DNA from: an uncultured delta proteobacterium | GTDB taxonomy: Bacteria > Desulfobacterota > Binatia > UBA9968 | Length of the DNA: 64,000 bases | Assembly: GCA_963728565.1 (NCBI GenBank) | Contig: CAVSLC010000013.1 | Span: 160,001 to 224,000 of the forward strand | Direction: 5' to 3' | Part shown: one piece after another, positions 1 to 64,000 of the stretch | Layout of the letters: each line of letters starts with the position of its first letter | Position numbering within the stretch: position 1 is the first letter of the stretch | Position numbers and translations under genes: made by a program | Notes under the pieces: model-generated | Database searches by the model: none | What the model saw: only the letters and a program-made list of their open reading frames with translations | What the model was told of the DNA's origin: nothing

Positions 1-626
1 CTTACGCATAGCACCAAATTCTTACCGCAATAATGAGACCGGACCAAATTGTTTCGATACTTCCTTTGAAGTGCATTTGTGAGCATCTTTGACGACGGCT
101 ATCATCAGGCAATTTTGGACGTGACACACCAACCGATAGACAAACCGCCCGCTGGATTCATGGAAGTCTTTAGCCCGGCGATGACACCACCGGCAAGAAG
201 ACTTGAGCATCAGCGAGGGCAGAACAACGAAACACAGCAGCGTTACGCATCATTCACTTGAAACCGCAAATCGCCGTCATCCTGCCCCGATCAAAACGCG
301 GCACGCCAAAGAAGACTGGCCGTTGTTTGTGAATAATCTCGGCGAGAGGATCGAGCAAATCAGTTTCGAAAGAAACAATGGCACCGAGCCCTGACCGGTC
401 TGAAGATACGCCCATGGGACTGCTACTCAACCAAAGACCGTCATCTCGCTCGATATTACTGCCCGTGAGAACACTACAAAGCTGGCGCAAGAAGCTGACA
501 GCTCAAGGAGCACTCTAGAGCGCTTACGCCACATTTCTCGATCAAGAGATCCAGGAAAAAAGTGCAAGGGGAAGTGCGACAGATCAGCCGAAAAACACAA
601 AGCGGTAATGGTCCAGAGACGTGTCA

Positions 627-704
<78 letters not shown>

Positions 705-708
705 GTAC

Positions 709-784
709 TGGTGAGCCGTGCTGGATTCGAACCAGCGACCCTCTGCTTAAAAGGCAGATGCTCTACCGCCTGAGCTAACGGCTC
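709..784 (-). tRNA. tRNA-Lys(TTT)
   Basis: Reverse complement GAGCCGTTAGCTCAGGCGGTAGAGCATCTGC-CTTTTAA-GCAGAGGGTCGCTGGTTCGAATCCAGCACGGCTCACCA; tandem with tRNA-Glu (4-nt spacer). Confidence 0.97.
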
Positions 785-805
785 GCTGGCGGGCAAACTC
801 GTTAC

Positions 806-834
806 TTCATAGCGATATTACCTCACTAAGTCAA
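806..834 (-). promoter_or_regulatory. putative sigma70 promoter of the tRNA-Lys/Glu pair
   Basis: Minus strand TTGACT-N17-TATGAA about 20 nt upstream of tRNA-Lys. Confidence 0.5.
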
Positions 835-924
835 TGAACTCTGAGGAAGCGAACAACTTTTGCGGATTCGAAAAGAGAAGAAGTCGAAGATTGCCCGCCG
901 CAGGCACAACGAAACCGATCTGCT

Positions 925-1212
925 CTAGCGCGGTGCTTGTTCCGTAGTAGCCGGTGTGCTTTTAGCAGCAGAGGACGGCGGAACAAACGAGTCGTTGACA
1001 CGAACAAATCCATGAGCTTCAAGTTGTCTTGCGCAGCTTTCTACGATGCCCGCGAGCATCTGAGTATCTTTAGCAACTGATTCACGAGCGACGCACTTAC
1101 GCATGGTGTTTGTCTTAGGATGATAGAGGCTGATCGATAGTGGATTAGTTGCCCCACATCCGGAAAGAGATTCGATGCTGATCAGAAGCCCAACGATTGA
1201 TATTGTTCGCAT
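925..1212 (-). CDS. small putative lipoprotein
   Basis: MRTISIVGLLISIESLSGC has a hydrophobic stretch and a lipobox-like LSGC; start moved to 1212 because the longer ORF overlaps tRNA-Arg. Confidence 0.55.
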   Translation of the reverse strand: MRTISIVGLLISIESLSGCGATNPLSISLYHPKTNTMRKCVARESVAKDTQMLAGIVESCARQLEAHGFVRVNDSFVPPSSAAKSTPATTEQAPR

Positions 1213-1269
1213 AAGCTGGTTGAAAATGATAACAGAACGGAAGGCAAATAGGTAAAAATACTCCGTTAC

Positions 1270-1343
1270 GCCCCCGTAGCTCAGTAGGATAGAGCACAGG
1301 ATTCCTAATCCTGGGGCCGTGAGTTCGAATCTCGCCGGGGGCA
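1270..1343 (+). tRNA. tRNA-Arg(CCT)
   Basis: GCCCCCGTAGCTCAGTAGGATAGAGCACAGGA-TTCCTAA-TCCTGGGGCCGTGAGTTCGAATCTCGCCGGGGGCA; CCT anticodon; CCA not encoded. Confidence 0.95.
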
Positions 1344-2122
1344 TTCCAATCAATTAATAGCACCCGAACTCATCCAACTTCTCTTTCAAAGTCGCCGGAG
1401 TTGGCACGCCGCTTACTTCTTCTGTTGTTGTTCGCCACAGTGAATTATTATGATCTTACGCGCGCGTTAAGCCAGCTTGAGTGAGACGGAAAACTTTCTG
1501 CCTAACCGTAGCCCGAGCCGAACCAAGATCCAGGACAGCCGCCCGCAGCGGAACGAACCGGAGGTTCGTTCCTCGAGCCGCTCAAAACTCGATCAGGTTA
1601 GTACATTCCGACGTCTACGTAGCTTCATTTCAGATTCGCGTAACTGGAAGATAGTTTGCCCGCCAGCAACCTATCTATTCTCCCGTAAGAGAGATGGCAG
1701 GAGACTCACGTTCGCTCGATGTGATAAATTCTAGCCCAGTGTCAGACCCATAGTGCTTACCTGTAGGAGATTTGAATGGTCAGTGTACTGGGCATGGACA
1801 CCTTCGGGGAACGTGATCGCCATACCTTTGTTCAGCATAATCCCGGCGCAGCACGCTGTGGGAACATTTGTCCGCCCGCAAGCCTCAGATTTTGAATTCT
1901 TAGGCCTCTGTCGGCATCCACTGACAGTGAGTTGGTAAGCTAAATTAACACAAGCTTAAATACGCCAAGAGATTTGCTGATTAGCCTCGTAACTGCTAAG
2001 TAAAAACAAATAGGCGATAAACTAAAAGAATAGATGGTGGGATTTTTCATCCTCGGGAGGCAAGTTTCAATCTCGCTGAGGCTTACTGCGAAATTCGAAC
2101 TGATTGACGGGAGAATAGGCTA

Positions 2123-2881
2123 ATGACAGTTTCTAGCGCAGAGTTCGTCAAAGAAATTCAGCAGATGGTGCGTAAAAAACATTCAAAGGATCACCCCATC
2201 ATCGGCATGATCGAGGAAGGCAAATTAGATCACGAGCAGCTCAAAGGGTTTGTTGGTCAGTTCTATTTGTTTTTTCCAAAGCCTTTTCCCAAGCCTATAG
2301 CCGCAATGCTCAGCCGCTGTCCAGACGACCCGGAACTCGAAAAAATGTGGATCGAAAACGTTGTCGAAGAAGGGACGGGGGAGATCACCGGTACGGACAG
2401 TCACAAGGGCCTCTTCATTCAATTTGCCCAATCGTGCGGCTTTACCAAAGAAGAGTTAGACAAGGTAGAGCCGCTCCCGGAAAGCCAAGCCTTCCTAGAT
2501 TGGCGCGAGCTTTTGATGTATCAGCGCAGCTGGCTCGAGTTGTATGCGTGCCAGGGGTTTTGCCTCGAAGGTACGGCAAACGAGCGTATGACAAAGATTG
2601 TCAATGGGCTTACCAAGCATTATGGATTCAAGCGGGATTCTGAAAGTATTCGGTACTGGACCCTCCATATGGGTGTTGATGAAGAACATATGAAAGTCGG
2701 GCCATTGGCTGTGGAGAGATACGCGATTACTGAACCTCAGCAGGCCCAAGTGCGGAGCTCAGTGCAAAAGACCCTGGATCAATTCTGGCTTGCTTTTGAT
2801 GGAATCAAACGAGCGTTCGTCGATAAAGATGACATTTACGCCAAGTGGAGAAATTCAGACAGCAAATCAACTTCAAAATAG
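2123..2881 (+). CDS. heme-oxygenase-like diiron enzyme (TenA/PqqC/CADD family)
   Basis: CADD-type ligand set NVVEE...DSH, CLEG, HMGVDEEH; RBS GGGAG upstream. Confidence 0.8.
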   Translation: MTVSSAEFVKEIQQMVRKKHSKDHPIIGMIEEGKLDHEQLKGFVGQFYLFFPKPFPKPIAAMLSRCPDDPELEKMWIENVVEEGTGEITGTDSHKGLFIQFAQSCGFTKEELDKVEPLPESQAFLDWRELLMYQRSWLELYACQGFCLEGTANERMTKIVNGLTKHYGFKRDSESIRYWTLHMGVDEEHMKVGPLAVERYAITEPQQAQVRSSVQKTLDQFWLAFDGIKRAFVDKDDIYAKWRNSDSKSTSK

Positions 2882-2894
2882 AAGGGGATGATTC

Positions 2895-3548
2895 ATGGAG
2901 ATGGTTGATCTTTCGCGAATTATTTACGACGGTATGCCCAAAATCCCGGCTCTGCCGGACGTTCATGTGCAGAAGTTTTTTAGTCTCGAAAAGGGCCACC
3001 CTTTGAACGTGACGGAGCTGTCGTTGCCATGTCACGCCGGCACTCACGTCGATGCGCCCATTCACATAGTGCCAAACGGCAAGTCAATAGAAGAACTTCC
3101 GCTGGATTCATTTGTCGGCAACGGAGCCATCATCGCTGTACGAAAAAACGGCGGAGAAGAAGTGACAGCGGAGGATCTTCAGGCATCGGGGGTTGAGGTG
3201 AAGAAGGGCGATATCCTGATGCTCTATACCGGCTGGGACGAAAAGTTCGATAGTCCTGATTATAACCTTCATCCGTATTTGTCCGTAGATGCCGCCGAAT
3301 GGATGGTTGATAAGGGGATAAAGATGTTTGGTATCGACTGCATCACCGTCGATTTGCCGACGCCGCTTAGACCCAAGGGATTTGATTTCCCCGTGCACAA
3401 AACTCTTCTAAGCAACAACATTTTAATTGCAGAGAACGTGACAAATCTTGGACCTGTCGTTGGCAAGAGCTGCCGGATCCTGGCCTTTCCTCTCCGGATC
3501 AAAGGCAGCGATGCGGGACATGCTCGAATTGTCGCCGAACTCAATTGA
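2895..3548 (+). CDS. cyclase / kynurenine formamidase (KynB-like) metal hydrolase
   Basis: HAGTHVDAPIH motif, GD.LMLYTGW, GID.ITVD, H..LL...ILIAENV. Confidence 0.9.
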   Translation: MEMVDLSRIIYDGMPKIPALPDVHVQKFFSLEKGHPLNVTELSLPCHAGTHVDAPIHIVPNGKSIEELPLDSFVGNGAIIAVRKNGGEEVTAEDLQASGVEVKKGDILMLYTGWDEKFDSPDYNLHPYLSVDAAEWMVDKGIKMFGIDCITVDLPTPLRPKGFDFPVHKTLLSNNILIAENVTNLGPVVGKSCRILAFPLRIKGSDAGHARIVAELN

Positions 3549-3564
3549 GCTTAGGTTGAAATAT

Positions 3565-4534
3565 ATGGCTTCAACGAAAACCATCAAAGGGTATTATCGG
3601 CGCTTGTTTAACGCCGTTCGACGATAGCGACCATATAGATTATCCGGCCTTAGAGAAGGAAATGGATTTTCTTCTTGCCGATTGTGACGCGGTAACAATT
3701 GCCGCTGTGGAAGCCGCCGAGTACACCATGCTCAGCCGCGAAGAGCGAAAAGAGCTTTTAAAAGTCGGCACGCAGATGGTCGACAAGCGCGTTCCGGTAA
3801 TCATTGGTTGTTCCAGTCCGTCGCCTCGCGAAGTAATTGACCTGGCCGAGTACGCAGCCACGATTGGCGGAGACTTTGTCCAAGTGCTGATGCCGCTCCG
3901 CCCATGGGGAGGTCAACCGACCATAGCGGAGTTGATGGAATTTTATACACAAGTCGCGTCGGCAAGTCCCTTGCCGGTGGTTTGTTATCATAATCCTGGG
4001 CCGGGCGCCGATCCGCCACAGGATGCTTTCGTCAAGATAAGCGAAATTGACAACATCCGATATTTCAAGGAAAGCTCAAGAGATATCACGAAGATCTCCA
4101 GGTTAATTGAACAGATCGAACTTGCCGGGCGGGGTCATTACTTCACCACCATGCAGCCACTGCTAGTCACTTTGATGCTCGGCGGCTCCGGCGCCACTAT
4201 GCCTCCGCCCGGAACCCGCATCGGGGCGCAAATTGTGAAAGCATTTCGAGCAAACGATCTTGAAAGCGCCCGGTTTTGGGCGCGCTGCTACGCATTATTT
4301 CCCGGAAAATGGGCCGCTTACGGTTTGCCGCCGGTAATGAAATCTGCGATGAAACACTTCGGCGTGGATATCGGCAATCCTTCGCGGCCCTATGCCCCCG
4401 TAAGCCCCCGCGATCATGCTCAAATCGGCCAGTTTCTCCGCCAGGTTGGGTTAATTGGTGAAGCCCCACCTAATCCGAAAGCTTTGATAGACGCCGCTAA
4501 TTTCCTTGCTCAGGAAGATACCTTTCTCCGTTAG
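3565..4534 (+). CDS. dihydrodipicolinate synthase (DapA/NAL)-family lyase; one extra base near 3589-3591
   Basis: ATG at 3565 gives MASTKTIK; after a +1 shift it reads GIIGACLTPFDDSDHIDYPALEKE (typical family N-terminus) and joins ORF 3662-4534, which has YHNP and the Schiff-base lysine in FKES. Confidence 0.8.
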
Positions 4535-4600
4535 CTTGACGATGGATACTCGCTAGGAGCAATCGTCTCGCAAATATTCGCGCATAATCTTATTGGAGCT

Positions 4601-4792
4601 GTGATGGAATGGATTAAAGATCTTTCCGATAAACTGGTTATTTGGTTTCTCCGCAAAACTTCCTCGTTCGGCAAAGAGCTTACCGGCGCAGGTCGAGCAG
4701 AGCAGCTCCTGTGGCGAGAGCAGCGCTTGCGGAATCTAAAGGGTCTCGCAATGAGCTACCAGCAACGCCACGGTAAAAAAACTTCAGAATAG
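4601..4792 (+). CDS. small hypothetical protein directly upstream of SQR
   Basis: RBS GGAG, 63 aa, ends 12 nt before the SQR start. Confidence 0.5.
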   Translation: MMEWIKDLSDKLVIWFLRKTSSFGKELTGAGRAEQLLWREQRLRNLKGLAMSYQQRHGKKTSE

Positions 4793-4804
4793 GTTTCCGA
4801 TCTA

Positions 4805-5962
4805 ATGCGTCGATTCAATGGGCGAAAACAAATTGTGATATTGGGCGGCGGGTGTGGCGGCGTGGTTGCCGCGAGTCAGCTGGGCAGGAAATTGGGCGCC
4901 GACCACGATGTTATTCTCATCGACCGCCGCGCGGATCACGTCTTTATGCCCGCGTTTCTATTCCTGATGACCGGTGACCGACAGCCGCGAGAGATTTGTC
5001 GCAGCCTGAGTGCGCTGAAGAAGCGCAACGTTAAAGTGATTCAATCCGAAATTCTCGACATCGATCCTATGGCTCAAGAGGTCAGCCTTGCCAAAGAAAA
5101 GATCAGTTATGACTATCTCATTGTTTCTTTAGGCTTGCAGACGAGACCGGACTTGGTAAGCGGCTTTAATGAAGCCTCGCTTCATCCTTGGGAGATGGAA
5201 TCGGCTCTCAGGTTGCGGCATGCACTGTCTGAGTTTCGCGGTGGAAGGGTTGTCGTCGGCGTGCCTTTGGGACCCTACCGCTGCCCGCCAGCGCCCTATG
5301 AGGCACAGTGGATGTTGGACGGCTTTTTTAGGCAGCGCGGTATTCGTGATCGTGTACAGATAGACTACTTTACCCGGGATCCTGAACCGACCGGCGAAGC
5401 CCACGATCCGATAGTTTGGATGGACGCCGAGAGCAGAAGGCGCAAAATTGATATCCACTACGAATTTGTCGTGCGCTCTATCGATCCGGTCAAAAAACAA
5501 ATTGATGGACTCTATAACTATAGTTTGCCCTACGATCTTCTGGTGATGGTTCCGCCGCATCGTCCAGCGCAAGTTCTCCTCGACTGTGGATTGGCAGAGG
5601 CTGAAACCGGCATACGAGTAGACTATGACACGCTGCAAACGAAATGGAAAAACGTCTTCGCGATCGGCGATTGTGCCGATATGCCGGCTTCTAAAGCGGG
5701 AGGTGTTGCCCACCAAGAAGCTGACGTTCTGGCTAACAATTTAGCTGTAGAAATCACTGGAAAGGGAAGACCGGTAGATCTTTGGCTGCATACAATATGA
5801 CTACTTGCTTTCGGCGCTGGACGCGCCGCTGCTAATAGAACAACTTACCCCACCGGATGGCCGCCTTACGGAGTCACCGATCCCCGGACATGGGGACCCA
5901 ATCGACTGATCTATTGGGCTAAGATTGGCTTTGAAAAATGGTGGTTGTGGCGGTATTTCTAG
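4805..5962 (+). CDS. sqr: sulfide:quinone oxidoreductase family protein, candidate selenoprotein (Sec at TGA 5798-5800; 385 aa with readthrough)
   Basis: IVILGGG.GG FAD motif, YDYLIVSLG, catalytic RCPPAPYE (Cys160), VFAIGD, KAGGVA; the frame continues past TGA as LLAFGAG...YWAKIGFEKWWLWRYF to TAG at 5960-5962, the typical SQR C-terminal amphipathic helix. Confidence 0.85.
5801..5838 (+). promoter_or_regulatory. putative bacterial SECIS hairpin
   Basis: Upper stem CGGCGC(5812-17)/GCGCCG(5823-28) with loop TGGAC starting 17 nt after the TGA; imperfect lower stem CTACTTGC/GCTAATAG. Confidence 0.65.
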
Positions 5963-6127
5963 AGCCTAGACTTTAATTCAGAGTAAGCTTTATCGAGGCG
6001 GAGCAAATCATCTCATCCAACTTACTTCTTTGGCGTAACTTGAGGCATTCGATTGCCGGGGCCGATTCATGGTTGGATTAGAGTAGCAGGGGTAGGGGCG
6101 CAGCAAATAAGTGGAGGCGTATACAAA

Positions 6128-6155
6128 AGTTTACATAATATATCTTATCAGACGT
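6128..6155 (-). other. dif: XerCD recombination site dif
   Basis: Reverse complement ACGTCTGATAA-GATATA-TTATGTAAACT: 11-6-11 architecture with a near-canonical XerD arm (E. coli TTATGTTAAAT); intergenic between convergent gene blocks. Confidence 0.85.
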
Positions 6156-6219
6156 TAGATTATGAGGAAGGCTAGATCAAGGAGTTGACGAACTGTAGTC
6201 ACTACTCGATGGATCGTCA

Positions 6220-6915
6220 CTATTTAACGGCTGACTCCGGCTCAGCCTTGGCTTGCAGTTCAGCAACTTGCAGCATGAGACGCGCGGCAATCGGTGAGTT
6301 AGGGTTTTCTTTGATGTACTGCTGATATGCAACAATCGCCGATTTGTTGTCACCGACGACCGTATAACACCGTGCCTTTCCGAGCACGGCGGATTCCTTC
6401 AGCGCTCCGGTAATTCGTTCCGCTTCGGTATAGTGCTGAATTGCGCCGGCGCATTGGTTTTTCACTTCTTGTATGTGCCCAAGCGTCATCAAACCTATCT
6501 GTCGATAAACGGAGTTCTGATCTGTGGAAGCGATGAAGCGCTGGGCCGCCGCGGCCGCTTTGTCCAGATCGTTTGTAGCTAGATGACTGTTGGCCTCGTA
6601 GAGATGCGCCAGAGCGGCATAATGAGACCAGCGATACTCTTCGACTTTTTCAAATTCCGGAATCGCTTCGTTGTGCTTATTGGCGCGAAAAAGCGCGATC
6701 GCCCTTTCGAAGTGCTGGGCTGCTTCCTGGTTTTGGCGGCTCTTATAAACCTGCCAAAGCGAAATCCCGATGATCACAGCCATGATCAAAGCACCAGCCA
6801 GAATAAAAAGTCGACGCTTTTGTTGAACGAAACTCAAGGCCTGCTGAGTGAATAGCACGAAGTTGTCGGGTTGCCGGAGTTCCTTACGTGACAAGTGCTT
6901 AGCGCTGGTCGCCAT
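6220..6915 (-). CDS. YfgM-like tetratricopeptide-repeat membrane protein
   Basis: RKEL.QPD.F N-terminus, single TM helix, TPR-like helical repeats. Confidence 0.75.
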   Translation of the reverse strand: MATSAKHLSRKELRQPDNFVLFTQQALSFVQQKRRLFILAGALIMAVIIGISLWQVYKSRQNQEAAQHFERAIALFRANKHNEAIPEFEKVEEYRWSHYAALAHLYEANSHLATNDLDKAAAAAQRFIASTDQNSVYRQIGLMTLGHIQEVKNQCAGAIQHYTEAERITGALKESAVLGKARCYTVVGDNKSAIVAYQQYIKENPNSPIAARLMLQVAELQAKAEPESAVK

Positions 6916-6972
6916 AACTTCTGATTTGCGTTGATGCGAAAGGATTGACTCTCAAAAGCAGGTTAAGAACTG

Positions 6973-7500
6973 CTACATCTTGTATTTGAAATCATCGGGC
7001 GTCATCTTCTCTAAGATCTCTGCCCACTTTTCTTGGGAAACATTTGAGACGTTTTCGACCGGAGGTTCTTTCCCTTCTTCGTTCTGTTGAAGAATGCTGG
7101 AGGCTTCGAGAACCGCCTTGGCGACGAAAATCGGGCTTTTGGTGCGCAGAGCTAACGCGATCGCATCGCTGGGACGGGAGTCGATAACCACCTGACGGCC
7201 TGAAATGTTTAGATACACCAGCGCAAAGTAGGTATTTTCCTTAAGGTCAGTGATTTCGATAGAGTCAACGGCGCAACCGACTTCGCCGAGAATATTTTTG
7301 ATCAGGTCATGAGTCATTGGCCGAGCCATTTTAATTCCTTCGATTTCCGTCGCCATGGCGGTGGCCTCTAGTAAACCGATCCAGATGGGCAGATTCAGTT
7401 TGTTATCGGTGTCTTTCAAAATGACAATGGGAGTTTTGGTCACTGGGTCGAGTGTTAGCCCACCCACGGACATCTGAATTGCGTCATCCCGTTTTGTCAT
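6973..7500 (-). CDS. bifunctional nuclease family protein (DUF151)
   Basis: LPIWIG..EA, RPMTHDL, IDSRPSDAIALALR motifs. Confidence 0.92.
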   Translation of the reverse strand: MTKRDDAIQMSVGGLTLDPVTKTPIVILKDTDNKLNLPIWIGLLEATAMATEIEGIKMARPMTHDLIKNILGEVGCAVDSIEITDLKENTYFALVYLNISGRQVVIDSRPSDAIALALRTKSPIFVAKAVLEASSILQQNEEGKEPPVENVSNVSQEKWAEILEKMTPDDFKYKM

Positions 7501-8858
7501 ACCATTTCCCCCTGCGCTTGGATTTCTGAAGCTGTTTCTTCAATGGTGAGTTCTCCGACCAGGGAGTTAACTGTTGCAGCGATGATCCGTGCGTTTATCA
7601 TCTCCCCGATCAGATTCCCACGCCCCACAATATTAACGATTCGATTGCTTCGCGTGCGCCCCATTACTTGCGCTCTATTGCGCGAATGGCCGTCAATCAA
7701 TACTTCTTCGATCGCCCCGATTTTTTCCTTGTTTTTTCTTAGGGAAATTTCCTGCTGAACATTCTGCACTTGCTTCAGCCGCTCTTTCTTCTTTTCTTCT
7801 AGGACGTCGTCGTTGTAGAGCTTTGCCGATACAGTATGGATGCGCGGCGAGTACATGAACGAGTAAATTTCATCATACTCCACTTGACTCAGCAATTCTA
7901 GGGTTCTTTCAAACTCGTCATCGGTTTCGCCCGGAAATCCGACAATGATGTCCGTGCTCAAGGCAACTTCAGGGCAACGTTGTCGCAAGCGATCAATACG
8001 ACCGAAATACTCGCTGCGCGTATAACCGCGACGCATTCTCACGAGCACGCTATCGGAACCGGACTGAACAGGCAAATGAAGGTGTTCGCAAACTTTATCC
8101 AGAGTAGCGTAGGCCTCGATCAGGTCCTCGGACAGATCTTGCGGGTGAGAAGTTGTAAACCGAATCCGTGAAAGTCCTTCAACTGCATCAACGCGCTGAA
8201 GAAGTTCCGCAAAGGAGATTTCGCCGGCAGATGTCTTGCCGTAAGAGTTTACGTTCTGACCAAGCAACATCACTTCTTTAACGCCCTGAGTAGTCAGTGA
8301 TTTAATTTCGGCGATAATTTTTTCGCTCGGCCGGCTCACTTCGCGACCACGAACGTGCGGAACGATGCAGAAGCTGCAAACCTTATTGCAACCCTGCATG
8401 ATGGTGACGAATGCTTTTGCGCCCTGTACGTGGGTCCTGCCGTCGGGATCTTCCATGTAGGAAGCATCCCGGTAGAAAGCGATTTCGACTGGACGGGCGT
8501 GAGCCGACTCTACCTGTTCGATCATATCGGGGAGCTTGTGGATATTGTGGGTGCCGAAAACGAGATCTAAATGAGCAATGCGCTTGAGAAGCCGGTCTCC
8601 TTCTTGTTGCGCAACGCAACCTCCGACTCCTATAATGACACCTGATTTCTGCTGTTTGATTTCACGCCAGCTCCCGAGGGCGCTGTAAACCTTTTGCTCC
8701 GCCTTATCGCGCACGCTGCAGGTATTTAATAGAAGCAAGTCGGCATTTGCGGGTTCGTCGGTCAGCGTGTAATTTGCCCGGCCCATGACCTGCGCGATCC
8801 GTTCTGAATCATATTGATTCATCTGGCAACCGTAGGTCTGGATATACATCTTCTTCAT
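7497..8858 (-). CDS. miaB: tRNA i6A37 methylthiotransferase MiaB
   Basis: TYGCQMN.YDSE, NTCSVR.KAE, radical-SAM GCNKVCSFC, C-terminal TRAM domain. Confidence 0.96.
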   Translation of the reverse strand: MKKMYIQTYGCQMNQYDSERIAQVMGRANYTLTDEPANADLLLLNTCSVRDKAEQKVYSALGSWREIKQQKSGVIIGVGGCVAQQEGDRLLKRIAHLDLVFGTHNIHKLPDMIEQVESAHARPVEIAFYRDASYMEDPDGRTHVQGAKAFVTIMQGCNKVCSFCIVPHVRGREVSRPSEKIIAEIKSLTTQGVKEVMLLGQNVNSYGKTSAGEISFAELLQRVDAVEGLSRIRFTTSHPQDLSEDLIEAYATLDKVCEHLHLPVQSGSDSVLVRMRRGYTRSEYFGRIDRLRQRCPEVALSTDIIVGFPGETDDEFERTLELLSQVEYDEIYSFMYSPRIHTVSAKLYNDDVLEEKKKERLKQVQNVQQEISLRKNKEKIGAIEEVLIDGHSRNRAQVMGRTRSNRIVNIVGRGNLIGEMINARIIAATVNSLVGELTIEETASEIQAQGEMV

Positions 8859-10261
8859 GGCGCGATGGCTTCAATGAGGTTGTAAAGTTGGCCGATGTTG
8901 CGGCACTCCTCCGCAACCTTACAGTAAGGAGCGTAACGTGGCATTTCGCTGTCGCCCACTCCCCAGGTCATCCTACTTTCAGGATTGAGCCAAATCAGTT
9001 GCTTGGCCTTTTGCTGGATTTCTCGCAACACCCATTCGGCCGGACGATTATAATTGTTTCGGCCATCGCCGATGATCAAAACCGTGGTCTTATTGGTGAC
9101 GGCCGAAAAATATTCTTTGTAGAACAGCTCAAAGGCACGGCCGAAGTTGGAGTGCGAGTAAACATCGATGACATTTCCCGTGAGAGCCATTTCGATGGCC
9201 TTATGGATATCGTGTTCTTCGAAGAGCTGAGTCACCTCTCCAATATCGCTGACGAAAACAAAACTTCGCACCTTTGAATAGAGATCCTGAATAGAATAAA
9301 CAAATTGCAGCATAAAGCGTGACGCATTCAAGACAGAATCCGAAATGTCGCACAAGACCACGACCTGAGGCTTGGTTTTCGTTCGGCGGTCCAATTGGAT
9401 ATGGAAAGGCACTCCACCGAACTGAAGATTTTTGCGCAGCGTTTCGTTTAAGTCGAATCGCCCGCGAGCAGCATTCTTACGCCGGACAGAGAGCCTATTC
9501 TTAAATCGCTGAGCCAGTCGTGTAACCGCCTCGTTCATCCGTTGAATGTCGTCTTCGCTATAGAAGCTGAAGCTCTTCTCCGCCAGTGTCACCAATCGAC
9601 TTCGATCCGAACCGTCCATTCCGCGCTTTCGCTGTTCCTGCTGGATGATCTCGCGGAGCATTCCGTACAAGTTCTTGAGGCGCTGATCAAGGTAGCGAAT
9701 AACCAATTCCGAGCTTTCGCCGCTTTGCGCCAGCATCTGTAAATGGCTCTTAAGCCGTTCGATTTCATCCTGAAGCTTGTCGAGCTCAAGGTTGGATGCG
9801 ATCTTAGTAAACGGTGTGAAGCGAAAACTCTGATTGAACCCTCGTTCCGCTTCGGCGGCAGCTGCCTGCCGCAACAAGCGCTCCAGCTCTCCCTTGTTGC
9901 CGCTAAGCAGAGCCCGGGTGAGATCGGACAGCTCCCCTTCCATTTGCTTGAGGAATCTATCGATGCGATCGAGCAGCTCTTGAAACTCCTGAGGTGACAA
10001 ACCGAGCTGCTCCATCAACTGTTGGTCCGCTTGATTAAGGGATCGACCGATACCCAAAAAGAACAAGTCAAATAGTTCATCAAACGGCCGTAAATCAATC
10101 GCGCGTTTTACCAGCGTGGTTCGGAGGGCGGCGCGAAACTGTGACGGATCTTCAATGCCCAGCAAATCGATGGCGCGAAATGCGTCGATATTCTCCGACA
10201 ACGACACGCGCACGCCATTGCGCCTGAGGACGTTGGTAAATTCGATGATCTGGTCCTGCAT
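8855..10261 (-). CDS. VWA (CoxE-like) domain protein
   Basis: MIDAS motif CDISDSV, IIGDGRNNY, WLNPE; follows a MoxR ATPase. Confidence 0.88.
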   Translation of the reverse strand: MQDQIIEFTNVLRRNGVRVSLSENIDAFRAIDLLGIEDPSQFRAALRTTLVKRAIDLRPFDELFDLFFLGIGRSLNQADQQLMEQLGLSPQEFQELLDRIDRFLKQMEGELSDLTRALLSGNKGELERLLRQAAAAEAERGFNQSFRFTPFTKIASNLELDKLQDEIERLKSHLQMLAQSGESSELVIRYLDQRLKNLYGMLREIIQQEQRKRGMDGSDRSRLVTLAEKSFSFYSEDDIQRMNEAVTRLAQRFKNRLSVRRKNAARGRFDLNETLRKNLQFGGVPFHIQLDRRTKTKPQVVVLCDISDSVLNASRFMLQFVYSIQDLYSKVRSFVFVSDIGEVTQLFEEHDIHKAIEMALTGNVIDVYSHSNFGRAFELFYKEYFSAVTNKTTVLIIGDGRNNYNRPAEWVLREIQQKAKQLIWLNPESRMTWGVGDSEMPRYAPYCKVAEECRNIGQLYNLIEAIAP

Positions 10262-10276
10262 TGAGAAACCTAGTAT

Positions 10277-11236
10277 CTAATGCAGATGATCCTTGTCATC
10301 TTGGGGCTTGACGCCCGGAATAGCGCGGCGCTCCGCCAAGTAGCTTTGTAATTCTTGCTGCGCCTTCCGAATATCGGCTTCATATTTTACGAGAGTCGAT
10401 AGCGTTGCGTTCACCAGTTCGTCATCCAGCGATCTAACGTTCAGTAAAGTTAGAGCTTTGACCCAGTCGAGAGTTTCGCTGATACTCGGGGTTTTTTTCA
10501 GGTCGAGCTTGCGAATACGTTGGATCAGCTGAATTACGTTCTGCGTCAATTTGTAATCGATTCCAGGAACTTTGAGGTTGACGATCTCGGCTTCGCGTTG
10601 GGCGTCGGGAAAGTCGATATGAAGATGCAGACAACGGCGTTTAAGAGCGTCGGACATCTCACGGCTGCTGTTACTGGTGAGCACGACCAGCGGAATGTGT
10701 TTGGCCTTCAGAGTGCCGATCTCGGGCACACTGATCTGGAAATCGCTCAAAACCTCGAGCAAGAATGCCTCAAATTCAGCGTCCGACTTATCCACTTCGT
10801 CGATCAGTAAAACGCTTCGTTTATCGGATAAAATCGCGCGCAGCAACGGACGTGGCAGCAAAAACCGATCAGAAAAGAAGACACCGTCCTGGCTGGCAAT
10901 GCGATCAACCGCCTGTTGCAAAGTTTTAGCTTCCTGCAAGACTTCGCCGATCTTGTCCTTGAGAATCTGGGTGTAGAGTAACTGCTTTGCGTATTCCCAT
11001 TCGTAGAGCGCTTTCGCTTCATCCAAGCCTTCGTAGCATTGCAATCGGATGAGCTCTAAACCCAATGAGCCCGCCAAAACTTTACCAAGCTCGGTCTTAC
11101 CGACACCGGCTGGACCTTCGACCAGAATCGGTTTCTGCAGGCAGATACCAAGATACACGACGGTGGCTAAATTCTTGTTACAGATATAGTTTTGAGCCCC
11201 AAAACCAGCGATGACCTGATCCACAGAATGAAACAT
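10277..11236 (-). CDS. MoxR-family AAA+ ATPase (CoxD-like)
   Basis: Walker A GPAGVGKT, RLQCYEGLD, Walker B LLIDEVDK, SDALKRRC. Confidence 0.92.
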   Translation of the reverse strand: MFHSVDQVIAGFGAQNYICNKNLATVVYLGICLQKPILVEGPAGVGKTELGKVLAGSLGLELIRLQCYEGLDEAKALYEWEYAKQLLYTQILKDKIGEVLQEAKTLQQAVDRIASQDGVFFSDRFLLPRPLLRAILSDKRSVLLIDEVDKSDAEFEAFLLEVLSDFQISVPEIGTLKAKHIPLVVLTSNSSREMSDALKRRCLHLHIDFPDAQREAEIVNLKVPGIDYKLTQNVIQLIQRIRKLDLKKTPSISETLDWVKALTLLNVRSLDDELVNATLSTLVKYEADIRKAQQELQSYLAERRAIPGVKPQDDKDHLH

Positions 11237-11341
11237 GAAGACCTCTCAATCCTGAGAACGCTAACACAAATGTAATATGACAACAAATCTCGCGGTTTGA
11301 AGTTTCGTGTTAGATTTCTTACCCTTCTGTGAATTACCACC

Positions 11342-12829
11342 ATGTGCACTTTAGCGCTCTATTTCAAAGTGTTTCCGGGGTACTCAGTGGTTGTCGCCGC
11401 CAACCGGGACGAGCACTATGACCGGCCGTCGGCACCGCCGTCGATCATCGGCGGATCACCAATGATCGTCGCCGGCCGCGATTTGCGGGCCGGCGGCACC
11501 TGGCTAGGAATCAATGAATATGGGTTGCTCGTCGGCATTCTCAACCGCCGGCAGCAGCCGGGTCCGGTTGTACCCGCTGCATATCGGTCGCGCGGTTTGT
11601 TGTGTCTCGAGCTTCTTCGTCTCAGACAAGTCGCTGAGCTCGATCAAGTTTTTCTAGATCTGGCACCAGGCGATTATCAGCCCTTCACAGTAGTCTGTGC
11701 CGATACGAATCGCGCGTGCGTTGCTTACAACACCAATAAAACTATTGAGCGGATCGAGCTTTCTGATGGGCTTCACGTTTTCAGCAACAGCTTCGAATTT
11801 GGTGCTCCCTCTGAAAAAGTTGATCGGGTCTACCAGCTTTTTCTCAAGCTGTCGGAAGACTATGATCGCCAATTTAGCGCTGGAGCTTATCTCCATGGTG
11901 CAGCTAACGCGCTCGGCGACCATGCCCTTAGCGATAACTTAAATGACCCCAGGGATGCCGTTTGTGTTCACGGCGATATCTCCGGGACTGTTTCTTCCAG
12001 CATCATCCTTTTTTCGGATGCCGAGCGGCAGTTCCAAATGCATTACTGCGCCGGCGCCCCTTGTCAAAATCGTTTCAAGCCTATACTCGACTGTGGACGT
12101 GCGGTGATCGAAACAGCTCAAGCAAAACAGGCTGGAACGGTGATCCTATTGCGGCCCGGACAGTCCGGAGGGATGGAAGTGCTGTTGACACGCCGACCTG
12201 ACCAGATGGCCTTTCTTGGCGGGATGTACTGCTTTCCCGGCGGCACGCTACAAAAGGAGGACTTCTCCAACCGAATCCTCCGCCGCTGTCACGGCCTCTC
12301 TCCCGCCGCCGCCCGCAAGATCATCGGTGCTCACTTCAGTCCGCGAGAAGCGCTGGGGCTATGGATCGCGGCGATCCGAGAATTATTCGAAGAGATCGGA
12401 GTTTTGCTTGCTATTAAGGCAGATGGGACAATTGCGGTGATGGATCACGACCTGAGCCGCTCGCTTGTGGAAAACCACAGGGCTCTGCTCAGCCGACGCT
12501 TGAGCTTCGTCGCCTTGCTTGAAGCCGGGAACTTGCGCTGTGATACAACCCAATTAGCCTATTTTTCACACTGGCGGACGCCGTCACAGTTTCAGATGCG
12601 TTTCGACACGCGATTTTTCCTCGCCGCCGTGCCAGCGGAACATTCGCCTCTGGCGTCTTCGCCTGAAGTTGCCGATAGTCTTTGGCTTACCCCCGATGCC
12701 GCTCTACAACGATTTAGCCAAGGCACTTTGCCGATGATCTTTCCGACATTTGCCTCGTTACGAACCCTAGCGGATTTCGATTCTTTGGAGAGCCTGTTTG
12801 CAGAATTCACGCGGGCAAAGAGTGGCTAA
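11342..12829 (+). CDS. NRDE/TANGO2-family protein joined in frame to a NUDIX hydrolase (possibly two genes)
   Basis: MCTL...AANRDE...GGTWLG (NRDE); second half FPGG...AAIRELFEE.G and RFDTRFF (Nudix); possible GTGA stop/start overlap at 12104-12107. Confidence 0.75.
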   Translation: MCTLALYFKVFPGYSVVVAANRDEHYDRPSAPPSIIGGSPMIVAGRDLRAGGTWLGINEYGLLVGILNRRQQPGPVVPAAYRSRGLLCLELLRLRQVAELDQVFLDLAPGDYQPFTVVCADTNRACVAYNTNKTIERIELSDGLHVFSNSFEFGAPSEKVDRVYQLFLKLSEDYDRQFSAGAYLHGAANALGDHALSDNLNDPRDAVCVHGDISGTVSSSIILFSDAERQFQMHYCAGAPCQNRFKPILDCGRAVIETAQAKQAGTVILLRPGQSGGMEVLLTRRPDQMAFLGGMYCFPGGTLQKEDFSNRILRRCHGLSPAAARKIIGAHFSPREALGLWIAAIRELFEEIGVLLAIKADGTIAVMDHDLSRSLVENHRALLSRRLSFVALLEAGNLRCDTTQLAYFSHWRTPSQFQMRFDTRFFLAAVPAEHSPLASSPEVADSLWLTPDAALQRFSQGTLPMIFPTFASLRTLADFDSLESLFAEFTRAKSG

Positions 12830-12880
12830 GCGTCGTGCTCATCAGCCAGCCTCACAGGAACTTTCGCATCGTGATAGACA

Positions 12881-14029
12881 TTATTTGTCGCCAAGCCGTT
12901 CGCGAGCGTGTAGAACGCGCTCCACGGCTACATCTGCACTGGACGCTAAAGCAGTTAAATGGCCCATCTTTCTGCCGGGACGAACTTGGTCCTTGCCATA
13001 CAAATGCAATTTGACATCCGGACAACCCGCCGCGGCGGCCCAATTGGGCTCTCCGTCTCGCCAGAGATCACCCAAGAGATTTGCCATCGCCGACGCCGCT
13101 AGAAAATCCGTCGCTCCTAGAGGCAAGCCGCACACCGCGCGCAGCTGCTGCTCAAATTGGCTGGTCAGAGCCGCGTTGATGGTTAAATGCCCTGAGTTGT
13201 GCGGGCGTGGCGCAAGCTCGTTAATGAAAATTCTTTGATCGCGACGAAGAAAGAATTCGATGCAGAGGACCCCTACCACATCGAGTGCCTCGAGCAGGCT
13301 TCTGGCAATTTCCACAGCCTCAACGCTTGTCGCTTGAGGCACACGTGCCGGTGCAAATGATAAATCCAAAATATGATTCCGGTGGGTGTTCTCGATCAGC
13401 CCCCAGTGTGAAAAAGTGCCGTCATGACCGCGGGCGGCGACAATCGAAAATTCCAATTCAAAATCTACGAAGGCCTCCAGGATCTTTTCCTGACTGCCGG
13501 TTGCGGCGTAAGCCGCTTCGGCATCGGTTGGGCTCGTTAGTCTTACCTGTCCCTTGCCGTCGTATCCGGACACTGCGGTTTTCAAAATCGCCGGACAGCC
13601 GATTTGCTCGAGAGCCGAGCGCAGCTCATCGAGCGATTTCACCGGCCTGAAAGGAGCGACCGGGAAGCCGTTTCGTTCCAGAAAAGATTTCTCGCGCACG
13701 CGATGCTGTGCAATGTTCAGTACTGAGCCCGATGGTCGTACCGGAGCGAAAAGCGCCGCAGCCTCGACCGCAAGCGCAGGAACGTTCTCAAACTCGAATG
13801 TCAGCACGTGAACGTTTTTAGCAAAGTCTCTGATGGCATCGAGATCGTGATAAGGCGCGGTGATTTCAACGTCGGCAACCTGACCGGTGGGAGTATCCGT
13901 TTCCGGAGAAAACGTGTGCACCCGGTAGCCCATCTGCCGCGCGGCGATGGCAAACATCCGGCCCAATTGACCGCTACCGAGGACGCCGACGACGGCGCCC
14001 GGCAGGATCGGCGCCAATGAATCTCTCAC
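12881..14029 (-). CDS. purK: N5-CAIR synthase
   Basis: [39 protein letters not shown]. Confidence 0.97.
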
Positions 14030-14520
14030 GGCAGTTTTTGCTGGCGAACGTTATCAGTTTGGTTTTTACGAAATTGCCGGAGTTTCTCGCGCAGCTCCGG
14101 ACGTGAGTTACCGAGAATAGCAAGCGCTAGTAAGGCCGCGTTTATGGCGCCGGCTTTGCCGATCGCCAATGTTCCCACTGGAATACCTCCCGGCATCTGC
14201 ACAATCGAAAGCAGTGAATCTATTCCTTTGAGGGCCGCGCTCTCCACCGGCACGCCGAGAACGGGAACGACGGTCTGCGCGGCGGCCATGCCCGGAAGGT
14301 GCGCGGCGCCGCCCGCGCCGGCGATAATTACGTCAATACCTCGTGCTTCAGCCGTGCCGGCGAATTCTGCGAGCCAAGCCGGAGTGCGGTGTGCCGATAC
14401 GATCAAGTTTTCGTGTGGCACAGCAAAATCTTTCAATGTCGAAGACGCATGCTGCATCGTCTCCCAATCGGACTGGCTGCCCATAATAATACTCACCAGC
14501 GGGTTGTTTGCCTCAGACAT
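14026..14520 (-). CDS. purE: N5-CAIR mutase
   Basis: [32 protein letters not shown]. Confidence 0.97.
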
Positions 14521-14724
14521 TTAGTTTCTCCAGCACTGCGGCCGTTAGTTGGCCACTCTTGCATATGGTGAAATCCGTCGCAACCACGTACTAGGCTCGG
14601 ATCCGCCGCGAAATCGGGCGGTCTCGGATGATCAGCCTTTGCCGTTTCGCCAGTTTGGACATGTATTCAACCAGTGCAAGTTATATTGAAAGAATACGGA
14701 GCCGGGAGTGAGACCGCGCAGCTT

Positions 14725-15318
14725 TCAATACCCATCAAGAATTTCCCGCCGGCGTCGGCAGGTTAAAACATGATCGTTGACCATTCCGGTAGCTTGCATA
14801 TGCGCATAGCAGATGGTCGAGCCGACGAACTTGAAGCCGCGCTGCTTTAAATCCTTGCTAAGCGCATCAGACTCGCGGCTTGTCGCCGGATAGTCCTTCA
14901 GTGCTCGCAGCGTGTTCACGATTGGCTTACCGTCGACAAACCGCCAGACGTAGGAATCGAAAGTGCCGAACTCTTCCTGAACTGCCAGAAACCGTTTTGC
15001 GTTGGTGATCGCAGCCGCCAGTTTTTGTCGATTGCGTATGATGCCGTCATCCTGGATTAAGCGATCGAGCTGCCGTTTGCTATAGCGCGCGACCTTTTCA
15101 GGATCGAAATCGGCAAAGGCTCGTTTGTAGGCGGCGCGTTTTCTCAACACAGTGTACCAACTGAGGCCTGCCTGTGCTCCTTCAAGTATCAGGAACTCGA
15201 AGATAGTACGGTCGTCGTGTACCGGCACACCCCACTCACGGTCATGATAAGCGACGTAGTCCGCTTTTGTCAGATCGACCCAGGGACAACGGTCGGGCAA
15301 GGAATTCTTCATTGTCAT
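14725..15318 (-). CDS. tag: DNA-3-methyladenine glycosylase I
   Basis: RCPW, YHD.EWG, LEGAQAGLSW, GFKFVG, NDH...C. Confidence 0.95.
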   Translation of the reverse strand: MTMKNSLPDRCPWVDLTKADYVAYHDREWGVPVHDDRTIFEFLILEGAQAGLSWYTVLRKRAAYKRAFADFDPEKVARYSKRQLDRLIQDDGIIRNRQKLAAAITNAKRFLAVQEEFGTFDSYVWRFVDGKPIVNTLRALKDYPATSRESDALSKDLKQRGFKFVGSTICYAHMQATGMVNDHVLTCRRRREILDGY

Positions 15319-15358
15319 TTTCTCTAGGAAAGTAAGCCTGAGATCCTAAGAATGCTTA

Positions 15359-15895
15359 TCAGGATTTCGGAAAGCGCCGATAGAGAGCCAACACCCACAA
15401 TCCTAGAGCCAACACAAAACCCAAGACTATCGCGATAAACCAGGACTGCGGCAATGCGGCGGGCTCGGCTCGATTCGCAACCAGCACCACATAGTGTAGC
15501 CCGGTCATGAGTACGATGACCAGACGGCCGAGCCGGTGGCCATGTGCAGCGAGGAAATCCAGAGAATCATTCAAGCGCGGCGGTGCCAGCCAATAGTCAC
15601 GGTTCGGTAGATTGATCAAATGAGAGAATTTCTTCGAGAGAATGCTGATACCGCCGCTGAGAGCGCTCGGAATGCTAATAAGAAGAGTCAAAATCATCAA
15701 CAAATAAGCATTGCGCGTCATCCAACCGTCGGGCTGATTGTCAATGTTAAAATGTGTGGCGACGCGACTGGGAAGATAATATGAGGTGTAAATCACAAAA
15801 GTAACCGAAAACACCATCAGGCAAATCAAACTCACTAAAGAGCGCGCCCGCTGGCTACTATGAACTTGGATCTGTTTATTGGAATTAAGCATCAA
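15359..15895 (-). CDS. DUF1648-type membrane protein
   Basis: LPSRVATHF...QPDGW motif, four TM helices, INLPNRDYW. Confidence 0.75.
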   Translation of the reverse strand: MMLNSNKQIQVHSSQRARSLVSLICLMVFSVTFVIYTSYYLPSRVATHFNIDNQPDGWMTRNAYLLMILTLLISIPSALSGGISILSKKFSHLINLPNRDYWLAPPRLNDSLDFLAAHGHRLGRLVIVLMTGLHYVVLVANRAEPAALPQSWFIAIVLGFVLALGLWVLALYRRFPKS

Positions 15896-16127
15896 GCGTT
15901 CTTGTCAGAACGATCGGGAAGCTACGCGTTGGCACGGATGATTTTAACAGTACCGCTGGCACAAACGATCGACAAACTCGCGTTTAGCTCCGCGCTCGGT
16001 ATCAATGACCCCTGGCGCTTCACTGAGAACAACCGGCCAATTAGGGTGAGCTTTGAATAAACCTTTGGCATAACAGCGCTGTCTGGTATCATGTCACGAC
16101 TTTTTTCTCTTCCGAATGAGGTGATCT

Positions 16128-16709
16128 TTGAACCCGACTCTGTGCCGCTACTTTCGAGAGCTGAGACCGTTTCTATTCACGACCGTGCTGCTCTTCGCCT
16201 TGGGCAGTATCGCGGGCAGCCTGTTGGCTGGTCACGCGACTTTTGCCGGGCTTAAGATCAACGAATCGCTCGGCGGCTTCGCCCAAATGTTTATAAGTCT
16301 TCCTAAGCCGATCCTTGCTTTGATGATTTTTGCCAACAATGCTGTAAAAACTTTCTTAGTGATTGTGCTCGGGATTGCGTTTGCAATTGTTCCGCTGGTT
16401 TTTGTCCTTGTCAACGGCGTTGCCATCGGCGTCGTCCTGCATCTAGCCACGCAATCCAAGGGCGTCGCCTATTCGATACTCGCTATTGTCCCCCATGGTG
16501 TCTTTGAACTTCCGGGAGTCCTGTGCGGCGCCGCCATCGGTCTGATGTTGGGAAATAAAGCAATCAGGCGTTTATTTCGGAAATCTGAATTCAAGGTTGG
16601 TTCTGAACTAAGCCGCGCGTTGAAGATCTTTGCAACCACCATCGCCCCGCTCCTTCTGATCGGAGCGATCACGGAAGCTTATTTGACGGCCGCGCTTCTC
16701 GGAAAATAA
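16128..16709 (+). CDS. stage II sporulation protein M (SpoIIM/DUF95) family membrane protein
   Basis: IFANN, NG..IG, PHGVFEL, A.TEAY motifs. Confidence 0.82.
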   Translation: MNPTLCRYFRELRPFLFTTVLLFALGSIAGSLLAGHATFAGLKINESLGGFAQMFISLPKPILALMIFANNAVKTFLVIVLGIAFAIVPLVFVLVNGVAIGVVLHLATQSKGVAYSILAIVPHGVFELPGVLCGAAIGLMLGNKAIRRLFRKSEFKVGSELSRALKIFATTIAPLLLIGAITEAYLTAALLGK

Positions 16710-16747
16710 CGCAACAGTGTATGATGCGGTTGTCATATTCGTGAGCA

Positions 16748-17542
16748 TCAAACAATCAGACGACTGCCAATCGCGAAAGCATCGCAGAAGCGCTCCAGGC
16801 CATGAACTCCGCCGTTCACCAGCCTTCGCGCCGATCTGAGATCATTGTCAAGCAGAGCCTCCTTGATTGCACGTTCCTTAGCCTTCAAGAAACTGGCAAG
16901 TAGTCTCCCCGCTATATCACGATCGTTGGCCAGTTCCGGGGTTTGAACCAGGCGATCGCCTAATCCGATAGCTCTGCCATGAACTTCGTAGTTACGTCGA
17001 CCGGTCAGCTGAATGAAGCCGCGGCCCTTGTAGCGGTCCCCATCTCCGCGCTGATGATTGCCCAGATCCGTTCTGAAGTCATACAGGTCATAAGGATGGC
17101 CGCCGGGAGAAGTGTTGTATTTTGATTTTTCCTCACAAATAGGCTCAAAACATTCCGCTTCCGCGCGAATAGTCGCCAGCGCCATCAGCACCAACGGCTT
17201 ATCGCCAACTCCTTCCGTACGCAAAGCATCGAGCACGTAGGGTAGATTCAAACGGATGTTATCGACCGGAGTAAAAGGAAAGATTTTTGATACCAACGTC
17301 ACAGTCGCGGCCGGCAGCGCTGACGGCAACGCATCACTCTTAGCCAATTTCAAAGCCGTCAGCGTGCGCGGGCCGGCAATGCCGTCGGCCAAGAGCCCGC
17401 GGCTTCTCTGAAACGCGATGACCGCCGCTTTGGTCGCCGGGCCGAAGTCACCATCGATTCTGCCCGGATTGAAGCCGTGTTTCTTCAACTGTTTTTGCAG
17501 TCTGATGACGGCTGGGCCCTTGGAATCTTCTTTTAGAACCAT
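16748..17542 (-). CDS. peptidoglycan-binding domain plus GH19 chitinase/lysozyme-like hydrolase
   Basis: DGDFGPAT..AV.AFQ...GL.ADGIAGP PG-binding domain; LGN...GDG.RYKGRGFIQLTGR.NY and VNGG..GL GH19 motifs. Confidence 0.85.
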   Translation of the reverse strand: MVLKEDSKGPAVIRLQKQLKKHGFNPGRIDGDFGPATKAAVIAFQRSRGLLADGIAGPRTLTALKLAKSDALPSALPAATVTLVSKIFPFTPVDNIRLNLPYVLDALRTEGVGDKPLVLMALATIRAEAECFEPICEEKSKYNTSPGGHPYDLYDFRTDLGNHQRGDGDRYKGRGFIQLTGRRNYEVHGRAIGLGDRLVQTPELANDRDIAGRLLASFLKAKERAIKEALLDNDLRSARRLVNGGVHGLERFCDAFAIGSRLIV

Positions 17543-17611
17543 CGTTGCCTCACCTACCCGCCGGCGGGACCTCATGCGTTCGACCTTGATCCGACTTCGC
17601 GCCGCCGCGGG

Positions 17612-18034
17612 TTAAAAGGTCTTGAGCGAATGATTTTGCGCCAACGTCGCGGCAAGAATGGCAATCCGCGCGGAGGAATAACCAGCCGCGTCTACAAGAT
17701 TGCCCCAGACTGGCGCCGGCCAACACGGATCAGTGGCGCGCCTGCCCACCACATGCAGATGAAGTTGCGGCACGACGTTGCCGATAGCGGCAAAGTTGAT
17801 TTTACTGACGGCAAACTCAGTCTTTAGAAAACGCGCAACGAGTGCTGCTTCGTCCATCGCCATATTCCTCACCTGGCCGGGTAAGTCGAGCAAATCACCT
17901 GTTAACGCGGTTTCGGGAACCAGGATTAACCATGGCACCGCTGCATTCTTGTGCAGCAGAACATGACATAGCCGAAGTTGGCCCAGTCGATGGCAATCGT
18001 GGAGCAATTGGGGGTGAATTTCGAAACGCGACAT
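17612..18034 (-). CDS. HIT family protein
   Basis: PWLILVP, KIN.AAIGNVVPQLHLHV. Confidence 0.88.
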   Translation of the reverse strand: MSRFEIHPQLLHDCHRLGQLRLCHVLLHKNAAVPWLILVPETALTGDLLDLPGQVRNMAMDEAALVARFLKTEFAVSKINFAAIGNVVPQLHLHVVGRRATDPCWPAPVWGNLVDAAGYSSARIAILAATLAQNHSLKTF

Positions 18035-18087
18035 GTGACTGCCGAAATTATATCAGTTCCGTGGGACTGTCCCGGCGCCGCAACTCA

Positions 18088-18699
18088 TCAAGTTTGTCTG
18101 GCCATGGTTTTAAAATCAATATCGGTTGAAGCCCGTGTATCGGCTTTTAAAACTTTCGCCATATACGCAAGCGCGTGTTGATTATCCGCCTCGGTTTCAG
18201 AAGCTATACAGTCCTGGGGAACCAGCAGATTAAAATCGCGCATGTAAGCATCGCTGGCAGTGAAAAGCACGCAAATGTTTCCGGCGATGCCGGTCAATAT
18301 CAATGTGTTGGCCTTAAGATAGCGCAACAGCAGGTCAAGACTGGTTGAGTAGAATGCCGAATGCTTGGGCTTCAAAACAAAATAGTCTCGCTCGTCCGGC
18401 CTCAGTAATCGCGCAATCGGCGTTCCCTTAACATTATCCTCTAGACAATGGTCGACAAGCTTTCTGAAATCAGACTGCCACTTGCCAAAGTTGTCATTGA
18501 CATAGATTACTGGGATTCCGGCTGCTTTCGCGTTCTTCTTTAGTTGGGCAATTGTCTGAGCAATGGCGAGAGTGTTCTTAAACATCGGATCTGCGCCAGC
18601 GAACTCAAAATCGTTGATTAAGTCGATCAGTATCAATACTACAGAGGAATCGTCCGGAACGTTGCCGTGCAAATCTTGATTATTAGTTGGGCTTACCAC
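18088..18699 (-). CDS. isochorismatase-family cysteine hydrolase
   Basis: LIDLIND, KPKHSAFY, GIAGNICVLFTA; GTG start after GGAGGA. Confidence 0.88.
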   Translation of the reverse strand: MVSPTNNQDLHGNVPDDSSVVLILIDLINDFEFAGADPMFKNTLAIAQTIAQLKKNAKAAGIPVIYVNDNFGKWQSDFRKLVDHCLEDNVKGTPIARLLRPDERDYFVLKPKHSAFYSTSLDLLLRYLKANTLILTGIAGNICVLFTASDAYMRDFNLLVPQDCIASETEADNQHALAYMAKVLKADTRASTDIDFKTMARQT

Positions 18700-18794
18700 A
18701 AGAATCCTCCGTCTGAGCGCCAGGGCTATTTGAGAGTAGCATATGAATAGGGATCTTTGGCACCCATGAATGCTCCCGCGGCATTTAAGGGTGA

Positions 18795-21700
18795 TTAATG
18801 AAAATCCCGGCTTGACGATTTGGCGGGCTGGGTGCTTACTTTGGGTTGCCAAAGTTTCTCCGCGACCAGGTGAACGATATTGTCTTCGACCTGGAGGATG
18901 CCGCTGATTCCTAGAAAATTGACCGTCTTTGCCAAAGCCGAGTAACGCTGGAAAACATTTTCCCAGACCACAACATTGACGAATCCGGTTTCATCTTCCA
19001 AAGTCATGAAGACGATCCCGCCGGCGGTTCCTGGACGTTGACGACAAATCACTAAACCGGCGTAGTGAACCTTTTCGCCGTTTCGTTTAGCGGCGATTGA
19101 ACGGGCATCCGGCAATCCCTGAGCAGCAAGCATACCGCGAAAAGGTTGCAGCGGATGGCGCCGAACGCTGTGCGAGCTCGTCCGATAGTCCCAGCTCACT
19201 TCCTCGAACTCATTCAATGGCTCAAATTTTGGGTCGGCTTCCTGGGTCGGTAAGCGCAGCGAATGGCCTCTTAACTGTACCCATCGCCGGCCATTCCACA
19301 ATGCTGTACGGCGATCGATTCCCAGGTTCTCGAATGCGCCGGCTTCCGCTAACAAAGCGAGACTGCTTTCACTGAGATCTGTGCGCCGGACAAAATCTTC
19401 CAGCGATTCAAATGAACGCGCCTGCCGTGCGTGTGAGATCCTATCCCAGTCGCGCTCTGCTAAACCTTTGATGTATCGCAGGCCCATGCGCACCGCGAAG
19501 CCTCCGGCACTGTCAACGCAATTCTCCAACGTGCAGTCCCAATCACTGGCTTGCGCATCGATCGGCCGGACCAACAGCCCATGACGCTTGGCATCTTCGA
19601 CAATCGTCGCCGGCAGGTAAAAGCCCATCGGCTGAGCATTTAACAGAGAACAGGTAAATTCCGCCGGATAATGGCATCGTAGCCATGCCGTGGCATAGGC
19701 AATCAAGGCAAAACTGGCGGCATGGCTTTCAGGAAAACCGTATTCTCCGAAGCCGCGGATCTGCTCGAAAACTCTTTCGGCGAATTCCAACGCGATCCCT
19801 TTGGCTTGCATCCGTGTGATCAACCGCTCGCGATGACGTTCCATCCGGCCGCTACGGTGCCAAGCGGCCATATCCCGTCGCAATTGATCCGCCTCTCCCG
19901 GGGTATAATCGGCGGCAACCACGGCCAAGCGCATGACCTGTTCCTGAAAAAGCGGCACGCCGAGTGTTTTTTCCAACACCGGAACTAAACTCTCATGCGG
20001 AAATTCAACCGGCTCTTTCCCCTGTCGCCGGCGCAAATAAGGATGAACCATACCGCCGGTGATCGGCCCTGGGCGGACGATGCTGATTTGAATCACCAGA
20101 TCGTAAAAAGTTTTTGGCCGAAGCCGGGGCAACATCGCCATCTGGGCGCGGCTTTCAATCTGAAAAACACCCACGGTCTCGCTACGGCAGATCATCTCAA
20201 AGGTCGCTCCATCCTTGCCCGGAATGGTCGCCATAGATAGCTCTTCGCGGCGATGCTCGCGCAACAGCTTAAAACAGAGATTGAGCTGAGTTAAGCTGCC
20301 AAGCCCGAGCAGATCCACCTTGAATAAGCCAAGATCTTCGAGATCATTTTTATCCCACTGAATCACGGTGCGTCCGGCCATGCTGCCGTTCTCAATCGGA
20401 ACGATGTCATGCACTGGTTCGTGACCCAGAAGAAAGCCGCCGGGGTGGATCGACAGATGACGTGGACAGTCTAAAATCTCGTTACTCAGTTGGAGCAGCT
20501 GGCTGTGCAGGCCCACCGTCGGATCAATGCCCGTCTGTTGCAGCATTTCAGGCCGAATATGCTCATAAGGTGATAGAAATTTGGCGGCGCGATCGAGAGA
20601 AGTCTCGGATAGCCCCAAAGCCTTACCGACATCCCGCAACGCCGAGCGCGATCGGTAGCGTACAATGTTGGCTGCCATGGCGGCGCGCTCGCGGCCGTAT
20701 TTTTCGTAGACGTGCCGGATCACTTCTTCGCGCCGGTTATGCTCGATATCGAGATCGATATCCGGCGGCTCGGCGCGTTCTTTGGAGATAAACCGTTCAA
20801 ACAACAAGCCGATGCGCGCCGGATCGACGGCAGTAACGCCCAGGCAATAACAAACGGCGGAATTTGCCGCTGAGCCGCGCCCCTGGCAGAGGATGCCGTT
20901 GGCGCGGCAGAACTCGACGATCTCCCACATCGTCAAAAAATAGCCCGGGTAGTCGAGGCTCTCGATCACCTCCAGCTCTTTTTCTAATTGCTCGACAATG
21001 TCACCCGGAATCTCTTCACCATAACGCCAGTGCGCTCCTTTAAACGTAAGCTGGCGCAGCCACTGCGCCGATGTGGTGCCGTCGGGCAGTCGTTCCGATG
21101 GATAGCGATAACGGATTTCATCCAGTGAAAACCGACAACGTTCGGCGACTTCGAGAGTGCGGGCGACGGCGGCTGGATCATCAGCAAAGAGGCGGGCAAA
21201 TGCGTAAGGCGATTTTAACCCGTATTCGGCATTGGATTTTAACCTGCGGCCGCAGGAAGCCACCGGTATGCCATGACGTATCGCGGTCAACACATCCTGC
21301 AGCGGCCGGCGCGCGGAGCTATGGTAGAGAATTTCATTGGCCGCGACTAAAGGGAAGACATATCGCCGGGCTCGCTCTCGCAACCGGGCTTCCTGGCGGA
21401 TCTCTTCTTCACGCCTGTGGCGAGCGATCATACCGTACAGCCGATCGCCGAACGCATCGCGCACCGCATCGATGACACCAGCCGGTTCCTGCTCACCAAT
21501 GAGCAGGCTCGAATCGCCGCCCCAGAGGGCAATCAGGTCGGGTGCATGCTGGCAAACCTCGTTCCAGGAAACGCTGCTTTCCCCTTTCTCCGATCGCAGC
21601 CGGCCGCCGGTCAGGAGGCGGCAGAGATTGGCGTAACCGGCGCGATTCTGCGCCAGCAGAACAATCGACGAACCATCGTCGATGGAGATCTGCGAGCCAA

Positions 21701-21890
21701 AAATCAATCTGAACCCAAACTCCCGCGCTTTAACGTGCGCGCGCACGATGCCATAAACACCATCCCTATCGGTCACCGCGAGAGCCGGCAGCCCGAACCG
21801 GTATGATTCCTCGACCAACTCGTCGGGATGGCTGGCGCCCTCGAGAAAAGAGAAATTAGTTTTGCACCAAAGCGGAACGTAGGAAGACAT
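18795..21890 (-). CDS. dnaE2: error-prone DNA polymerase DnaE2 (ImuC)
   Basis: [39 protein letters not shown]-terminal SRDFH. Confidence 0.96.
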
Positions 21891-22084
21891 GTTGGGTTAT
21901 TCAGATTTATGCTAACGCATGATCGGGCCGCGTGCCGATATTTTTCGATAAGCAGCGGAAGCCGTTCCCTGATAAGAGAATATTCGTGGGCATCCGCATC
22001 GTCAATCGTACCTTGGTTGTCGGTTGGGGCTTCAGCGACGGATCGACGAGCTTGAACGTTCAATCTCCAGCCCCGGGAGCTGCC

Positions 22085-22984
22085 TTAATCAGACAATCGA
22101 ACCCGGGCAGCCTCTGAAATTGCAACCACCGCCGGATGCTTAAGCTTGCGATCCAGAGAAATAGCATAAAACCGCTCGCGAATATTTCCCACCCGCCCGA
22201 GGGCTTTTACATCGTATTCCCGTTGCATCTCGGCGCTGATAATCGAAGGGGCGACGAAGAGACCAAGACCTCGCGCTCCGAACACCTTCAAGAGCGCGCT
22301 GTCCTCAAATTCCGCAATGATCATCGGCCGGATCTTCTCGGAATCGAACCATTGATCCAAGGAGCGGCGCACGGTGGTATTATGAGTAGGCAACAAAAAG
22401 GGCGCGCCGTCGAGGGACTGCGGAAAGCCACGGCGATAGGCATTGACCAATTTCTGTGTTGCGAACAGGATTAAACCGCACTCTCCCAGTAAATGATTGA
22501 ATGCCTTGACGTTGACCGCAGGATCTATCGGAGCATCAGTCAGGACGACGTCGAGATCATGGACGGCTAGCGATGACAGCAGGTCACCGTTGCCACCCTC
22601 CCGGCAAATGATTCGATATGATTCTTTAAATGCCAGGGCAGGTTCGATCAACTTGTACGCTACTAACTTAGGCAATACATCCGCAACGCCGACAGTCAAC
22701 CGGGCGACACGTCCCCCGGCACGGCCTTTGAGAGCGCCGGTCAACTCCCGCCCTAAAGAAAAGATCTCCTCGGCATAACGAAAAACGACCTTGCCCATAT
22801 CCGTCAGAGTCAGATGCCTCCCGCTCTTGCGGAAAAGCTTCTCGCCAATGGCCAACTCCAACGATTTGACTTGGGCGCTGACCGTGGCTTGAGTCAAGCG
22901 GAGTTCCTCGCCGGCGCGCGAAACACTGCCGCAACGAGCGACGTTCCAAAAATAAAAAAGATGATGATAGTTGAGCCATTCCAT
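22085..22984 (-). CDS. nhaR: LysR-family transcriptional activator NhaR
   Basis: LNYHHL.YFW.VA, EFEDSALLKVFG, HPAVVAI. Confidence 0.85.
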   Translation of the reverse strand: MEWLNYHHLFYFWNVARCGSVSRAGEELRLTQATVSAQVKSLELAIGEKLFRKSGRHLTLTDMGKVVFRYAEEIFSLGRELTGALKGRAGGRVARLTVGVADVLPKLVAYKLIEPALAFKESYRIICREGGNGDLLSSLAVHDLDVVLTDAPIDPAVNVKAFNHLLGECGLILFATQKLVNAYRRGFPQSLDGAPFLLPTHNTTVRRSLDQWFDSEKIRPMIIAEFEDSALLKVFGARGLGLFVAPSIISAEMQREYDVKALGRVGNIRERFYAISLDRKLKHPAVVAISEAARVRLSD

Positions 22985-23104
22985 AGGGCCTGGATGATAG
23001 TTCGATTTTTTCTATGGATCAATAAGAAATTATTAATTTGTCGAATGATTGCGCCGGTCTTATGGTTGGACAGAATCTGTGTGTCGCGAAAGGAAAGCAA
23101 TGCC

Positions 23105-23533
23105 ATGTCAGCGATTCGCAACTTGTTTTCTTCAGAAGATAGCGGACGGCTTTTCGAACCCGATACTGTTCTCAGCGCGCAATACTACGCATCTCATAAA
23201 GTTAGTCCGTATAAGCAGCCGGAGCTCCGCTTGATGGCTGCGGTACTCGAGGATGCGATCTCCTGCTTGTCGCTAAAAACACGTTCCGCTACAGCCCGAC
23301 AACGAAAACAAATTGACAACGCCTGGGAGTGGTTCGCAGCAGAGGATGATAGCGAATGGATTTTCTCATTCAAGAACATCTGTGAGGCTTTAGGGATCGA
23401 TCCAGCATACTTGCGCCGCGGCTTGATTCGATGGAACGGCGGAACGGAATCAGCTTCCGCCGGGGCCCGGCCAAGTGCTAGAGCCGCATCCTCAGCGCGG
23501 CCGACAAAAATCAGACTGCGCGCCGGCTCATGA
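23105..23533 (+). CDS. conserved hypothetical protein
   Basis: LFEPD...QY, ELRLMAAVLEDAI, W.FSF.NICEALGIDP.YLRRGL; divergent from nhaR. Confidence 0.7.
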   Translation: MSAIRNLFSSEDSGRLFEPDTVLSAQYYASHKVSPYKQPELRLMAAVLEDAISCLSLKTRSATARQRKQIDNAWEWFAAEDDSEWIFSFKNICEALGIDPAYLRRGLIRWNGGTESASAGARPSARAASSARPTKIRLRAGS

Positions 23534-23918
23534 CCGCCCGGAATAGACTGCGCGAAATTCGACCGTAAACGCGAGTGATTCAATTCACCGAGAAGCTGGA
23601 CAACTCCGGCAAGTATAGCCGTCGTCCATCCGATTCATCTGCAAGCGCCATTTCGAATACATCGGACAGATTGGCGGCTGTACTCGGTACGCAAGATACT
23701 CCCTTGGCGCTGTGGGTATTGTTTTGGAGATCCTGCCCGGGTTCATTTGCCTCAAGCTGCGCTTATCGTCCGTCGCGTCTAAATTCAGCGCTCTAGATCA
23801 TTCCAGCTACACGTTTCAAGCCGGCGATAAAAAGACGCCGCGATTGTCTTGACATCGGGCGAAGCAGAACGATAGAACGAGCCTGTCATCGCTAAATGAC
23901 TGGCCAAAGGAGACCGTT

Positions 23919-25451
23919 ATGTCGCCAATGTTTCGAAAATTCTGCCTGCTGATGTCGTTGACGTCGATCATCCTCATCGCTGGCGTGGAGCGACCGTCAG
24001 CTCAAACCCGGGTTTCAATCGGCGTCACGGAAACCATTGAGACAGTCAATCCATACGGCGACAGCGTCTCGCTCCTGTACGGTATTTGGAGCGAAATCAC
24101 CGGACCGTTTTGCACCTACAATTATGACAAAGGAGATTTCGAAGGGCGCCTCGCCGAGCGTTGGAAGGTGGAGAACCCGAACACCTGGGTTTTCTATCTG
24201 AACAAAAGCTATCGCTTCAACGACGGTTCCGAAGTGACCGCCGACGACGTTGTCCATTCGATGATGAATCGGGTCATCAAGGATCCGCAATCCAAGCAGA
24301 AAGCATCGGTGGCGGGCCCCATCGTCAAAGCAGAGGCTGTCGATAAGCACACTGTAAGATTTACCACTGATAAACCTTCGGCGCCGCTGCTCGGCTTTGT
24401 TTGTGACCGGCTAATCGTGACGAGCAAGGCGATATTCGATAAATTTGGCCGCGATGTCGCCGACAAGGAGCATATGCTTGGCGCAGGCCCATACCGGCTC
24501 AAGGAACTTATTCCCGGCCAGCGTATGGTCATCGTCAAGCGCTCGGATCATCCAGAGGCGAAAAAACGTCCGAACGCTCCGGATGAAATCGTTTATCGCG
24601 TCATGCGCGAGACCGAACAACGGGTCACCGCATTGCTCAACGGGGAAATTCAGATCGCTCAATTCATCCCACCGCACTTGCGCCAGCGTGTCGAGAAATC
24701 GCCCAACTTAAAGATTATCCCCACCGACTCAGTCGAGATCATGTTTCTCGCCATGCAACCCAAGCCTCCCTTCGATAAAAAAGAAGTGCGCCAGGCGGTT
24801 TGTCATGCAATCAACCGCGACCAGATCATCAGTACCCTGCTGGAAGGATTCGCCAGCCGTCTCGACGGACCCATCGGTCCCGGACAGTATGGTTACGATC
24901 CTAATTTGAAACCGAAGTTGGATTACGATCCGGAACGATCGAAGAAACTCTTGGCGCAAGCAGGCTATCCTAACGGCGTCGATGTAGAGCTCCAGACTCC
25001 CGTAGGACGTTATACCTTGGACAAACAACTGACCGAAGCGATGATCCCCATGCTAAATGCCGCTGGATTCCGCGCCAAACTCTCGACTCCCGAGTGGCCG
25101 ACACTTTGGGCCAATGTTCAAAAGGGAACCGTGCCTTTTTATTACATGGGCCGTGGTTCGGTTCAGGATCCCAGCGCCGCGCTGCACCAGTACTTTCATT
25201 CCAAAGAGACGCCGCGGATCGGCTATTCTAATTCCAAGCTCGATGAACTCTTGGACAAGGAACAGGCCGAGTTCGATCCAAAAAAACGCCGGCAATACCT
25301 GTCCGAGGCGATGAGTCTCATCACCGAGGAAGCGCCGGCCTGTTTTATGTGGCGCCACAAACTTCTCTGGGGCATGAACAATCGTATCGACTACAAACCG
25401 CTGCCGGATGCGCGGATCTTCGGCATGGATATCAAAGTGGTAAAAAAGTAG
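23919..25451 (+). CDS. ABC transporter substrate-binding protein, family 5 (Dpp/Opp-like)
   Basis: Signal peptide, LAE.W, F.DGS.VTADDV, G.GPY.L, VRQA..HAINR. Confidence 0.9.
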   Translation: MSPMFRKFCLLMSLTSIILIAGVERPSAQTRVSIGVTETIETVNPYGDSVSLLYGIWSEITGPFCTYNYDKGDFEGRLAERWKVENPNTWVFYLNKSYRFNDGSEVTADDVVHSMMNRVIKDPQSKQKASVAGPIVKAEAVDKHTVRFTTDKPSAPLLGFVCDRLIVTSKAIFDKFGRDVADKEHMLGAGPYRLKELIPGQRMVIVKRSDHPEAKKRPNAPDEIVYRVMRETEQRVTALLNGEIQIAQFIPPHLRQRVEKSPNLKIIPTDSVEIMFLAMQPKPPFDKKEVRQAVCHAINRDQIISTLLEGFASRLDGPIGPGQYGYDPNLKPKLDYDPERSKKLLAQAGYPNGVDVELQTPVGRYTLDKQLTEAMIPMLNAAGFRAKLSTPEWPTLWANVQKGTVPFYYMGRGSVQDPSAALHQYFHSKETPRIGYSNSKLDELLDKEQAEFDPKKRRQYLSEAMSLITEEAPACFMWRHKLLWGMNNRIDYKPLPDARIFGMDIKVVKK

Positions 25452-25507
25452 CGGCTGCCATTGTAGTGGGTGAACCAGGATTATAAATCTGGACCAAAGG
25501 CGCACGG

Positions 25508-26386
25508 ATGACCGGAGAAAAATTCGTCGACGTAGACGGCATAAGAACACGCTATTTCGACAAAGGCGACGGACCGGTCGTCGTATTGTTTCACGGCGGC
25601 CATTTTGGTTCCAACGACGCGGCCGATTGCGCTGAAGACTGGGGCCTGAACTTTGACGGACTGGCTAAGTGGTTCCACGTTTATGCGGTAGACAAGATCG
25701 GTCAAGGCCATACCGACAATCCTAAAACGGATGACGATTACACCATGTCGACCGTGGTTCGGCACGCTTACGGTTTTCTTAAAGCTCTCAATCTGCGCAA
25801 CGTCCATCCCGTGGGGCATTCCCGGGGCGCGTATTTGGTAGCGCGACTGACCTTGGAACATCCCGAGCTCTTTCGATCGTGTATTTTGGCGGACACGAAT
25901 ACTCTGGCGCCCGGCATCAGTAAAAACGAGACGGTCATGGCAAACCCGCCGCTGCCACGGCTGAGCCGAGAGAGCCAACGGTGGGTGCTGCAGCGGTACT
26001 CCTTCGCCTTCGAGCACATCACCGAGGAATGGCTCGAGGCGATGATGCGGATTGCGGCGCTGCAGAAATACCAGGAAGCAGTGACCAAGATGGAAAACGC
26101 GGGTCTCAGAACAATCCGCTTTCTACCCCATCTGGCTAGGCAGAAGGACGAAACGCTAGGATGGATCCGGGAGCGCGGCTTGGCCAAGCCGACCTTACTG
26201 GTTTGGGGTTACAACGATCCCACGGCGACGTTGGATCAAGGTCAGGCTTTGTTCGACCTGCTTGCGCGTAGTACGCCGGATTCGCGGATGCAGGTTTTCA
26301 ATCGGGCCGGTCATTTTACCTATCGGGAGCACCCGGTCGAATTCAATGAGTTGCTGCGATCGTTTATCCAGCGAAACAGCGGGTAA
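25508..26386 (+). CDS. alpha/beta hydrolase (C-C hydrolase-like)
   Basis: HGG, GHSRG nucleophile elbow, WGYND, AGHF. Confidence 0.88.
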   Translation: MTGEKFVDVDGIRTRYFDKGDGPVVVLFHGGHFGSNDAADCAEDWGLNFDGLAKWFHVYAVDKIGQGHTDNPKTDDDYTMSTVVRHAYGFLKALNLRNVHPVGHSRGAYLVARLTLEHPELFRSCILADTNTLAPGISKNETVMANPPLPRLSRESQRWVLQRYSFAFEHITEEWLEAMMRIAALQKYQEAVTKMENAGLRTIRFLPHLARQKDETLGWIRERGLAKPTLLVWGYNDPTATLDQGQALFDLLARSTPDSRMQVFNRAGHFTYREHPVEFNELLRSFIQRNSG

Positions 26387-26435
26387 ACGCGAACAGATGG
26401 CGAGAAATTCGTAAACGTTTGAAAGATTCGATAAG

Positions 26436-27437
26436 GTGGCAAGTTATCTCCTTCATCGACTCGCTGGCACGATTCCAGTTCTTCTTCTCATTAGTCTGCT
26501 TGTTTTCCTGCTCATTCATGCGGCGCCGGGCGATCCAACGCTGCTCCTCCTGGGGGAAGAAACCAATGCGGCGGAAGTCGCTAGGGCCAAGGAGCGTTGG
26601 GGATTGGATCGGCCGTTGTACGTTCAGTATCTCAAATTTCTCAACTCGGCGGTTGCCGGAGATTTCGGCAAGTCTTTTAAATACGGCGAGGCGGTGACTA
26701 GTGTCATCAAATCGCGACTGCCTGCGACTATAGAGCTGGCGGTTTTCTCTATCATTATCGCAACTTGTCTGGCCATTCCATTAGGGGTATGGGCTGGCTC
26801 GCGACCCAATTCATGGCTCGACAATTTCGGAACGACGTTCGGCCTTTTCGGGATCAGCATGCCCAGCTTCTGGCTTGCCATCATGCTGATTCTGCTTATG
26901 GCCGGGATCCTCAATCTCCTGCCGACCTCCGGGCGCAGTACCTACGGTGTCGCTGGACCCGAACAGACCGGTTTCTACATACTGGATAGTCTTCTGCAGC
27001 AAAACTGGCCGGCGGCTTGGGATGCGCTCAGACACATTTTGTTGCCGGCCTTGGCCCTCGGCGTCAATATGCTGGGAATCTTAATGCGCGTTACACGGTC
27101 GTCAATTCTTGAGGTGATGAACGAAGAGTACGTCACCACCGCCCGCGCAAAGGGATTGGCGGAACGTAGAGTCGTCTGGCGCCACGTCATTAGCAACGCT
27201 CTGATCCCGGTGATTACAGTGGTGGGCCTGGAGCTTGGGACTCTGCTAAGCGGCTCGATCATCGTAGAAACCGTGTTCGCATGGCCAGGCAGTGGCAGTC
27301 TGCTGATTACCGCTCTTAATTCGCGCGACTATCCTCTGGTCACGGGTCTGGTGATGAGCTATACCGTGGCATTTGTCATCATTAATCTAATTATCGATGG
27401 ATTATATGCGGTCATTGACCCTCGAATCCGCTTCTGA
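26436..27437 (+). CDS. ABC permease (DppB-like)
   Basis: PGDP, RLPAT.EL, TARAKGL, ETVFAWPG, DPRIR. Confidence 0.92.
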   Translation: MASYLLHRLAGTIPVLLLISLLVFLLIHAAPGDPTLLLLGEETNAAEVARAKERWGLDRPLYVQYLKFLNSAVAGDFGKSFKYGEAVTSVIKSRLPATIELAVFSIIIATCLAIPLGVWAGSRPNSWLDNFGTTFGLFGISMPSFWLAIMLILLMAGILNLLPTSGRSTYGVAGPEQTGFYILDSLLQQNWPAAWDALRHILLPALALGVNMLGILMRVTRSSILEVMNEEYVTTARAKGLAERRVVWRHVISNALIPVITVVGLELGTLLSGSIIVETVFAWPGSGSLLITALNSRDYPLVTGLVMSYTVAFVIINLIIDGLYAVIDPRIRF

Positions 27438-28302
27438 AAAGACTCCCGGCGCAGTCTCGAGCGCGTTAGGACGGCTTCATGCAAAAGCATTCAGCGGCGG
27501 TTCAATCGTCGTGATTTTTATCCTCCTCGGAATCTTCGGTCCGTCGCTCGCGCCCTACGATCCAAACAAGCAGGAACTCACGGCAATGATGAAGCCGCCA
27601 CAAGGGATGGGCGGCGCGCACGTGCTTGGCACAGACAATTTGGGACGTGACATTTTGAGCCGCATTGTTTATGGCGCGCGGGTTTCGCTCCTTGTGGCAT
27701 TTGCGGTGGTTTTCGTTTCCGGCCTCATTGGTGTCCTCCTGGGCGCAATATCCGGATATATCGGTGGCAAAGCCGACTTCCTCATTCAAAAATTGGTGGA
27801 GGTCGTCTGGGCGTTTCCGCCGCTTTTGCTCGGCATCACCATCATGGCCTTCCTTGGTCAGGGTCTAACCAACCTGATCTTCGCCTTGGTTGCGCAGCGC
27901 TGGATTCCTTACTGCCGAGTGGTGCGCGGACAAACTCTCTCCCTGCGCGAGCGCGACTTTGTTATGGCGGCTCGCTGTCTTGGCGCGACCAAAAGCCAGA
28001 TTATCGGGCGCCACATTCTTCCCAATCTGATTCAAACATCGATGGTAATCGGCACCTTTGCGATGGCATCGTCAATTATCGCTGAAGCCAGCTTGAGTTT
28101 TCTCGGTGTCGGTGTGCCGCCGGACATTCCCACGTGGGGTACCATGCTTGCGGATGCGCGCATCTACATCAGCACTTCATGGTGGATGCCGCTGTTTCCC
28201 GGCCTGTGTATCTTCATAACGGTTTTGGGCATAAACCTGCTCGGCGATGCCCTGCGCGACATTCTCGACCCGCGGCTAAAAAGAACCGGCTCCGGCGTTT
28301 AA
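27397..28302 (+). CDS. ABC permease (DppC-like)
   Basis: LGTD.LGRDILSR, RHILPN, EASLSFLG, GDALRD.LDPR; start uncertain. Confidence 0.9.
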   Translation: MDYMRSLTLESASEKTPGAVSSALGRLHAKAFSGGSIVVIFILLGIFGPSLAPYDPNKQELTAMMKPPQGMGGAHVLGTDNLGRDILSRIVYGARVSLLVAFAVVFVSGLIGVLLGAISGYIGGKADFLIQKLVEVVWAFPPLLLGITIMAFLGQGLTNLIFALVAQRWIPYCRVVRGQTLSLRERDFVMAARCLGATKSQIIGRHILPNLIQTSMVIGTFAMASSIIAEASLSFLGVGVPPDIPTWGTMLADARIYISTSWWMPLFPGLCIFITVLGINLLGDALRDILDPRLKRTGSGV

Positions 28303-28426
28303 GGTCGCATCAGCAATTCGGTTAATGCCGCCTTTCCGGATAAAATTCCGTTAGTAGCTAAAGCCTAACCCCACCTCAAGCTGCGCTTTCATTGATTCTC
28401 TTAACAACACATGTAATTTTAATAAA

Positions 28427-29830
28427 ATGCGTAGAACCAAGATCGTTTGCACCATCGGTCCGGCCAGTGCCTCAAGCAAAGTTCTTAAAGGCCTCATTCA
28501 AGCCGGCATGAACGTGGCGCGCCTGAACTTTAGCCACGGCGACTACTCTTTTCACAAACAGGTGATTCAAAACATCCGTCAAATCGCCCGCCGGCTCGAC
28601 AAACCTGTGGCGATCTTGCAGGATTTGGCCGGACCCAAGCTTCGTCTCGGACCGGTGGCTGCCGACCGGGTACGCTTGACGACGCGGCGCCCTTTCGTCC
28701 TGACTACCCGGCAGATTCTCGGTTCTGAGCTGGCGGTTTCGGTCAACTACAAAGGTTTGACCCGCGCGGTAAAGAAAGGCGATCCGATTTTGCTCGGAGA
28801 TGGCGAGATCGAGCTCGAAGCGGTCAAAGTCGGCCCCACTGAAGTGACCTGCAAGATTATCTTCGGAGGCATTCTGGGGTCGCACAAAGGTATTCACTTT
28901 CCGCGCAGCAGTTTGGATGTGCGCTCGCTCACTGCTCGCGATAAGCAGGATCTTGCGTTCGGCATCGAGCAGAAAGTAGATCTGGTTGCTCTGTCTTTTG
29001 TGCGTAACAGCGAAGACATCGTCTATGCGCGGCGCGAGATGAAGTACCGCGGCGCCTCGATCCCGATCATTGCAAAAATCGAGAAACATGAAGCGCTCGA
29101 CCATATTGACGCCATCCTCGAGAAAGTCGACGGCATTATGGTGGCGCGCGGCGATCTAGGTTTAGAGATCGCGCCGGAGAGAATTCCGGCGATGCAAAAG
29201 ATGATGATCCGCAAGGCCAATGCTCTTGGCAAGCCGGTCATCACTGCAACTCAGATGCTACGCTCCATGGTTCAGAACCCGCGCCCGACCCGCGCCGAGG
29301 TCGCAGATATCGCCAATGCTGTGCTGGACGGCACCGATGCGCTGATGCTGTCTGAAGAGTCGGCGGCCGGTGACTACCCGGTCGAGTCGGTGCGAACAAT
29401 GGCCCGAGTCGCGGAAGAGACCGAGCAGATTCTCGAGCCACGTTATCAATTCGCCGGCCGCAGGCAGAGCGTTCCCGAAGCGATCAGTTTTGCAGCGATT
29501 TCCCTGGCGCGAGACTTGAACGTCAAAGCGTTTCTAATTCCTACTTCTTCCGGCAGCACCGCTCGAATGATTTCGCGTTACCGCCCGCCTCATCCGATCA
29601 TTGCAATCAGTCCGGAACCCCAAGCCGTAAAAATGCTTTGTCTGGTTTGGGGCGTCTATCCAGTGCAGGTGCCTGGGTTTCAGAGCACCGATGTGATGTT
29701 GAAAGTCGCGCAGCAAAAATCAGTCAAACTCGGCTTCGTCAAACGCGGCGATCTTGTCGCCATCACCGCCGGCCTTCCGCTGCATCAGGCGGGTACGACT
29801 AACATGATTACCGTCAAAGTTGTCGAGTGA
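28427..29830 (+). CDS. pyk: pyruvate kinase
   Basis: RRTKIVCTIGP, RLNFSHG, IIAKIE, MVARGDLG, TATQML.SM. Confidence 0.97.
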   Translation: MRRTKIVCTIGPASASSKVLKGLIQAGMNVARLNFSHGDYSFHKQVIQNIRQIARRLDKPVAILQDLAGPKLRLGPVAADRVRLTTRRPFVLTTRQILGSELAVSVNYKGLTRAVKKGDPILLGDGEIELEAVKVGPTEVTCKIIFGGILGSHKGIHFPRSSLDVRSLTARDKQDLAFGIEQKVDLVALSFVRNSEDIVYARREMKYRGASIPIIAKIEKHEALDHIDAILEKVDGIMVARGDLGLEIAPERIPAMQKMMIRKANALGKPVITATQMLRSMVQNPRPTRAEVADIANAVLDGTDALMLSEESAAGDYPVESVRTMARVAEETEQILEPRYQFAGRRQSVPEAISFAAISLARDLNVKAFLIPTSSGSTARMISRYRPPHPIIAISPEPQAVKMLCLVWGVYPVQVPGFQSTDVMLKVAQQKSVKLGFVKRGDLVAITAGLPLHQAGTTNMITVKVVE

Positions 29831-30119
29831 TTGTTGCCGCCGCGGGCAATTTCCATCTGAGAACTCTTGGATCCGGCGATGGTTTTGGCCATGCCATAAA
29901 TTATAGGGCGGGTTGGCACCTGCCCTATCGGCAACTGGCAATGCTAACGCACCGACTTGCGCGTCCCTTCATCTTCATTCCTTCATAGCGCATCGATTTT
30001 TTCATTTAACGGCACCGTTAGCTTCCCGTTCTGTTTCTCTGGACTATCGAAGTCACGCCTTGCAAGCGTGACTCAAAGTGGGCTAGAACCACAATCAATC
30101 ACCATGGAGGTAACGAGCC

Positions 30120-31130
30120 ATGTCCGAGCTACTCAAAGCGTTCGAGGATGAACTTCAGAGCAAAAACTTCAAAGGCTATTGGCAAAATATTCAAGGGGAT
30201 GTTCATCGAGAACCGGTTCCGTCGTATGAACCTTGTCACTGGAGGGGCAAAGATCTCTTTGCCGCCATCGAGAAAGCCGGCGAGGTTGTCGGGCTTGATC
30301 TGTCGTTTCGGCGGGTGATTCAACTCTGGAATCCATCGCTAAAGAACGGCACGACCCGGACTTTAGTATTGAACCTGCAGATGCTGAAGTCCGGCGAGGA
30401 AGCTCTTAGCCATCGTCACATCGCCGGTGCGGTCCGTTTTGTTGTTAAAGGGAGCGGCGCCCGGCTGATCGTCGAAGGGGAGTCTTTCGAAATCGGCGAA
30501 GGAGACTTTGCAACGACGCCGAGTTGGACCTGGCATGATCACGAAAATAACGCAGGTCAAACGATGCTCTGGCTAGATGGCTTGGATTCGCCGCTAGTCC
30601 GGCTGCTCGAAACCGACTTTCACGAACCAGATCCGCGCAAGAAGCAAACCGTAAACAAGCCCGAAGGTTATTCGGCATCAACGCTCGGAGCATTGCGGCC
30701 GTCATGGATGCGGGCGCACGGCATTCAACCTCCGGCATTTGCCTACAAGTGGTCCGACACTGAAAAGACCCTGAACAAAGTCGGCGAGCAACCTGGCGAC
30801 CCCTACGATGGCATCGTCTTGGACTATGCCAATCCGCTCACCGGCGGCCCCACTCTACCGACCATGTCTTGCCAGATCCACATGCTCCGCTCGGGCGAGA
30901 AGACCAAAAGCCATCGTCACACGAGTTCAACGATCTATTATGTTCATCGCGGCAGCGGCGTAAGCACCATCGGTGATAAACGCTACGAATGGGAACAAGG
31001 CGACTCGTTCGTTGTGCCCCTCTGGTACCATCATCATCATGAGAACACCGCCAAAGATCCGGCTATTTTTTTCGTCATGTCCGACAAGCCCCTTATGGAT
31101 GCGATCGGCCATTATCGCGAACAGGCTTAG
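30120..31130 (+). CDS. bicupin gentisate 1,2-dioxygenase-like protein
   Basis: SHRH, TP.WTWHDH, WLDGLD.P, YANP.TGG, SHRHT. Confidence 0.85.
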   Translation: MSELLKAFEDELQSKNFKGYWQNIQGDVHREPVPSYEPCHWRGKDLFAAIEKAGEVVGLDLSFRRVIQLWNPSLKNGTTRTLVLNLQMLKSGEEALSHRHIAGAVRFVVKGSGARLIVEGESFEIGEGDFATTPSWTWHDHENNAGQTMLWLDGLDSPLVRLLETDFHEPDPRKKQTVNKPEGYSASTLGALRPSWMRAHGIQPPAFAYKWSDTEKTLNKVGEQPGDPYDGIVLDYANPLTGGPTLPTMSCQIHMLRSGEKTKSHRHTSSTIYYVHRGSGVSTIGDKRYEWEQGDSFVVPLWYHHHHENTAKDPAIFFVMSDKPLMDAIGHYREQA

Positions 31131-31189
31131 GTGTATCTTGCCGGCCGTTTTAGAAAGATCGAGATACCATAGCCAGAGGGAGCAACGAG

Positions 31190-31936
31190 ATGTTCAATCT
31201 AACTGACCGACTAAGCCCCGACGAGTTCATCGATACCTTTTTCGAAGCTAATAAACGCGACCACCAACGCCCGCCGCACCCGTGGGACGCATTGTTTCGC
31301 GCTGGCCGGTGTACCAAGGAGCAGCTCCAGGGTTGGGCCAAGGAACGTTACTACTTCACCAAGCAGGTGCCCATCAAGGAATACTCAATTCTATACAATT
31401 GCCCCTTTCCGGAAGTGCGCCGATCCTGGCTGCCGAAGGCGATCGAAGAGGAAGGTGAAGATCTTATCGGCAAGCCGGGCAAGCCGCATCCTGAATACTG
31501 GTTGGACGTGTGTGAGGGTCTCGGTCTGGATCGCGAATTTGCCAAGAACTCAGAACCGCTTTATGGCGTAAAGTTCGCCGTCGACAGCTTCGCCACCGCC
31601 GCGTTCAAAGAGTCTTGGCTGATGGGGGTTGCGGTCTCCGAAGGAGACGATACCGCCAAGGCCATGATCCGTGACTTGGAGGTTTTCCGCAAACACTATA
31701 CCTGGGTTCCGGACGATGCGTTAGAATTTTATAAGTTGCATGCCGGCGTCGACGTGGAGCATGGCATTCTCCGGAAAGAGATATTGAAAAAATATGCGAC
31801 TACAAAGGAACTGCAGGAACAGTGCATCAACGCCCAGCTGATGAAAAACAATATGCGCCGCGTCATGGCGGATTGCATCTACATGGCGTATGTCGTTCAA
31901 GGCATGACTTGCGAGTCGACTAGCGCCGCGGCCTAG
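31190..31936 (+). CDS. heme-oxygenase-like diiron enzyme (PqqC/CADD-like)
   Basis: LQGWAKERYYF, EEEG...PH.E.W, VSEG, HAGVDVEH. Confidence 0.8.
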   Translation: MFNLTDRLSPDEFIDTFFEANKRDHQRPPHPWDALFRAGRCTKEQLQGWAKERYYFTKQVPIKEYSILYNCPFPEVRRSWLPKAIEEEGEDLIGKPGKPHPEYWLDVCEGLGLDREFAKNSEPLYGVKFAVDSFATAAFKESWLMGVAVSEGDDTAKAMIRDLEVFRKHYTWVPDDALEFYKLHAGVDVEHGILRKEILKKYATTKELQEQCINAQLMKNNMRRVMADCIYMAYVVQGMTCESTSAAA

Positions 31937-32075
31937 CGTGAACGCGAGAAATCGCCCGCCCGATGCTTGCGCTGTCGCCCATCACGTCTCATTTTTGGCC
32001 GTACACTGGTTAGATCTCGCTCAATTTGGCGTGCGCAGGGATTTGCCGGTTCGAATCGATTCGGCGAGATTAACG

Positions 32076-33047
32076 ATGACACGATCCTACACCGCGAAAG
32101 TACTGCTGCTGATCTCGCTTCTGCTGTCAAACCACGCCGGCGCCGCTCCTCTGCGCATCGCTTATAGCTCGATCAGCGGTGCCATGTTACCGCTCTGGGT
32201 GGCCAAAGACACCGGACTTTTCGCCAAGCACGGTGTCGATGTTGACTTAACTTACATCCGAGGCGTTGCTATCGAAGCGCTGCTAGCGGGCGAAGTCCAG
32301 TTTGTCCGCGCCTCGCCGCCCTCGGTTGTGCGCTCCGCACTTCGAGGTTCCGATCTCGCGTTTATTGCCAATACCATCAACGTTGCGGTTTTTTCCCTGA
32401 TGTCAAAACCCGAATTGCAAAAGCCAGAAGATTTGAAGGGTAAAAAGATCGGCGTCACCAATCTTGGTGATTCGCCTGATCTGGTTTTGAGTTTACTGCT
32501 GGAGAAATGGGGACTGCAGCGCGGCAAAGATCTTGCGGTTTTAGGGATCCGTGGCGGCATGCCCGAACTGCTCATGTCCGTCACTAAAGGATTCGTCGAT
32601 GCAGGCATGATTTCGGCGCCAAGCAATCGACGCGGCATTAAGATGGGCTTGCGCGAGTTTGTTGACACAGCGGATTTGGGCATTCCATATATCAATTCAC
32701 CGCTCAGTGCTCGGCGATCTACCATCAAGAACCACCGCGACACCGTACTGCGCGTGCTAAGGGGCTACCACGAAGCGGTACTCCGAACCCGACGTGATCG
32801 GGATGGTGCGATGAAGATCCTTGCGAAATACGTGCGCCTCACCGACCCGGAGATTTTGGCCGAAGTGTACCAAACCTACGGCGTCAAGCAGCTGCAGCCG
32901 GATATCAAGGTCGACATCGATGGCATCAAGGGACTGTTAAAAGGTTTGGGCAGTGAAGCCGTGGGAGCCAACCCCGCTATGTTCGTCGATCTGTCGTTGA
33001 TCGAGCAACTTGAACGAGAAGGGTTTTTCTCCGGCAGGGGTCGGTGA
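32076..33047 (+). CDS. ABC substrate-binding protein (NMT1/SsuA-like)
   Basis: Signal peptide, W.A...GLF.K.G.DV, DLKGKKIGV. Confidence 0.85.
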   Translation: MTRSYTAKVLLLISLLLSNHAGAAPLRIAYSSISGAMLPLWVAKDTGLFAKHGVDVDLTYIRGVAIEALLAGEVQFVRASPPSVVRSALRGSDLAFIANTINVAVFSLMSKPELQKPEDLKGKKIGVTNLGDSPDLVLSLLLEKWGLQRGKDLAVLGIRGGMPELLMSVTKGFVDAGMISAPSNRRGIKMGLREFVDTADLGIPYINSPLSARRSTIKNHRDTVLRVLRGYHEAVLRTRRDRDGAMKILAKYVRLTDPEILAEVYQTYGVKQLQPDIKVDIDGIKGLLKGLGSEAVGANPAMFVDLSLIEQLEREGFFSGRGR

Positions 33048-33150
33048 GTCGAGCCCAGAAGTCAGATAGATTCTGCCCCGGAGTTACAAGGGGCTCCCCG
33101 GAACAGTTATGCCGTTCCGGAGAAGACCCTTCAAAGATCCGTCATCCGAG

Positions 33151-33783
33151 TTAACGCGCGCCCTCCTTGGATTCCCTCTTTCCTCCACTTCTTGACCCGC
33201 TCTTTGCGTCACCTTTGGATTCTGTTTTAATCTGCTTCTCCGTTGATTGCGCAAGCTCGAGATGTTTCTTCAAGATCGGCAGAGTTTCGCTGGCGAACTT
33301 TTTCAATTCGGGGTCTTTACCCTTATCTGCCTGAGTTTGAAATTTTTCGATATCCTCTTTGTGATCATCGACCATGGCCGCCATGTACTCCCGATCAAAT
33401 TCGGCGCCGGATAGTTTGGTCAACTTATCCATCGTCGATTTGTGCTCTCCTGAAGGTTGGGTAGGGAGATCCACGCCTTTGCTGGAGGCGATTTTCTTTA
33501 ACTGCGTATTAGCTTTGCTGTGATCGGCCTGCATGCGTTTGCCAAATTCTTTTACACGTTGGTGCGATCCCTTTTCAGCGGCGATCTTCCCCAGCTCCAC
33601 TTCCATTAGCCCTCCGGAAGCGGCCTCTTTCATGAATCGCTCCTCACCGCCGGGAAGCTTGTCTTTACTCTCATTGCGGCTTTCTCCTGCCTTTGTGCTG
33701 TCACTTGCCGCCAATGCAAAGCCACTGGAAGATATGAAAGCTGCCGCGATCATCAACGCCGAAACTTTGGCTACTCGTATCAT
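33151..33783 (-). CDS. secreted DUF4142 ferritin-like protein
   Basis: F..EAA.GGL.EVELG, M..DH, FDR.Y...MV.DH, LP.L..HL; RBS GGAGG. Confidence 0.85.
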   Translation of the reverse strand: MIRVAKVSALMIAAAFISSSGFALAASDSTKAGESRNESKDKLPGGEERFMKEAASGGLMEVELGKIAAEKGSHQRVKEFGKRMQADHSKANTQLKKIASSKGVDLPTQPSGEHKSTMDKLTKLSGAEFDREYMAAMVDDHKEDIEKFQTQADKGKDPELKKFASETLPILKKHLELAQSTEKQIKTESKGDAKSGSRSGGKRESKEGAR

Positions 33784-33822
33784 GGCTCCACCTCCGTTTT
33801 TAATTATTGTGGATCGAAGTTG

Positions 33823-33838
33823 AGCAAAGCATATGCCA
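33823..33838 (-). promoter_or_regulatory. sigma54 (-24/-12) promoter
   Basis: Minus strand TGGCATATGCTTTGCT, GG-N10-GC spacing, 40 nt upstream of the DUF4142 start. Confidence 0.7.
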
Positions 33839-34168
33839 CAGAGCTGGGTAAAAGTTCTCGCACACGCGAAGGTGTCTATCGGGATAAGTTTCATTTCGGG
33901 GGATCATGCGCGCACCGCGTGAATCATTCTCAGGACAGCCAGACTCGGCCCGTCACGGCCTTGGGACAATACTGGTCTCGAGCTTTGTGATGTCACTATG
34001 AGCACAACACGCAAGCTGTTTGGTAGGAAACCGCTTATGACAATCGCTTGGGCGATTTCACCGCGTTAGGAATGTGGCGATTGAAGTATTACATGGCTGA
34101 GGCCCCAGCGGCGCGCGCTGATACCGCTTACCTTGATGGGATGCACGGCATGTGCCGATTCTTGACCG

Positions 34169-35146
34169 TTACGGTTTCCACCCGGCTTTGGTGAGTTGCT
34201 GGTCTGCTTGGCGGGCGAAACTAAAGTCATAGGCTCGCTGAATCGGCACGACTTCGCTCACCCCCGCTATTTCACGGACGATGGCGAGGTCATTGCGCTG
34301 CGCCTCTTCATCGACGACTCCGTTGGCCGTAAAGGTTTTTGCGATATCGTCGTACATGCGTATGACGAGAGCGTTATCGAGCTCGGTAAATTTGGTTGCC
34401 GCGGCAATTGCCCCTTCGCGATTGTGCCGCACAAAACGCAATGCTTTGACAACGGCGCGGGCGAAACCGGCCATCACCTTAGGCTGTTCTTTGATGAAGC
34501 GGTCCGAGGTGGCGATGGTGCCCCAGGAATTTTTCACCTCCTTACCCATAAACATAAGATCTTTCATTCCTTGGTCGATCGCAGCGTAACGTTCCTCGGG
34601 GCTCAAGATAGCGGCATCCACGGCGCCGGATAGAAGCGAAGGCAACCGATTGACCGGCCCGGGATCGACAAAGACCACATCTTTATTGCCGTCCATACCG
34701 TATTTGCCCATGATGTTTCTGAACATGAACGCGGCGATGGAGGCAACGCCCGTGGTTCCGACCTTTTTACCTTTAAGATCCTTGATCGATGAGATATTGG
34801 GCCGCACTACCACCCATTGCAGAACCTGATCATTGGCAGCGATCACCGTTTTTAAAGGCGCGCCGCCTTTGGAAATCGCCACGAGCGCGCTGCTGCCTGA
34901 GCCAGAAAATTGCACGTTACCGGCAGTCAACGCCTGTAGGCCAGGCGCGTTTTGCATGTAAACAAGCTTGAGCTCGATTCCCTCTTCCTTCAGGTATCCT
35001 CGATCCTGAGCGATCGGCAAAATCGTGTACTGAAAAGCCTTGGACGTTAGTGCCACGGTAACCGTCTCCTGACTGAATCCAATCCGGGCCGAAATAACCA
35101 GGGAAACAGCGAAACAAAGAAAGAGAGAGAAAAACTTAACTAACAT
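34169..35146 (-). CDS. ABC substrate-binding protein (NMT1/SsuA-like)
   Basis: Signal peptide, GYLKEEGI, DLKGKKVG; RBS AGGAGG. Confidence 0.85.
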   Translation of the reverse strand: MLVKFFSLFLCFAVSLVISARIGFSQETVTVALTSKAFQYTILPIAQDRGYLKEEGIELKLVYMQNAPGLQALTAGNVQFSGSGSSALVAISKGGAPLKTVIAANDQVLQWVVVRPNISSIKDLKGKKVGTTGVASIAAFMFRNIMGKYGMDGNKDVVFVDPGPVNRLPSLLSGAVDAAILSPEERYAAIDQGMKDLMFMGKEVKNSWGTIATSDRFIKEQPKVMAGFARAVVKALRFVRHNREGAIAAATKFTELDNALVIRMYDDIAKTFTANGVVDEEAQRNDLAIVREIAGVSEVVPIQRAYDFSFARQADQQLTKAGWKP

Positions 35147-35310
35147 TGAAAGCGCCTCCTTTGATGCCGACCCTTTCGTCAGGCCTAGGTCGACGTTCAT
35201 TCTTGAGAGCGTCAGGCCCACCGTGCCAACGAGAACTGCGCCGTACCCTACTACCGCATCGTCGTTTCAGTCAATTGAAATACTCTCACTCTCACGCGTT
35301 GAGCTGCGCA

Positions 35311-35340
35311 TTGACATAGCAGCTTAGGCTTGGATAGGCT
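35311..35340 (+). promoter_or_regulatory. putative sigma70 promoter
   Basis: TTGACA-N18-TAGGCT, 33 nt upstream of the oxidoreductase start. Confidence 0.5.
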
Positions 35341-35373
35341 GACTGGGAAACACACGACAGAGGAGGAGCGAAT

Positions 35374-36345
35374 ATGAGAGCTGTTCGCATTCACAATTTC
35401 GGTCCAAGCGAAGATGTGCTCCAATTCGAGGAAGTGCCCATGCCGGAGCCGGGCCCTGGCGAGCTAGTGATCAACATCGAGGCAGCCGCGCTGAACCGAG
35501 CCGATCTCGGCTTACGCAGCGGTAACTATCGCGTTGCTCCGGAGGATCTGCCGATCATTCCCGGCCGCGAATTTGCCGGGCGAGTGACCAAACTGGGCGA
35601 CGGTGTGAGTGACTTCCAAGTCGGGCAACGCGTTGTCGCCTACACCGGCACCGGCGGATATGCCGAGTACGCCAAAGCCAAAGTATCTGAAGTGCGGCCG
35701 CTACCGGATGGCGTGGACGCCGCGGCGGCGGCAGCGATTCCAACGGTCTTTTTAACCGCGTGGTTCGCTCTGATGGAAGAAGGCAAGCTCAGGTCCGGCG
35801 AATGGCTGCTGGTGCAAGCTGGCAGCAGCGGCGTCGGTATCGCGGCGATCCAAATCGGCAAGCATGCCGGCGCTAAAGTAGTTACAACGACGAGCGGCGA
35901 TGAGAAAGCGCGCAGACTGCGGCAACTCGGCGCCGATGGGGTGATCGACTACACCCAAACTGATTTGGTTGTGGAAGGTAGGCGCGCTACCGGCAATCGC
36001 GGCTTTGATGTCGTGCTCGAGATGATCGGCGGCGAGGTTTACCAGAAAAGTATCGAAGTCCTTGCGCCCGCCGGGCGGCTGGTTTCGATCGGCGGCGCCT
36101 TTGGCAAAATCCCGGACACGCCTCCCGCTCTCAAGGACGGACGAACCGCCAGCCGCTTCTCGATCACGAACTTCTTAAAAGCGCAGCCCGAAGGATTTAA
36201 ACAGCTCGATGTCGCCCTCCAATGGGTGCGTGATGGAAAATTTCAAGTCGTAATCGATCGAAGCTTTCCCTTGGCTGAAACACGCGCCGCGCAACGTTTT
36301 CTCGAAGGACGGGATCACTTTGGTAAGATCGTCTTGATTCCATAA
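35374..36345 (+). CDS. NADPH:quinone oxidoreductase (zeta-crystallin MDR family)
   Basis: LNRADL, PG.EFAG, AGSSGVG, GKIVL. Confidence 0.9.
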   Translation: MRAVRIHNFGPSEDVLQFEEVPMPEPGPGELVINIEAAALNRADLGLRSGNYRVAPEDLPIIPGREFAGRVTKLGDGVSDFQVGQRVVAYTGTGGYAEYAKAKVSEVRPLPDGVDAAAAAAIPTVFLTAWFALMEEGKLRSGEWLLVQAGSSGVGIAAIQIGKHAGAKVVTTTSGDEKARRLRQLGADGVIDYTQTDLVVEGRRATGNRGFDVVLEMIGGEVYQKSIEVLAPAGRLVSIGGAFGKIPDTPPALKDGRTASRFSITNFLKAQPEGFKQLDVALQWVRDGKFQVVIDRSFPLAETRAAQRFLEGRDHFGKIVLIP

Positions 36346-36366
36346 GCCCCAAACAAAGCCGCGCCT

Positions 36367-36915
36367 CTAAAGGCGCCAATCAGGATCGGTCGTCTTGGGG
36401 CTGTTCTCCGGTTCCGGTTCGACATTGGTAACTGCTGGCGCCGGTTTCTTGCCGGCACCCATGAGAAGCAAGCAAAACTCTTCAGCGTCTTCGTAATTGA
36501 CAGGCGTTCCGCCAAGGCTGGCGGTGCCACCCAGAATTTGAATCTCATTTTTTTTGCGAAACCAGAACAGTGCAATTAGGGCTAGGCCGGCAACCAGCAC
36601 GCCATATTGAATCAACGACAAGGTCGATGGTGAGACAGCAAACAGTCGGGTATTAAAGGCAATCCCATCCGGCTGGTTCATCTGGTTGGCAATAATCAGA
36701 GCCAGCGAAGCGAGAAATAAAATCAAGCCGAAAACCAGCACCCCCCTGCTTCTTTGCCAGCTTAAACGAACTGTCGTGATCGCCCGCCGCGGGATGATCG
36801 CTCGATTTTCGCCGAACATACCGTAATCCTGATGCTGGAAAACGTGGCCGGTCGTTAGCACTAACTGGCTCTTGTCGCTTAATCGCAACCAGCCGAGTTC
36901 CCTCTCGTCGTTCAT
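36367..36915 (-). CDS. hypothetical membrane protein
   Basis: 182-aa ORF with two TM helices, RBS GGAG. Confidence 0.6.
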   Translation of the reverse strand: MNDERELGWLRLSDKSQLVLTTGHVFQHQDYGMFGENRAIIPRRAITTVRLSWQRSRGVLVFGLILFLASLALIIANQMNQPDGIAFNTRLFAVSPSTLSLIQYGVLVAGLALIALFWFRKKNEIQILGGTASLGGTPVNYEDAEEFCLLLMGAGKKPAPAVTNVEPEPENSPKTTDPDWRL

Positions 36916-36999
36916 GGTTTCTCCGTCAGTCGGATAGAATGCCGTCCAGTTCGATCTCAGCCTCTTCCATAGTTATCTGCCTAGCCTTTTCTGTGACGC

Positions 37000-37028
37000 A
37001 AAACAAAACCGGCTAATCGGCCGGTTTT
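37000..37028 (-). terminator. intrinsic terminator
   Basis: Minus strand AAAACCGGC-CGATTA-GCCGGTTTT-GTTTT immediately after the amidohydrolase stop. Confidence 0.7.
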
Positions 37029-38080
37029 AATTTGCCGCTAATGGATACATTCTTTTGGGATTCTGCGTCATGATCTTTTGCTTAGTTTCCATCGCGAGGT
37101 CCTCACGAGCGACAAATTTACTGATATTTTCCCTGAATTCCGAGCGCGGTTCATGGGGAAAGTCAGTCGCGCAGAAAAGGATATCGTCACGGAGAAGCTC
37201 GACGATTCTCGGAATGCCGAGTTCCTCGAGTTCGCAATGGATGAATATGCGGCCGCTCTTTAGATGTTCCGAGGGAGCAATCTTAAGCTCGGGAACCTGC
37301 GCGCTACGGTGTTCATATTCCAGGTCCATGCGTTCCATCAGATATGGCACCCAACCGCAACCAGCCTCAGCGAACGCCACTTTTAGCTTGGGAAATTTGT
37401 CAAAAATACCGCCATAGATCATCCCCGTCATTTGAATCATCTGGCCGAAGCCGTGACTCAAGGTGCGAACCTCGATCAAACGGTCAAAGGCGTCCACGCC
37501 GATGCCTTGCGTCGGAGCGGCATGAACAGCCAGGAGCGCGTCCAACTCTTGGGCCGCCTCATAGACCGGAAAGTATCTCTCGTCACCGAAGGGCTGCCTC
37601 ATTCCGACTGCCGGAAGAATCGCGCCTAGCATGTTGAGTTCCTTGACCGCTCGCCGTAGCTCTTTGACCGCCTCCGGTATGGATTGCAGCGGAATCAGAG
37701 CCATGCCGCGAAGCCGCTTTTCCTGCTTTAAGAATACTTCGGAAAGATAATTGTTATAGCCTTGGGCGATCGCACAAGCCCAGTCCTTGTCCCGGATCAA
37801 TCCAAAAGTAAGCCCGGCGGTGGGATACAGCACCGACCATTCGATCTCATCTTCATCTAGAAAATCCTTCCACTCCTTGAGCGATCCCTGCGCTACATAG
37901 CGGCCTTTGCCATCGACGACGCGCAAAGCCTGACGGTGAAATCCATCCAAGGTCGGAAAGAACGGAAACGACAAGAGATCCTCCCTGCCCTTGTAAGGCG
38001 GCGGCAAAAAATCTAACAGAGCTCGATCATTTTCCACCACATGTCCGTCAGCATCGATAAATCCTTTAACCTTAGCTCAT
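37027..38080 (-). CDS. amidohydrolase_2 family protein; one extra base just after the ATG
   Basis: The metal motif IDADGH lies upstream of the called GTG; ATG-A-GCT-AAG at 38080 gives MAKVKGFIDADGHV if one base is removed; EAGCGW and TDFPH motifs. Confidence 0.82.
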
Positions 38081-38297
38081 TGAAATGCCTCACTCTCCCG
38101 TGATTTCTCGCTGGCAAAATTTTCCGCAAGTACTATTAGCGGTGTTCTTTCAAGCATATTAGTTATCAAGAAAAGCTGAGGCTCTGCAATGCATAAAGAA
38201 ATTGTTCTACTGCCACACCAAGTCGAGATGTCAACTCCGGGTGTTTTAGAGCGGGGACAACCTGGCCTAGCTTTCTGGAACTTGACGTCGGCCGATC

Positions 38298-39881
38298 TCA
38301 CCGATCATTAAGATCACTGGGTAAGATCATTTTGTGCGACAAAAACTCACTGACCACATCTTTCACCTGCCGCTGATCGCCATCGACAGCATAGTTGAGC
38401 TCACGCATCTCCTCGACGTTCAGAATTCCGCCCAGCTGTTTTAGGACTTCTCTTAGCTCAGGATGATTCTCCAAAGCCTTCTGCCGCACGACCGGTACCG
38501 CATCATAAGGAGGAAAGTAGTGCAGATCGTCCTCGAGTTGCACCAGGCCGTATCGGCTGATCAGGCCGTCGGTCGAATTCCCGGCAATCAGATCCACTTG
38601 CCTCTCCGATAGAGCGCGATAGGTCAAGGACAGGTCCATTTCACGAATTTCCTTGAATTGAAAACCATAGGTCCGCGCAAAGCCTGGATAACCGTCAGGC
38701 CGTGACATGAAATCCTGACCGAATCCGGCGCGCCATTGTGTTGACATTCGTGCCGCGTCAGTAATCGTCTTGAGATTATGGCGTCGTGCTTCATCGCCTC
38801 GAACCAGGATCGCAAAGGTATTGTTGAAGCCAAGCGGTTCGGTCCATTCGATGCCGAACTGTTCGGCGTAAGACGATTTGACCTGGCGATACACCTCTGC
38901 CGGATCCTTAATCGCCGGATTTTTTAAGATCGCCAGCAGAGCAGTACCGGTGTATTCGACATAAACATCAATCTCGCCGGCGATCATCGCCTGATGAGCC
39001 AGATTTCCGCCCAGATCGAATCGGCGCTCCACTTGGAGGCCGGTTTTGGCTTCAATCACCTGCGCCAGCAATTCACCCATAATGATCTGTTCGGTAAAAT
39101 CTTTTGAGCCAACAGCGATGCGGCTGGCACTGTAACCTCGCAGAAAACTGACAGTGCCAACCGCTATCAGGATGAGGGCTGTCGCCAGTGCCGGCCACAA
39201 AAGCTTGCGAATTTTGTGACTTGCCGCGCCGCGAAAACGGATTGCGCGCTCCAAAAATCCAAGAAACAGATCGGCAACGAGGGCAATCAAAGCAGCCGGA
39301 ACTGCTCCCGCCAGAATCAACACGTTGTCATTCGCTCTCAAGCCGCGGAAAATGTATCGTCCCAATCCGCCGGCATCGATGGCGGCGGCGATGGTTGCCG
39401 TGCCGACGCAGATCACGGTGGCGACGCGCACGCCGGCGATAATGACGCCGAGCGCTAGTGGCAATTCAACTTGAAGGAGCAGCTGCCGATCAGTCATGCC
39501 CATGCCGCGGCCGGCCTCCCGAATAGCCGGATCGACGCCGCTGATTCCGGTAAAAGTATTTCTAATGATCGGCAGCAGCGAGTATAAAACCAGTGCGGCA
39601 ATGGCGGTGCGGGCGCCGATACCACCGACGATACGCACATCAAAGAGAATCAGGTTGACCGGGATCAGAAAGCCAAAAAGCGCCAAGCTCGGCACGGTTT
39701 GCATGATGTTGGCAATGCCCAAGACGGGTTTGCTCAACGCCGGTTTACGCGTAAGGAGAATGCCGAGTGGCACACCGATCAGGAGCGCAATGCCGATTGA
39801 AACGCCGACTAGAAACAGATGCTCAAAGATCAGTGCAGCGAGTTCAGCCCGGTGCTCGAGGAAAAAGCGCAGCAAGCTCAT
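38298..39881 (-). CDS. osmoprotectant/EgtU-like ABC permease fused to substrate-binding domain
   Basis: QTVPSLAL, EA.RGMGM permease; GSK.FTEQ, EYTGT, NNTFA, STDG, FPPY OpuAC-type binding domain. Confidence 0.9.
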   Translation of the reverse strand: MSLLRFFLEHRAELAALIFEHLFLVGVSIGIALLIGVPLGILLTRKPALSKPVLGIANIMQTVPSLALFGFLIPVNLILFDVRIVGGIGARTAIAALVLYSLLPIIRNTFTGISGVDPAIREAGRGMGMTDRQLLLQVELPLALGVIIAGVRVATVICVGTATIAAAIDAGGLGRYIFRGLRANDNVLILAGAVPAALIALVADLFLGFLERAIRFRGAASHKIRKLLWPALATALILIAVGTVSFLRGYSASRIAVGSKDFTEQIIMGELLAQVIEAKTGLQVERRFDLGGNLAHQAMIAGEIDVYVEYTGTALLAILKNPAIKDPAEVYRQVKSSYAEQFGIEWTEPLGFNNTFAILVRGDEARRHNLKTITDAARMSTQWRAGFGQDFMSRPDGYPGFARTYGFQFKEIREMDLSLTYRALSERQVDLIAGNSTDGLISRYGLVQLEDDLHYFPPYDAVPVVRQKALENHPELREVLKQLGGILNVEEMRELNYAVDGDQRQVKDVVSEFLSHKMILPSDLNDR

Positions 39882-40645
39882 GAACAGCTCTGCGCCTTTC
39901 CGGTATCGTGAAAACATTGGACGAAAGCCCGAGCCTCAGGATGATTCGAAGCAAGAAGCTCGGCAGGCGGTCCCAAAACGATCATCTCGCCATCCTTGAG
40001 TAAGCCGATGCGCGTTGCCAGGGCGAAAGCTTCGTCCACGTCATGAGTGACGAAAACCATGGTCTTGCCCAGGTGTTTTTGCAGTGAGCGAAACTCTTGT
40101 TGGATTTCGCGTCGCGTAATCGGGTCCAAAGCACCGAAGGGCTCATCTAGAAGGATCATCGGCGGATCTGCCGCCAACGCACGCGCCACCCCGACCCTTT
40201 GGCGCTGTCCACCGGAAAGTTCCGCCGGATAACGGGCGGCGAATCTGTCAGGCTCCAAACTCACCATCGCTAGCAGTTCCCGAGCGCGGTTTCTGATTTT
40301 ATCGGCCGGCCAACTTTCAAGCCTGGGTACGAGCCCGATATTCTCTTCAATGGTTAGATGAGGAAATAAGCCAATCTCCTGAATAACGTACCCGATCCGT
40401 CGCCGGAGAATTATGGGATCCCAGGCTCCTGTTGAGATTCCCTCGACCCGCACTTCGCCGGAAGTCGGCTCAAGTAGACGGTTAATCATCTTCATGGTGG
40501 TTGTTTTACCCGAGCCGCTACGGCCGAGAAGCACCACTGTTTCCCCCCGGCCTATCGTAAGGTTGAGATCAACGAGAAGTTTTTTCCCTTCACCGATCTC
40601 AAAGCTGACGTTGTCGAATTCGATAGCTACTCGATTGTCGATCAT
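39878..40645 (-). CDS. osmoprotectant ABC ATP-binding protein
   Basis: GRSGSGKTT, IGYVIQ.IGLFPH, LSGGQRQRVG, DEPFGALDP; ATGA overlap with the permease. Confidence 0.92.
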   Translation of the reverse strand: MIDNRVAIEFDNVSFEIGEGKKLLVDLNLTIGRGETVVLLGRSGSGKTTTMKMINRLLEPTSGEVRVEGISTGAWDPIILRRRIGYVIQEIGLFPHLTIEENIGLVPRLESWPADKIRNRARELLAMVSLEPDRFAARYPAELSGGQRQRVGVARALAADPPMILLDEPFGALDPITRREIQQEFRSLQKHLGKTMVFVTHDVDEAFALATRIGLLKDGEMIVLGPPAELLASNHPEARAFVQCFHDTGKAQSCS

Positions 40646-40702
40646 CGATCCATCGTCTCCCCCGGTCGCATCCGATTCCACTTTCTTATATTCTATTTCG
40701 AT

Positions 40703-41731
40703 ATGGAAACAGAGCCGCTGCCTTCGATCCTTGCGCCGCATCAGAAGGCGCGATGGAAAACCAATCAGGACGGTATCTGGACCTTGGACGGCTCCCGCGT
40801 AGATGAGGTCCCAGCCCGTTCGATTTTGACAACCTTATGGGATCAGCCCCGCTGGTTGGAGGCCTATCACTTATACGATCAACGAGGCTCCGATCTTTTC
40901 GAGCAGATTTGTCAGCTGCCGGAGTATTATCTGACTCGTACAGAAAATAGCATTCTCGAAGCGCAAGCCGCCGCAATCATCGCCGCCGCGCCGGTAGAAT
41001 GCATCGTCGAACTAGGCGCAGGCTATAGCAAGAAGACGATTCATTTGCTTACGGAACAGCTGCGGCAGCGCGACAAAGGGATCTTCGCGCCCATCGATGT
41101 GAGCGAATCAGGGCTACTGGCCTCGCGAGAAGCGGTCGCCCGAGATTTCCCGCGATTAGAGTTTCACGGACTTCACGCTCGCTATGAGGACGGCTTTACC
41201 AGTATCGAGCAAGCCGTGCCGACCCTGTTTGTGTTTCTCGGCAGCACTGTCGGCAACTTCAATCACTCTGACTTTCCACGTTTCTTTCGCGCGTTATCGG
41301 AAGCGATGGGACCGAAGGATTATCTCCTGCTCGGCGCCGATCGTATTAAGGACACAACGCTTCTCGAGCAGGCTTACAACGATTCACAGGGGCTGACCGC
41401 GCAGTTCATTCTGAACGTGTTTTGTCATATCAACGATCTGCTCGGGAGCAATTTTGACCTGGCAAAAATGCGCTATCACGCGCGCTTCAATTCGGAATGG
41501 CAGCAAATCGAAATGTACGCCATAGCGGAGCAACGTCATCGAGTAAGCTTCCCTACAGTAGAAACATCTTTCGAGTGGCAGAAAGACGAAAAAATTCTGG
41601 TGGAGATCAGCCGTAAGTTCGACCCTCAGCGGTTACAGGAACAGCTAAGGTTTTTCGATCTCCTACCGATCGAGCACTTCACCGATCCTAATCAATGGTT
41701 TTCCGTTCTGCTCTTCCGCAAGCAAGGCTGA
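40703..41731 (+). CDS. egtD: L-histidine N-alpha-methyltransferase
   Basis: YD.RGS.LFE.IC.LPEYY.TR.E, VELGAG.S.KT, FLGSTVGN, AYND..G.TA.F, EISRKF. Confidence 0.92.
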   Translation: METEPLPSILAPHQKARWKTNQDGIWTLDGSRVDEVPARSILTTLWDQPRWLEAYHLYDQRGSDLFEQICQLPEYYLTRTENSILEAQAAAIIAAAPVECIVELGAGYSKKTIHLLTEQLRQRDKGIFAPIDVSESGLLASREAVARDFPRLEFHGLHARYEDGFTSIEQAVPTLFVFLGSTVGNFNHSDFPRFFRALSEAMGPKDYLLLGADRIKDTTLLEQAYNDSQGLTAQFILNVFCHINDLLGSNFDLAKMRYHARFNSEWQQIEMYAIAEQRHRVSFPTVETSFEWQKDEKILVEISRKFDPQRLQEQLRFFDLLPIEHFTDPNQWFSVLLFRKQG

Positions 41732-41805
41732 ATCTTAGACAACTCCGAAAGCTGCCCGGATAGTATCCCGCTGCCGCACATGCGTTAAGTGGGCACCCTG
41801 CTCGG

Positions 41806-42451
41806 TCAAGGCATTCCCAATAACGATCCCAGTGGTGAAATACTCAGCAACAGAACACTGCCGAAAACGGCAATGCCGCCGCCTGAGATGCGATGGATCC
41901 ACCATAAAAGACGCAAATTAAATCTGTCGCGAAACACCGTTAGGCCGAGAAACAATGCCACCCACCACGATGCCGAACCTACAAAGACCCCGGCGGCGAA
42001 TAGCGCCGCGCCGCCATACTGGCCAATCATGCTCTGGGCATTCCAGGCGGCATAAATCGCAGCGAAAGACAGTATGGTCAAGGGATTGGACAAGGTCAGA
42101 AGAAGGGTTGCCACGTATGTTCGCAGAAGCCCATTGATTCTCTTCGTTCGCGGCGGCGGTTGTCCGGGACGCGTGCAGATAGATTTCGTAACCGAGATAA
42201 CAAAGAAAAAGCCCGCCGACGAGTCGGAAAGCAAACTGGTGATCAACTAAGAACTGCGATACCAGCGAAATGCTCAGGGCCGCGATGCCTCCGGCCAAAG
42301 CATCAGCCGTGGCGATACCCAGGCCGGAAAAAAGGCCATACCATGGGCCCAGAGACAGCGCTCGATTGATGCACAACAGTCCGAGTGGGCCAACCGGTAC
42401 TGCCACGACAAATCCCATCATGGCGCCTTTGATGAGAAGATGAATTGCCAT
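41806..42451 (-). CDS. LysE-family exporter; frameshifted near 42180
   Basis: The N-half PVGPLGLLCI.R.L..G...G..SGLG.ATAD and the C-half LTLSNPLTILSF...GVFVGSA.WW are in different frames. Confidence 0.8.
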
Positions 42452-42467
42452 TCCTGCCGTCGGAACT

Positions 42468-43289
42468 TTATTTTCTTGAGCGCGCGCAGCGAAAGCCGAT
42501 ATTGTGATGACCCGAACGGAAATTCCGAGAGACATGAGCGCCTCGATGGGTCGTCGTCAACTCTTCGGCCGCCGAATCCTGACCGCCTCCTCTGGTGACC
42601 CGTACGAGGTCCCGCTGCAACTCTTCACGGCCGTCAGCGGCATTATAGGGATAAGGAAGATACGCGCTGCTCACCCATTCCCAGCCGTTGCCGGCGAGAT
42701 CGAGCACGCCATAGGGGCTTGCTCCTTTCGGCAAGCTCCCCACCGGACGGAAGTCATTCCATCCTGCGCTGAAATGCGCCCGGGTGCGATCGGGCGGATC
42801 ATTGCCCCAGGGAAATTTTCGCCCGTCTGTGCCGCGCGCCGATTTCTCCCATTCCGCTTCGGTCGGCAATCGCTTACCTGACCAATCGCAGTACGCTGCC
42901 GCGCCGAACCACGAGGCCTCGATTACCGGGTGGTTCTCAAAGCCGGGATCAGACTGCCATTTACCGGCGCGAAGGTGAATGCGCGCGTCGTTATCAGCGT
43001 TATCGTACCACCGTTCGGCAGCTGCACCTCGAACGCCTTTGGCCTCGAGGAACCGGGCAAACTGCGAGTTCGTCACCGGTAAACGATCGATGAAAAATTC
43101 CGGCAAATCAATCCGGTGCTGTGGCCGCTCGTCGGCGGGCCCGTCGTCTCTGCCCATTGAAAATGGCCCGGCAGGGATTCTTCTCATGTCAGCGCCATCG
43201 TTTGCATCGGCGCCGGTCGTTTGCGCGATACATGCGGTCATTAATACGACCGAAAGTAAACCCCTCCGCCCAAGAAGAAAACGGCTCAT
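42468..43289 (-). CDS. secreted formylglycine-generating-enzyme (SUMF1/EgtB/PvdO) domain protein
   Basis: Signal peptide, IP.G.F.MG, RLPTEAEWEK.ARG, DLAGN.WEW, IGFRCA; lacks the FGE catalytic cysteines after RGG. Confidence 0.88.
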   Translation of the reverse strand: MSRFLLGRRGLLSVVLMTACIAQTTGADANDGADMRRIPAGPFSMGRDDGPADERPQHRIDLPEFFIDRLPVTNSQFARFLEAKGVRGAAAERWYDNADNDARIHLRAGKWQSDPGFENHPVIEASWFGAAAYCDWSGKRLPTEAEWEKSARGTDGRKFPWGNDPPDRTRAHFSAGWNDFRPVGSLPKGASPYGVLDLAGNGWEWVSSAYLPYPYNAADGREELQRDLVRVTRGGGQDSAAEELTTTHRGAHVSRNFRSGHHNIGFRCARSRK

Positions 43290-43384
43290 GATCGCAACAT
43301 ACCGCTTTTGGAAATTCTAGGAAACACCGCGAATAGGACGAGCTAAACTTGTCACAGGTTTAAGCCTGTGCGAAAGTCCCAGCA

Positions 43385-44530
43385 ATGCGCAACTCGCAAT
43401 CGTTTCGCCGCCGCGGTGTTGTCGAAGGATTCTTTGGTCCGGTGTGGAGCATGGCCCATCGCCGCCGCCTATTCGAGTTCGGCGCCGCTCGGGGAATGAA
43501 CACCTACCTCTATGCGCCAAAGGACGATCCCTTCCATCGCGAACGCTGGATGGAACCTTATCCTGAGAAGGAATGGCAGGCGCTCTTGACTATCATTCGC
43601 GAAGCACGAAAGCGCCACATCGATTTTGTTTACGGCTTTCATCCCGGCAAGGCACTTTTGTTTAGCGCCGAGCAACCGCTGCGCATTCTGCTGTCGAAGG
43701 CGCAGCGTTTCTACGATGCGGGAGTGCGTACCTTCGCAGTGCTGTTCGACGATATCCCTTCTCGTCTGGAGCATGCCGCCGATCGCAAGCATTTCAACAA
43801 CAGCTTGGCACGAGCCGAAGGAAATTGGCTGGCAGAAATTATCGCTCTTCAGCCGCCTGCATGGTCCGATGTGGAGTGGTGGATCTGCCCTTCGTTTTAT
43901 ACCCGCGATCCATTACTGGCGCGCGTGTTTGGCGCCTTTGAGCCGCATTTTTTGGAAAATCTAGCGAAGTACCTTCCGCCCAATGTCTCCTGCTGCTGGA
44001 CCGGCCCTTTGGTGGTATCGACAAAGATAACCCTCGCGCACGTTAGAAAAATTGCCAAGCTCGTCGGCCGGCCGTTGATTCTCTGGGACAACTATCCGGT
44101 GAACGATCTTTCAATGAAGGACGAGCTTCACCTGGGTCCGTTGAAAAATCGTGACACGCATCTGCCGGAAATCGTTTACGGCTACCTCAACAATCCGTTA
44201 GTTCAAGAAGAACTGAGCTTTATCCCTTTGGCCACCTGTTTTGATTATGCCTTAAACCCTATGGCCTATAGAGCGGAAGAAAGTTGGAACGCGTTCGTTA
44301 AACGCTCTTTCGGTCAGCGCGAGAGCGCGCACTGGCGCGCCATTCGGAGCTTCTGCGAAAGAGTTCAGCGAACTAAACGATCAAAAGTTGCCTTGCGCAT
44401 CCCGCGCAGAGAACTGGAGGCGTTGCAAGACGCATCAGAATATATAAAGGCACATCGTCAAGAAAAATGGGCCGTGGAAATCAAGCCATGGCAGGAACAG
44501 ATCGAACAAGCGCTTAAAGCGCAGCAGTAG
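43385..44530 (+). CDS. GH84 beta-N-acetylglucosaminidase (O-GlcNAcase) catalytic domain
   Basis: RGVVEGFFG..WS, MNTYLYAPKDDP.HR..W, catalytic LFDDI, WTG..V, IL.WDNYPVND; no signal peptide. Confidence 0.9.
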   Translation: MRNSQSFRRRGVVEGFFGPVWSMAHRRRLFEFGAARGMNTYLYAPKDDPFHRERWMEPYPEKEWQALLTIIREARKRHIDFVYGFHPGKALLFSAEQPLRILLSKAQRFYDAGVRTFAVLFDDIPSRLEHAADRKHFNNSLARAEGNWLAEIIALQPPAWSDVEWWICPSFYTRDPLLARVFGAFEPHFLENLAKYLPPNVSCCWTGPLVVSTKITLAHVRKIAKLVGRPLILWDNYPVNDLSMKDELHLGPLKNRDTHLPEIVYGYLNNPLVQEELSFIPLATCFDYALNPMAYRAEESWNAFVKRSFGQRESAHWRAIRSFCERVQRTKRSKVALRIPRRELEALQDASEYIKAHRQEKWAVEIKPWQEQIEQALKAQQ

Positions 44531-44598
44531 ATCGTTATAACTACAGTTCGTCCAAATCTTGATCGCGCGCCGAGACTAGCGTAAATTTTTCAGAATGA

Positions 44599-46029
44599 TT
44601 GATCCCCACAGTTACGCCGAGTTTGCGCGGCAGGCCACTTCCGGCAATGAAAGGCGCTGAGCTGATTTCGCTGATGCGAGAGTATCGTTCCCGTACCCGA
44701 GAGTTGGTTGCAGATCTTGATGAGCGGCAACTGATCGGACCGCGTTTAGCAACGGTGAACCCGCCGTTATGGGAGATCGGACACGTCGGCTGGTTTCAGG
44801 AGTTTTGGCTCTTGCGCCACCTGCGCCGGCAGAAGCCACTGCTTGAGAACGGTGATCAACTCTATAATTCAACGGATGTAGCTCATGATGTTCGCTGGGA
44901 CCTTCTACTGCCTTCGCGCAATAACACATGGCGCTATCTGGACGAAGTCTTGAATCGAGTCATCGAACCGATCGAAGGTAAGCATGATTTATCCAAGGAG
45001 GAGCTCTACTTTTACTCTCTGACCACGTTTCATGAAGCCATGCACGCCGAAGCACTGGCGTGCACAAGGCAAACCCACGGTTATCCCAAGCCGAGCTTCC
45101 TGCCCGCCCACCGTATAGACCAAAATCGATCTGATGATCTTTGCCCAGGAGATGCAGAAATTCCGGGCGGCACATTCTTGATCGGTGCGACGCCTGACGC
45201 ACCGTTCGTTTTCGACAACGAAAAATGGGCTCATGAGGTAGTTCTTCGGCCCTTCCGGATCTCGCGCGCGCCGGTGAGCAATAGAGAATTTCGAGAATTC
45301 GTCGAGGACGGGGGTTATTGCCAGCCAAACTGGTGGAGCGAAGAAGGCTGGCGCTGGCTGGCGACCGGCGGCGCCCCGCAGCTCGAGCATTCGTTCGCAA
45401 AATTCTTCAACAAGCCGATCAAGCAGTCGAGTCAAGCGCATGCCGCTAAAGAGAAACTTGAGCATCCCATGTACTGGCGCCGTGACCCTGATGGCCACTG
45501 GCAACAGCGGGTTTTTGATCGCTACGTTCCGCTGCATGACAATCTGCCGGTTGTGCATGTCAGTTGGTACGAAGCGGAAGCGTTTTGCGCTTGGGCCGGA
45601 CGGCGTTTACCGAGCGAAGCGGAATGGGAAACTGCCGCATCGGCAGAACCAGCTCCCGACGGTTGCAGCTTGAGCAACAAACGGCGTCATTTCCCCTGGG
45701 GAGATACGCTACCGACTAGTGTCGAGGCAAACCTTGACTGGCAGAACGGAATCGTTGAAATCAGCGCCCATGGAGCAGGCGACAGCGCGTTTGGTTGTCG
45801 TCAGATGATCGGCAATGTCTGGGAGTGGACCGCTGACAACTTCATGCCTTATCCAGGATTTATCGCGGATCCTTATAAGGAATACTCGAAGCCGTGGTTC
45901 GGCACCCATAAGGTCCTGCGCGGCGGCTGCTGGGCGACCTCTTCGCGGCTCATTCGCAACACCTGGAGAAACTTCTACACGCCGGATCGTCGCGATGTTT
46001 TCTCCGGCTTTCGAACATGCGCAAAGTGA
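44599..46029 (+). CDS. senA: selenoneine synthase SenA (EgtB-like sulfoxide/selenoxide synthase)
   Basis: DinB-like domain with NPPLWEIGHVGWFQE and HEAMHAE iron ligands, FDNEKWAH, FGE-like C-terminal domain; directly upstream of senB; alternative start 44647. Confidence 0.88.
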   Translation: MIPTVTPSLRGRPLPAMKGAELISLMREYRSRTRELVADLDERQLIGPRLATVNPPLWEIGHVGWFQEFWLLRHLRRQKPLLENGDQLYNSTDVAHDVRWDLLLPSRNNTWRYLDEVLNRVIEPIEGKHDLSKEELYFYSLTTFHEAMHAEALACTRQTHGYPKPSFLPAHRIDQNRSDDLCPGDAEIPGGTFLIGATPDAPFVFDNEKWAHEVVLRPFRISRAPVSNREFREFVEDGGYCQPNWWSEEGWRWLATGGAPQLEHSFAKFFNKPIKQSSQAHAAKEKLEHPMYWRRDPDGHWQQRVFDRYVPLHDNLPVVHVSWYEAEAFCAWAGRRLPSEAEWETAASAEPAPDGCSLSNKRRHFPWGDTLPTSVEANLDWQNGIVEISAHGAGDSAFGCRQMIGNVWEWTADNFMPYPGFIADPYKEYSKPWFGTHKVLRGGCWATSSRLIRNTWRNFYTPDRRDVFSGFRTCAK

Positions 46030-46038
46030 TGCTCCAAC

Positions 46039-46995
46039 GTGAAAATCCAGCTCGTCACTCCGGCGCCGTTGCGCTTTAACAACGGCAACAAGATTACCGC
46101 CCTGCGGTGGGCGAAAATCCTTAGAACCCTTGGACACCGCGTAACGGTTTTGCAGCATTATGACGATAAGCCCTGCGATGCGCTGATTGCACTTCATGCG
46201 AGACGGAGCTATCGGTCGATCCGCCGTTTTCGCAAACTTCATCCCGAATTACCCTTGATCGTCGTCCTAACCGGGACGGACCTCTATCGCGATATCCGCA
46301 GCCACCGCAGTGCTCAACGGTCGCTCACGCTGGCGACGCGGATTGTTGCGCTGCAGAAGATGGCGTTGTCGGAATTATCCGAATCCTTGCATTCAAAAAC
46401 TCGGGTGATCTATCAGTCCGCGGAGCGCTGTTTGAGCCGTAATTCAAAAAATCGAGGAGATGGATTCAAAGTCTCAGTTATCGGTCACCTGAGAAACGAG
46501 AAGGACCCGCTGCGAACCGCATTGGCGACCCGCCGTTTGCCGAAGCACTCGCGGATCGAGGTACAGCATATCGGCCGGGCGTTGGATAAAGACCTCGAGC
46601 GCCGGGCGCGAGCCGAAATGGCGAGAAACCCACGCTATCGGTGGATCGGAGAGTTGGCGCATAAAAGGACCCGGGAGATTCTAGCGCAAAGCGATGTAAC
46701 GGTTATCACCTCGCGCATGGAAGGAAGCTCGAATGTGTTATCCGAAGCGCTCGCCTGCGCCGTGCCGGTCATCGCTTCGAGAATACCCGGATTGATGGGA
46801 ACCCTAGGAAGCGATTACCCGGGCTACTTTGCCACGGGCGACACGGTTTCACTGAGGGAAATTCTATTCCGAGCCGAAAGCGATCGGGCCTTTTACCGCT
46901 CGTTGCAATCAATTTGCAAGAGCTTGTCGCCCCTGGTGGCGCCCAAGCGAGAAGTGGCTGCCTGGAAACAACTTCTACAAGAGCTGCAATCTTAA
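46039..46995 (+). CDS. senB: selenosugar synthase SenB (Se-glycosyltransferase)
   Basis: VTPA....NGN..TA.RWA, ALHARRS, VLTGTDLY, GHLR.EKDP, S.MEG..NV.SEA, LG.DYPGYF. Confidence 0.92.
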   Translation: MKIQLVTPAPLRFNNGNKITALRWAKILRTLGHRVTVLQHYDDKPCDALIALHARRSYRSIRRFRKLHPELPLIVVLTGTDLYRDIRSHRSAQRSLTLATRIVALQKMALSELSESLHSKTRVIYQSAERCLSRNSKNRGDGFKVSVIGHLRNEKDPLRTALATRRLPKHSRIEVQHIGRALDKDLERRARAEMARNPRYRWIGELAHKRTREILAQSDVTVITSRMEGSSNVLSEALACAVPVIASRIPGLMGTLGSDYPGYFATGDTVSLREILFRAESDRAFYRSLQSICKSLSPLVAPKREVAAWKQLLQELQS

Positions 46996-46997
46996 AG

Positions 46998-48257
46998 CTA
47001 TCGAGATTGAGAAGGCTCCTCGCGTATCCAGGGTTTCACCCAGGGCAAGAGCAGATAAGCGGGCATCGACAACAAAAAAGTTAAGGCGAAATAGTTGCCA
47101 TAGCCATAATGCTCTGCGCCGAGCCCGCTAATGCCGCCGATCAAGCGTCCGGTCAGCGAGAAGATCGAAGAAAGAAAGGCATACTGCACGGTTGCATGCT
47201 CTTTTTGACAAATGTTCATGAGAAAGGCCAGGAATGCCGCCGTTCCCAGGCCGCCGCTAAACGACTCGAACATCGATGCGCTATAGAGGCCGTACCTTCC
47301 AAGACTTAACCATTCGACGGCCGAATAACCCAGATTGGAAAACGCCTGCAGTAAACCCAATAACCATACTGCATGGAAGATTCCGTAACGCGTGATAAAC
47401 GCGCCTCCGGCTAATGCTCCGGCTATGCTGAGAACGATGCCAAAGCTGGTGGGAAACAGTCCGATTTGAAACATGAGATCTTCCTGCAGCGGCCAAATCG
47501 ATTTACCGTAATCCACCCAGAACGGTTTGACCATCGGGCCGATGGCAAACTCGCCCAGCTTATACGTCAACACGAAAGCCACAAGAGGAATTACCCGCCA
47601 AGTCCCGGCCCATCCGATAAAGCCTTGCCACCAGTGCTGGCGCGCTTCCTCGGGCAGATGAAGCCGCGGAATTAGGAGCGCACACAATCCCAGAGCAATG
47701 AATAGCGCTCCCGCCAGGTTGAATAAAAGGCTCCAGCGCAGCGCTGCTGCGAGAAACACCAGCCCACCACCGACGAATACCAAAGCCACTCGGTAGGCGG
47801 AAGCGCGCACGCCATTGGCGGGCCCCTCCTCCTGCCGAGCAATCAGCCCGACTGAATAAGAATCAATGGCAACGTCTTGCGTCGCCGACAAGGTCGTAAA
47901 AGCGAGTACCAGAACGAGAACGAGCAAGCCGACACCGGCAACGTCTACCCACGGCAGCGCTAACAACACCGCTGCGATGCCGAGCATACAACCCAGTACC
48001 CACATGCGGCGATCGCCGTGTCGATGCACCAGCGGCGACCAGATTACTTTTAAAGAATACGGCAGTTCCAGCAGCCGCAAGCCGCCGATGGCGCGCAGCG
48101 AAACGCCGTGCAGCCGAAAGTAAACCGGCAGCACTTCCCAGAGAATAGCCGCGGGCGCGCCCTGAATGAAGTAGAGCAGCGCGACCACACCCAGCTTGTT
48201 CTTGGTTTCTGGCGCCGCCCGACTTACGCCGAGGCATTTCCACATCAGTTCCCGCAT
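46998..48257 (-). CDS. AmpG-like MFS transporter
   Basis: LYF.QG.P, PYSLK..WSP, SATQDVAID, ATVQYAFLSS. Confidence 0.82.
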   Translation of the reverse strand: MRELMWKCLGVSRAAPETKNKLGVVALLYFIQGAPAAILWEVLPVYFRLHGVSLRAIGGLRLLELPYSLKVIWSPLVHRHGDRRMWVLGCMLGIAAVLLALPWVDVAGVGLLVLVLVLAFTTLSATQDVAIDSYSVGLIARQEEGPANGVRASAYRVALVFVGGGLVFLAAALRWSLLFNLAGALFIALGLCALLIPRLHLPEEARQHWWQGFIGWAGTWRVIPLVAFVLTYKLGEFAIGPMVKPFWVDYGKSIWPLQEDLMFQIGLFPTSFGIVLSIAGALAGGAFITRYGIFHAVWLLGLLQAFSNLGYSAVEWLSLGRYGLYSASMFESFSGGLGTAAFLAFLMNICQKEHATVQYAFLSSIFSLTGRLIGGISGLGAEHYGYGNYFALTFLLSMPAYLLLPWVKPWIREEPSQSR

Positions 48258-48472
48258 GTCGGTCCTAGGTTAAAAGCAATTACGGTTAGATTCCAACGTT
48301 TTCTCACTGTTTACTGGCGGCGTGCCCGCTCATTGTAATGGGTGGGCTCAGTTTAATGAAGCGAAATACAGGATTGCCGCGCCGAGCAGTGGGTGAACAG
48401 CATAGGCGCTTCACCACGTACTATCGGCAAACGACATAATTTGCCCGCTTACGAATCTCAAACGATCTTCCC

Positions 48473-48521
48473 GTAACCATTCCTTCATCGATACTTCGTT
48501 GTTTCGTTACATTGCCGTAAC
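48473..48521 (+). promoter_or_regulatory. Pho-box-like array (five units at 11-bp period)
   Basis: GTAAC 48473, TTCAT 48484, TTCGT 48495, GTTAC 48506, GTAAC 48517. Confidence 0.6.
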
Positions 48522-48680
48522 CATGGCCGGGCTAGTATCGCTGCATCTCACGCGAGAAAGAGTCAAAAAAACACAGGCAGTGGCTCACGCCTTCAGTAGC
48601 CGGAGCAACATCGACTGATGGCACTTTCGCGTCGCCCAGGCATTCGATCGAAGAGGAGAAACCCAACAAAAGGAGGTTTT

Positions 48681-49219
48681 ATGGAACGGATCGATTTAAC
48701 CAAAACAATCAAGGAAGCAACCGCTACATTCTGCCAGAACCGGATCGGCGATAAACCGCCGATCTCGGTCACGGTTCCCGCCATCATGACCGATATTCCT
48801 TGGCCTGATCGCAAGCTTCAGGAACTCGTCAAGCTATTCCTCTACGAAACGCTTCTGACCAATGATCCTGACGCCGAAGTTACGGTATCGCTGCGGCGCC
48901 GATCGCAGCTGAAAGATCTCAGCGAGTTTGTCGGCGTGCAACCTACATACTGGCTCCATCTACGCATTTCCGGCCGCGGTGTGAGACTCTCCGAATTCTT
49001 CATTGACGAGTTCTTTAGCGACCTCGGCTACACGTGCGCGGAATGGGTCGGCGTTGCCGAATCGGAAACCCGCCTAGGAATATTCACAGCCGCCGATAAG
49101 CCGGAGATACTAAAATAGTCTTCTGCCTGGACGATGGCCGCCTCAAGCGGAAGTTCGATCTCCTGTTGCCGGTGCGCGAGCCGGTTGCGCTTTCATCCGA
49201 CATCAATGTCAAACATTGA
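48681..49219 (+). CDS. hypothetical protein resembling a degenerate HATPase domain; probable -1 indel at the A-run near 49112
   Basis: RBS AGGAGG; adding one A extends the frame to KIVFCLDDGRLKRKFDLLLPV...KH* at 49219. Confidence 0.55.
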
Positions 49220-49315
49220 ACGCCGGGCATTTAACCAAGACGTAGCAGCTCTGAGATACAGAGTTAATCTTCAGGTCGCATCATCTCACTAAAACTAAAT
49301 GGGAGGGATGTCATC

Positions 49316-49858
49316 ATGATGCGCCTTAAAAACATTTTATTACCAACCGACCTTTCGCAACGTTCCAAACGATCCTTGCGCTACGCCCTTTCTCTGGCGA
49401 CGGAATACAGCGCAACGGTCACCGTGGTGCATGTGGCCAATGAGTTGAATTCCTGGGAGTTCTACTGCGATGAGTTCAGTTTCATGATTCCAGGCGACAG
49501 AGCCTGGCCCGTTGACCGAGTAGTGGCGGAAGCACGCCTCGAGCTGAGCAATTTTCTTGAACCTTATAGCGATACGATCAAGAGACTTCCTGCCGTTTCC
49601 AAGCGCATAGGTTTAGGTCCGATTGCGGATGAAATCGTCAGTGCTGCGGAAGATCTGCAGGCCGATTTGATTGTCATGTCACCGCGCCGCCTTAGAGGCC
49701 TGAAACGGATTCTAACCCCCAGCATCACCGATCAGGTTATGCGAATAAGTCCGTGTCCGGTTTTGTCTGTCATAGATCCCCTTCCCTCCCATCCATGGCG
49801 AGGGAAGCTTATAACTAGACTATGCGCCTGGCCAAAACCAAGGTTCGCCAGTGTTTGA
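49316..49858 (+). CDS. universal stress protein
   Basis: KNILLPTDLS..S, VVHV, ADLIVM, S.TDQV.R..PCPVL. Confidence 0.88.
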   Translation: MMRLKNILLPTDLSQRSKRSLRYALSLATEYSATVTVVHVANELNSWEFYCDEFSFMIPGDRAWPVDRVVAEARLELSNFLEPYSDTIKRLPAVSKRIGLGPIADEIVSAAEDLQADLIVMSPRRLRGLKRILTPSITDQVMRISPCPVLSVIDPLPSHPWRGKLITRLCAWPKPRFASV

Positions 49859-49875
49859 CCACGACGGAGGAGAGC

Positions 49876-50370
49876 TTGCTCAACTATCATAACGGGCGGA
49901 CGATAAGGCAGTCTCGTCGTTTCGCTCTGGAGGAAGAGTTACTGCGACTATGGCAACACTTCGATGCGTTGACGTTCTTCAACCGGGTCATGGACCTGTT
50001 TTTCAAGCTACTGATCTTCTTCGTTGTCGTTGTTCTCGGCATGGGGCTCGTCAGGCTGTTCTGGGAGACCTGGAGGATCATGGCAGTCAGCGAACTGAAA
50101 GACGCTTTCAGTTTTACGGTCACCAACCTGCTGACATTTTTCATAATCCTGGAGCTGTTTAAAAGCCTGGTGGAATATTTTCGCGAGCACCGTCTTAGAC
50201 TGACGTTTATTGTCGATGCTACCTTAGTATTCATACTGCGCGAGGTCATGATCAGTCTCTACCAACATCAAAGCCCGTGCGGCACCTGCACTACAAAGAG
50301 TGGACTTGAGCAGAATGGCTCTATTGCTTCACCATACGTCACCTTCACAGATATAAATCTTCGAGTTTAG
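49876..50370 (+). pseudogene. psiE: PsiE-family phosphate-starvation-inducible membrane protein, probably C-terminally truncated
   Basis: FI.LELF.SL..YF..H.L....IVDA.LV..LREV; the last TM helix is replaced by unrelated sequence after about 50277. Confidence 0.6.
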
Positions 50371-50445
50371 GATGATCGCGTTGAATTGTTTGATGTTCGC
50401 TCCCTAAGAAGGAGAAGCCCTCCTAGGGAGCTTGCGTTTCTCGGA

Positions 50446-50750
50446 TTAGCTGCCGATCTGACCGCCATCGTCTTTCGTAATCACAATACACGCCGAGCGC
50501 GGGCGTCCGCCCGCGTCTCCATCGGGCCATGAGCTGAACCGCTTCGGATTGGCCGGATCATTGGGCGACTCGTCGGCGGTCTCGCCGGGGTGCTGGATCC
50601 CGACGAACATGGTGCGTTCGTCGGGAGTGACGAATACGCCGGTGACCTCGCACTGCTTCGGGCCGACTAGAAAACGGCGGATCTCGCCGGTTTGCGGATT
50701 GGAGCAGAGCATCTGATTGTTGCCGAATCCGGCGTAGTCGCGGGCACGCT
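50446..50750 (-). pseudogene. phoX: C-terminal remnant of PhoX alkaline phosphatase
   Basis: FGNNQML, RRFL.GP..CEVTG...TPD..TMFV.IQHPGE, S.WPDG...RPRSA...IT..DGG.IG; only about 100 aa, no N-terminus. Confidence 0.82.
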
Positions 50751-50906
50751 CCGAAAGCCCAGCAGTGGGGCGAGCGAACCCTGGCCAACATCTTGGGCCG
50801 AGGACTCGCAGAATCACTGCCGTGTAGCGGTGCAGAAGAGCGCGAGGTAATCTTACGAACGGATTAAGGCGAGGGAGATTTCGTCTTGATTGAGATAGGA
50901 CGGAGA

Positions 50907-51815
50907 CTACTTAACGGTCAATAACGCTTCTTTCGCTTCGTCGAGTTGTTTGAGTTCCTCTTTGCTTAGTTTTGGATACTGCAAATTTAGGGACGCGAGA
51001 AGGTCCACCAAAGCAGCTGCAACGATGAGGTGAGTAAACCATTTGTTATCTGCCGGCACGAGGTACCAGGGTGCTTGTTTGGTCGAGGTGTGCCGAATCA
51101 TATCCTCGTATGCTTCCATGTAGTCATCCCAGTGTTCGCGTTCATGGACGTCATTCACTGAAAACTTCCAGTTCTTCTCGGGTTTATCGATTCACTCTAG
51201 GAACCGTTTTTTCTGCTCTTTCTTAGACAGATGCAAATAGAATTTGCGAATAACTATACCATTGCGTGTCAAATAGCGCTCAAACTTCCGAATATCCTGG
51301 AATCGCTCTTTCCAGATATTCTTGGTGACAAGTTCAGGCGGGAGCTTCTGCTTCTCCAACAACTCCGGATGCACCCGCACAACCAGGGTTTCTTCGTAGT
51401 AGCTGCGATTGAATAGCCCGATCATGCCGCGCTCCGGCAAACGTCTCGCGCAGCGCCACAGGTAATCGTGATCGAGCTCCTCGCTGCTTGGCGCTTTGAA
51501 GGATTGAACCTGACAGCCCTGCGGATTGACGCCGGACATGACATGCTTAATGACGCTGTCCTTGCCTGCCGTATCCATCGCCTGAAAGATAACCAGCACC
51601 GCCCAACGGTTCTGTGCATAAAGTTTCTCTTGGAGCTTCGCCAAGATCTCGATTCCGGCGGCAAGGCCTTCCTTGGCGCGCGGTTTATCCTCGGAGTTTA
51701 AGTCGAGTGTGTCGGCAGGGTCAAAATCTTTGAGACGAAAACTCTGACGATCGGTGACGCGAAAGGGTTTGATCAACTCTCTAGCGCTCTCTATCATTGT
51801 ATCTATTGCCATCAT
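50907..51815 (-). pseudogene. ppk2: polyphosphate kinase 2 (class III-like) interrupted by in-frame TGA at 51192-51194
   Basis: QAMDTAGKD, FNRSYYE; the two ORFs are in frame: RFLE*IDKPEKNWKFS, where the family has R (CGA>TGA). Confidence 0.85.
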
Positions 51816-52797
51816 TCCGTCCTCGTTAAAGGTCTTAAAGCAGAAACTTTCAACACGGTTGGTAGGGTTCTAATCGGTAATTCGTTTTAACGAGCCTGCT
51901 GCTCGTAGATCTACACTTCTCGCCGATCAGTGTTCATCGGAAGTTAACCTGCCCTTTTGCCCGGAGGTTGTTGCATTCGGAACCGATATTCACGACGTGT
52001 TCAGTACATTGTTTCTTGAGTAACACACTTATCAACATGGCGATACGCCATTCGACCGTTCGCCGACTGGATCATCAATTATCTCTGCTGCAAGAAGCGG
52101 GAGCAGCCGCTGTTGATTTATCAACTCTCGCCAGGCCCAATGATGCTGCAGCCTGCTTGGCTGTTTACTTGATTTCCAGTAGACGCCGCCCATGCACGAA
52201 CTTTTCCCAAATCGGCTATGGACAAGCTGCGTGCTTATTATCTCAGCAGCACTGGAAGTAAAATAAAAGCCGCGGCAACCATCAGCGATAACAATGATGC
52301 CGTATCGTATTTATCAAACCCCATGCCCTGATCTGCTGAGCGCCGGCTCTTACTCCACCGTGTCGATAAGCTCATCGTAAATGCAGCGGTAGAACTCAAC
52401 AACTTCCTTAACATTTTGCTTGGCACTGACTGCTGCATGGATAGTTACCGGAGTATCCAACGGCCGAAGACTAACGGGATGACTGAACAAAGCAAAGCCT
52501 GAAACAAAGATTTAACTCACATACGCGGCGCGACGCTCGGGATGACCGATTACCATAAACTTCCTGGCGAGTTCTGATGATTTTACTCATCCGCCGCACG
52601 AGCCACTCACTTATTGTTACCGCTTCTCTGGCAAAGCTTGCTGTTTCTGCTTAACTCTCAGCTGCAGTTCCTTGAAGGAATTACTGGAGGATGCTTCCTA
52701 GGACCAGGATAATCGTCGACAATCCAACTATGATGATTGCATCGAAAAGGTCTTCCCTCATAGACTCAACGATTTCTCCATATCAGAAGCACGCAGC

Positions 52798-53160
52798 CTA
52801 AACGTGTCTTCCAACAGCTGCAATAAGCTCTGTTGCAGCGAACGGCTTGGTTAAGAACTCTACAATTCCAACCTTCTGTGCCTCAGCTTTCACCTCACTC
52901 CGGGTCCAACCTGAACATGCAACGATCGGAATCTTTGTGGTTTCGGGATTGTCCTTGATCGTTCTTGCCAGGTCGAACCCCCTTACATCGGGTAGCGAGA
53001 CATCCATCAAAATTAAATCAGGGAGTTCAGATAAAGTCTTTTTCAATCCCTCATGAGCGTTTTCAGCTTCCCAGGTCTCGTGACCTGCAGAACATAGAAT
53101 CAGACTGAATACACGACGAGCATCGGGATGATCTTCTATGATCAAAATCTTTTTGCCCAT
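52798..53160 (-). CDS. single-domain response regulator (CheY-like)
   Basis: ILIIED, DLILMD..LP, FLTKP; RBS GAGGAG. Confidence 0.88.
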   Translation of the reverse strand: MGKKILIIEDHPDARRVFSLILCSAGHETWEAENAHEGLKKTLSELPDLILMDVSLPDVRGFDLARTIKDNPETTKIPIVACSGWTRSEVKAEAQKVGIVEFLTKPFAATELIAAVGRHV

Positions 53161-53484
53161 TTTAATCTCCTCACCCTTGTTAGGTGCGCCTACTAGTTTG
53201 CCAGCGCGCAACCACCTGATGACCTCTTGTACAAAGGTAATGAGTATCGATTACGTGACGGTTAACGTTCGGTAAACACTGAATGAATAGTGCTACTGGG
53301 AAGAAAAGTCGGTGAAGTTGGAGGAGGCTTGCTCTTACCGATTGGTTCTCAGGAAGGAGGCATATGACCGGGTGAGTAACGGCGCTTGTCAGGAGCCGCT
53401 CCAGCCCGCGAACCGGGTCAAGTCTTCTCGAGAACATTATGAAGCGAGCTTGCATGAGTGATGGGGAGCCAGAAGCAACAATTA

Positions 53485-55586
53485 CTAGATCACATCATTG
53501 GTCAAATCGTTTTCGGCTCGTAAGATCTCATAGAGCCGGTCCTGAGAACGGATGTGTGGTCGACCCGTGCTAGTAACGCGTGATGAGCTACCGTCAGCAT
53601 GGATTTCCCAGGCTTTGGCGGTATCGCTGAGCTGAATCTCCAAGATCTCTTTCAGTCTAAGCTGATGCTGTGGGTCGAGTATCGGAAAAGCGATTTCAAC
53701 GCGTCGATCGAAATTGCGCGGCATCCAATCGGCGGAAGATAACCAGTACGCGGAATCGCCGCGATTATGGAAATAGAAGATGCGAGCATGCTCTAAGTAG
53801 CGGTCGATGATTGAAATGACCCGAATTTTCTCCGAGACGCCCGGAACACCCGGACTGAAACTGCACATGCCGCGTACGATCAAGTCGATCTGCACTCCTG
53901 CTTGGCTGGCACTGTAAAGCTCATCGATGATCGCAGGATCGGTTAAGCTATTCACTTTGGCGATGATCCGCGCCGACTCGCCGCTGCGCGCATGCTCTTT
54001 TTCCTTACGGATGCAGTTAAGGAAGCGCTCCCTCAGTCCAGTCGGCGCCAGTAGTAACTGCTGGAACTTCTGCGGTCGGGTGTAGCCGGTCAGCAGATTG
54101 AATAACTCGGTGAGATCCTGACCAAAGGCTTCCCGGCATGTAAATAGCCCTAGATCGCTATAAACGCCGGCCGTGCGTACATTGTAATTGCCGGTCGCGA
54201 GATGACAGTAGCGCCGAATGCCATCGATTTCCTGGCGCACCACCAGACAGATTTTGCAATGTGTTTTATATCCCACCAAGCCATACACGACGTGCGCCCC
54301 AATTTCTTCCAAGGCCCGCGCCCAGGTGATATTTCTTCCTCATCAAATTTTGCCTGCAACTCACAAGCACCGACACCTCTTTCCGCATTCGGCTGCACGC
54401 GCCAAGGCCTGAGCAATGGGCGAGGAAGGGCTAACGCGATAAAGGGTCATTTTGATCGCAAGCACTTTAGGATCTTTAGCGCGCTTCATCGACAAAACGA
54501 GTCACCGCATCGAAGGAATGGTACGGGTGAAACAGCATGATGTCGCCCGCGCGTATAGCGCTCCAGATATCGGCCGCACGTTCGAAAGCCACCACCGGCA
54601 AAGCTGACTGCGGTCGGTCTTTGAGGCGAGGCATACTGACCGCGGAGTAAAGCTGGAAAAGATCAGTGAACGCAGTAAAGCCTGTGCTCGGATACAGGTC
54701 CTCAGCTCCCAATTAGAGCTCATCACTAGTGGCTCACATTCCGCGGCAGCTCCGGATCGTAGTGCAATCGCACAGCATCACCCATTCGACGCTCGCGGAC
54801 ACCCTGCTCGATCGTCATCAACAGATCTTCGTCGTGCCGGCGCAGCATCCCAAATTCGGCGTCCCGAGTCACTCGGATGGCGTGACACGATCGGATCTCG
54901 AAGCCGTGATAAAGGCGTGGCACATACCGGCTAAGAACATCTTCCAAAAGCACAAACGCATGCTGCCCCTCGCGCGTCGGCAACGGCACGAAGCGAGGCA
55001 CGACGTGCGTTGGGATATGAAGAATTGAAAGATCGGTGTGCGGCAAACGGGAAGCTACGGTGGGACTCAGCGACACGACAAAACATAATGAGCGATTGGC
55101 AAGGTAGGGAAACGGATGTCCCGGATCGATGGCAAGCGGCGTCAGAATCGGATAAAGGGTGCGATTGAAAAAGTCTTCGAGAAAGCGCTCCTGCTCACCG
55201 CTCATCTCTTGCGGCCGAACCAAATGAATGCCTTCCGTGGCCAAATGCGGCAATATCGTATTGATGAAACACAGATGCTGTTCCTCGACAAGCTCGTGGG
55301 CTCGCTTCGAGATAGCTGTTAGGATTTCAGCAGGTGTACGTCCTTCCGGATCCGAATTCTGAGATCCTTTGAAGAGCTGCCGTTTGATGCGAGCGACACG
55401 AACCATGAAAAATTCATCGAGATTAGAACTGAAGATAGCTAAAAACTTAACCCGCTCGAGCAACGGCACAGTCTCATCTTTGGCCTCCTCCAGAACTCGC
55501 CGGTTGAATTCAAGCCATGACAACTCACGCTGCAGATACCTATGGTTCTTATCTCCGTCCATATTACTATCCTGATGTGTTCCCAT
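53485..55586 (-). pseudogene. ppk1: polyphosphate kinase 1 with several frameshifts between about 54330 and 54740
   Basis: RELSWLEFN.RVL, NLDEFFMVRV, DPGHPFP, HPY.SF, KTHCK, TGNYN, SADWMPRN spread over several frames. Confidence 0.88.
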
Positions 55587-55665
55587 TGCTAGAACTCACG
55601 GAGGTGCCCCTAAGGTCCTCGATGAGCAAGGTACAACACGGTTTATCGAACCAACACCCGTTCGT

Positions 55666-55757
55666 GTTAAAAGTACATTAATTTATCGTTACAAACTGGC
55701 CGTTTCAGGGATATCCAGTAGGGGCAATTTGCGCAAAAAAATTAACCGATTTGTAAC
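55666..55757. promoter_or_regulatory. divergent Pho-box-like arrays between ppk1 and ppx
   Basis: GTTAA/ATTAA/GTTAC at 55666/55677/55688 (read as GTAAC/TTAAT/TTAAC toward ppk1); TTAAC/GTAAC at 55742/55753 toward ppx. Confidence 0.55.
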
Positions 55758-55799
55758 ACTTTTTAGGTCAACAACGGTTCCAATCAATGGTATGTAGAG

Positions 55800-57333
55800 A
55801 TGATGGTAGATCACTTTGCAGTCATCGACGTTGGCAGCAACGCGATGAAACTCCAAGTAGCCGTCGTCGATCAGCCCAAACGCTATCGAGTTGTCGAACA
55901 GGACCGCCAAGCTGTCCGTGTCGGGCACAATGTATTTCAAACCGGCCGTCTGGATCCCGCCATCGCCGAAGCGGCGCTAAAGGTTCTTACAGATTTCAAG
56001 CTAGTAGCAGACCACTATCAGGTCAAGGCCATCCAGGCTGTGGGCACCAGCGCTCTACGAGAAGCCTGCGATGGAAAATCCTTTCTCCGAGAGGCTCATC
56101 AGCTCGGCGTACCGATGCAGATTCTCTCTGAAGAAGACGAAGCTCGACTGATCAGCTTAGGAATTATGAGTGGCCTGCGCTTTCATTTGCCGCTCGGCCT
56201 GTTTTTGGACATCGGCGGGGGCAGTGTCGAAATCGCCGTCGCAAATACAACGAACGTTTTTTGTTTATTCAGTCTACCTCTCGGAGCCGTTCGTCTGACC
56301 GAGGAGCTATTTACCTCTGATCCGCCGCGCAAGCGCGAAATCCGCGACCTACGTCAGGTTGTTAGACAGAAGCTCAGGTCGGTTGGCCAGCGCCTTGGAC
56401 AGGAAAAGTACACCATGGCCTTCGGCAGCGGCGGTACTATGACTGCTCTAGCTGAAACGAATATACGAGTCGCCGGAGATGGCAAAAACGGCTCTCTGTC
56501 GCTTTTGCGGCGGACCCGGCTGAAAGCCTTATTGGAGTTGTTAACAACCATACCAGCTAAAGAGCGCGCCTCACTGATCAGCGGCGATCCCAAGCGCGCA
56601 GATATCATAGTTGCCGGCGGGCTGGTTCTCTATGAGATTATGTCGGAGATCGGCCTCGATTACATCTTTGTCTCGCGAAGAGGTTTGCGGGATGGCTTGA
56701 TGATCGACCTCCTACAGCGACATTATGAAAACTCAGGTGTATGGGATCCGGATGCAGAGCGCGCGGATTCCCTCGAGCAGGTATGTCAAAAGTATCTTGT
56801 ACGATGCGCCTCATGCCTACCATGTTAGCCAGCTTGCGATGAACTTATTCTATCAACTGAACGATCTGCATAAGCTTTCCGATAAATATTCCAGTATTCT
56901 ACAGGCAGCAGCGATGCTGCACGATATCGGCCTTTTCATAGCTGAGCCTAAGCACCATAAGCATTCCTACTATCTTATCAAAAGTTCGGGAATTAACTCT
57001 TTTGATAAGCTTGATCTCGACGTGGTGGCCAACATTGCTCGTTATCACCGCAAAGCGCACCCCAGCCAGAAGCATCTAGGTTTTAGTCAACTCTCTCCAA
57101 GCAACCAAGATGTGATACGAAAACTAAGTGCTATACTCCGAATTGCCGATGCGTTCGATTATAGGCACGACCAAAAAGTTATTGCCCTGACGTGTGCGGT
57201 GAAAAAATCCAAAGCTATCACTGTTACTGCTTCCGGCACGGATGATATCGGTGACGAAATCGCCTGGGCTTCGAAAAAGGGGCAACTGTTTGAAGAAGTT
57301 TTCAACCTCAAGCTCGTTATCCAGAAAGCATAG
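55800..57333 (+). CDS. ppx: exopolyphosphatase Ppx/GppA with HD domain; frameshift near 56797
   Basis: AVIDVGSN, GTSALRE, DIGGGSVE, GLRDG; the second frame has AA.LHDIG, HHKHSYY, ARYHRK. Confidence 0.88.
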
Positions 57334-57365
57334 ACACGCAGGGGCCAGTAACGGAGGACAATTCA

Positions 57366-57806
57366 ATGAGACGAACCATTCGCGACCGCAATATTCTTTT
57401 TCTATGCGAGGACAACGCATCGCTGAGCCAAATGGCGGAAGCCGTGGCGAAACACCTCGATCCCCCCAAGGTTAAGATCTTCAGCGCTGGCATCAAACCC
57501 ACGACGATCCCATCGCAAGTTTATAAAGTTATGGAAGAGTCAGGGGTTAGCTTAGAGGGCCAGTCGTGTAAAAAGATGAATGAGGTACCGTTGAATGAAA
57601 TCGATTTGGTGATAAGTTTCGAAGGTGCGGATAAGAGGTGTAGCTCCTTGCCAAAGCGGACGAAAGTGGAGAACTGGTCGATCCCGGCACTGGGTTTGTC
57701 CAATATAAGCAGCCCGGCATCATTGACAAAGTATCGGCACCAGCGAGACGAGATCAATAGACGAGTATTCGCGCTTTTTATGGATTATTGGCGGAATGAT
57801 GCGTAA
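57366..57806 (+). CDS. ArsC/LMW-PTP-fold protein with a degenerate active site
   Basis: ILFLCEDNASLSQMAEA, SAGI.P; the P-loop Arg and the C-terminal DP motif are absent. Confidence 0.75.
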   Translation: MRRTIRDRNILFLCEDNASLSQMAEAVAKHLDPPKVKIFSAGIKPTTIPSQVYKVMEESGVSLEGQSCKKMNEVPLNEIDLVISFEGADKRCSSLPKRTKVENWSIPALGLSNISSPASLTKYRHQRDEINRRVFALFMDYWRNDA

Positions 57807-57862
57807 CCCCCATTGGTGTTTCGCACCACTAACATAAATAACTGACAAGTAAGGTGAATCGT

Positions 57863-58372
57863 ATGAATCTCTACCTTCTGCGACATGGCGTCGCTGCAGC
57901 TAAGGATGATCCGGCTTTTGAGTCTGATAGCGAGCGGCCGCTTACTAAAAAGGGAGTCAAAAAATTCCGCAAAGCAGCGCGCGGAATTGAACGTTTGGGG
58001 ATTACGTTGGACGTGATCCTCAGCAGTCCTTTAGTTCGCGCCCGGCAAACAGCTGATATTGTCGCCGCGGTCTTGAATAAGGAATCTGACATTGAGGAAA
58101 TACCGGAATTAGCTCCGGAGAGTTTGCCCGAACAGCTAACATCTGCCTTGAACAATGTTCACGACAAAGAGCATGTCATGTTGGTAGGCCATGAGCCGTT
58201 CCTTGGCAAATTGGCGGCGTTTCTGGTTAATGGCAAAAACAATTCTGACAGTGTGATTCCCCTCAAAAAGGGCGGTATCTGCCGCATCGAGATCGAAGCT
58301 CTTCCCCCGACACAACCCGGACATATGCACTGGCTACTGACTGCGAAACAGCTTCGCCTGATAGCCCGGTAA
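57863..58372 (+). CDS. sixA: phosphohistidine phosphatase SixA
   Basis: YLLRHG.A, D.ERPLT..G, SSP.VRA.QTA, LVGHEP. Confidence 0.92.
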   Translation: MNLYLLRHGVAAAKDDPAFESDSERPLTKKGVKKFRKAARGIERLGITLDVILSSPLVRARQTADIVAAVLNKESDIEEIPELAPESLPEQLTSALNNVHDKEHVMLVGHEPFLGKLAAFLVNGKNNSDSVIPLKKGGICRIEIEALPPTQPGHMHWLLTAKQLRLIAR

Positions 58373-58380
58373 TCTGCGAA

Positions 58381-59313
58381 ATGTACCCAGAGACGAGCCA
58401 CTCTGAGAACAGAGTAACCCTTCTCAGAGTTTTGAAAAATGATATCCTGAGGCTCGCCCTAACTCGCTTGAAGAAATGCGTTTCCATCACGCCCAGGCTT
58501 TTGGTTGACCACGATCCAGACGACATTCACGACCTTCGAGTAACGAGTCGCCGTTTGCAGCAAGTTGTCAGCTTAATGTTTCCCAAGCCTCGCCGTGCAA
58601 AGAGCCGTAAAGTAATCCGGTCTCTACGCGATCTGCGCCGCGATTGGGGCTCTTGCCGTAATCTCGACGTTGATTTAGCCCTCTTGCAGGAGAAGCTCGA
58701 GTCACTTGAGACAGACGGAGTTCGCGACGCGTGGAGTTATGTCCGCGGATGTCTAGTGGAGTTGCGAGCGCAAGAACTCGACCGTGCACGGAAGCGGCTC
58801 CGCCGGCTCGATATTCTGGCTTTTATCGAAAGAACTCAGCGGTTGTTCAAGGCGGTAAAAATAGAGAACGTCCAGGACTTGAACTTAGAGGAAAGTTTCG
58901 CTGACACTCTGGCCGAATGGCGTGAGGCGGTCGCGCAAGCAAAAAGCCGGCAGAATTCGAAGCATCTGCATGAATTGCGGATCTCAGGCAAACGACTGCG
59001 CTACCGTTTGGAAATCATCGCCGAACTGGGGAACACCGCCGCAAAAGATCAGGCGACCTCATTGAAAGAATTGCAAGATGAGCTCGGTCGTTGGCACGAC
59101 TGCCATGTTCTGTTGCAGTTTGTCGAAGAGCTCATCGAGAAGCCGGAGTTTTTTAGTGATCACCCGGAGTTTCAGCAGATACTAGAACGTGACATCGACA
59201 GCGAGAGGCGCAAGAATGATGCGGCGATCGACGAAATCTTAAAACAAGCTGAAAAACTCCAGCTCGGCTTGGACAGTAGCAAAGCAGCAGTTAGACCAGA
59301 AGATTCCCTCTGA
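58381..59313 (+). CDS. CHAD-domain polyphosphate-binding protein
   Basis: IHDLRV..RR, RNLDV, LHELRI..KRLRY..E, LQD.LG.WHD. Confidence 0.9.
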   Translation: MYPETSHSENRVTLLRVLKNDILRLALTRLKKCVSITPRLLVDHDPDDIHDLRVTSRRLQQVVSLMFPKPRRAKSRKVIRSLRDLRRDWGSCRNLDVDLALLQEKLESLETDGVRDAWSYVRGCLVELRAQELDRARKRLRRLDILAFIERTQRLFKAVKIENVQDLNLEESFADTLAEWREAVAQAKSRQNSKHLHELRISGKRLRYRLEIIAELGNTAAKDQATSLKELQDELGRWHDCHVLLQFVEELIEKPEFFSDHPEFQQILERDIDSERRKNDAAIDEILKQAEKLQLGLDSSKAAVRPEDSL

Positions 59314-59550
59314 CGGCTTTCAACTCAATTCGATGGTCCGAAGGTATCGGTGATTTCAAAGCCGTACGTTCCACCGTTTATCGAATTCTGCCAGAATCCA
59401 TCGTTCGATATTGCATATCGATCCTTCCTTGAGAAGCGCGTCGTTTAGCGGCCGCAATATGTCTGGAGTGCTTTCGCTCACGTCTGATTTCGTGGGCGAG
59501 CTTCAAACGGGTTCGGATCTGTACACTTTAGCCAGACCCGCCTCTATCTT

Positions 59551-59767
59551 CTGTTAAATTCCTGTTACGAACTCCGACGCCGTCTGCCGGCCCAACCTCA
59601 TTTAACAGTTTCTTAACTCACGCTTTACATCAGTTTCACGATTACTCCCTACCGTAATCGTCGAATAGGCGATGAGATACTATACAGATAAGAACAAAGC
59701 GCAATCTCGTTGCAGAAGTCCGTGTGGAGCTTACCCAGGCTTAAGACGTTTGTAACAATCCCGTAAC
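59551..59767 (+). promoter_or_regulatory. three Pho-box arrays upstream of pstS
   Basis: CTGTTAA/CTGTTAC at 59551/59562; TTAAC, TTAAC, TTTAC, TTCAC at 59602/13/24/35; CTTAC, TTAAG, GTAAC, GTAAC at 59730/41/52/63; all at 11-bp period. Confidence 0.75.
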
Positions 59768-59804
59768 ATTGGCTGATTAAAGATAATAAAAAAGGAGAAA
59801 GACG

Positions 59805-60788
59805 ATGAAAATGATGTTGTTTATCTTGGTTGCCGGCTGGCTGGCTGCTCAGCCGTGGGTGGCAAAAGCTCAGGTCATACAGATCGACGGTTCCAGCACC
59901 GTCTTTCCGGTGACTGAAGCAGTCGCAGAAGAATTTCAAAACTCAAAAAAAGGAAAAGTTAAAGTCACGGTCGGCATCTCAGGCACCGGCGGCGGCTTTA
60001 AGAAATTCTGCCGAGGTGAAACAGATATTAGCAACGCCTCCCGTCCGATCCTTAAACAAGAGATAGACGCTTGCAAAGGATCCGGCGTCGAATTTTTTGA
60101 GCTACCCGTCGCCTATGATGCTTTAACGGTGATCGTCAATCCAAAGAACGATTGGGCGGCATCGATGACGGTGGTCGAATTGAAAAAAATCTGGGAACCT
60201 GCCGCGCAGGGCAAAGTCACGACCTGGAACCAGATCCGACCCAACTGGCCCAATGCGCCGCTCAGGCTTTTCGGCGCCGGCGCCGACTCGGGCACCTTCG
60301 ACTATTTTACTGAAGCTATCGTAGGCAAGGCCAAGTCGAGCCGCGGTGATTTTACCGCCAGCGAGGACGATAACGTCCTGGTTCAAGGGGTAGCCAATGA
60401 TCGGAACGCATTGGGCTTCTTTGGCTTTGCCTATTACATAGAGAATCAAAAGAAACTGAAGGCCGTTGCGATTGACGGCGGCAAAGGACCGGTAGCTCCA
60501 TCAGCAAAGACCGTCGAGGACGGTAGCTATCAACCACTGTCGCGACCGATTTTTATCTATGTTAGCAAAAAGGCGATTGCCAAACCCGAGGTCAAGGAGT
60601 TTGTCGATTTTTATCTTAAAAACGCCCCCGCCCTGGTAAAAGAGGTTAAGTATGTTGCGTTACCAGCCAAGGCTTACACGCTAGGGTTAGAACACATCCA
60701 GAAAGGCAAAATCGGCACCGTATTTGGCGGTGAAGCGGAAGTCGGAGTCAAAATCGACGACTTGCTGAAACGCGAAGCCAAATTCTAG
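59805..60788 (+). CDS. pstS: phosphate ABC substrate-binding protein
   Basis: [35 protein letters not shown]. Confidence 0.95.
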
Positions 60789-60860
60789 TAAAAGCAACCT
60801 ACATTTTGCGGAAGGCACCGGCTATGATCGGTGCTTTCCGCTCCTAGCCGCGGACAGATT

Positions 60861-61808
60861 ATGGCAGTTACGGAACAGGTGTATCCTGAAATTTTAAGAA
60901 GTCGAGTCCAAACCGCGACGATGAATCGCCGTTTGCAACGAGCACGCGAACGAGTGATCGAGATCTTATTACTTCTCGCGGCGCTTTCTTCAGTGGCGAT
61001 TACCGTCGGAATCGTCGGCGTTCTCGTTTTCGAGTCGTTGCAGTTTTTCAAACACGTTTCGATCGTGGAGTTTCTAACAGACACCCAGTGGACCGTGCTC
61101 TTCGCCGATCCGCATTATGGCATCATGCCGCTGGTCAGCGGCACGTTAGTTACGTCTGTTGTGGCGCTCCTGGTCTCCCTTCCGCTCGGAACCATCATCG
61201 CGATTTATCTCAGCGAATATGCCGGCAGCCGGACGAGAGAAATACTCAAGCCGATTTTGGAGCTTCTCAGTGCGGTTCCCACGGTGGTCTTCGGCTACTT
61301 TGCTCTGCTGTTTTTAACGCCGCTATTGCAGCGCTTGTTACCGAGTTTGCCAGGTTTCAATATGCTCAGCGCCGGCATCGTGATCGGCATCATGATTATT
61401 CCGTATGTTAGCTCGCTCAGCGAAGATGCGATCAGAGCCGTGCCGGTCCATATTCGGGAGGGTTCTTACGCCATGGGCGCGACTCGGTTACAGACCGCGC
61501 TCAGAGTCCTGTTCCCTGCCGCGTTTTCAGGCATAGCTTCGGCCTATGTGCTGGGCTTCTCCCGTGCGGTGGGTGAGACCATGATTGTGGCGTTGGCTGC
61601 CGGAACGCAGCCAAACCTTACGCTCAATCCCATGGAAGGAGCGGCAACGATCACGGCCTACATTGTCCAGGTCAGCCTCGGCGATCTGCCGCACGGCAGC
61701 ATTGCTTATCAGAGCATCTTCGCCGCAGGATTAACCTTGATGTTGATGACGTTGATCTTCAATATCGGTGGCTATCTACTGCGCAAGAGATTTCGGGAGA
61801 TTTACTAA
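60861..61808 (+). CDS. pstC: phosphate ABC permease
   Basis: KP.LELL..VPTVVFG, SRAVGETM. Confidence 0.95.
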   Translation: MAVTEQVYPEILRSRVQTATMNRRLQRARERVIEILLLLAALSSVAITVGIVGVLVFESLQFFKHVSIVEFLTDTQWTVLFADPHYGIMPLVSGTLVTSVVALLVSLPLGTIIAIYLSEYAGSRTREILKPILELLSAVPTVVFGYFALLFLTPLLQRLLPSLPGFNMLSAGIVIGIMIIPYVSSLSEDAIRAVPVHIREGSYAMGATRLQTALRVLFPAAFSGIASAYVLGFSRAVGETMIVALAAGTQPNLTLNPMEGAATITAYIVQVSLGDLPHGSIAYQSIFAAGLTLMLMTLIFNIGGYLLRKRFREIY

Positions 61809-62725
61809 TGAGACAAACGATGAATCTCCAAGGGCGTATCGCCCGCAACAAAACGGTTGATCGCCTCTTCGTCCTGTTCGGAGTATTCGCCACTTTCGTT
61901 GGCCTGCTTACTTTGGCGGCGCTTCTGGCGGACCTCGCCATAGATGGGATAGGCAGGCTTAGTTGGGAATTCTTCACGTCCTTTCCTTCGCGTTTTGCCT
62001 CCCGGGCCGGCATCCTTTCCGCCTGGGTCGGCACGATATTAGTCATGATCGTCACCGCGTTTACGGCCGTTCCTTTGGGAGTGGCTGCGGGAATCTACCT
62101 CGAAGAGTATGCGCCCAAGAACTGGCTCACTGCCATAATCGAGATCAATATCGCCAATCTCGCCGGAGTTCCGTCGATCGTATACGGCCTAATGGCTTTG
62201 GGCCTGTTCGTCTACCAGCTTCGCCTCGGACATAGCATCTTAACTGCCGGCCTAACTTTGGCATTGTTGATTCTACCGATCGTGATCGTTGCCACACGCG
62301 AGGCCATCAGGGCGGTGCCGGGGACTATCCGCGAAGCGGCCCTAGCCCTTGGGGCAACCAAGTGGCAAACGGTTAAGGACCATGTTGTTCCCTACTCTAC
62401 CGGGGGGATTTTGACCGGCGTGATTATCGCCTTGTCTCGCGCGATCGGAGAGACCGCCCCGCTCATCACCATCGGTGCCCTGACATTTATCGCGTTTCTT
62501 CCGGGTGCTCCCATCAAAGCTGAATTTCCGTTTATCTCTCTCGAATGGCTGATGTCGCCTTTTACCGTGATGCCGATACAGATGTTCAACTGGATCTCAC
62601 GCCCCCAAGAAGAGTTTCATTTAAATGCCGCCGCCACCGGTCTTGTTCTAATGTTCATGACTCTGATGATGAATGCGGTTGCGATCTATCTGCGTTACCG
62701 CTTCCGCAAGCGTATCAAATGGTGA
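61808..62725 (+). CDS. pstA: phosphate ABC permease
   Basis: NLAGVPSIVYGL, SRAIGETAPL. Confidence 0.95.
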   Translation: MRQTMNLQGRIARNKTVDRLFVLFGVFATFVGLLTLAALLADLAIDGIGRLSWEFFTSFPSRFASRAGILSAWVGTILVMIVTAFTAVPLGVAAGIYLEEYAPKNWLTAIIEINIANLAGVPSIVYGLMALGLFVYQLRLGHSILTAGLTLALLILPIVIVATREAIRAVPGTIREAALALGATKWQTVKDHVVPYSTGGILTGVIIALSRAIGETAPLITIGALTFIAFLPGAPIKAEFPFISLEWLMSPFTVMPIQMFNWISRPQEEFHLNAAATGLVLMFMTLMMNAVAIYLRYRFRKRIKW

Positions 62726-62830
62726 CCGGTACAAGTGTGAAAAACAAGGTGAATGGGGGTACAATGGCTCTGCAGGAACAATCGGCAACATTGAGGACGC
62801 GAGACGCCTGTAGTGAAACGAGACGGAGCG

Positions 62831-63615
62831 ATGCCAAAGATAAGCGTACCTGAAATATCTCCGCCCATCATCCAAATTAAAGATTTGAATTTCTATTATG
62901 GTTCTAAGCATGCCCTAAAATCCGATAACAGTCGATATCTCCGAGAAAAAGGCTACCGCGTTTATCGGCCCTTCGGGGTGTGGTAAAACGACTCTGTTGC
63001 GCTGCTTGAACCGCATGAACGACCTCATTGCCAATGTTCGCGTCACCGGCAGCATCACTCTGGAAGGCAAGGACATTTATGGCTCCTCCACAGACGTCAT
63101 CCAATTGCGCCGGCGAGTCGGCATGATCTTTCAGAAATGGAATCCATTCCCGAAAAGTATCTATGAAAACGTGGTGTACGGGTTACGCATTGTCGGCATC
63201 AACGACCGTCAGCACTTGGATGAAGTGGTTGAGAGCACCTTGAAGCGGGCGGCGCTTTGGGAGGAAGTCAAAGACACGCTTCATAAGAGCGCGGCTGAGC
63301 TCTCGGGCGGGCAGCAACAGCGTCTTTGCATCGCAAGAGCCCTCGCCGTCGAACCCGACGTATTGCTGATGGACGAACCTTGCTCGGCTCTGGATCCTAT
63401 CTCTACAGCGAAGATCGAAGAACTCATTCATGAGCTCAAAGACGCGTTTACCATCGTCATTGTTACCCACAACATGCAACAGGCGGCACGCGTTTCGGAC
63501 CATACGGCGTTCTTTTATCTCGGCGAAGATAATAGAATATGGCGAGACTGGTAAACTTTTTACTAATCCAGATAAACGGCAGACTGAAGACTACATCACC
63601 GGGCGATTCGGATAA
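62831..63615 (+). CDS. pstB: phosphate ABC ATP-binding protein; extra bases near 62924 and 63528 (start uncertain)
   Basis: [55 protein letters not shown] recovered across three frames. Confidence 0.9.
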
Positions 63616-63627
63616 GCGGAGGAGCCA

Positions 63628-64000
63628 ATGCAAACCGCGCATACGGATAAAAGGTATGAGGAAGAGCTTAAGAAACTCCGCGAAGAAATTCTTTACATGG
63701 GAGGATTGGTAGAGGATCAGATACAAAAAGCAGTGAAATCACTCGTCGACCGGGACTCCAACTTGGCCGAAGTGATCATCGAGCGCGATCATGAGGTCAA
63801 CCGCCTGGATGTCAACATTGACGAACTTTGCATCCGTTTGCTCGCGCTTCATCAGCCCGCCGGGCGGGATCTTCGCTTCATTACTACCGGGCTGAAAATC
63901 ACCACAGACCTGGAGCGGATCGGCGATATGGCGGTTAATATTTGCGAGCGGGCGTTAGAGCTCAATCAGGAGCCGCAGTTAAAGCCGTACATCGACATAC
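63628..64000 (+). CDS. phoU: phosphate signalling protein PhoU (runs off the window)
   Basis: RBS GGAGGAG; MQTAHTDKRYEEEL...MGGLVE...HQPAGRDLR...DLERIGD.AVNI. Confidence 0.95.
   Translation, partial: MQTAHTDKRYEEELKKLREEILYMGGLVEDQIQKAVKSLVDRDSNLAEVIIERDHEVNRLDVNIDELCIRLLALHQPAGRDLRFITTGLKITTDLERIGDMAVNICERALELNQEPQLKPYIDI

Follow-up and report, generated by a model that had tools for sequence, protein, structure and literature searches.

The DNA analysed here, hereafter the window, is a 64,000-nucleotide stretch of a contig from an uncultured Binatia-type bacterium, and near its start, on the forward strand, it carries a gene for a flavoprotein that resembles sulfide:quinone oxidoreductases (SQRs; 4805-5962). 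The reading frame that opens at ATG 4805 closes at a TGA at 5798-5800 (...DLWLHTI*); beyond this codon the same frame stays open for 53 further codons and then ends at TAG 5960-5962, exactly where the sequence-only reading, an earlier annotation made from the letters of the window, had placed the extension. Translated with TGA as selenocysteine (Sec, U), the coding sequence yields a product of 385 residues in which Sec would occupy position 332, within the motif H-T-I-U. An N-terminal dinucleotide (FAD) binding motif, GGGCGGV, spans residues 13-19 (4841-4861; Pfam Pyr_redox_2), and the codon of Cys160, the first redox cysteine by alignment, lies at 5282-5284 (TGC, within CPPAPYE), intact as had been stated. 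A candidate SECIS-type hairpin follows the TGA (5812-5828, forward strand), and the structural model places an amphipathic helix at the C-terminal end (residues 367-384, 5903-5956, ...LIYWAKIGFEKWWLWRYF), presumably the membrane or quinone-site helix. The 53-codon tail contains no cysteine, again in agreement with that annotation. Upstream, on the same strand, are genes for a heme-oxygenase-like iron enzyme (HO-like; 2123-2881, PF14518), a putative cyclase (2895-3548, PF04199), and a DHDPS-family enzyme (about 3565-4534, PF00701), the last of which, in this assembly, loses its frame close to the 5' end through a 1-nt insertion relative to locus L059. In public databases the window protein is entered with 331 aa, and 119 of its 120 best matches in a large protein collection are 327-334 aa long, i.e., they end at the Sec codon; these truncated entries carry the names 'sulfide:quinone oxidoreductase' (JGI) or 'FAD/NAD(P)-binding oxidoreductase' (NCBI).

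To characterize the conservation of the TGA, we examined related genomes and public sequences. Of 41 related genomes, drawn from three families of a single order, 38 contain an orthologue with exactly one in-frame TGA; none was found in G009 (82% complete), G015 (100%), or G040 (97%). The sequence-only reading had proposed a search for independent genomes with a TGA and a hairpin at the same site, and such genomes are plentiful: the TGA occupies codon 332 in 35/35 loci of the related genomes, within LHTIULL[AST][FYCM]GAGRAAA, and the same column in 78 of 80 loci from public genomes (78/78 of the informative ones, the other two stopping short of residue 332). Removal of two unpublished genomes (G012 and G018), which also enter the orthologue count and the selB count given below, changes the count to 33/33 and leaves the conclusions the same. 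No informative orthologue, even at 62% identity, lacks the TGA. The hosts are metagenome-assembled genomes (MAGs) labeled Candidatus Binatia, Deltaproteobacteria, Thermodesulfobacteriota, or Syntrophobacter-like, and four loci at 62-65% identity, also with the TGA, carry the label Acidobacteriota. A phylum-wide sample of 300 genomes contained no further orthologue at E <= 1e-80, and within that sample the clade is narrow.

The stretch beyond the TGA behaves as coding sequence. Each of the 83 unique, full-length CDSs in the orthologue set carries TGA at codon 332 and stops at codon 386, mean entropy across the tail is 0.34, 0.23, and 1.21 bits at codon positions 1, 2, and 3, and median identity to the window is 83% in the tail versus 73% in the body; the 53-codon tail is under protein-coding constraint. 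Elsewhere TGA is an ordinary stop: it ends 13 of the 35 window ORFs that have a family match and is the final stop of 26 of the 83 orthologues. Conservation of the TGA, coding constraint on the tail, and the ordinary use of TGA as a stop together therefore exclude a nonsense mutation, a sequencing error, and a general reassignment of TGA. Other assemblies show no listed difference at the codon, where a check for sequence errors had been advised. Parts of the gene occur in soil and rhizosphere metagenomes and in six soil metatranscriptome runs; some runs leave portions of it uncovered, and runs from 15 studies contain the stretch in whole or in part. One DNA contig of another study spans the TGA (5695-5982) and differs from the window only at 5866; an RNA-library contig spans 5719-5911, and none of its listed differences falls at 5798-5800. 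RNA libraries may contain DNA.

The hairpin directly after the TGA was then analysed at the level of single sequences and alignments. The sequence-only reading had described a 6-bp GC upper stem with a G-containing loop 17 nt from the UGA, plus a lower stem. The upper part stands: counting the U of the UGA as 1, positions 15-20 (CGGCGC, 5812-5817) pair with positions 26-31 (GCGCCG, 5823-5828) around the apical loop UGGAC (5818-5822, of the form N-G-G-N-C), with 11 nt between UGA and stem and 17 nt between UGA and loop. The lower stem was dropped; it appears in the minimum free energy (MFE) fold of the single sequence only and is absent from the RNAalifold consensus. Single-sequence folding was itself rejected as evidence for a hairpin, given that 5795-5860 folds at -14.4 kcal/mol versus -12.8 +/- 2.7 for shuffles (z -0.61), no more stably than expected by chance, and 46 of the 200 shuffles are at least as stable as the window sequence. 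Support for the hairpin is comparative. Across 80 unique orthologous 48-nt stretches, RNAalifold returned a consensus that consists of the 6-bp upper stem alone (-11.2 kcal/mol); stem changes in these sequences comprise 13 one-sided changes, all to G.U, and two broken cells, with no compensatory double change in the six pairs.

The stem also encodes the conserved residues G-A-G-R-A, and part of its conservation could reflect protein constraint, which a synonymous-site test separates from constraint on the RNA. We compared 82 in-register orthologues at 82 conserved four-fold-degenerate columns. The third-codon sites of the stem have the lowest entropies (ranks 1-3: Arg340 0.10, Gly337 0.17, and Ala341 0.28 bits), the next lowest site stands at 0.82 bits, and the median is 1.59 bits. 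Columns of the loop and the sequence that follows (Ala338, Gly339, Ala342, and Ala343) rank 36-63 of 82. By our arithmetic, ranks 1-3 of 82 would fall by chance to three given columns about once in 88,000 cases, and the computation indicates that the hairpin stem is constrained as RNA. The bSECISearch model, as outlined in the relevant part of a 2026 review (PMC13188914), allows a loop of 3-9 nt and a stem of 4-16 bp and calls for a G in the first two loop positions, a UGA-loop distance of 16-37 nt, and an MFE <= -7.5 kcal/mol. The window hairpin fits the four constraints so outlined, with a loop of 5 nt, a stem of 6 bp, and a spacing of 17 nt, and its loop N-G-G-N-C fits the pattern N1 G [G|U] N N2 given there. 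It differs from the bacterial model in that neither a bulged U nor a lower stem is conserved. Rfam at gathering thresholds detected three tRNAs only in the window, and no match at the flavoprotein gene.

The position of the TGA within the protein is that of a catalytic residue. In alignment with human SQOR, U332 falls on the Cys of its YTSCPL motif and Cys160 on that of VKCAGAP. The sequence-only reading had placed Sec at the second SQR redox cysteine and suggested an alignment with SQR homologues; among 124 distant homologues (P0123 and the 50%-identity cluster representatives that reach 360 aa), 106 carry Cys at the TGA column and 113 carry Cys at the Cys160 column. This assignment of residue 332 is supported by the Cys column, by the conserved TGA and hairpin, and by the selenium genes described below. 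A natural Cys form also exists within the same clade: the database protein P0006 is full length at 385 aa, 70% identical to the window protein, and reads ELHTICLLAFEPGKAAANR, with Cys at the Sec site and EPGK where all Sec forms have the hairpin-encoded GAGR. That the TGA is a true stop, leaving a 331-residue product, a nonsense pseudogene, or a sequencing error with a downstream frame that is there by chance or as a separate element, would agree with the 327-334 aa given by gene callers and databases and with the frame breaks elsewhere in this assembly, but is scarcely credible against a TGA present in all informative orthologues, a phase-constrained tail that is better conserved than the body and ends at codon 386, a full-length Cys form, independent assemblies that agree at the codon, and the loss of the second redox residue and the membrane helix that a stop would entail.

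We then searched for the machinery of Sec insertion. The window's genome (G000, 80.6% complete) contains a tRNA-Sec (74 bits with Rfam; anticodon TCA according to ARAGORN) and a selA-selB-selD cluster on contig 28 (608, 396, and 382 bits, all over their cutoffs), whose selD has an in-frame TGA of its own; all four genes that had been named as a check, selA, selB, selC, and selD, are thus present. Across the 41 related genomes selB scores over its cutoff in 36, including 34 of the 38 carriers of the orthologue. No selB was detected in the carriers G001 (84% complete), G007 (96%), G016 (94%), and G033 (81%), and the complete genome G015 (100%) is without selB and also without the orthologue. The senAB pair had been offered as independent support for selenophosphate metabolism. 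Both genes are in the window, senA at 44599-46029 (496 bits versus a cutoff of 420) and senB at 46039-46995 (398 versus 300), but they lie about 39 kb away and say nothing specific about the flavoprotein gene.

These data bear on whether the UGA is read through with another amino acid, namely Trp, Cys, or Gly, by a near-cognate tRNA or a local recoding signal. The four carriers in which selB was not found would fit such a reading, but the homologous column is the catalytic Cys, the hairpin fits SECIS spacing and loop, the Sec machinery is complete, the one 100% complete genome that lacks selB lacks the orthologue as well, and TGA is otherwise an ordinary stop; we regard this form of readthrough as very improbable. 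On the evidence of conservation, hairpin, and machinery, the UGA at 5798-5800 is very probably decoded as Sec, and the gene would be a genuine selenoprotein gene.

To examine the likely function of the product, we applied domain search, structure prediction, and structural alignment to the 385 residues. Pfam reported Pyr_redox_2 (69 bits) and FCSD_central, the central domain of flavocytochrome c sulfide dehydrogenase (30 bits). Among 75 homologues, G14 and G19 of the dinucleotide-binding motif are invariant, and G16 is at least 90% conserved, as is K373 in the C-terminal helix. The AlphaFold2 model, built on a 75-row alignment, has a pLDDT of 94.7 and a pTM of 0.93, and shows residue 332 in a strand (328-337) and a single C-terminal helix (367-384). 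The product has the SQR fold, a flavoprotein with two dinucleotide-binding domains and FAD motifs: the best Foldseek matches are SQRs of Aquifex, human, and Acidithiobacillus together with flavocytochrome c flavoproteins, at TM 0.81-0.86 (SQRs 0.81-0.85). By sequence, the best matches among solved structures are human SQOR (E 2e-33), Acidianus SQR, flavocytochrome c sulfide dehydrogenase, and Aquifex SQR (A. aeolicus, E 7e-20).

Both redox positions of the window protein align with those of the solved SQRs (human SQOR 6oi5 and 8dhk; A. aeolicus 3hyv; A. ferrooxidans 3t31), the first kept as C160 and the second occupied by the predicted Sec332. The differences are that the window protein is only 21-26% identical to the human, Aquifex, and Acidithiobacillus enzymes, has Sec in place of Cys, and has a shorter C-terminal region with one predicted helix; titles of structure entries also name a third cysteine, Cys128, in the A. 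ferrooxidans enzyme. The part of PMC9666304 that deals with the quinone channel describes it as lined by hydrophobic residues on either side of the conserved C-terminal cysteine of SQRs, and in the window protein Ile331 and Leu333 flank U332. Type III SQRs are described in PMC10205796 as coupling H2S oxidation to quinone reduction and as the least known type; the studied members, from Caldivirga maquilingensis and Methylacidiphilum fumariolicum SolV, are Cys enzymes, in contrast to the predicted Sec of the window protein. Provided that Sec is inserted, the product is likely to be an SQR with a Cys160/Sec332 redox pair.

The sequence-only reading had not counted SQR among the standard bacterial selenoprotein families, a view that is out of date. 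The first predictions of Sec-containing SQR homologues date from 2025 and concern a few genomes of Desulfobulbales type, and the NCBIfam entry NF049943, type III SQR, selenoprotein subtype, exists and is also in print. NF049943 is the best NCBIfam match of the window protein, with 250 bits against a cutoff of 525, over profile positions 1-378 of 406; five of the 85 representatives scanned reach the cutoff (534-627 bits, 412-581 aa). Members of the NF049943 clade and the window protein belong to the same fold family, with Sec at the same column and His at -3, and the HxxU motif of the subtype is present as H329-T-I-U332, in the same column as HxxC/HxxU. The two differ in several respects. NF049943 proteins share about 33% identity with the window protein and are longer, at about 410-420 aa versus 385 aa, and their Cys forms read DGH[SA]N-C-F where the window protein reads H-T-I-U. 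Among 80 metagenome loci of that clade, four have TGA (DGHST-U-FIVSSHGMAY) and 76 have TGT or TGC. The NF049943 Sec loci have a hairpin of different sequence, AGCCAU-GGU-AUGGCU, at the same distance from the UGA, and GG falls at +22/+23 from the U in both lineages; the window lineage has GGCGC..GCGCC encoding GAGRAA, versus AGCCAU..AUGGCU encoding SSHGMA. The hosts also differ, with the window lineage in soil Binatia-type MAGs and the NF049943 clade in Desulfobulbales-type bacteria.

We next placed both in a midpoint-rooted tree of 126 rows, obtained by a quick search under LG+G4 with SH-aLRT support and built without the reference SQR types I-VI. The window clade, including the Cys form P0006, forms one branch (SH-aLRT 100, stem 0.73). 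The NF049943 clade is nested within a 39-row clade (SH-aLRT 99) that excludes the window clade; many Cys-only clusters lie between the two, and they are not sisters in this tree. The window lineage is probably a second, separate Sec lineage, independent of NF049943. The simplest reading of the tree, which is unrooted so that the direction of change is not provable, would be that Cys was replaced by Sec twice, separately, at this one catalytic position. Our literature search returned no paper on selenocysteine in Binatia or on a selenoprotein in Binatota, and the main text of the BSepDB paper has no mention of sulfide, quinone, Binat, or FAD-dependent; the deep-Sep supplements or BSepDB might list the clade.

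The gene neighborhood gives mixed indications of function. In 86 of 90 unique loci the DHDPS gene is the immediate upstream neighbor, in the same orientation; the other four loci have <500 nt of upstream flank, which makes 86/86 with enough flank. The four Acidobacteriota-labeled loci, whose further neighbors differ, have it as well. The cyclase gene is present in 76/90 loci and the HO-like gene in 44/90, the HO-like count being limited by flank length. A link of the HO-like, cyclase, and DHDPS genes to the flavoprotein is putative, and these neighbors do not point to sulfide. In one family, a gene for a persulfide dioxygenase (PDO)-rhodanese fusion (metallo-beta-lactamase plus rhodanese) lies 19-186 nt downstream on the same strand (22/90 loci), and in two loci the fusion is on the opposite strand; its downstream position favors sulfide oxidation as a putative role for the clade. 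The flanks in the window contain no sulfur-oxidation gene. A search for the PDO-rhodanese fusion in the window's genome gave as best match a 266-aa metallo-beta-lactamase ORF (G000:C25:86529-87188, 37% identity over the PDO part), with further, fragmented matches on C5. A promoter and terminator pattern scan of 4450-6250 found no match and is uninformative on operon structure.

Taken as a whole, these lines of evidence make it quite likely that the gene encodes an SQR with Sec332 that oxidizes sulfide and passes the electrons to quinone. In the mechanism that we propose, SelB bearing Sec-tRNA(Sec) would be brought in by the hairpin, whose apical loop contains GG and whose stem begins 11 nt downstream of the UGA, upon which the ribosome would insert Sec332 and not stop. 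The resulting 385-residue product would be a monotopic flavoprotein of the SQR fold, in which Sec332, on the first strand of the C-terminal domain, would take the place of the C-terminal redox cysteine and pair with Cys160 near the presumed FAD. In the most likely reaction, sulfide would become sulfane sulfur on the Cys/Sec pair, and electrons would pass via FAD to a membrane quinone, the predicted acceptor; any kinetic advantage of selenium in this step would be a further supposition. The tuning for low sulfide and the oxidation of selenide that the sequence-only reading had suggested are speculative. In the one related family with the downstream gene, the sulfane sulfur may be handed to the encoded PDO-rhodanese fusion.

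The same protein might instead be a selenoprotein of SQR fold with another job, acting on an organic sulfur or selenium compound together with the products of the upstream genes, or oxidizing selenide. The constant DHDPS neighbor would speak for this, as would the cyclase and HO-like genes conserved in Binatia-type loci, the long stem (0.73) that sets the clade away from other SQR-like clusters, and the score far under the NF049943 cutoff. The structure entry 3sz0 is of A. ferrooxidans SQR crystallized with selenide, and in a preprint abstract selenide is reported to serve as a substrate of human SQOR (10.1101/2023.04.13.535674). But the gap between the DHDPS and flavoprotein genes is about 270 nt and does not require one operon, kinship by itself may hold neighbors together, the redox positions and FAD motifs are as in SQRs, as the flanking hydrophobic residues and the predicted C-terminal helix probably are, and the PDO-rhodanese fusion, the usual SQR partner, is directly downstream in one family. 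We consider another job for the protein unlikely. A bolder version, to which we assign a slim chance, would see in the Binatia/Acidobacteriota-type clade an independent invention of Sec together with a quinone-linked step in an undescribed organic sulfur/selenium or selenide pathway, and not a sulfide detoxifier or respiratory SQR; it arises because the clade is locked beside the DHDPS-family enzyme and, in Binatia-type loci, also beside the cyclase and the HO-like iron enzyme.

The enzyme preferred here, an SQR with Sec332, is of a known kind, a Sec-SQR homologue, and opens no new category of biology. What is new is a distinct soil lineage that is beyond the reach of the current NCBIfam model: a second, separate-looking Sec-SQR lineage that is common in soil metagenomes. 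Because entries stop at the Sec codon, the annotated selenoproteome of Binatia-type MAGs is too small, and their ability to handle sulfide is likewise underestimated. NF049943 in its current form would leave such entries truncated, given that the window protein scores 250 bits against its cutoff of 525, and a dedicated family model would mend the annotation. The natural Sec/Cys pair formed by the window protein and P0006 would offer a clean system for the role of selenium in the SQR reaction.

Several genes in the window assembly appear frame-broken: PPK2 (50907-51815, minus strand) lies in two pieces, 50907-51158 and 51192-51815, as does ppk1 (53485-55586, minus strand; 53485-54312 and 54726-55586), and the plus-strand DHDPS-family gene carries a 1-nt insertion close to its 5' end, at about 3565-3600, relative to the related locus L059. 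Such breaks seem likely to be assembly indels, and because of this likelihood the TGA of the SQR gene was examined in other genomes. In G002, a genome of the same genus, the Sec flavoprotein gene is present in duplicate (L027, sharing 84% identity with the copy in the window, and L057, sharing 78%), and both copies carry the TGA.

The Sec flavoprotein gene follows a conserved series of genes encoding an HO-like (haem-oxygenase-like) iron enzyme, a cyclase and a DHDPS-family enzyme, in that order (window 2123-4534; loci L023-L137). Acidobacteriota-labelled loci retain from this order the DHDPS and flavoprotein genes alone, accompanied by a divergent Amidohydro_2 gene. On the downstream side, one related family encodes a metallo-beta-lactamase and rhodanese fusion, which is of the persulfide-dioxygenase type, 19-186 nt 3' of the Sec flavoprotein gene and on the same strand (L043-L051, L053, L100-L102, L106, L107, L110, L111, L115-L117, L121 and L135). 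Elsewhere in the window, a MadB-like AAA ATPase (354 bits, under the cutoff of 475) adjoins a MadC-like VWA protein, the pair being located at 8855-11236 on the minus strand, just past miaB.

Among loci found by the search for NF049943-type SQRs, the selenoprotein subtype of type III SQR, four metagenome contigs (L156, L159, L178 and L191) carry TGA at the catalytic Cys column, within the motif DGHST-U-FIVSSHGMAY and followed 3' by a palindromic AGCCAU/AUGGCU stretch; the column is TGT or TGC in the remaining 76.

The window also holds a selenoneine-type cluster (40703-46995), ~39 kb from the SQR gene, comprising an egtD-like histidine methyltransferase gene (40703-41731; 297 bits against a cutoff of 291), senA (44599-46029) and senB (46039-46995), together with a shorter SenA/EgtB-like ORF on the opposite strand (42468-43289). 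Elsewhere in the window's own genome (G000), the TIGR00476 match to selD (contig C28, 38569-39495; 382 bits) runs through one in-frame TGA, and SelD itself is therefore probably a selenoprotein. A rhodanese-like match that likewise contains one in-frame TGA (contig C4, 7902-8183) may represent a further selenoprotein candidate.

Follow-up and report, generated by a model that had tools for sequence, protein, structure and literature searches.

We analysed a window of 64,000 nucleotides (the whole stretch of DNA studied here, to which all coordinates refer) from an uncultured bacterium of the order labelled 'Candidatus Binatia'. In this window a gene for a GH84 beta-N-acetylglucosaminidase heads a string with senA and senB, two genes for the biosynthesis of the selenium antioxidant selenoneine. 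We infer a functional link between them: in this lineage the GH84 enzyme has probably been enlisted as an accessory to selenoneine synthesis, a reading to which we give a probability of about 70%. The presence of a GH84 beside the sen genes points to an undescribed step in which the selenium-bearing sugar would be removed or recycled, and no published report of such a neighbourhood was found in our literature searches. In the pathway sections of the 2022 preprint, selenoneine is made by three enzymes plus a spontaneous elimination, and this elimination of the selenoxide makes a hydrolase unnecessary (bioRxiv 10.1101/2022.04.13.486033). The text of this preprint, by Kayrouz et al., has no occurrence of "hydrolase" or "glycosid", and GH84 is not among the NHISS neighbours tabulated in 2026, in agreement with an earlier sequence-only reading of this DNA, which had held that the described pathway has no hydrolase.

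Gene organization of the sen locus

The GH84 gene (43385..44530, positive strand) encodes 381 aa and was identified by its match to the PF07555 profile (see below). It is followed on the same strand by senA (44647..46029, open from a TTG at 44599), coding for a selenoneine (selenoxide) synthase with DinB_2 and FGE-sulfatase domains, and by senB (46039..46995), coding for a selenosugar (SeGlcNAc) synthase. SenA and SenB were called at the NCBIfam equivalog cut-offs and both exceeded them: SenA scored 495.6 bits with NF041186 (cut-off 420) and SenB 398.1 bits with TIGR04348 (cut-off 300). The EgtB model TIGR03440 gave SenA 329 bits, under its cut-off of 360. The ATG at 44647 is a likelier senA start than the TTG at 44599, since the alignment with the SenA model begins only at residue 19 of the ORF. 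With all three profiles above their cut-offs, the gene identities proposed in the sequence-only reading were confirmed; that reading had also described a GH84 free of a signal peptide, with an LFDDI pair, upstream of senA-senB, and the ORFs lay exactly where it had placed them.

The layout is of operon type, with genes on the same strand, short gaps and an order conserved in relatives. The senA-senB gap is 9 bp and that between GH84 and senA (44531..44646, positive strand) is 68 bp to the TTG or 116 bp to the ATG, so that the earlier description of GH84 as immediately upstream of senA is a fair one, except that a gap of this size could have room for a promoter. Gaps of 25-330 bp separate the two genes at the 14 loci of relatives where GH84 stands directly beside senA. 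A scan of the gap detected no terminator-like or promoter-like site, and sites in the region were no more frequent than in shuffled sequences; the scan is thus uninformative. Contigs of four soil RNA libraries covered parts of GH84, senA and senB, and the senA-senB junction was bridged by two of them (X1 record 7 and X4 record 31). None bridged 44531-44646, and since contigs also bridged the convergent ends of senB and the next gene, DNA carry-over or read-through is possible.

That next gene encodes an AmpG-like MFS permease (46998..48257, negative strand), convergent with senB. It is the sole AmpG-family match in the genome and scores below the AmpG cut-offs (TIGR00901, 238.8 bits against 350); among the families of the lineage (f1, f2 and f3, see below) its place at the locus is conserved in f1 alone, with no such gene next to the block in f2 or f3. 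On the other side, 95 bp from GH84 and divergent from it, a gene for a 273-aa protein with an FGE-sulfatase domain only (42468..43289, negative strand; PF03781, E 1.8e-51, no DinB domain) encodes a signal or lipobox-like sequence (VLMTAC) at the N-terminus. In f1 and f2 the pairing of the FGE-like gene with GH84 is conserved, even where senA-senB lie elsewhere, and a LysE-type exporter gene downstream of it (41918..42535, negative strand; PF01810, E 2.1e-08) moves with both.

Farther to the left, egtD (40703..41731, positive strand; TIGR03438, 297.1 bits against 290.9) encodes the histidine N-alpha-methyltransferase that makes hercynine. Back to back with it are the genes of a betaine-type ABC transporter (38298..40741, negative strand), which consists of a fused permease/binding protein of 539 aa (BPD_transp_1 and OpuAC) and an ATPase of 287 aa (ABC_tran/proV); transporters of this class are among the listed NHISS neighbours (2026 NHISS neighbour survey, Table 1). 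The transporter string ends with an Amidohydro_2 gene (37027..38040, negative strand; PF04909), a paralogue of which (about 30% identical) lies directly upstream of GH84 in f3. No senC (selD homologue) was co-located with the sen genes in the window; the only strong selD match, with an in-frame TGA, was on contig C28.

The GH84 enzyme

The protein matched PF07555 (NAGidase) with an E value of 1.5e-80 and 271.2 bits (cut-off 25), and its residues 10-316 aligned with profile positions 1-289 of 295. Its translation shows no hydrophobic N-terminal stretch ahead of the domain, which begins at residue 10, and the enzyme is thus probably cytoplasmic. A profile search detected neither the N-terminal PF02838 domain nor the carbohydrate-binding domains that long, secreted GH84s have. 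The equivalog NF041654, a GlcNAcase model of 732 positions for the multidomain type, scored 191.8 bits (cut-off 1000), with a match confined to the catalytic part (model positions 144-430). The AlphaFold2 model (pLDDT 89.4, pTM 0.89) is not a TIM barrel alone, since a short bundle of helices follows at the C-terminus (residues 314-380). The best Foldseek matches of the model were all GH84 enzymes, led by the Thermobaculum terrenum OGA (5diy; TMq 0.84), which is also the closest solved structure by sequence (E 5e-67).

The LFDDI motif occupies residues 120-124 (within FAVLFDDIPS), and its D122-D123 aligns with the DD pair, or the mutated DN, of 5diy and NagJ. The pair was kept in 26/26 members of the clade to which the enzyme belongs and in all 138 other GH84 representatives covering the position. 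Residues K46, Y172, W234, N236, D241 and N270, whose counterparts in solved GH84s bind GlcNAc in the -1 subsite and for which the correspondence to hOGA numbering is in part our assumption, were unchanged in the 26 clade members and are also conserved across other GH84s. Their roles are taken from the descriptions of OgOGA and hOGA in the relevant parts of PMC2973230. The enzyme is therefore predicted to be a catalytically intact, retaining beta-N-acetylglucosaminidase.

Searches among 1.84 billion representatives showed that the sen-linked GH84 subfamily is isolated: there was one full-length cluster above 50% identity, and scores fell from 485 to 276 bits at the next cluster. No fusions of GH84 with SenA or SenB were found among 76 longer relatives. 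Two residues mark the clade. Phe17 was present in 26/26 members, at a position where 135/138 other GH84 representatives have Tyr, and His86 stands where 112/138 have Ser; the two together occurred in none of 139 other GH84 representatives, so that enzymes of this clade are simple to spot. Both lie near the sugar and the catalytic site. The position of Phe17 is that of hOGA Tyr69 and OgOGA Tyr10, which the structural account in PMC2973230 describes as a conserved Tyr beside the sugar and the catalytic machinery. The conserved Tyr expected of a protein O-GlcNAcase is accordingly replaced in this clade. That the sen-linked GH84s form a clade of their own, which the earlier reading had proposed to check, is borne out by this isolation and by the Phe17/His86 signature.

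Distribution of the GH84-sen linkage

We compared 41 genomes of the window's order, the window's own genome (G000) included. GH84 and SenB were both present in 35, and in 30 of these the two genes were on one contig, on the same strand and within 4 kb. By family, the linkage was seen in 17/25 genomes of f1, 3/5 of f2 and 10/11 of f3. The two genomes of genus g22 had neither gene. In four of the 41 a single member of the pair was found: three are assemblies broken into 370-880 contigs, and in the fourth (G035, 190 contigs) a SenB fragment was found on a different contig. The arrangement recurs in three families, with proteins 56-97% identical and different genes on its flanks, which argues that it is more than chance; the f1 and f3 loci have nothing in common except GH84-senA-senB. 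The SenB and GH84 trees were concordant in their main groups. All the positive evidence is nevertheless drawn from kin within a single lineage and may represent one ancestral event followed by inheritance.

The order of genes varies within the lineage. In the f2 genomes G025, G027 and G029 and in G013, where the order is egtD-GH84-senB, GH84 abuts senB and senA lies elsewhere in the genome. In at least two genomes (G340 and G341) senA-senB stand behind an alpha/beta-hydrolase gene and GH84 is on a separate contig, beside LysE and/or FGE-like genes.

Outside the lineage, GH84 was near SenB in 0/58 loci of other phyla, and no GH84 of any kind was found in 10 whole sen-bearing genomes of those phyla. 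The conserved linkage that the earlier reading had named as a check thus holds inside the lineage (30/35) and fails beyond it, and GH84 is a lineage-specific accessory rather than a general pathway enzyme. Since the pathway has moreover been reconstituted without a hydrolase, the GH84 step is dispensable in other phyla. On the same counts, GH84 cannot supply a step missing from the pathway in general.

Proposed function and alternatives

In the pathway SenB places selenium onto GlcNAc to give 1-seleno-beta-GlcNAc, which SenA couples with hercynine to form a selenoxide. Some of this selenoxide should be reduced, where the cytoplasm is rich in thiols, to a dead-end selenoether, hercynyl-SeGlcNAc. 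We propose that GH84 would then cut the beta-Se-GlcNAc bond of this selenoether, and possibly of the selenoxide too, by substrate-assisted catalysis in which D122 would polarise the acetamide and D123 act as acid/base, giving selenoneine and recyclable GlcNAc. Macauley reportedly found in 2005 that thioglycosides are cleaved by O-GlcNAcase without general acid catalysis. The selenoether was formed under DTT in the experiments described in part of the Kayrouz et al. preprint (bioRxiv 10.1101/2022.04.13.486033). Among the substrates considered we favour, only tentatively and at odds somewhat below even, the product of SenA, cut at its Se-GlcNAc bond. Against a role of GH84 in the pathway count its restriction to one lineage, the separated loci of G340 and G341, the failure to find a fusion with SenA or SenB among the 76 longer relatives, and the RNA-library contigs, none of which spans the GH84-senA gap. 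It is rather unlikely, on the same evidence, that the subfamily is a natural Se-glycosidase for the C1-Se bond of hercynyl-SeGlcNAc and that selenoneine is freed by reduction plus hydrolysis, not by spontaneous elimination alone.

Because GH84 is tied to senB and not to senA, a substrate made by SenB fits as well as one made by SenA. GH84 might turn over the selenosugar itself, acting on 1-seleno-beta-GlcNAc, whether as such, oxidised or dimeric, and freeing selenide and GlcNAc, so that SenB and GH84 would buffer, store or proofread selenium without SenA. The loci of G025, G027, G029 and G013 are in line with this, as is the absence of both genes from g22. All four genomes, however, hold a SenA above the cut-off elsewhere, and thus the lineage shows no sign of a SenA-free lifestyle of SenB and GH84; hydrolysis of SeGlcNAc would also reverse a step costly in ATP and UDP-GlcNAc, and we judge such turnover improbable. 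A similarly low probability attaches to the salvage of a by-product, in which GH84 would bind the 2-acetamidoglucal left by spontaneous elimination of the SenA selenoxide and hydrate it to GlcNAc, recovering the sugar and removing an inhibitor of other hexosaminidases such as the GH3 NagZ-like enzyme, whose gene is present elsewhere in the genome. In the sections of PMC11030361 that deal with the OvsA reaction, 2-acetamidoglucal was the released sugar and the authors drew an analogy to SenA. The GH84 pocket should bind this compound, given that 2-N-acetyl glycals are listed as hexosaminidase inhibitors in the corresponding part of PMC6017319, and the linkage evidence fits salvage as well as it fits Se-GlcNAc cleavage; but sen bacteria of other phyla yield the same by-product without a GH84, and our literature search found no publication on hydration of acetamidoglucal by a hexosaminidase.

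GH84 may also be an unrelated neighbour that serves another GlcNAc conjugate and lies near the sen genes through shared ancestry only, which we hold to be unlikely, if less so than turnover or salvage. It could work with the AmpG-like permease in the salvage of muropeptides or GlcNAc, act on a GlcNAc-modified protein or metabolite, or have a function linked to the FGE-like and LysE genes, which GH84 still adjoins (one or both) when apart from senA-senB; the restriction of the association to one lineage and the permease flanking the block in f1 agree with such roles. Across the three families, however, the flanks decay and GH84-senB stays, the permease gene does not adjoin the block in f2 or f3, and both genomes without SenB are also without GH84. 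Removal of GlcNAc from muropeptides is already served by the GH3 NagZ-like enzyme. As for protein O-GlcNAc, its writer, a GT41 OGT (PF13844), was missing from all six genomes searched: G000 (80.6% complete) and G005, G015, G025, G026 and G037 (97-100% complete).

To return to the accessory role in selenoneine synthesis, the presence of a conserved and dedicated GlcNAc-hydrolase in sen operons across a widespread lineage of soil bacteria suggests that an enzyme deals with the sugar carrier in vivo or, alternatively, that the reduced selenoether is a real intermediate in need of rescue. If true, cleavage of the Se-GlcNAc bond would mean that an enzyme removes the donor in organoselenium biosynthesis, and it would give an "orphan" bacterial O-GlcNAcase homologue, with no OGT found, a physiological small-molecule substrate. 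It offers a concrete and readily assayed candidate substrate for the cytoplasmic GH84 "OGA" homologues of OGT-less bacteria. Should the enzyme cleave Se-glycosides or hydrate 2-acetamidoglucal, selenoneine yields of engineered producers could rise.

Comparison with known systems

The locus resembles the senA-senB-senC cluster of Variovorax paradoxus in its equivalog-level SenA and SenB, and differs from it in that no senC is in the cluster and GH84 heads the string. Published sen clusters, 827 in number, were defined by co-located senC, and a subset of them have egtD co-located as here, according to the cluster survey in the preprint (bioRxiv 10.1101/2022.04.13.486033). EgtE and EgtC of ergothioneine synthesis are comparable by analogy only, in that an enzyme takes off the scaffold of the sulfur or selenium donor once the C-S or C-Se bond has formed. 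Both are unrelated to GH84, EgtE being a PLP-dependent C-S lyase and EgtC an amidohydrolase, and the reaction proposed here would be a glycoside hydrolysis as opposed to a beta-elimination. As with the AmpG/NagZ pair, an AmpG-family permease and a cytoplasmic beta-GlcNAcase share one neighbourhood, but the hydrolase here is a GH84 and not a GH3, and the permease, under the AmpG cut-offs, is missing from the f2 and f3 loci. Like the Thermobaculum terrenum OGA (5diy) and Oceanicola granulosus OgOGA (2xsa), the enzyme starts with the GH84 barrel followed by helices, and it has in common with them the catalytic DD pair and the GlcNAc-binding residues. It is about 32% identical to 5diy over the Foldseek alignment and shorter, 381 aa against 474 (5diy) and 447 (2xsa) residues in the deposited chains, and it is set apart from both by Phe17 in place of Tyr, His86 in place of Ser and its genetic tie to senB.

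Gene organization of the GH84-sen locus

Three ORFs lie in tandem on the positive strand, as the sequence-only reading had described, and both their positions and their profile scores bear out the assignment to GH84, senA and senB. GH84 (43385-44530) encodes 381 aa that match PF07555 over residues 10-316 with an E value of 1.5e-80; the senA ORF (44599-46029), for the selenoneine (selenoxide) synthase, scored 495.6 bits with NF041186 against a cut-off of 420, the EgtB model staying below its own cut-off; and senB (46039-46995), for the SeGlcNAc synthase, scored 398.1 bits with TIGR04348 against a cut-off of 300. Since the SenA model alignment begins at residue 19 of the ORF, the ATG at 44647 is a likelier senA start than the TTG at 44599. 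The gap between GH84 and senA is 116 bp from the ATG or 68 bp from the TTG, and that between senA and senB is 9 bp. The window SenA has 460-476 aa and its residues 19-475 align to positions 5-382 of a model of 382 positions, so that insertions absent from the model account for about 80 of its residues. The SenA orthologues of f3, one of three families (f1, f2 and f3) in the order, are shorter than the window SenA.

The neighbouring genes resemble a hercynine/selenoneine island. Back to back with egtD (40703-41731, positive strand) lie, on the negative strand at 37027-40741, an Amidohydro_2 gene and the genes of a betaine-type ABC transporter (a fused permease and substrate-binding component plus an ATPase), a layout similar to that of the ergothioneine transporter EgtUV type. 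Two genes in the negative strand diverge from GH84, a LysE exporter (41918-42535) and an FGE-sulfatase-domain-only (FGE-like) protein, secreted or lipoprotein-like and without a DinB domain (42468-43289). An AmpG-like MFS permease (46998-48257, negative strand) converges with senB. It is the sole AmpG-family match of the genome (238 bits, below the family cut-off of 350), is kept beside senB in f1 only, and could have a GlcNAc conjugate other than a muropeptide as its cargo. There is no senC within the window. The only strong selD match of the genome, on another contig (G000:C28:38569-39495, locus L002), has one in-frame TGA and probably encodes a selenocysteine-containing SelD; given a cluster without senC, this SelD is the likely source of selenophosphate.

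The common strand, the short gaps (25-330 bp in the loci of 14 relatives) and the conserved order fit a GH84-senA-senB operon. Contigs from soil RNA libraries (150-460 nt, 92-99% alike, four studies) fall on the GH84, senA, senB, FGE-like and AmpG-like genes. They span the senA-senB junction and, equally, the convergent ends of senB and the AmpG-like gene; no contig from the four soil libraries bridges the GH84-senA gap. Two of them (X1 and X10) begin at 44612, which could be taken for a transcript start, but X1 has unmatched letters ahead of its match, so that strain divergence in the spacer is more likely. A promoter and terminator consensus scan gave no site in the GH84-senA gap, and its overall yield of sites did not exceed that from shuffled sequence.

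The GH84 enzyme

The claims that this GH84 has an intact catalytic pair and no signal peptide both held: D122-D123 lie in the LFDDI of FAVLFDDIPS, and inspection of the translation by eye revealed no N-terminal hydrophobic segment. The nearest solved structures are all GH84, with the T. terrenum O-GlcNAc hydrolase 5diy first (E 5e-67) and, after it, C. perfringens NagJ, the B. thetaiotaomicron GH84, human OGA and O. granulosus OGA. The AlphaFold2 model, built with 26 clade sequences (pLDDT 89.4), comprises a barrel with a short bundle of helices at residues 314-380, and Foldseek again placed 5diy on top (TMq 0.84). D122, D123, K46, Y172, W234, N236, D241 and N270 are invariant in the 26 clade members aligned (54-72% identity to the query); the matching OgOGA and hOGA residues are described as sugar and N-acetyl contacts (PMC2973230).

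The sen-linked GH84s proved to form a clade of their own. Among 1.84 billion cluster representatives, one full-length protein (56%) and some fragments exceeded 50% identity to the query, and the bit score fell from 485 to 276 at the next match beyond the clade, which by this measure has no close neighbours in sequence space. The clade also differs from other GH84s at two invariant residues: Phe17, at a position that is Tyr in 135 of 138 other representatives, and His86, at one that is Ser in 112 of 138. None of 139 GH84 representatives below 50% identity had both changes together. As a weak negative, 76 longer GH84 proteins (E <= 1e-40, all at most 42% identical) included no fusion with SenA or SenB.

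Conservation of the linkage within the order

Queries with the GH84 protein and the SenB family were run against 41 genomes of the order, the source genome being one of them. GH84 was present in 37 and SenB, above cut-off, in 37; 35 had both, and in 30 of these the two genes shared a contig and a strand and lay within 4 kb of each other. Of the genomes counted, G012 and G018 are unpublished, and both show the linkage (without them, 28/33 of 39 genomes). GH84 occurred without SenB in G002 and G035, the latter carrying a SenB fragment (104 bits) on another contig; SenB occurred without GH84 in G001 (620 contigs) and G008 (880 contigs); and neither gene was found in two genomes of genus g22, G031 (95% complete) and G033 (81% complete).

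Gene order was obtained by tblastn of the window proteins against 20 fetched loci. The typical f1 arrangement has the ABC transporter and egtD, then LysE and the FGE-like gene diverging from GH84-senA-senB, with the AmpG-like gene convergent at the far end. In f3 the order is Amidohydro_2-GH84-senA-senB; over about 5 kb no further gene is shared with the window, and the Amidohydro_2 gene directly upstream of GH84 is a paralogue of that in the window (L014-L018, L023). Three f2 genomes have the FGE-like gene divergent from GH84-senB, and G013 has egtD-GH84-senB; in all four a SenA above cut-off is encoded elsewhere in the genome, and GH84 is therefore tied more tightly to senB than to senA. For 18 genomes that supplied both proteins, the maximum-likelihood trees of SenB and of GH84 were concordant in their main groups, as expected under joint vertical descent.

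The FGE-like/LysE pair, or one of its genes, stays beside GH84 in f1 and f2 even with senA-senB on another contig (L106, L107). These two genes may belong to the same system, with a role perhaps in export or periplasmic processing, or may be the older partner of GH84. Four loci (L007:9953-11603, L010:10143-11036, L036:4402-5229 and L027:5-847) have an alpha/beta-hydrolase gene (Abhydrolase_1/6) immediately ahead of senA; judged by this recurrence, it is a second putative accessory hydrolase of the sen operons of the lineage. In L007 and L010 it lies between GH84 and senA, together with a glyoxalase-fold gene in L007. In L036 and L027, from genomes G340 and G341, it occupies the place of GH84, which is on another contig and adjoins the LysE and/or FGE-like genes. 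The GH84 match of one relative's MAG (L032:7218-8346) is in two overlapping pieces in different frames, indicating a frameshift that may stem from an error of long-read assembly or mark a broken gene copy.

Distribution outside the lineage

In a phylum sample of 301 genomes the clade GH84 and SenB were present in G000 (the source genome) and G015 only; the other 299 showed neither, one search scoring at most seven candidates per genome, and the survey thus added no independent case. A SenB-centred scan, one genome per species, kept 80 loci with flanks of up to 10 kb on each side. Twenty-two were assigned to the lineage by SenB identity of at least 56% and shared neighbours, GH84 not being a criterion, and 15 of them had GH84. 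The contig starts inside senA in four of the remaining seven, and the genomes of the other three (L027, L036, L038) carry GH84 on another contig. No GH84 was found in the 58 loci outside the lineage, searched with 151 diverse GH84 queries and labelled Acidobacteriota, Burkholderiales, other Proteobacteria, Chloroflexi, Tectomicrobia, Planctomycetota, Rubrobacter, Bacillota and others, nor did PF07555 match in 10 whole genomes behind such loci. The conserved linkage that had been anticipated thus stood inside the order (30/35 genomes) and not in other phyla (0/58 SenB loci). On this distribution the association is real but a single evolutionary instance, and GH84 is not required for selenoneine synthesis in general.

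The association is apparently unreported. Literature on selenoneine with GH84, O-GlcNAcase or acetylglucosaminidase yielded no mention of it; a survey from 2026 that covered the 5-kb surroundings of all NHISS genes names no GH84 in its section 7 or in the 31 rows of its Table 1 (PMC13674229).

Possible function of GH84

The substrate of a GH84 must combine a beta-linked 2-acetamido sugar with a leaving group, and in selenoneine the selenoimidazole should leave readily. Macauley et al. reportedly found in 2005 that O-GlcNAcase cleaves thioglycosides without general acid catalysis. According to Kayrouz et al. (bioRxiv 10.1101/2022.04.13.486033), SenB makes SeGlcNAc, SenA joins this to hercynine to give a selenoxide, and the selenoxide undergoes spontaneous elimination or, with DTT, reduction to the stable selenoether hercynyl-SeGlcNAc. 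The SenB product and the SenA adduct supply both requirements, and for this reason the preferred candidate function, close to the Se-GlcNAc hydrolysis proposed from the sequence, is that GH84 would rescue or release selenoneine from a Se-GlcNAc adduct. The value of the finding hinges on an easy enzyme assay.

Alternatively, GH84 might hydrate 2-acetamidoglucal, the form in which the eliminated sugar was observed for the sister enzyme OvsA (PMC11030361). This belongs to a compound class cited as hexosaminidase inhibitors (PMC6017319), and we found no report in the literature of acetamidoglucal with a hexosaminidase. GH84 might also turn over SeGlcNAc itself, or have a role unrelated to the selenoneine pathway. 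Two further roles were set aside: cycling of protein O-GlcNAc, as no GT41 transferase was found in six genomes searched, and substitution, with the AmpG-like permease, for NagZ in peptidoglycan (muropeptide) recycling, since a GH3 NagZ-like gene is present and the permease is unlinked in f2 and f3.

Other features of the genome

A second EgtB/SenA-like gene (G000:C9:26047-27084; SenA model score 223.5 bits, below cut-off) may by its score be an ordinary EgtB for ergothioneine. Polyphosphate kinase 1 is present in two negative-strand ORFs (53485-54312 and 54726-55586), one with the N-terminal and middle domains and the other with the C1-part and C2 domains; the approximately 410 bp between them, outside both frames, suggest a frameshift, pseudogenization or a misassembly. 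Genes for PPK2 (51192-51815) and Ppx/GppA (55800-56828) lie beside it.
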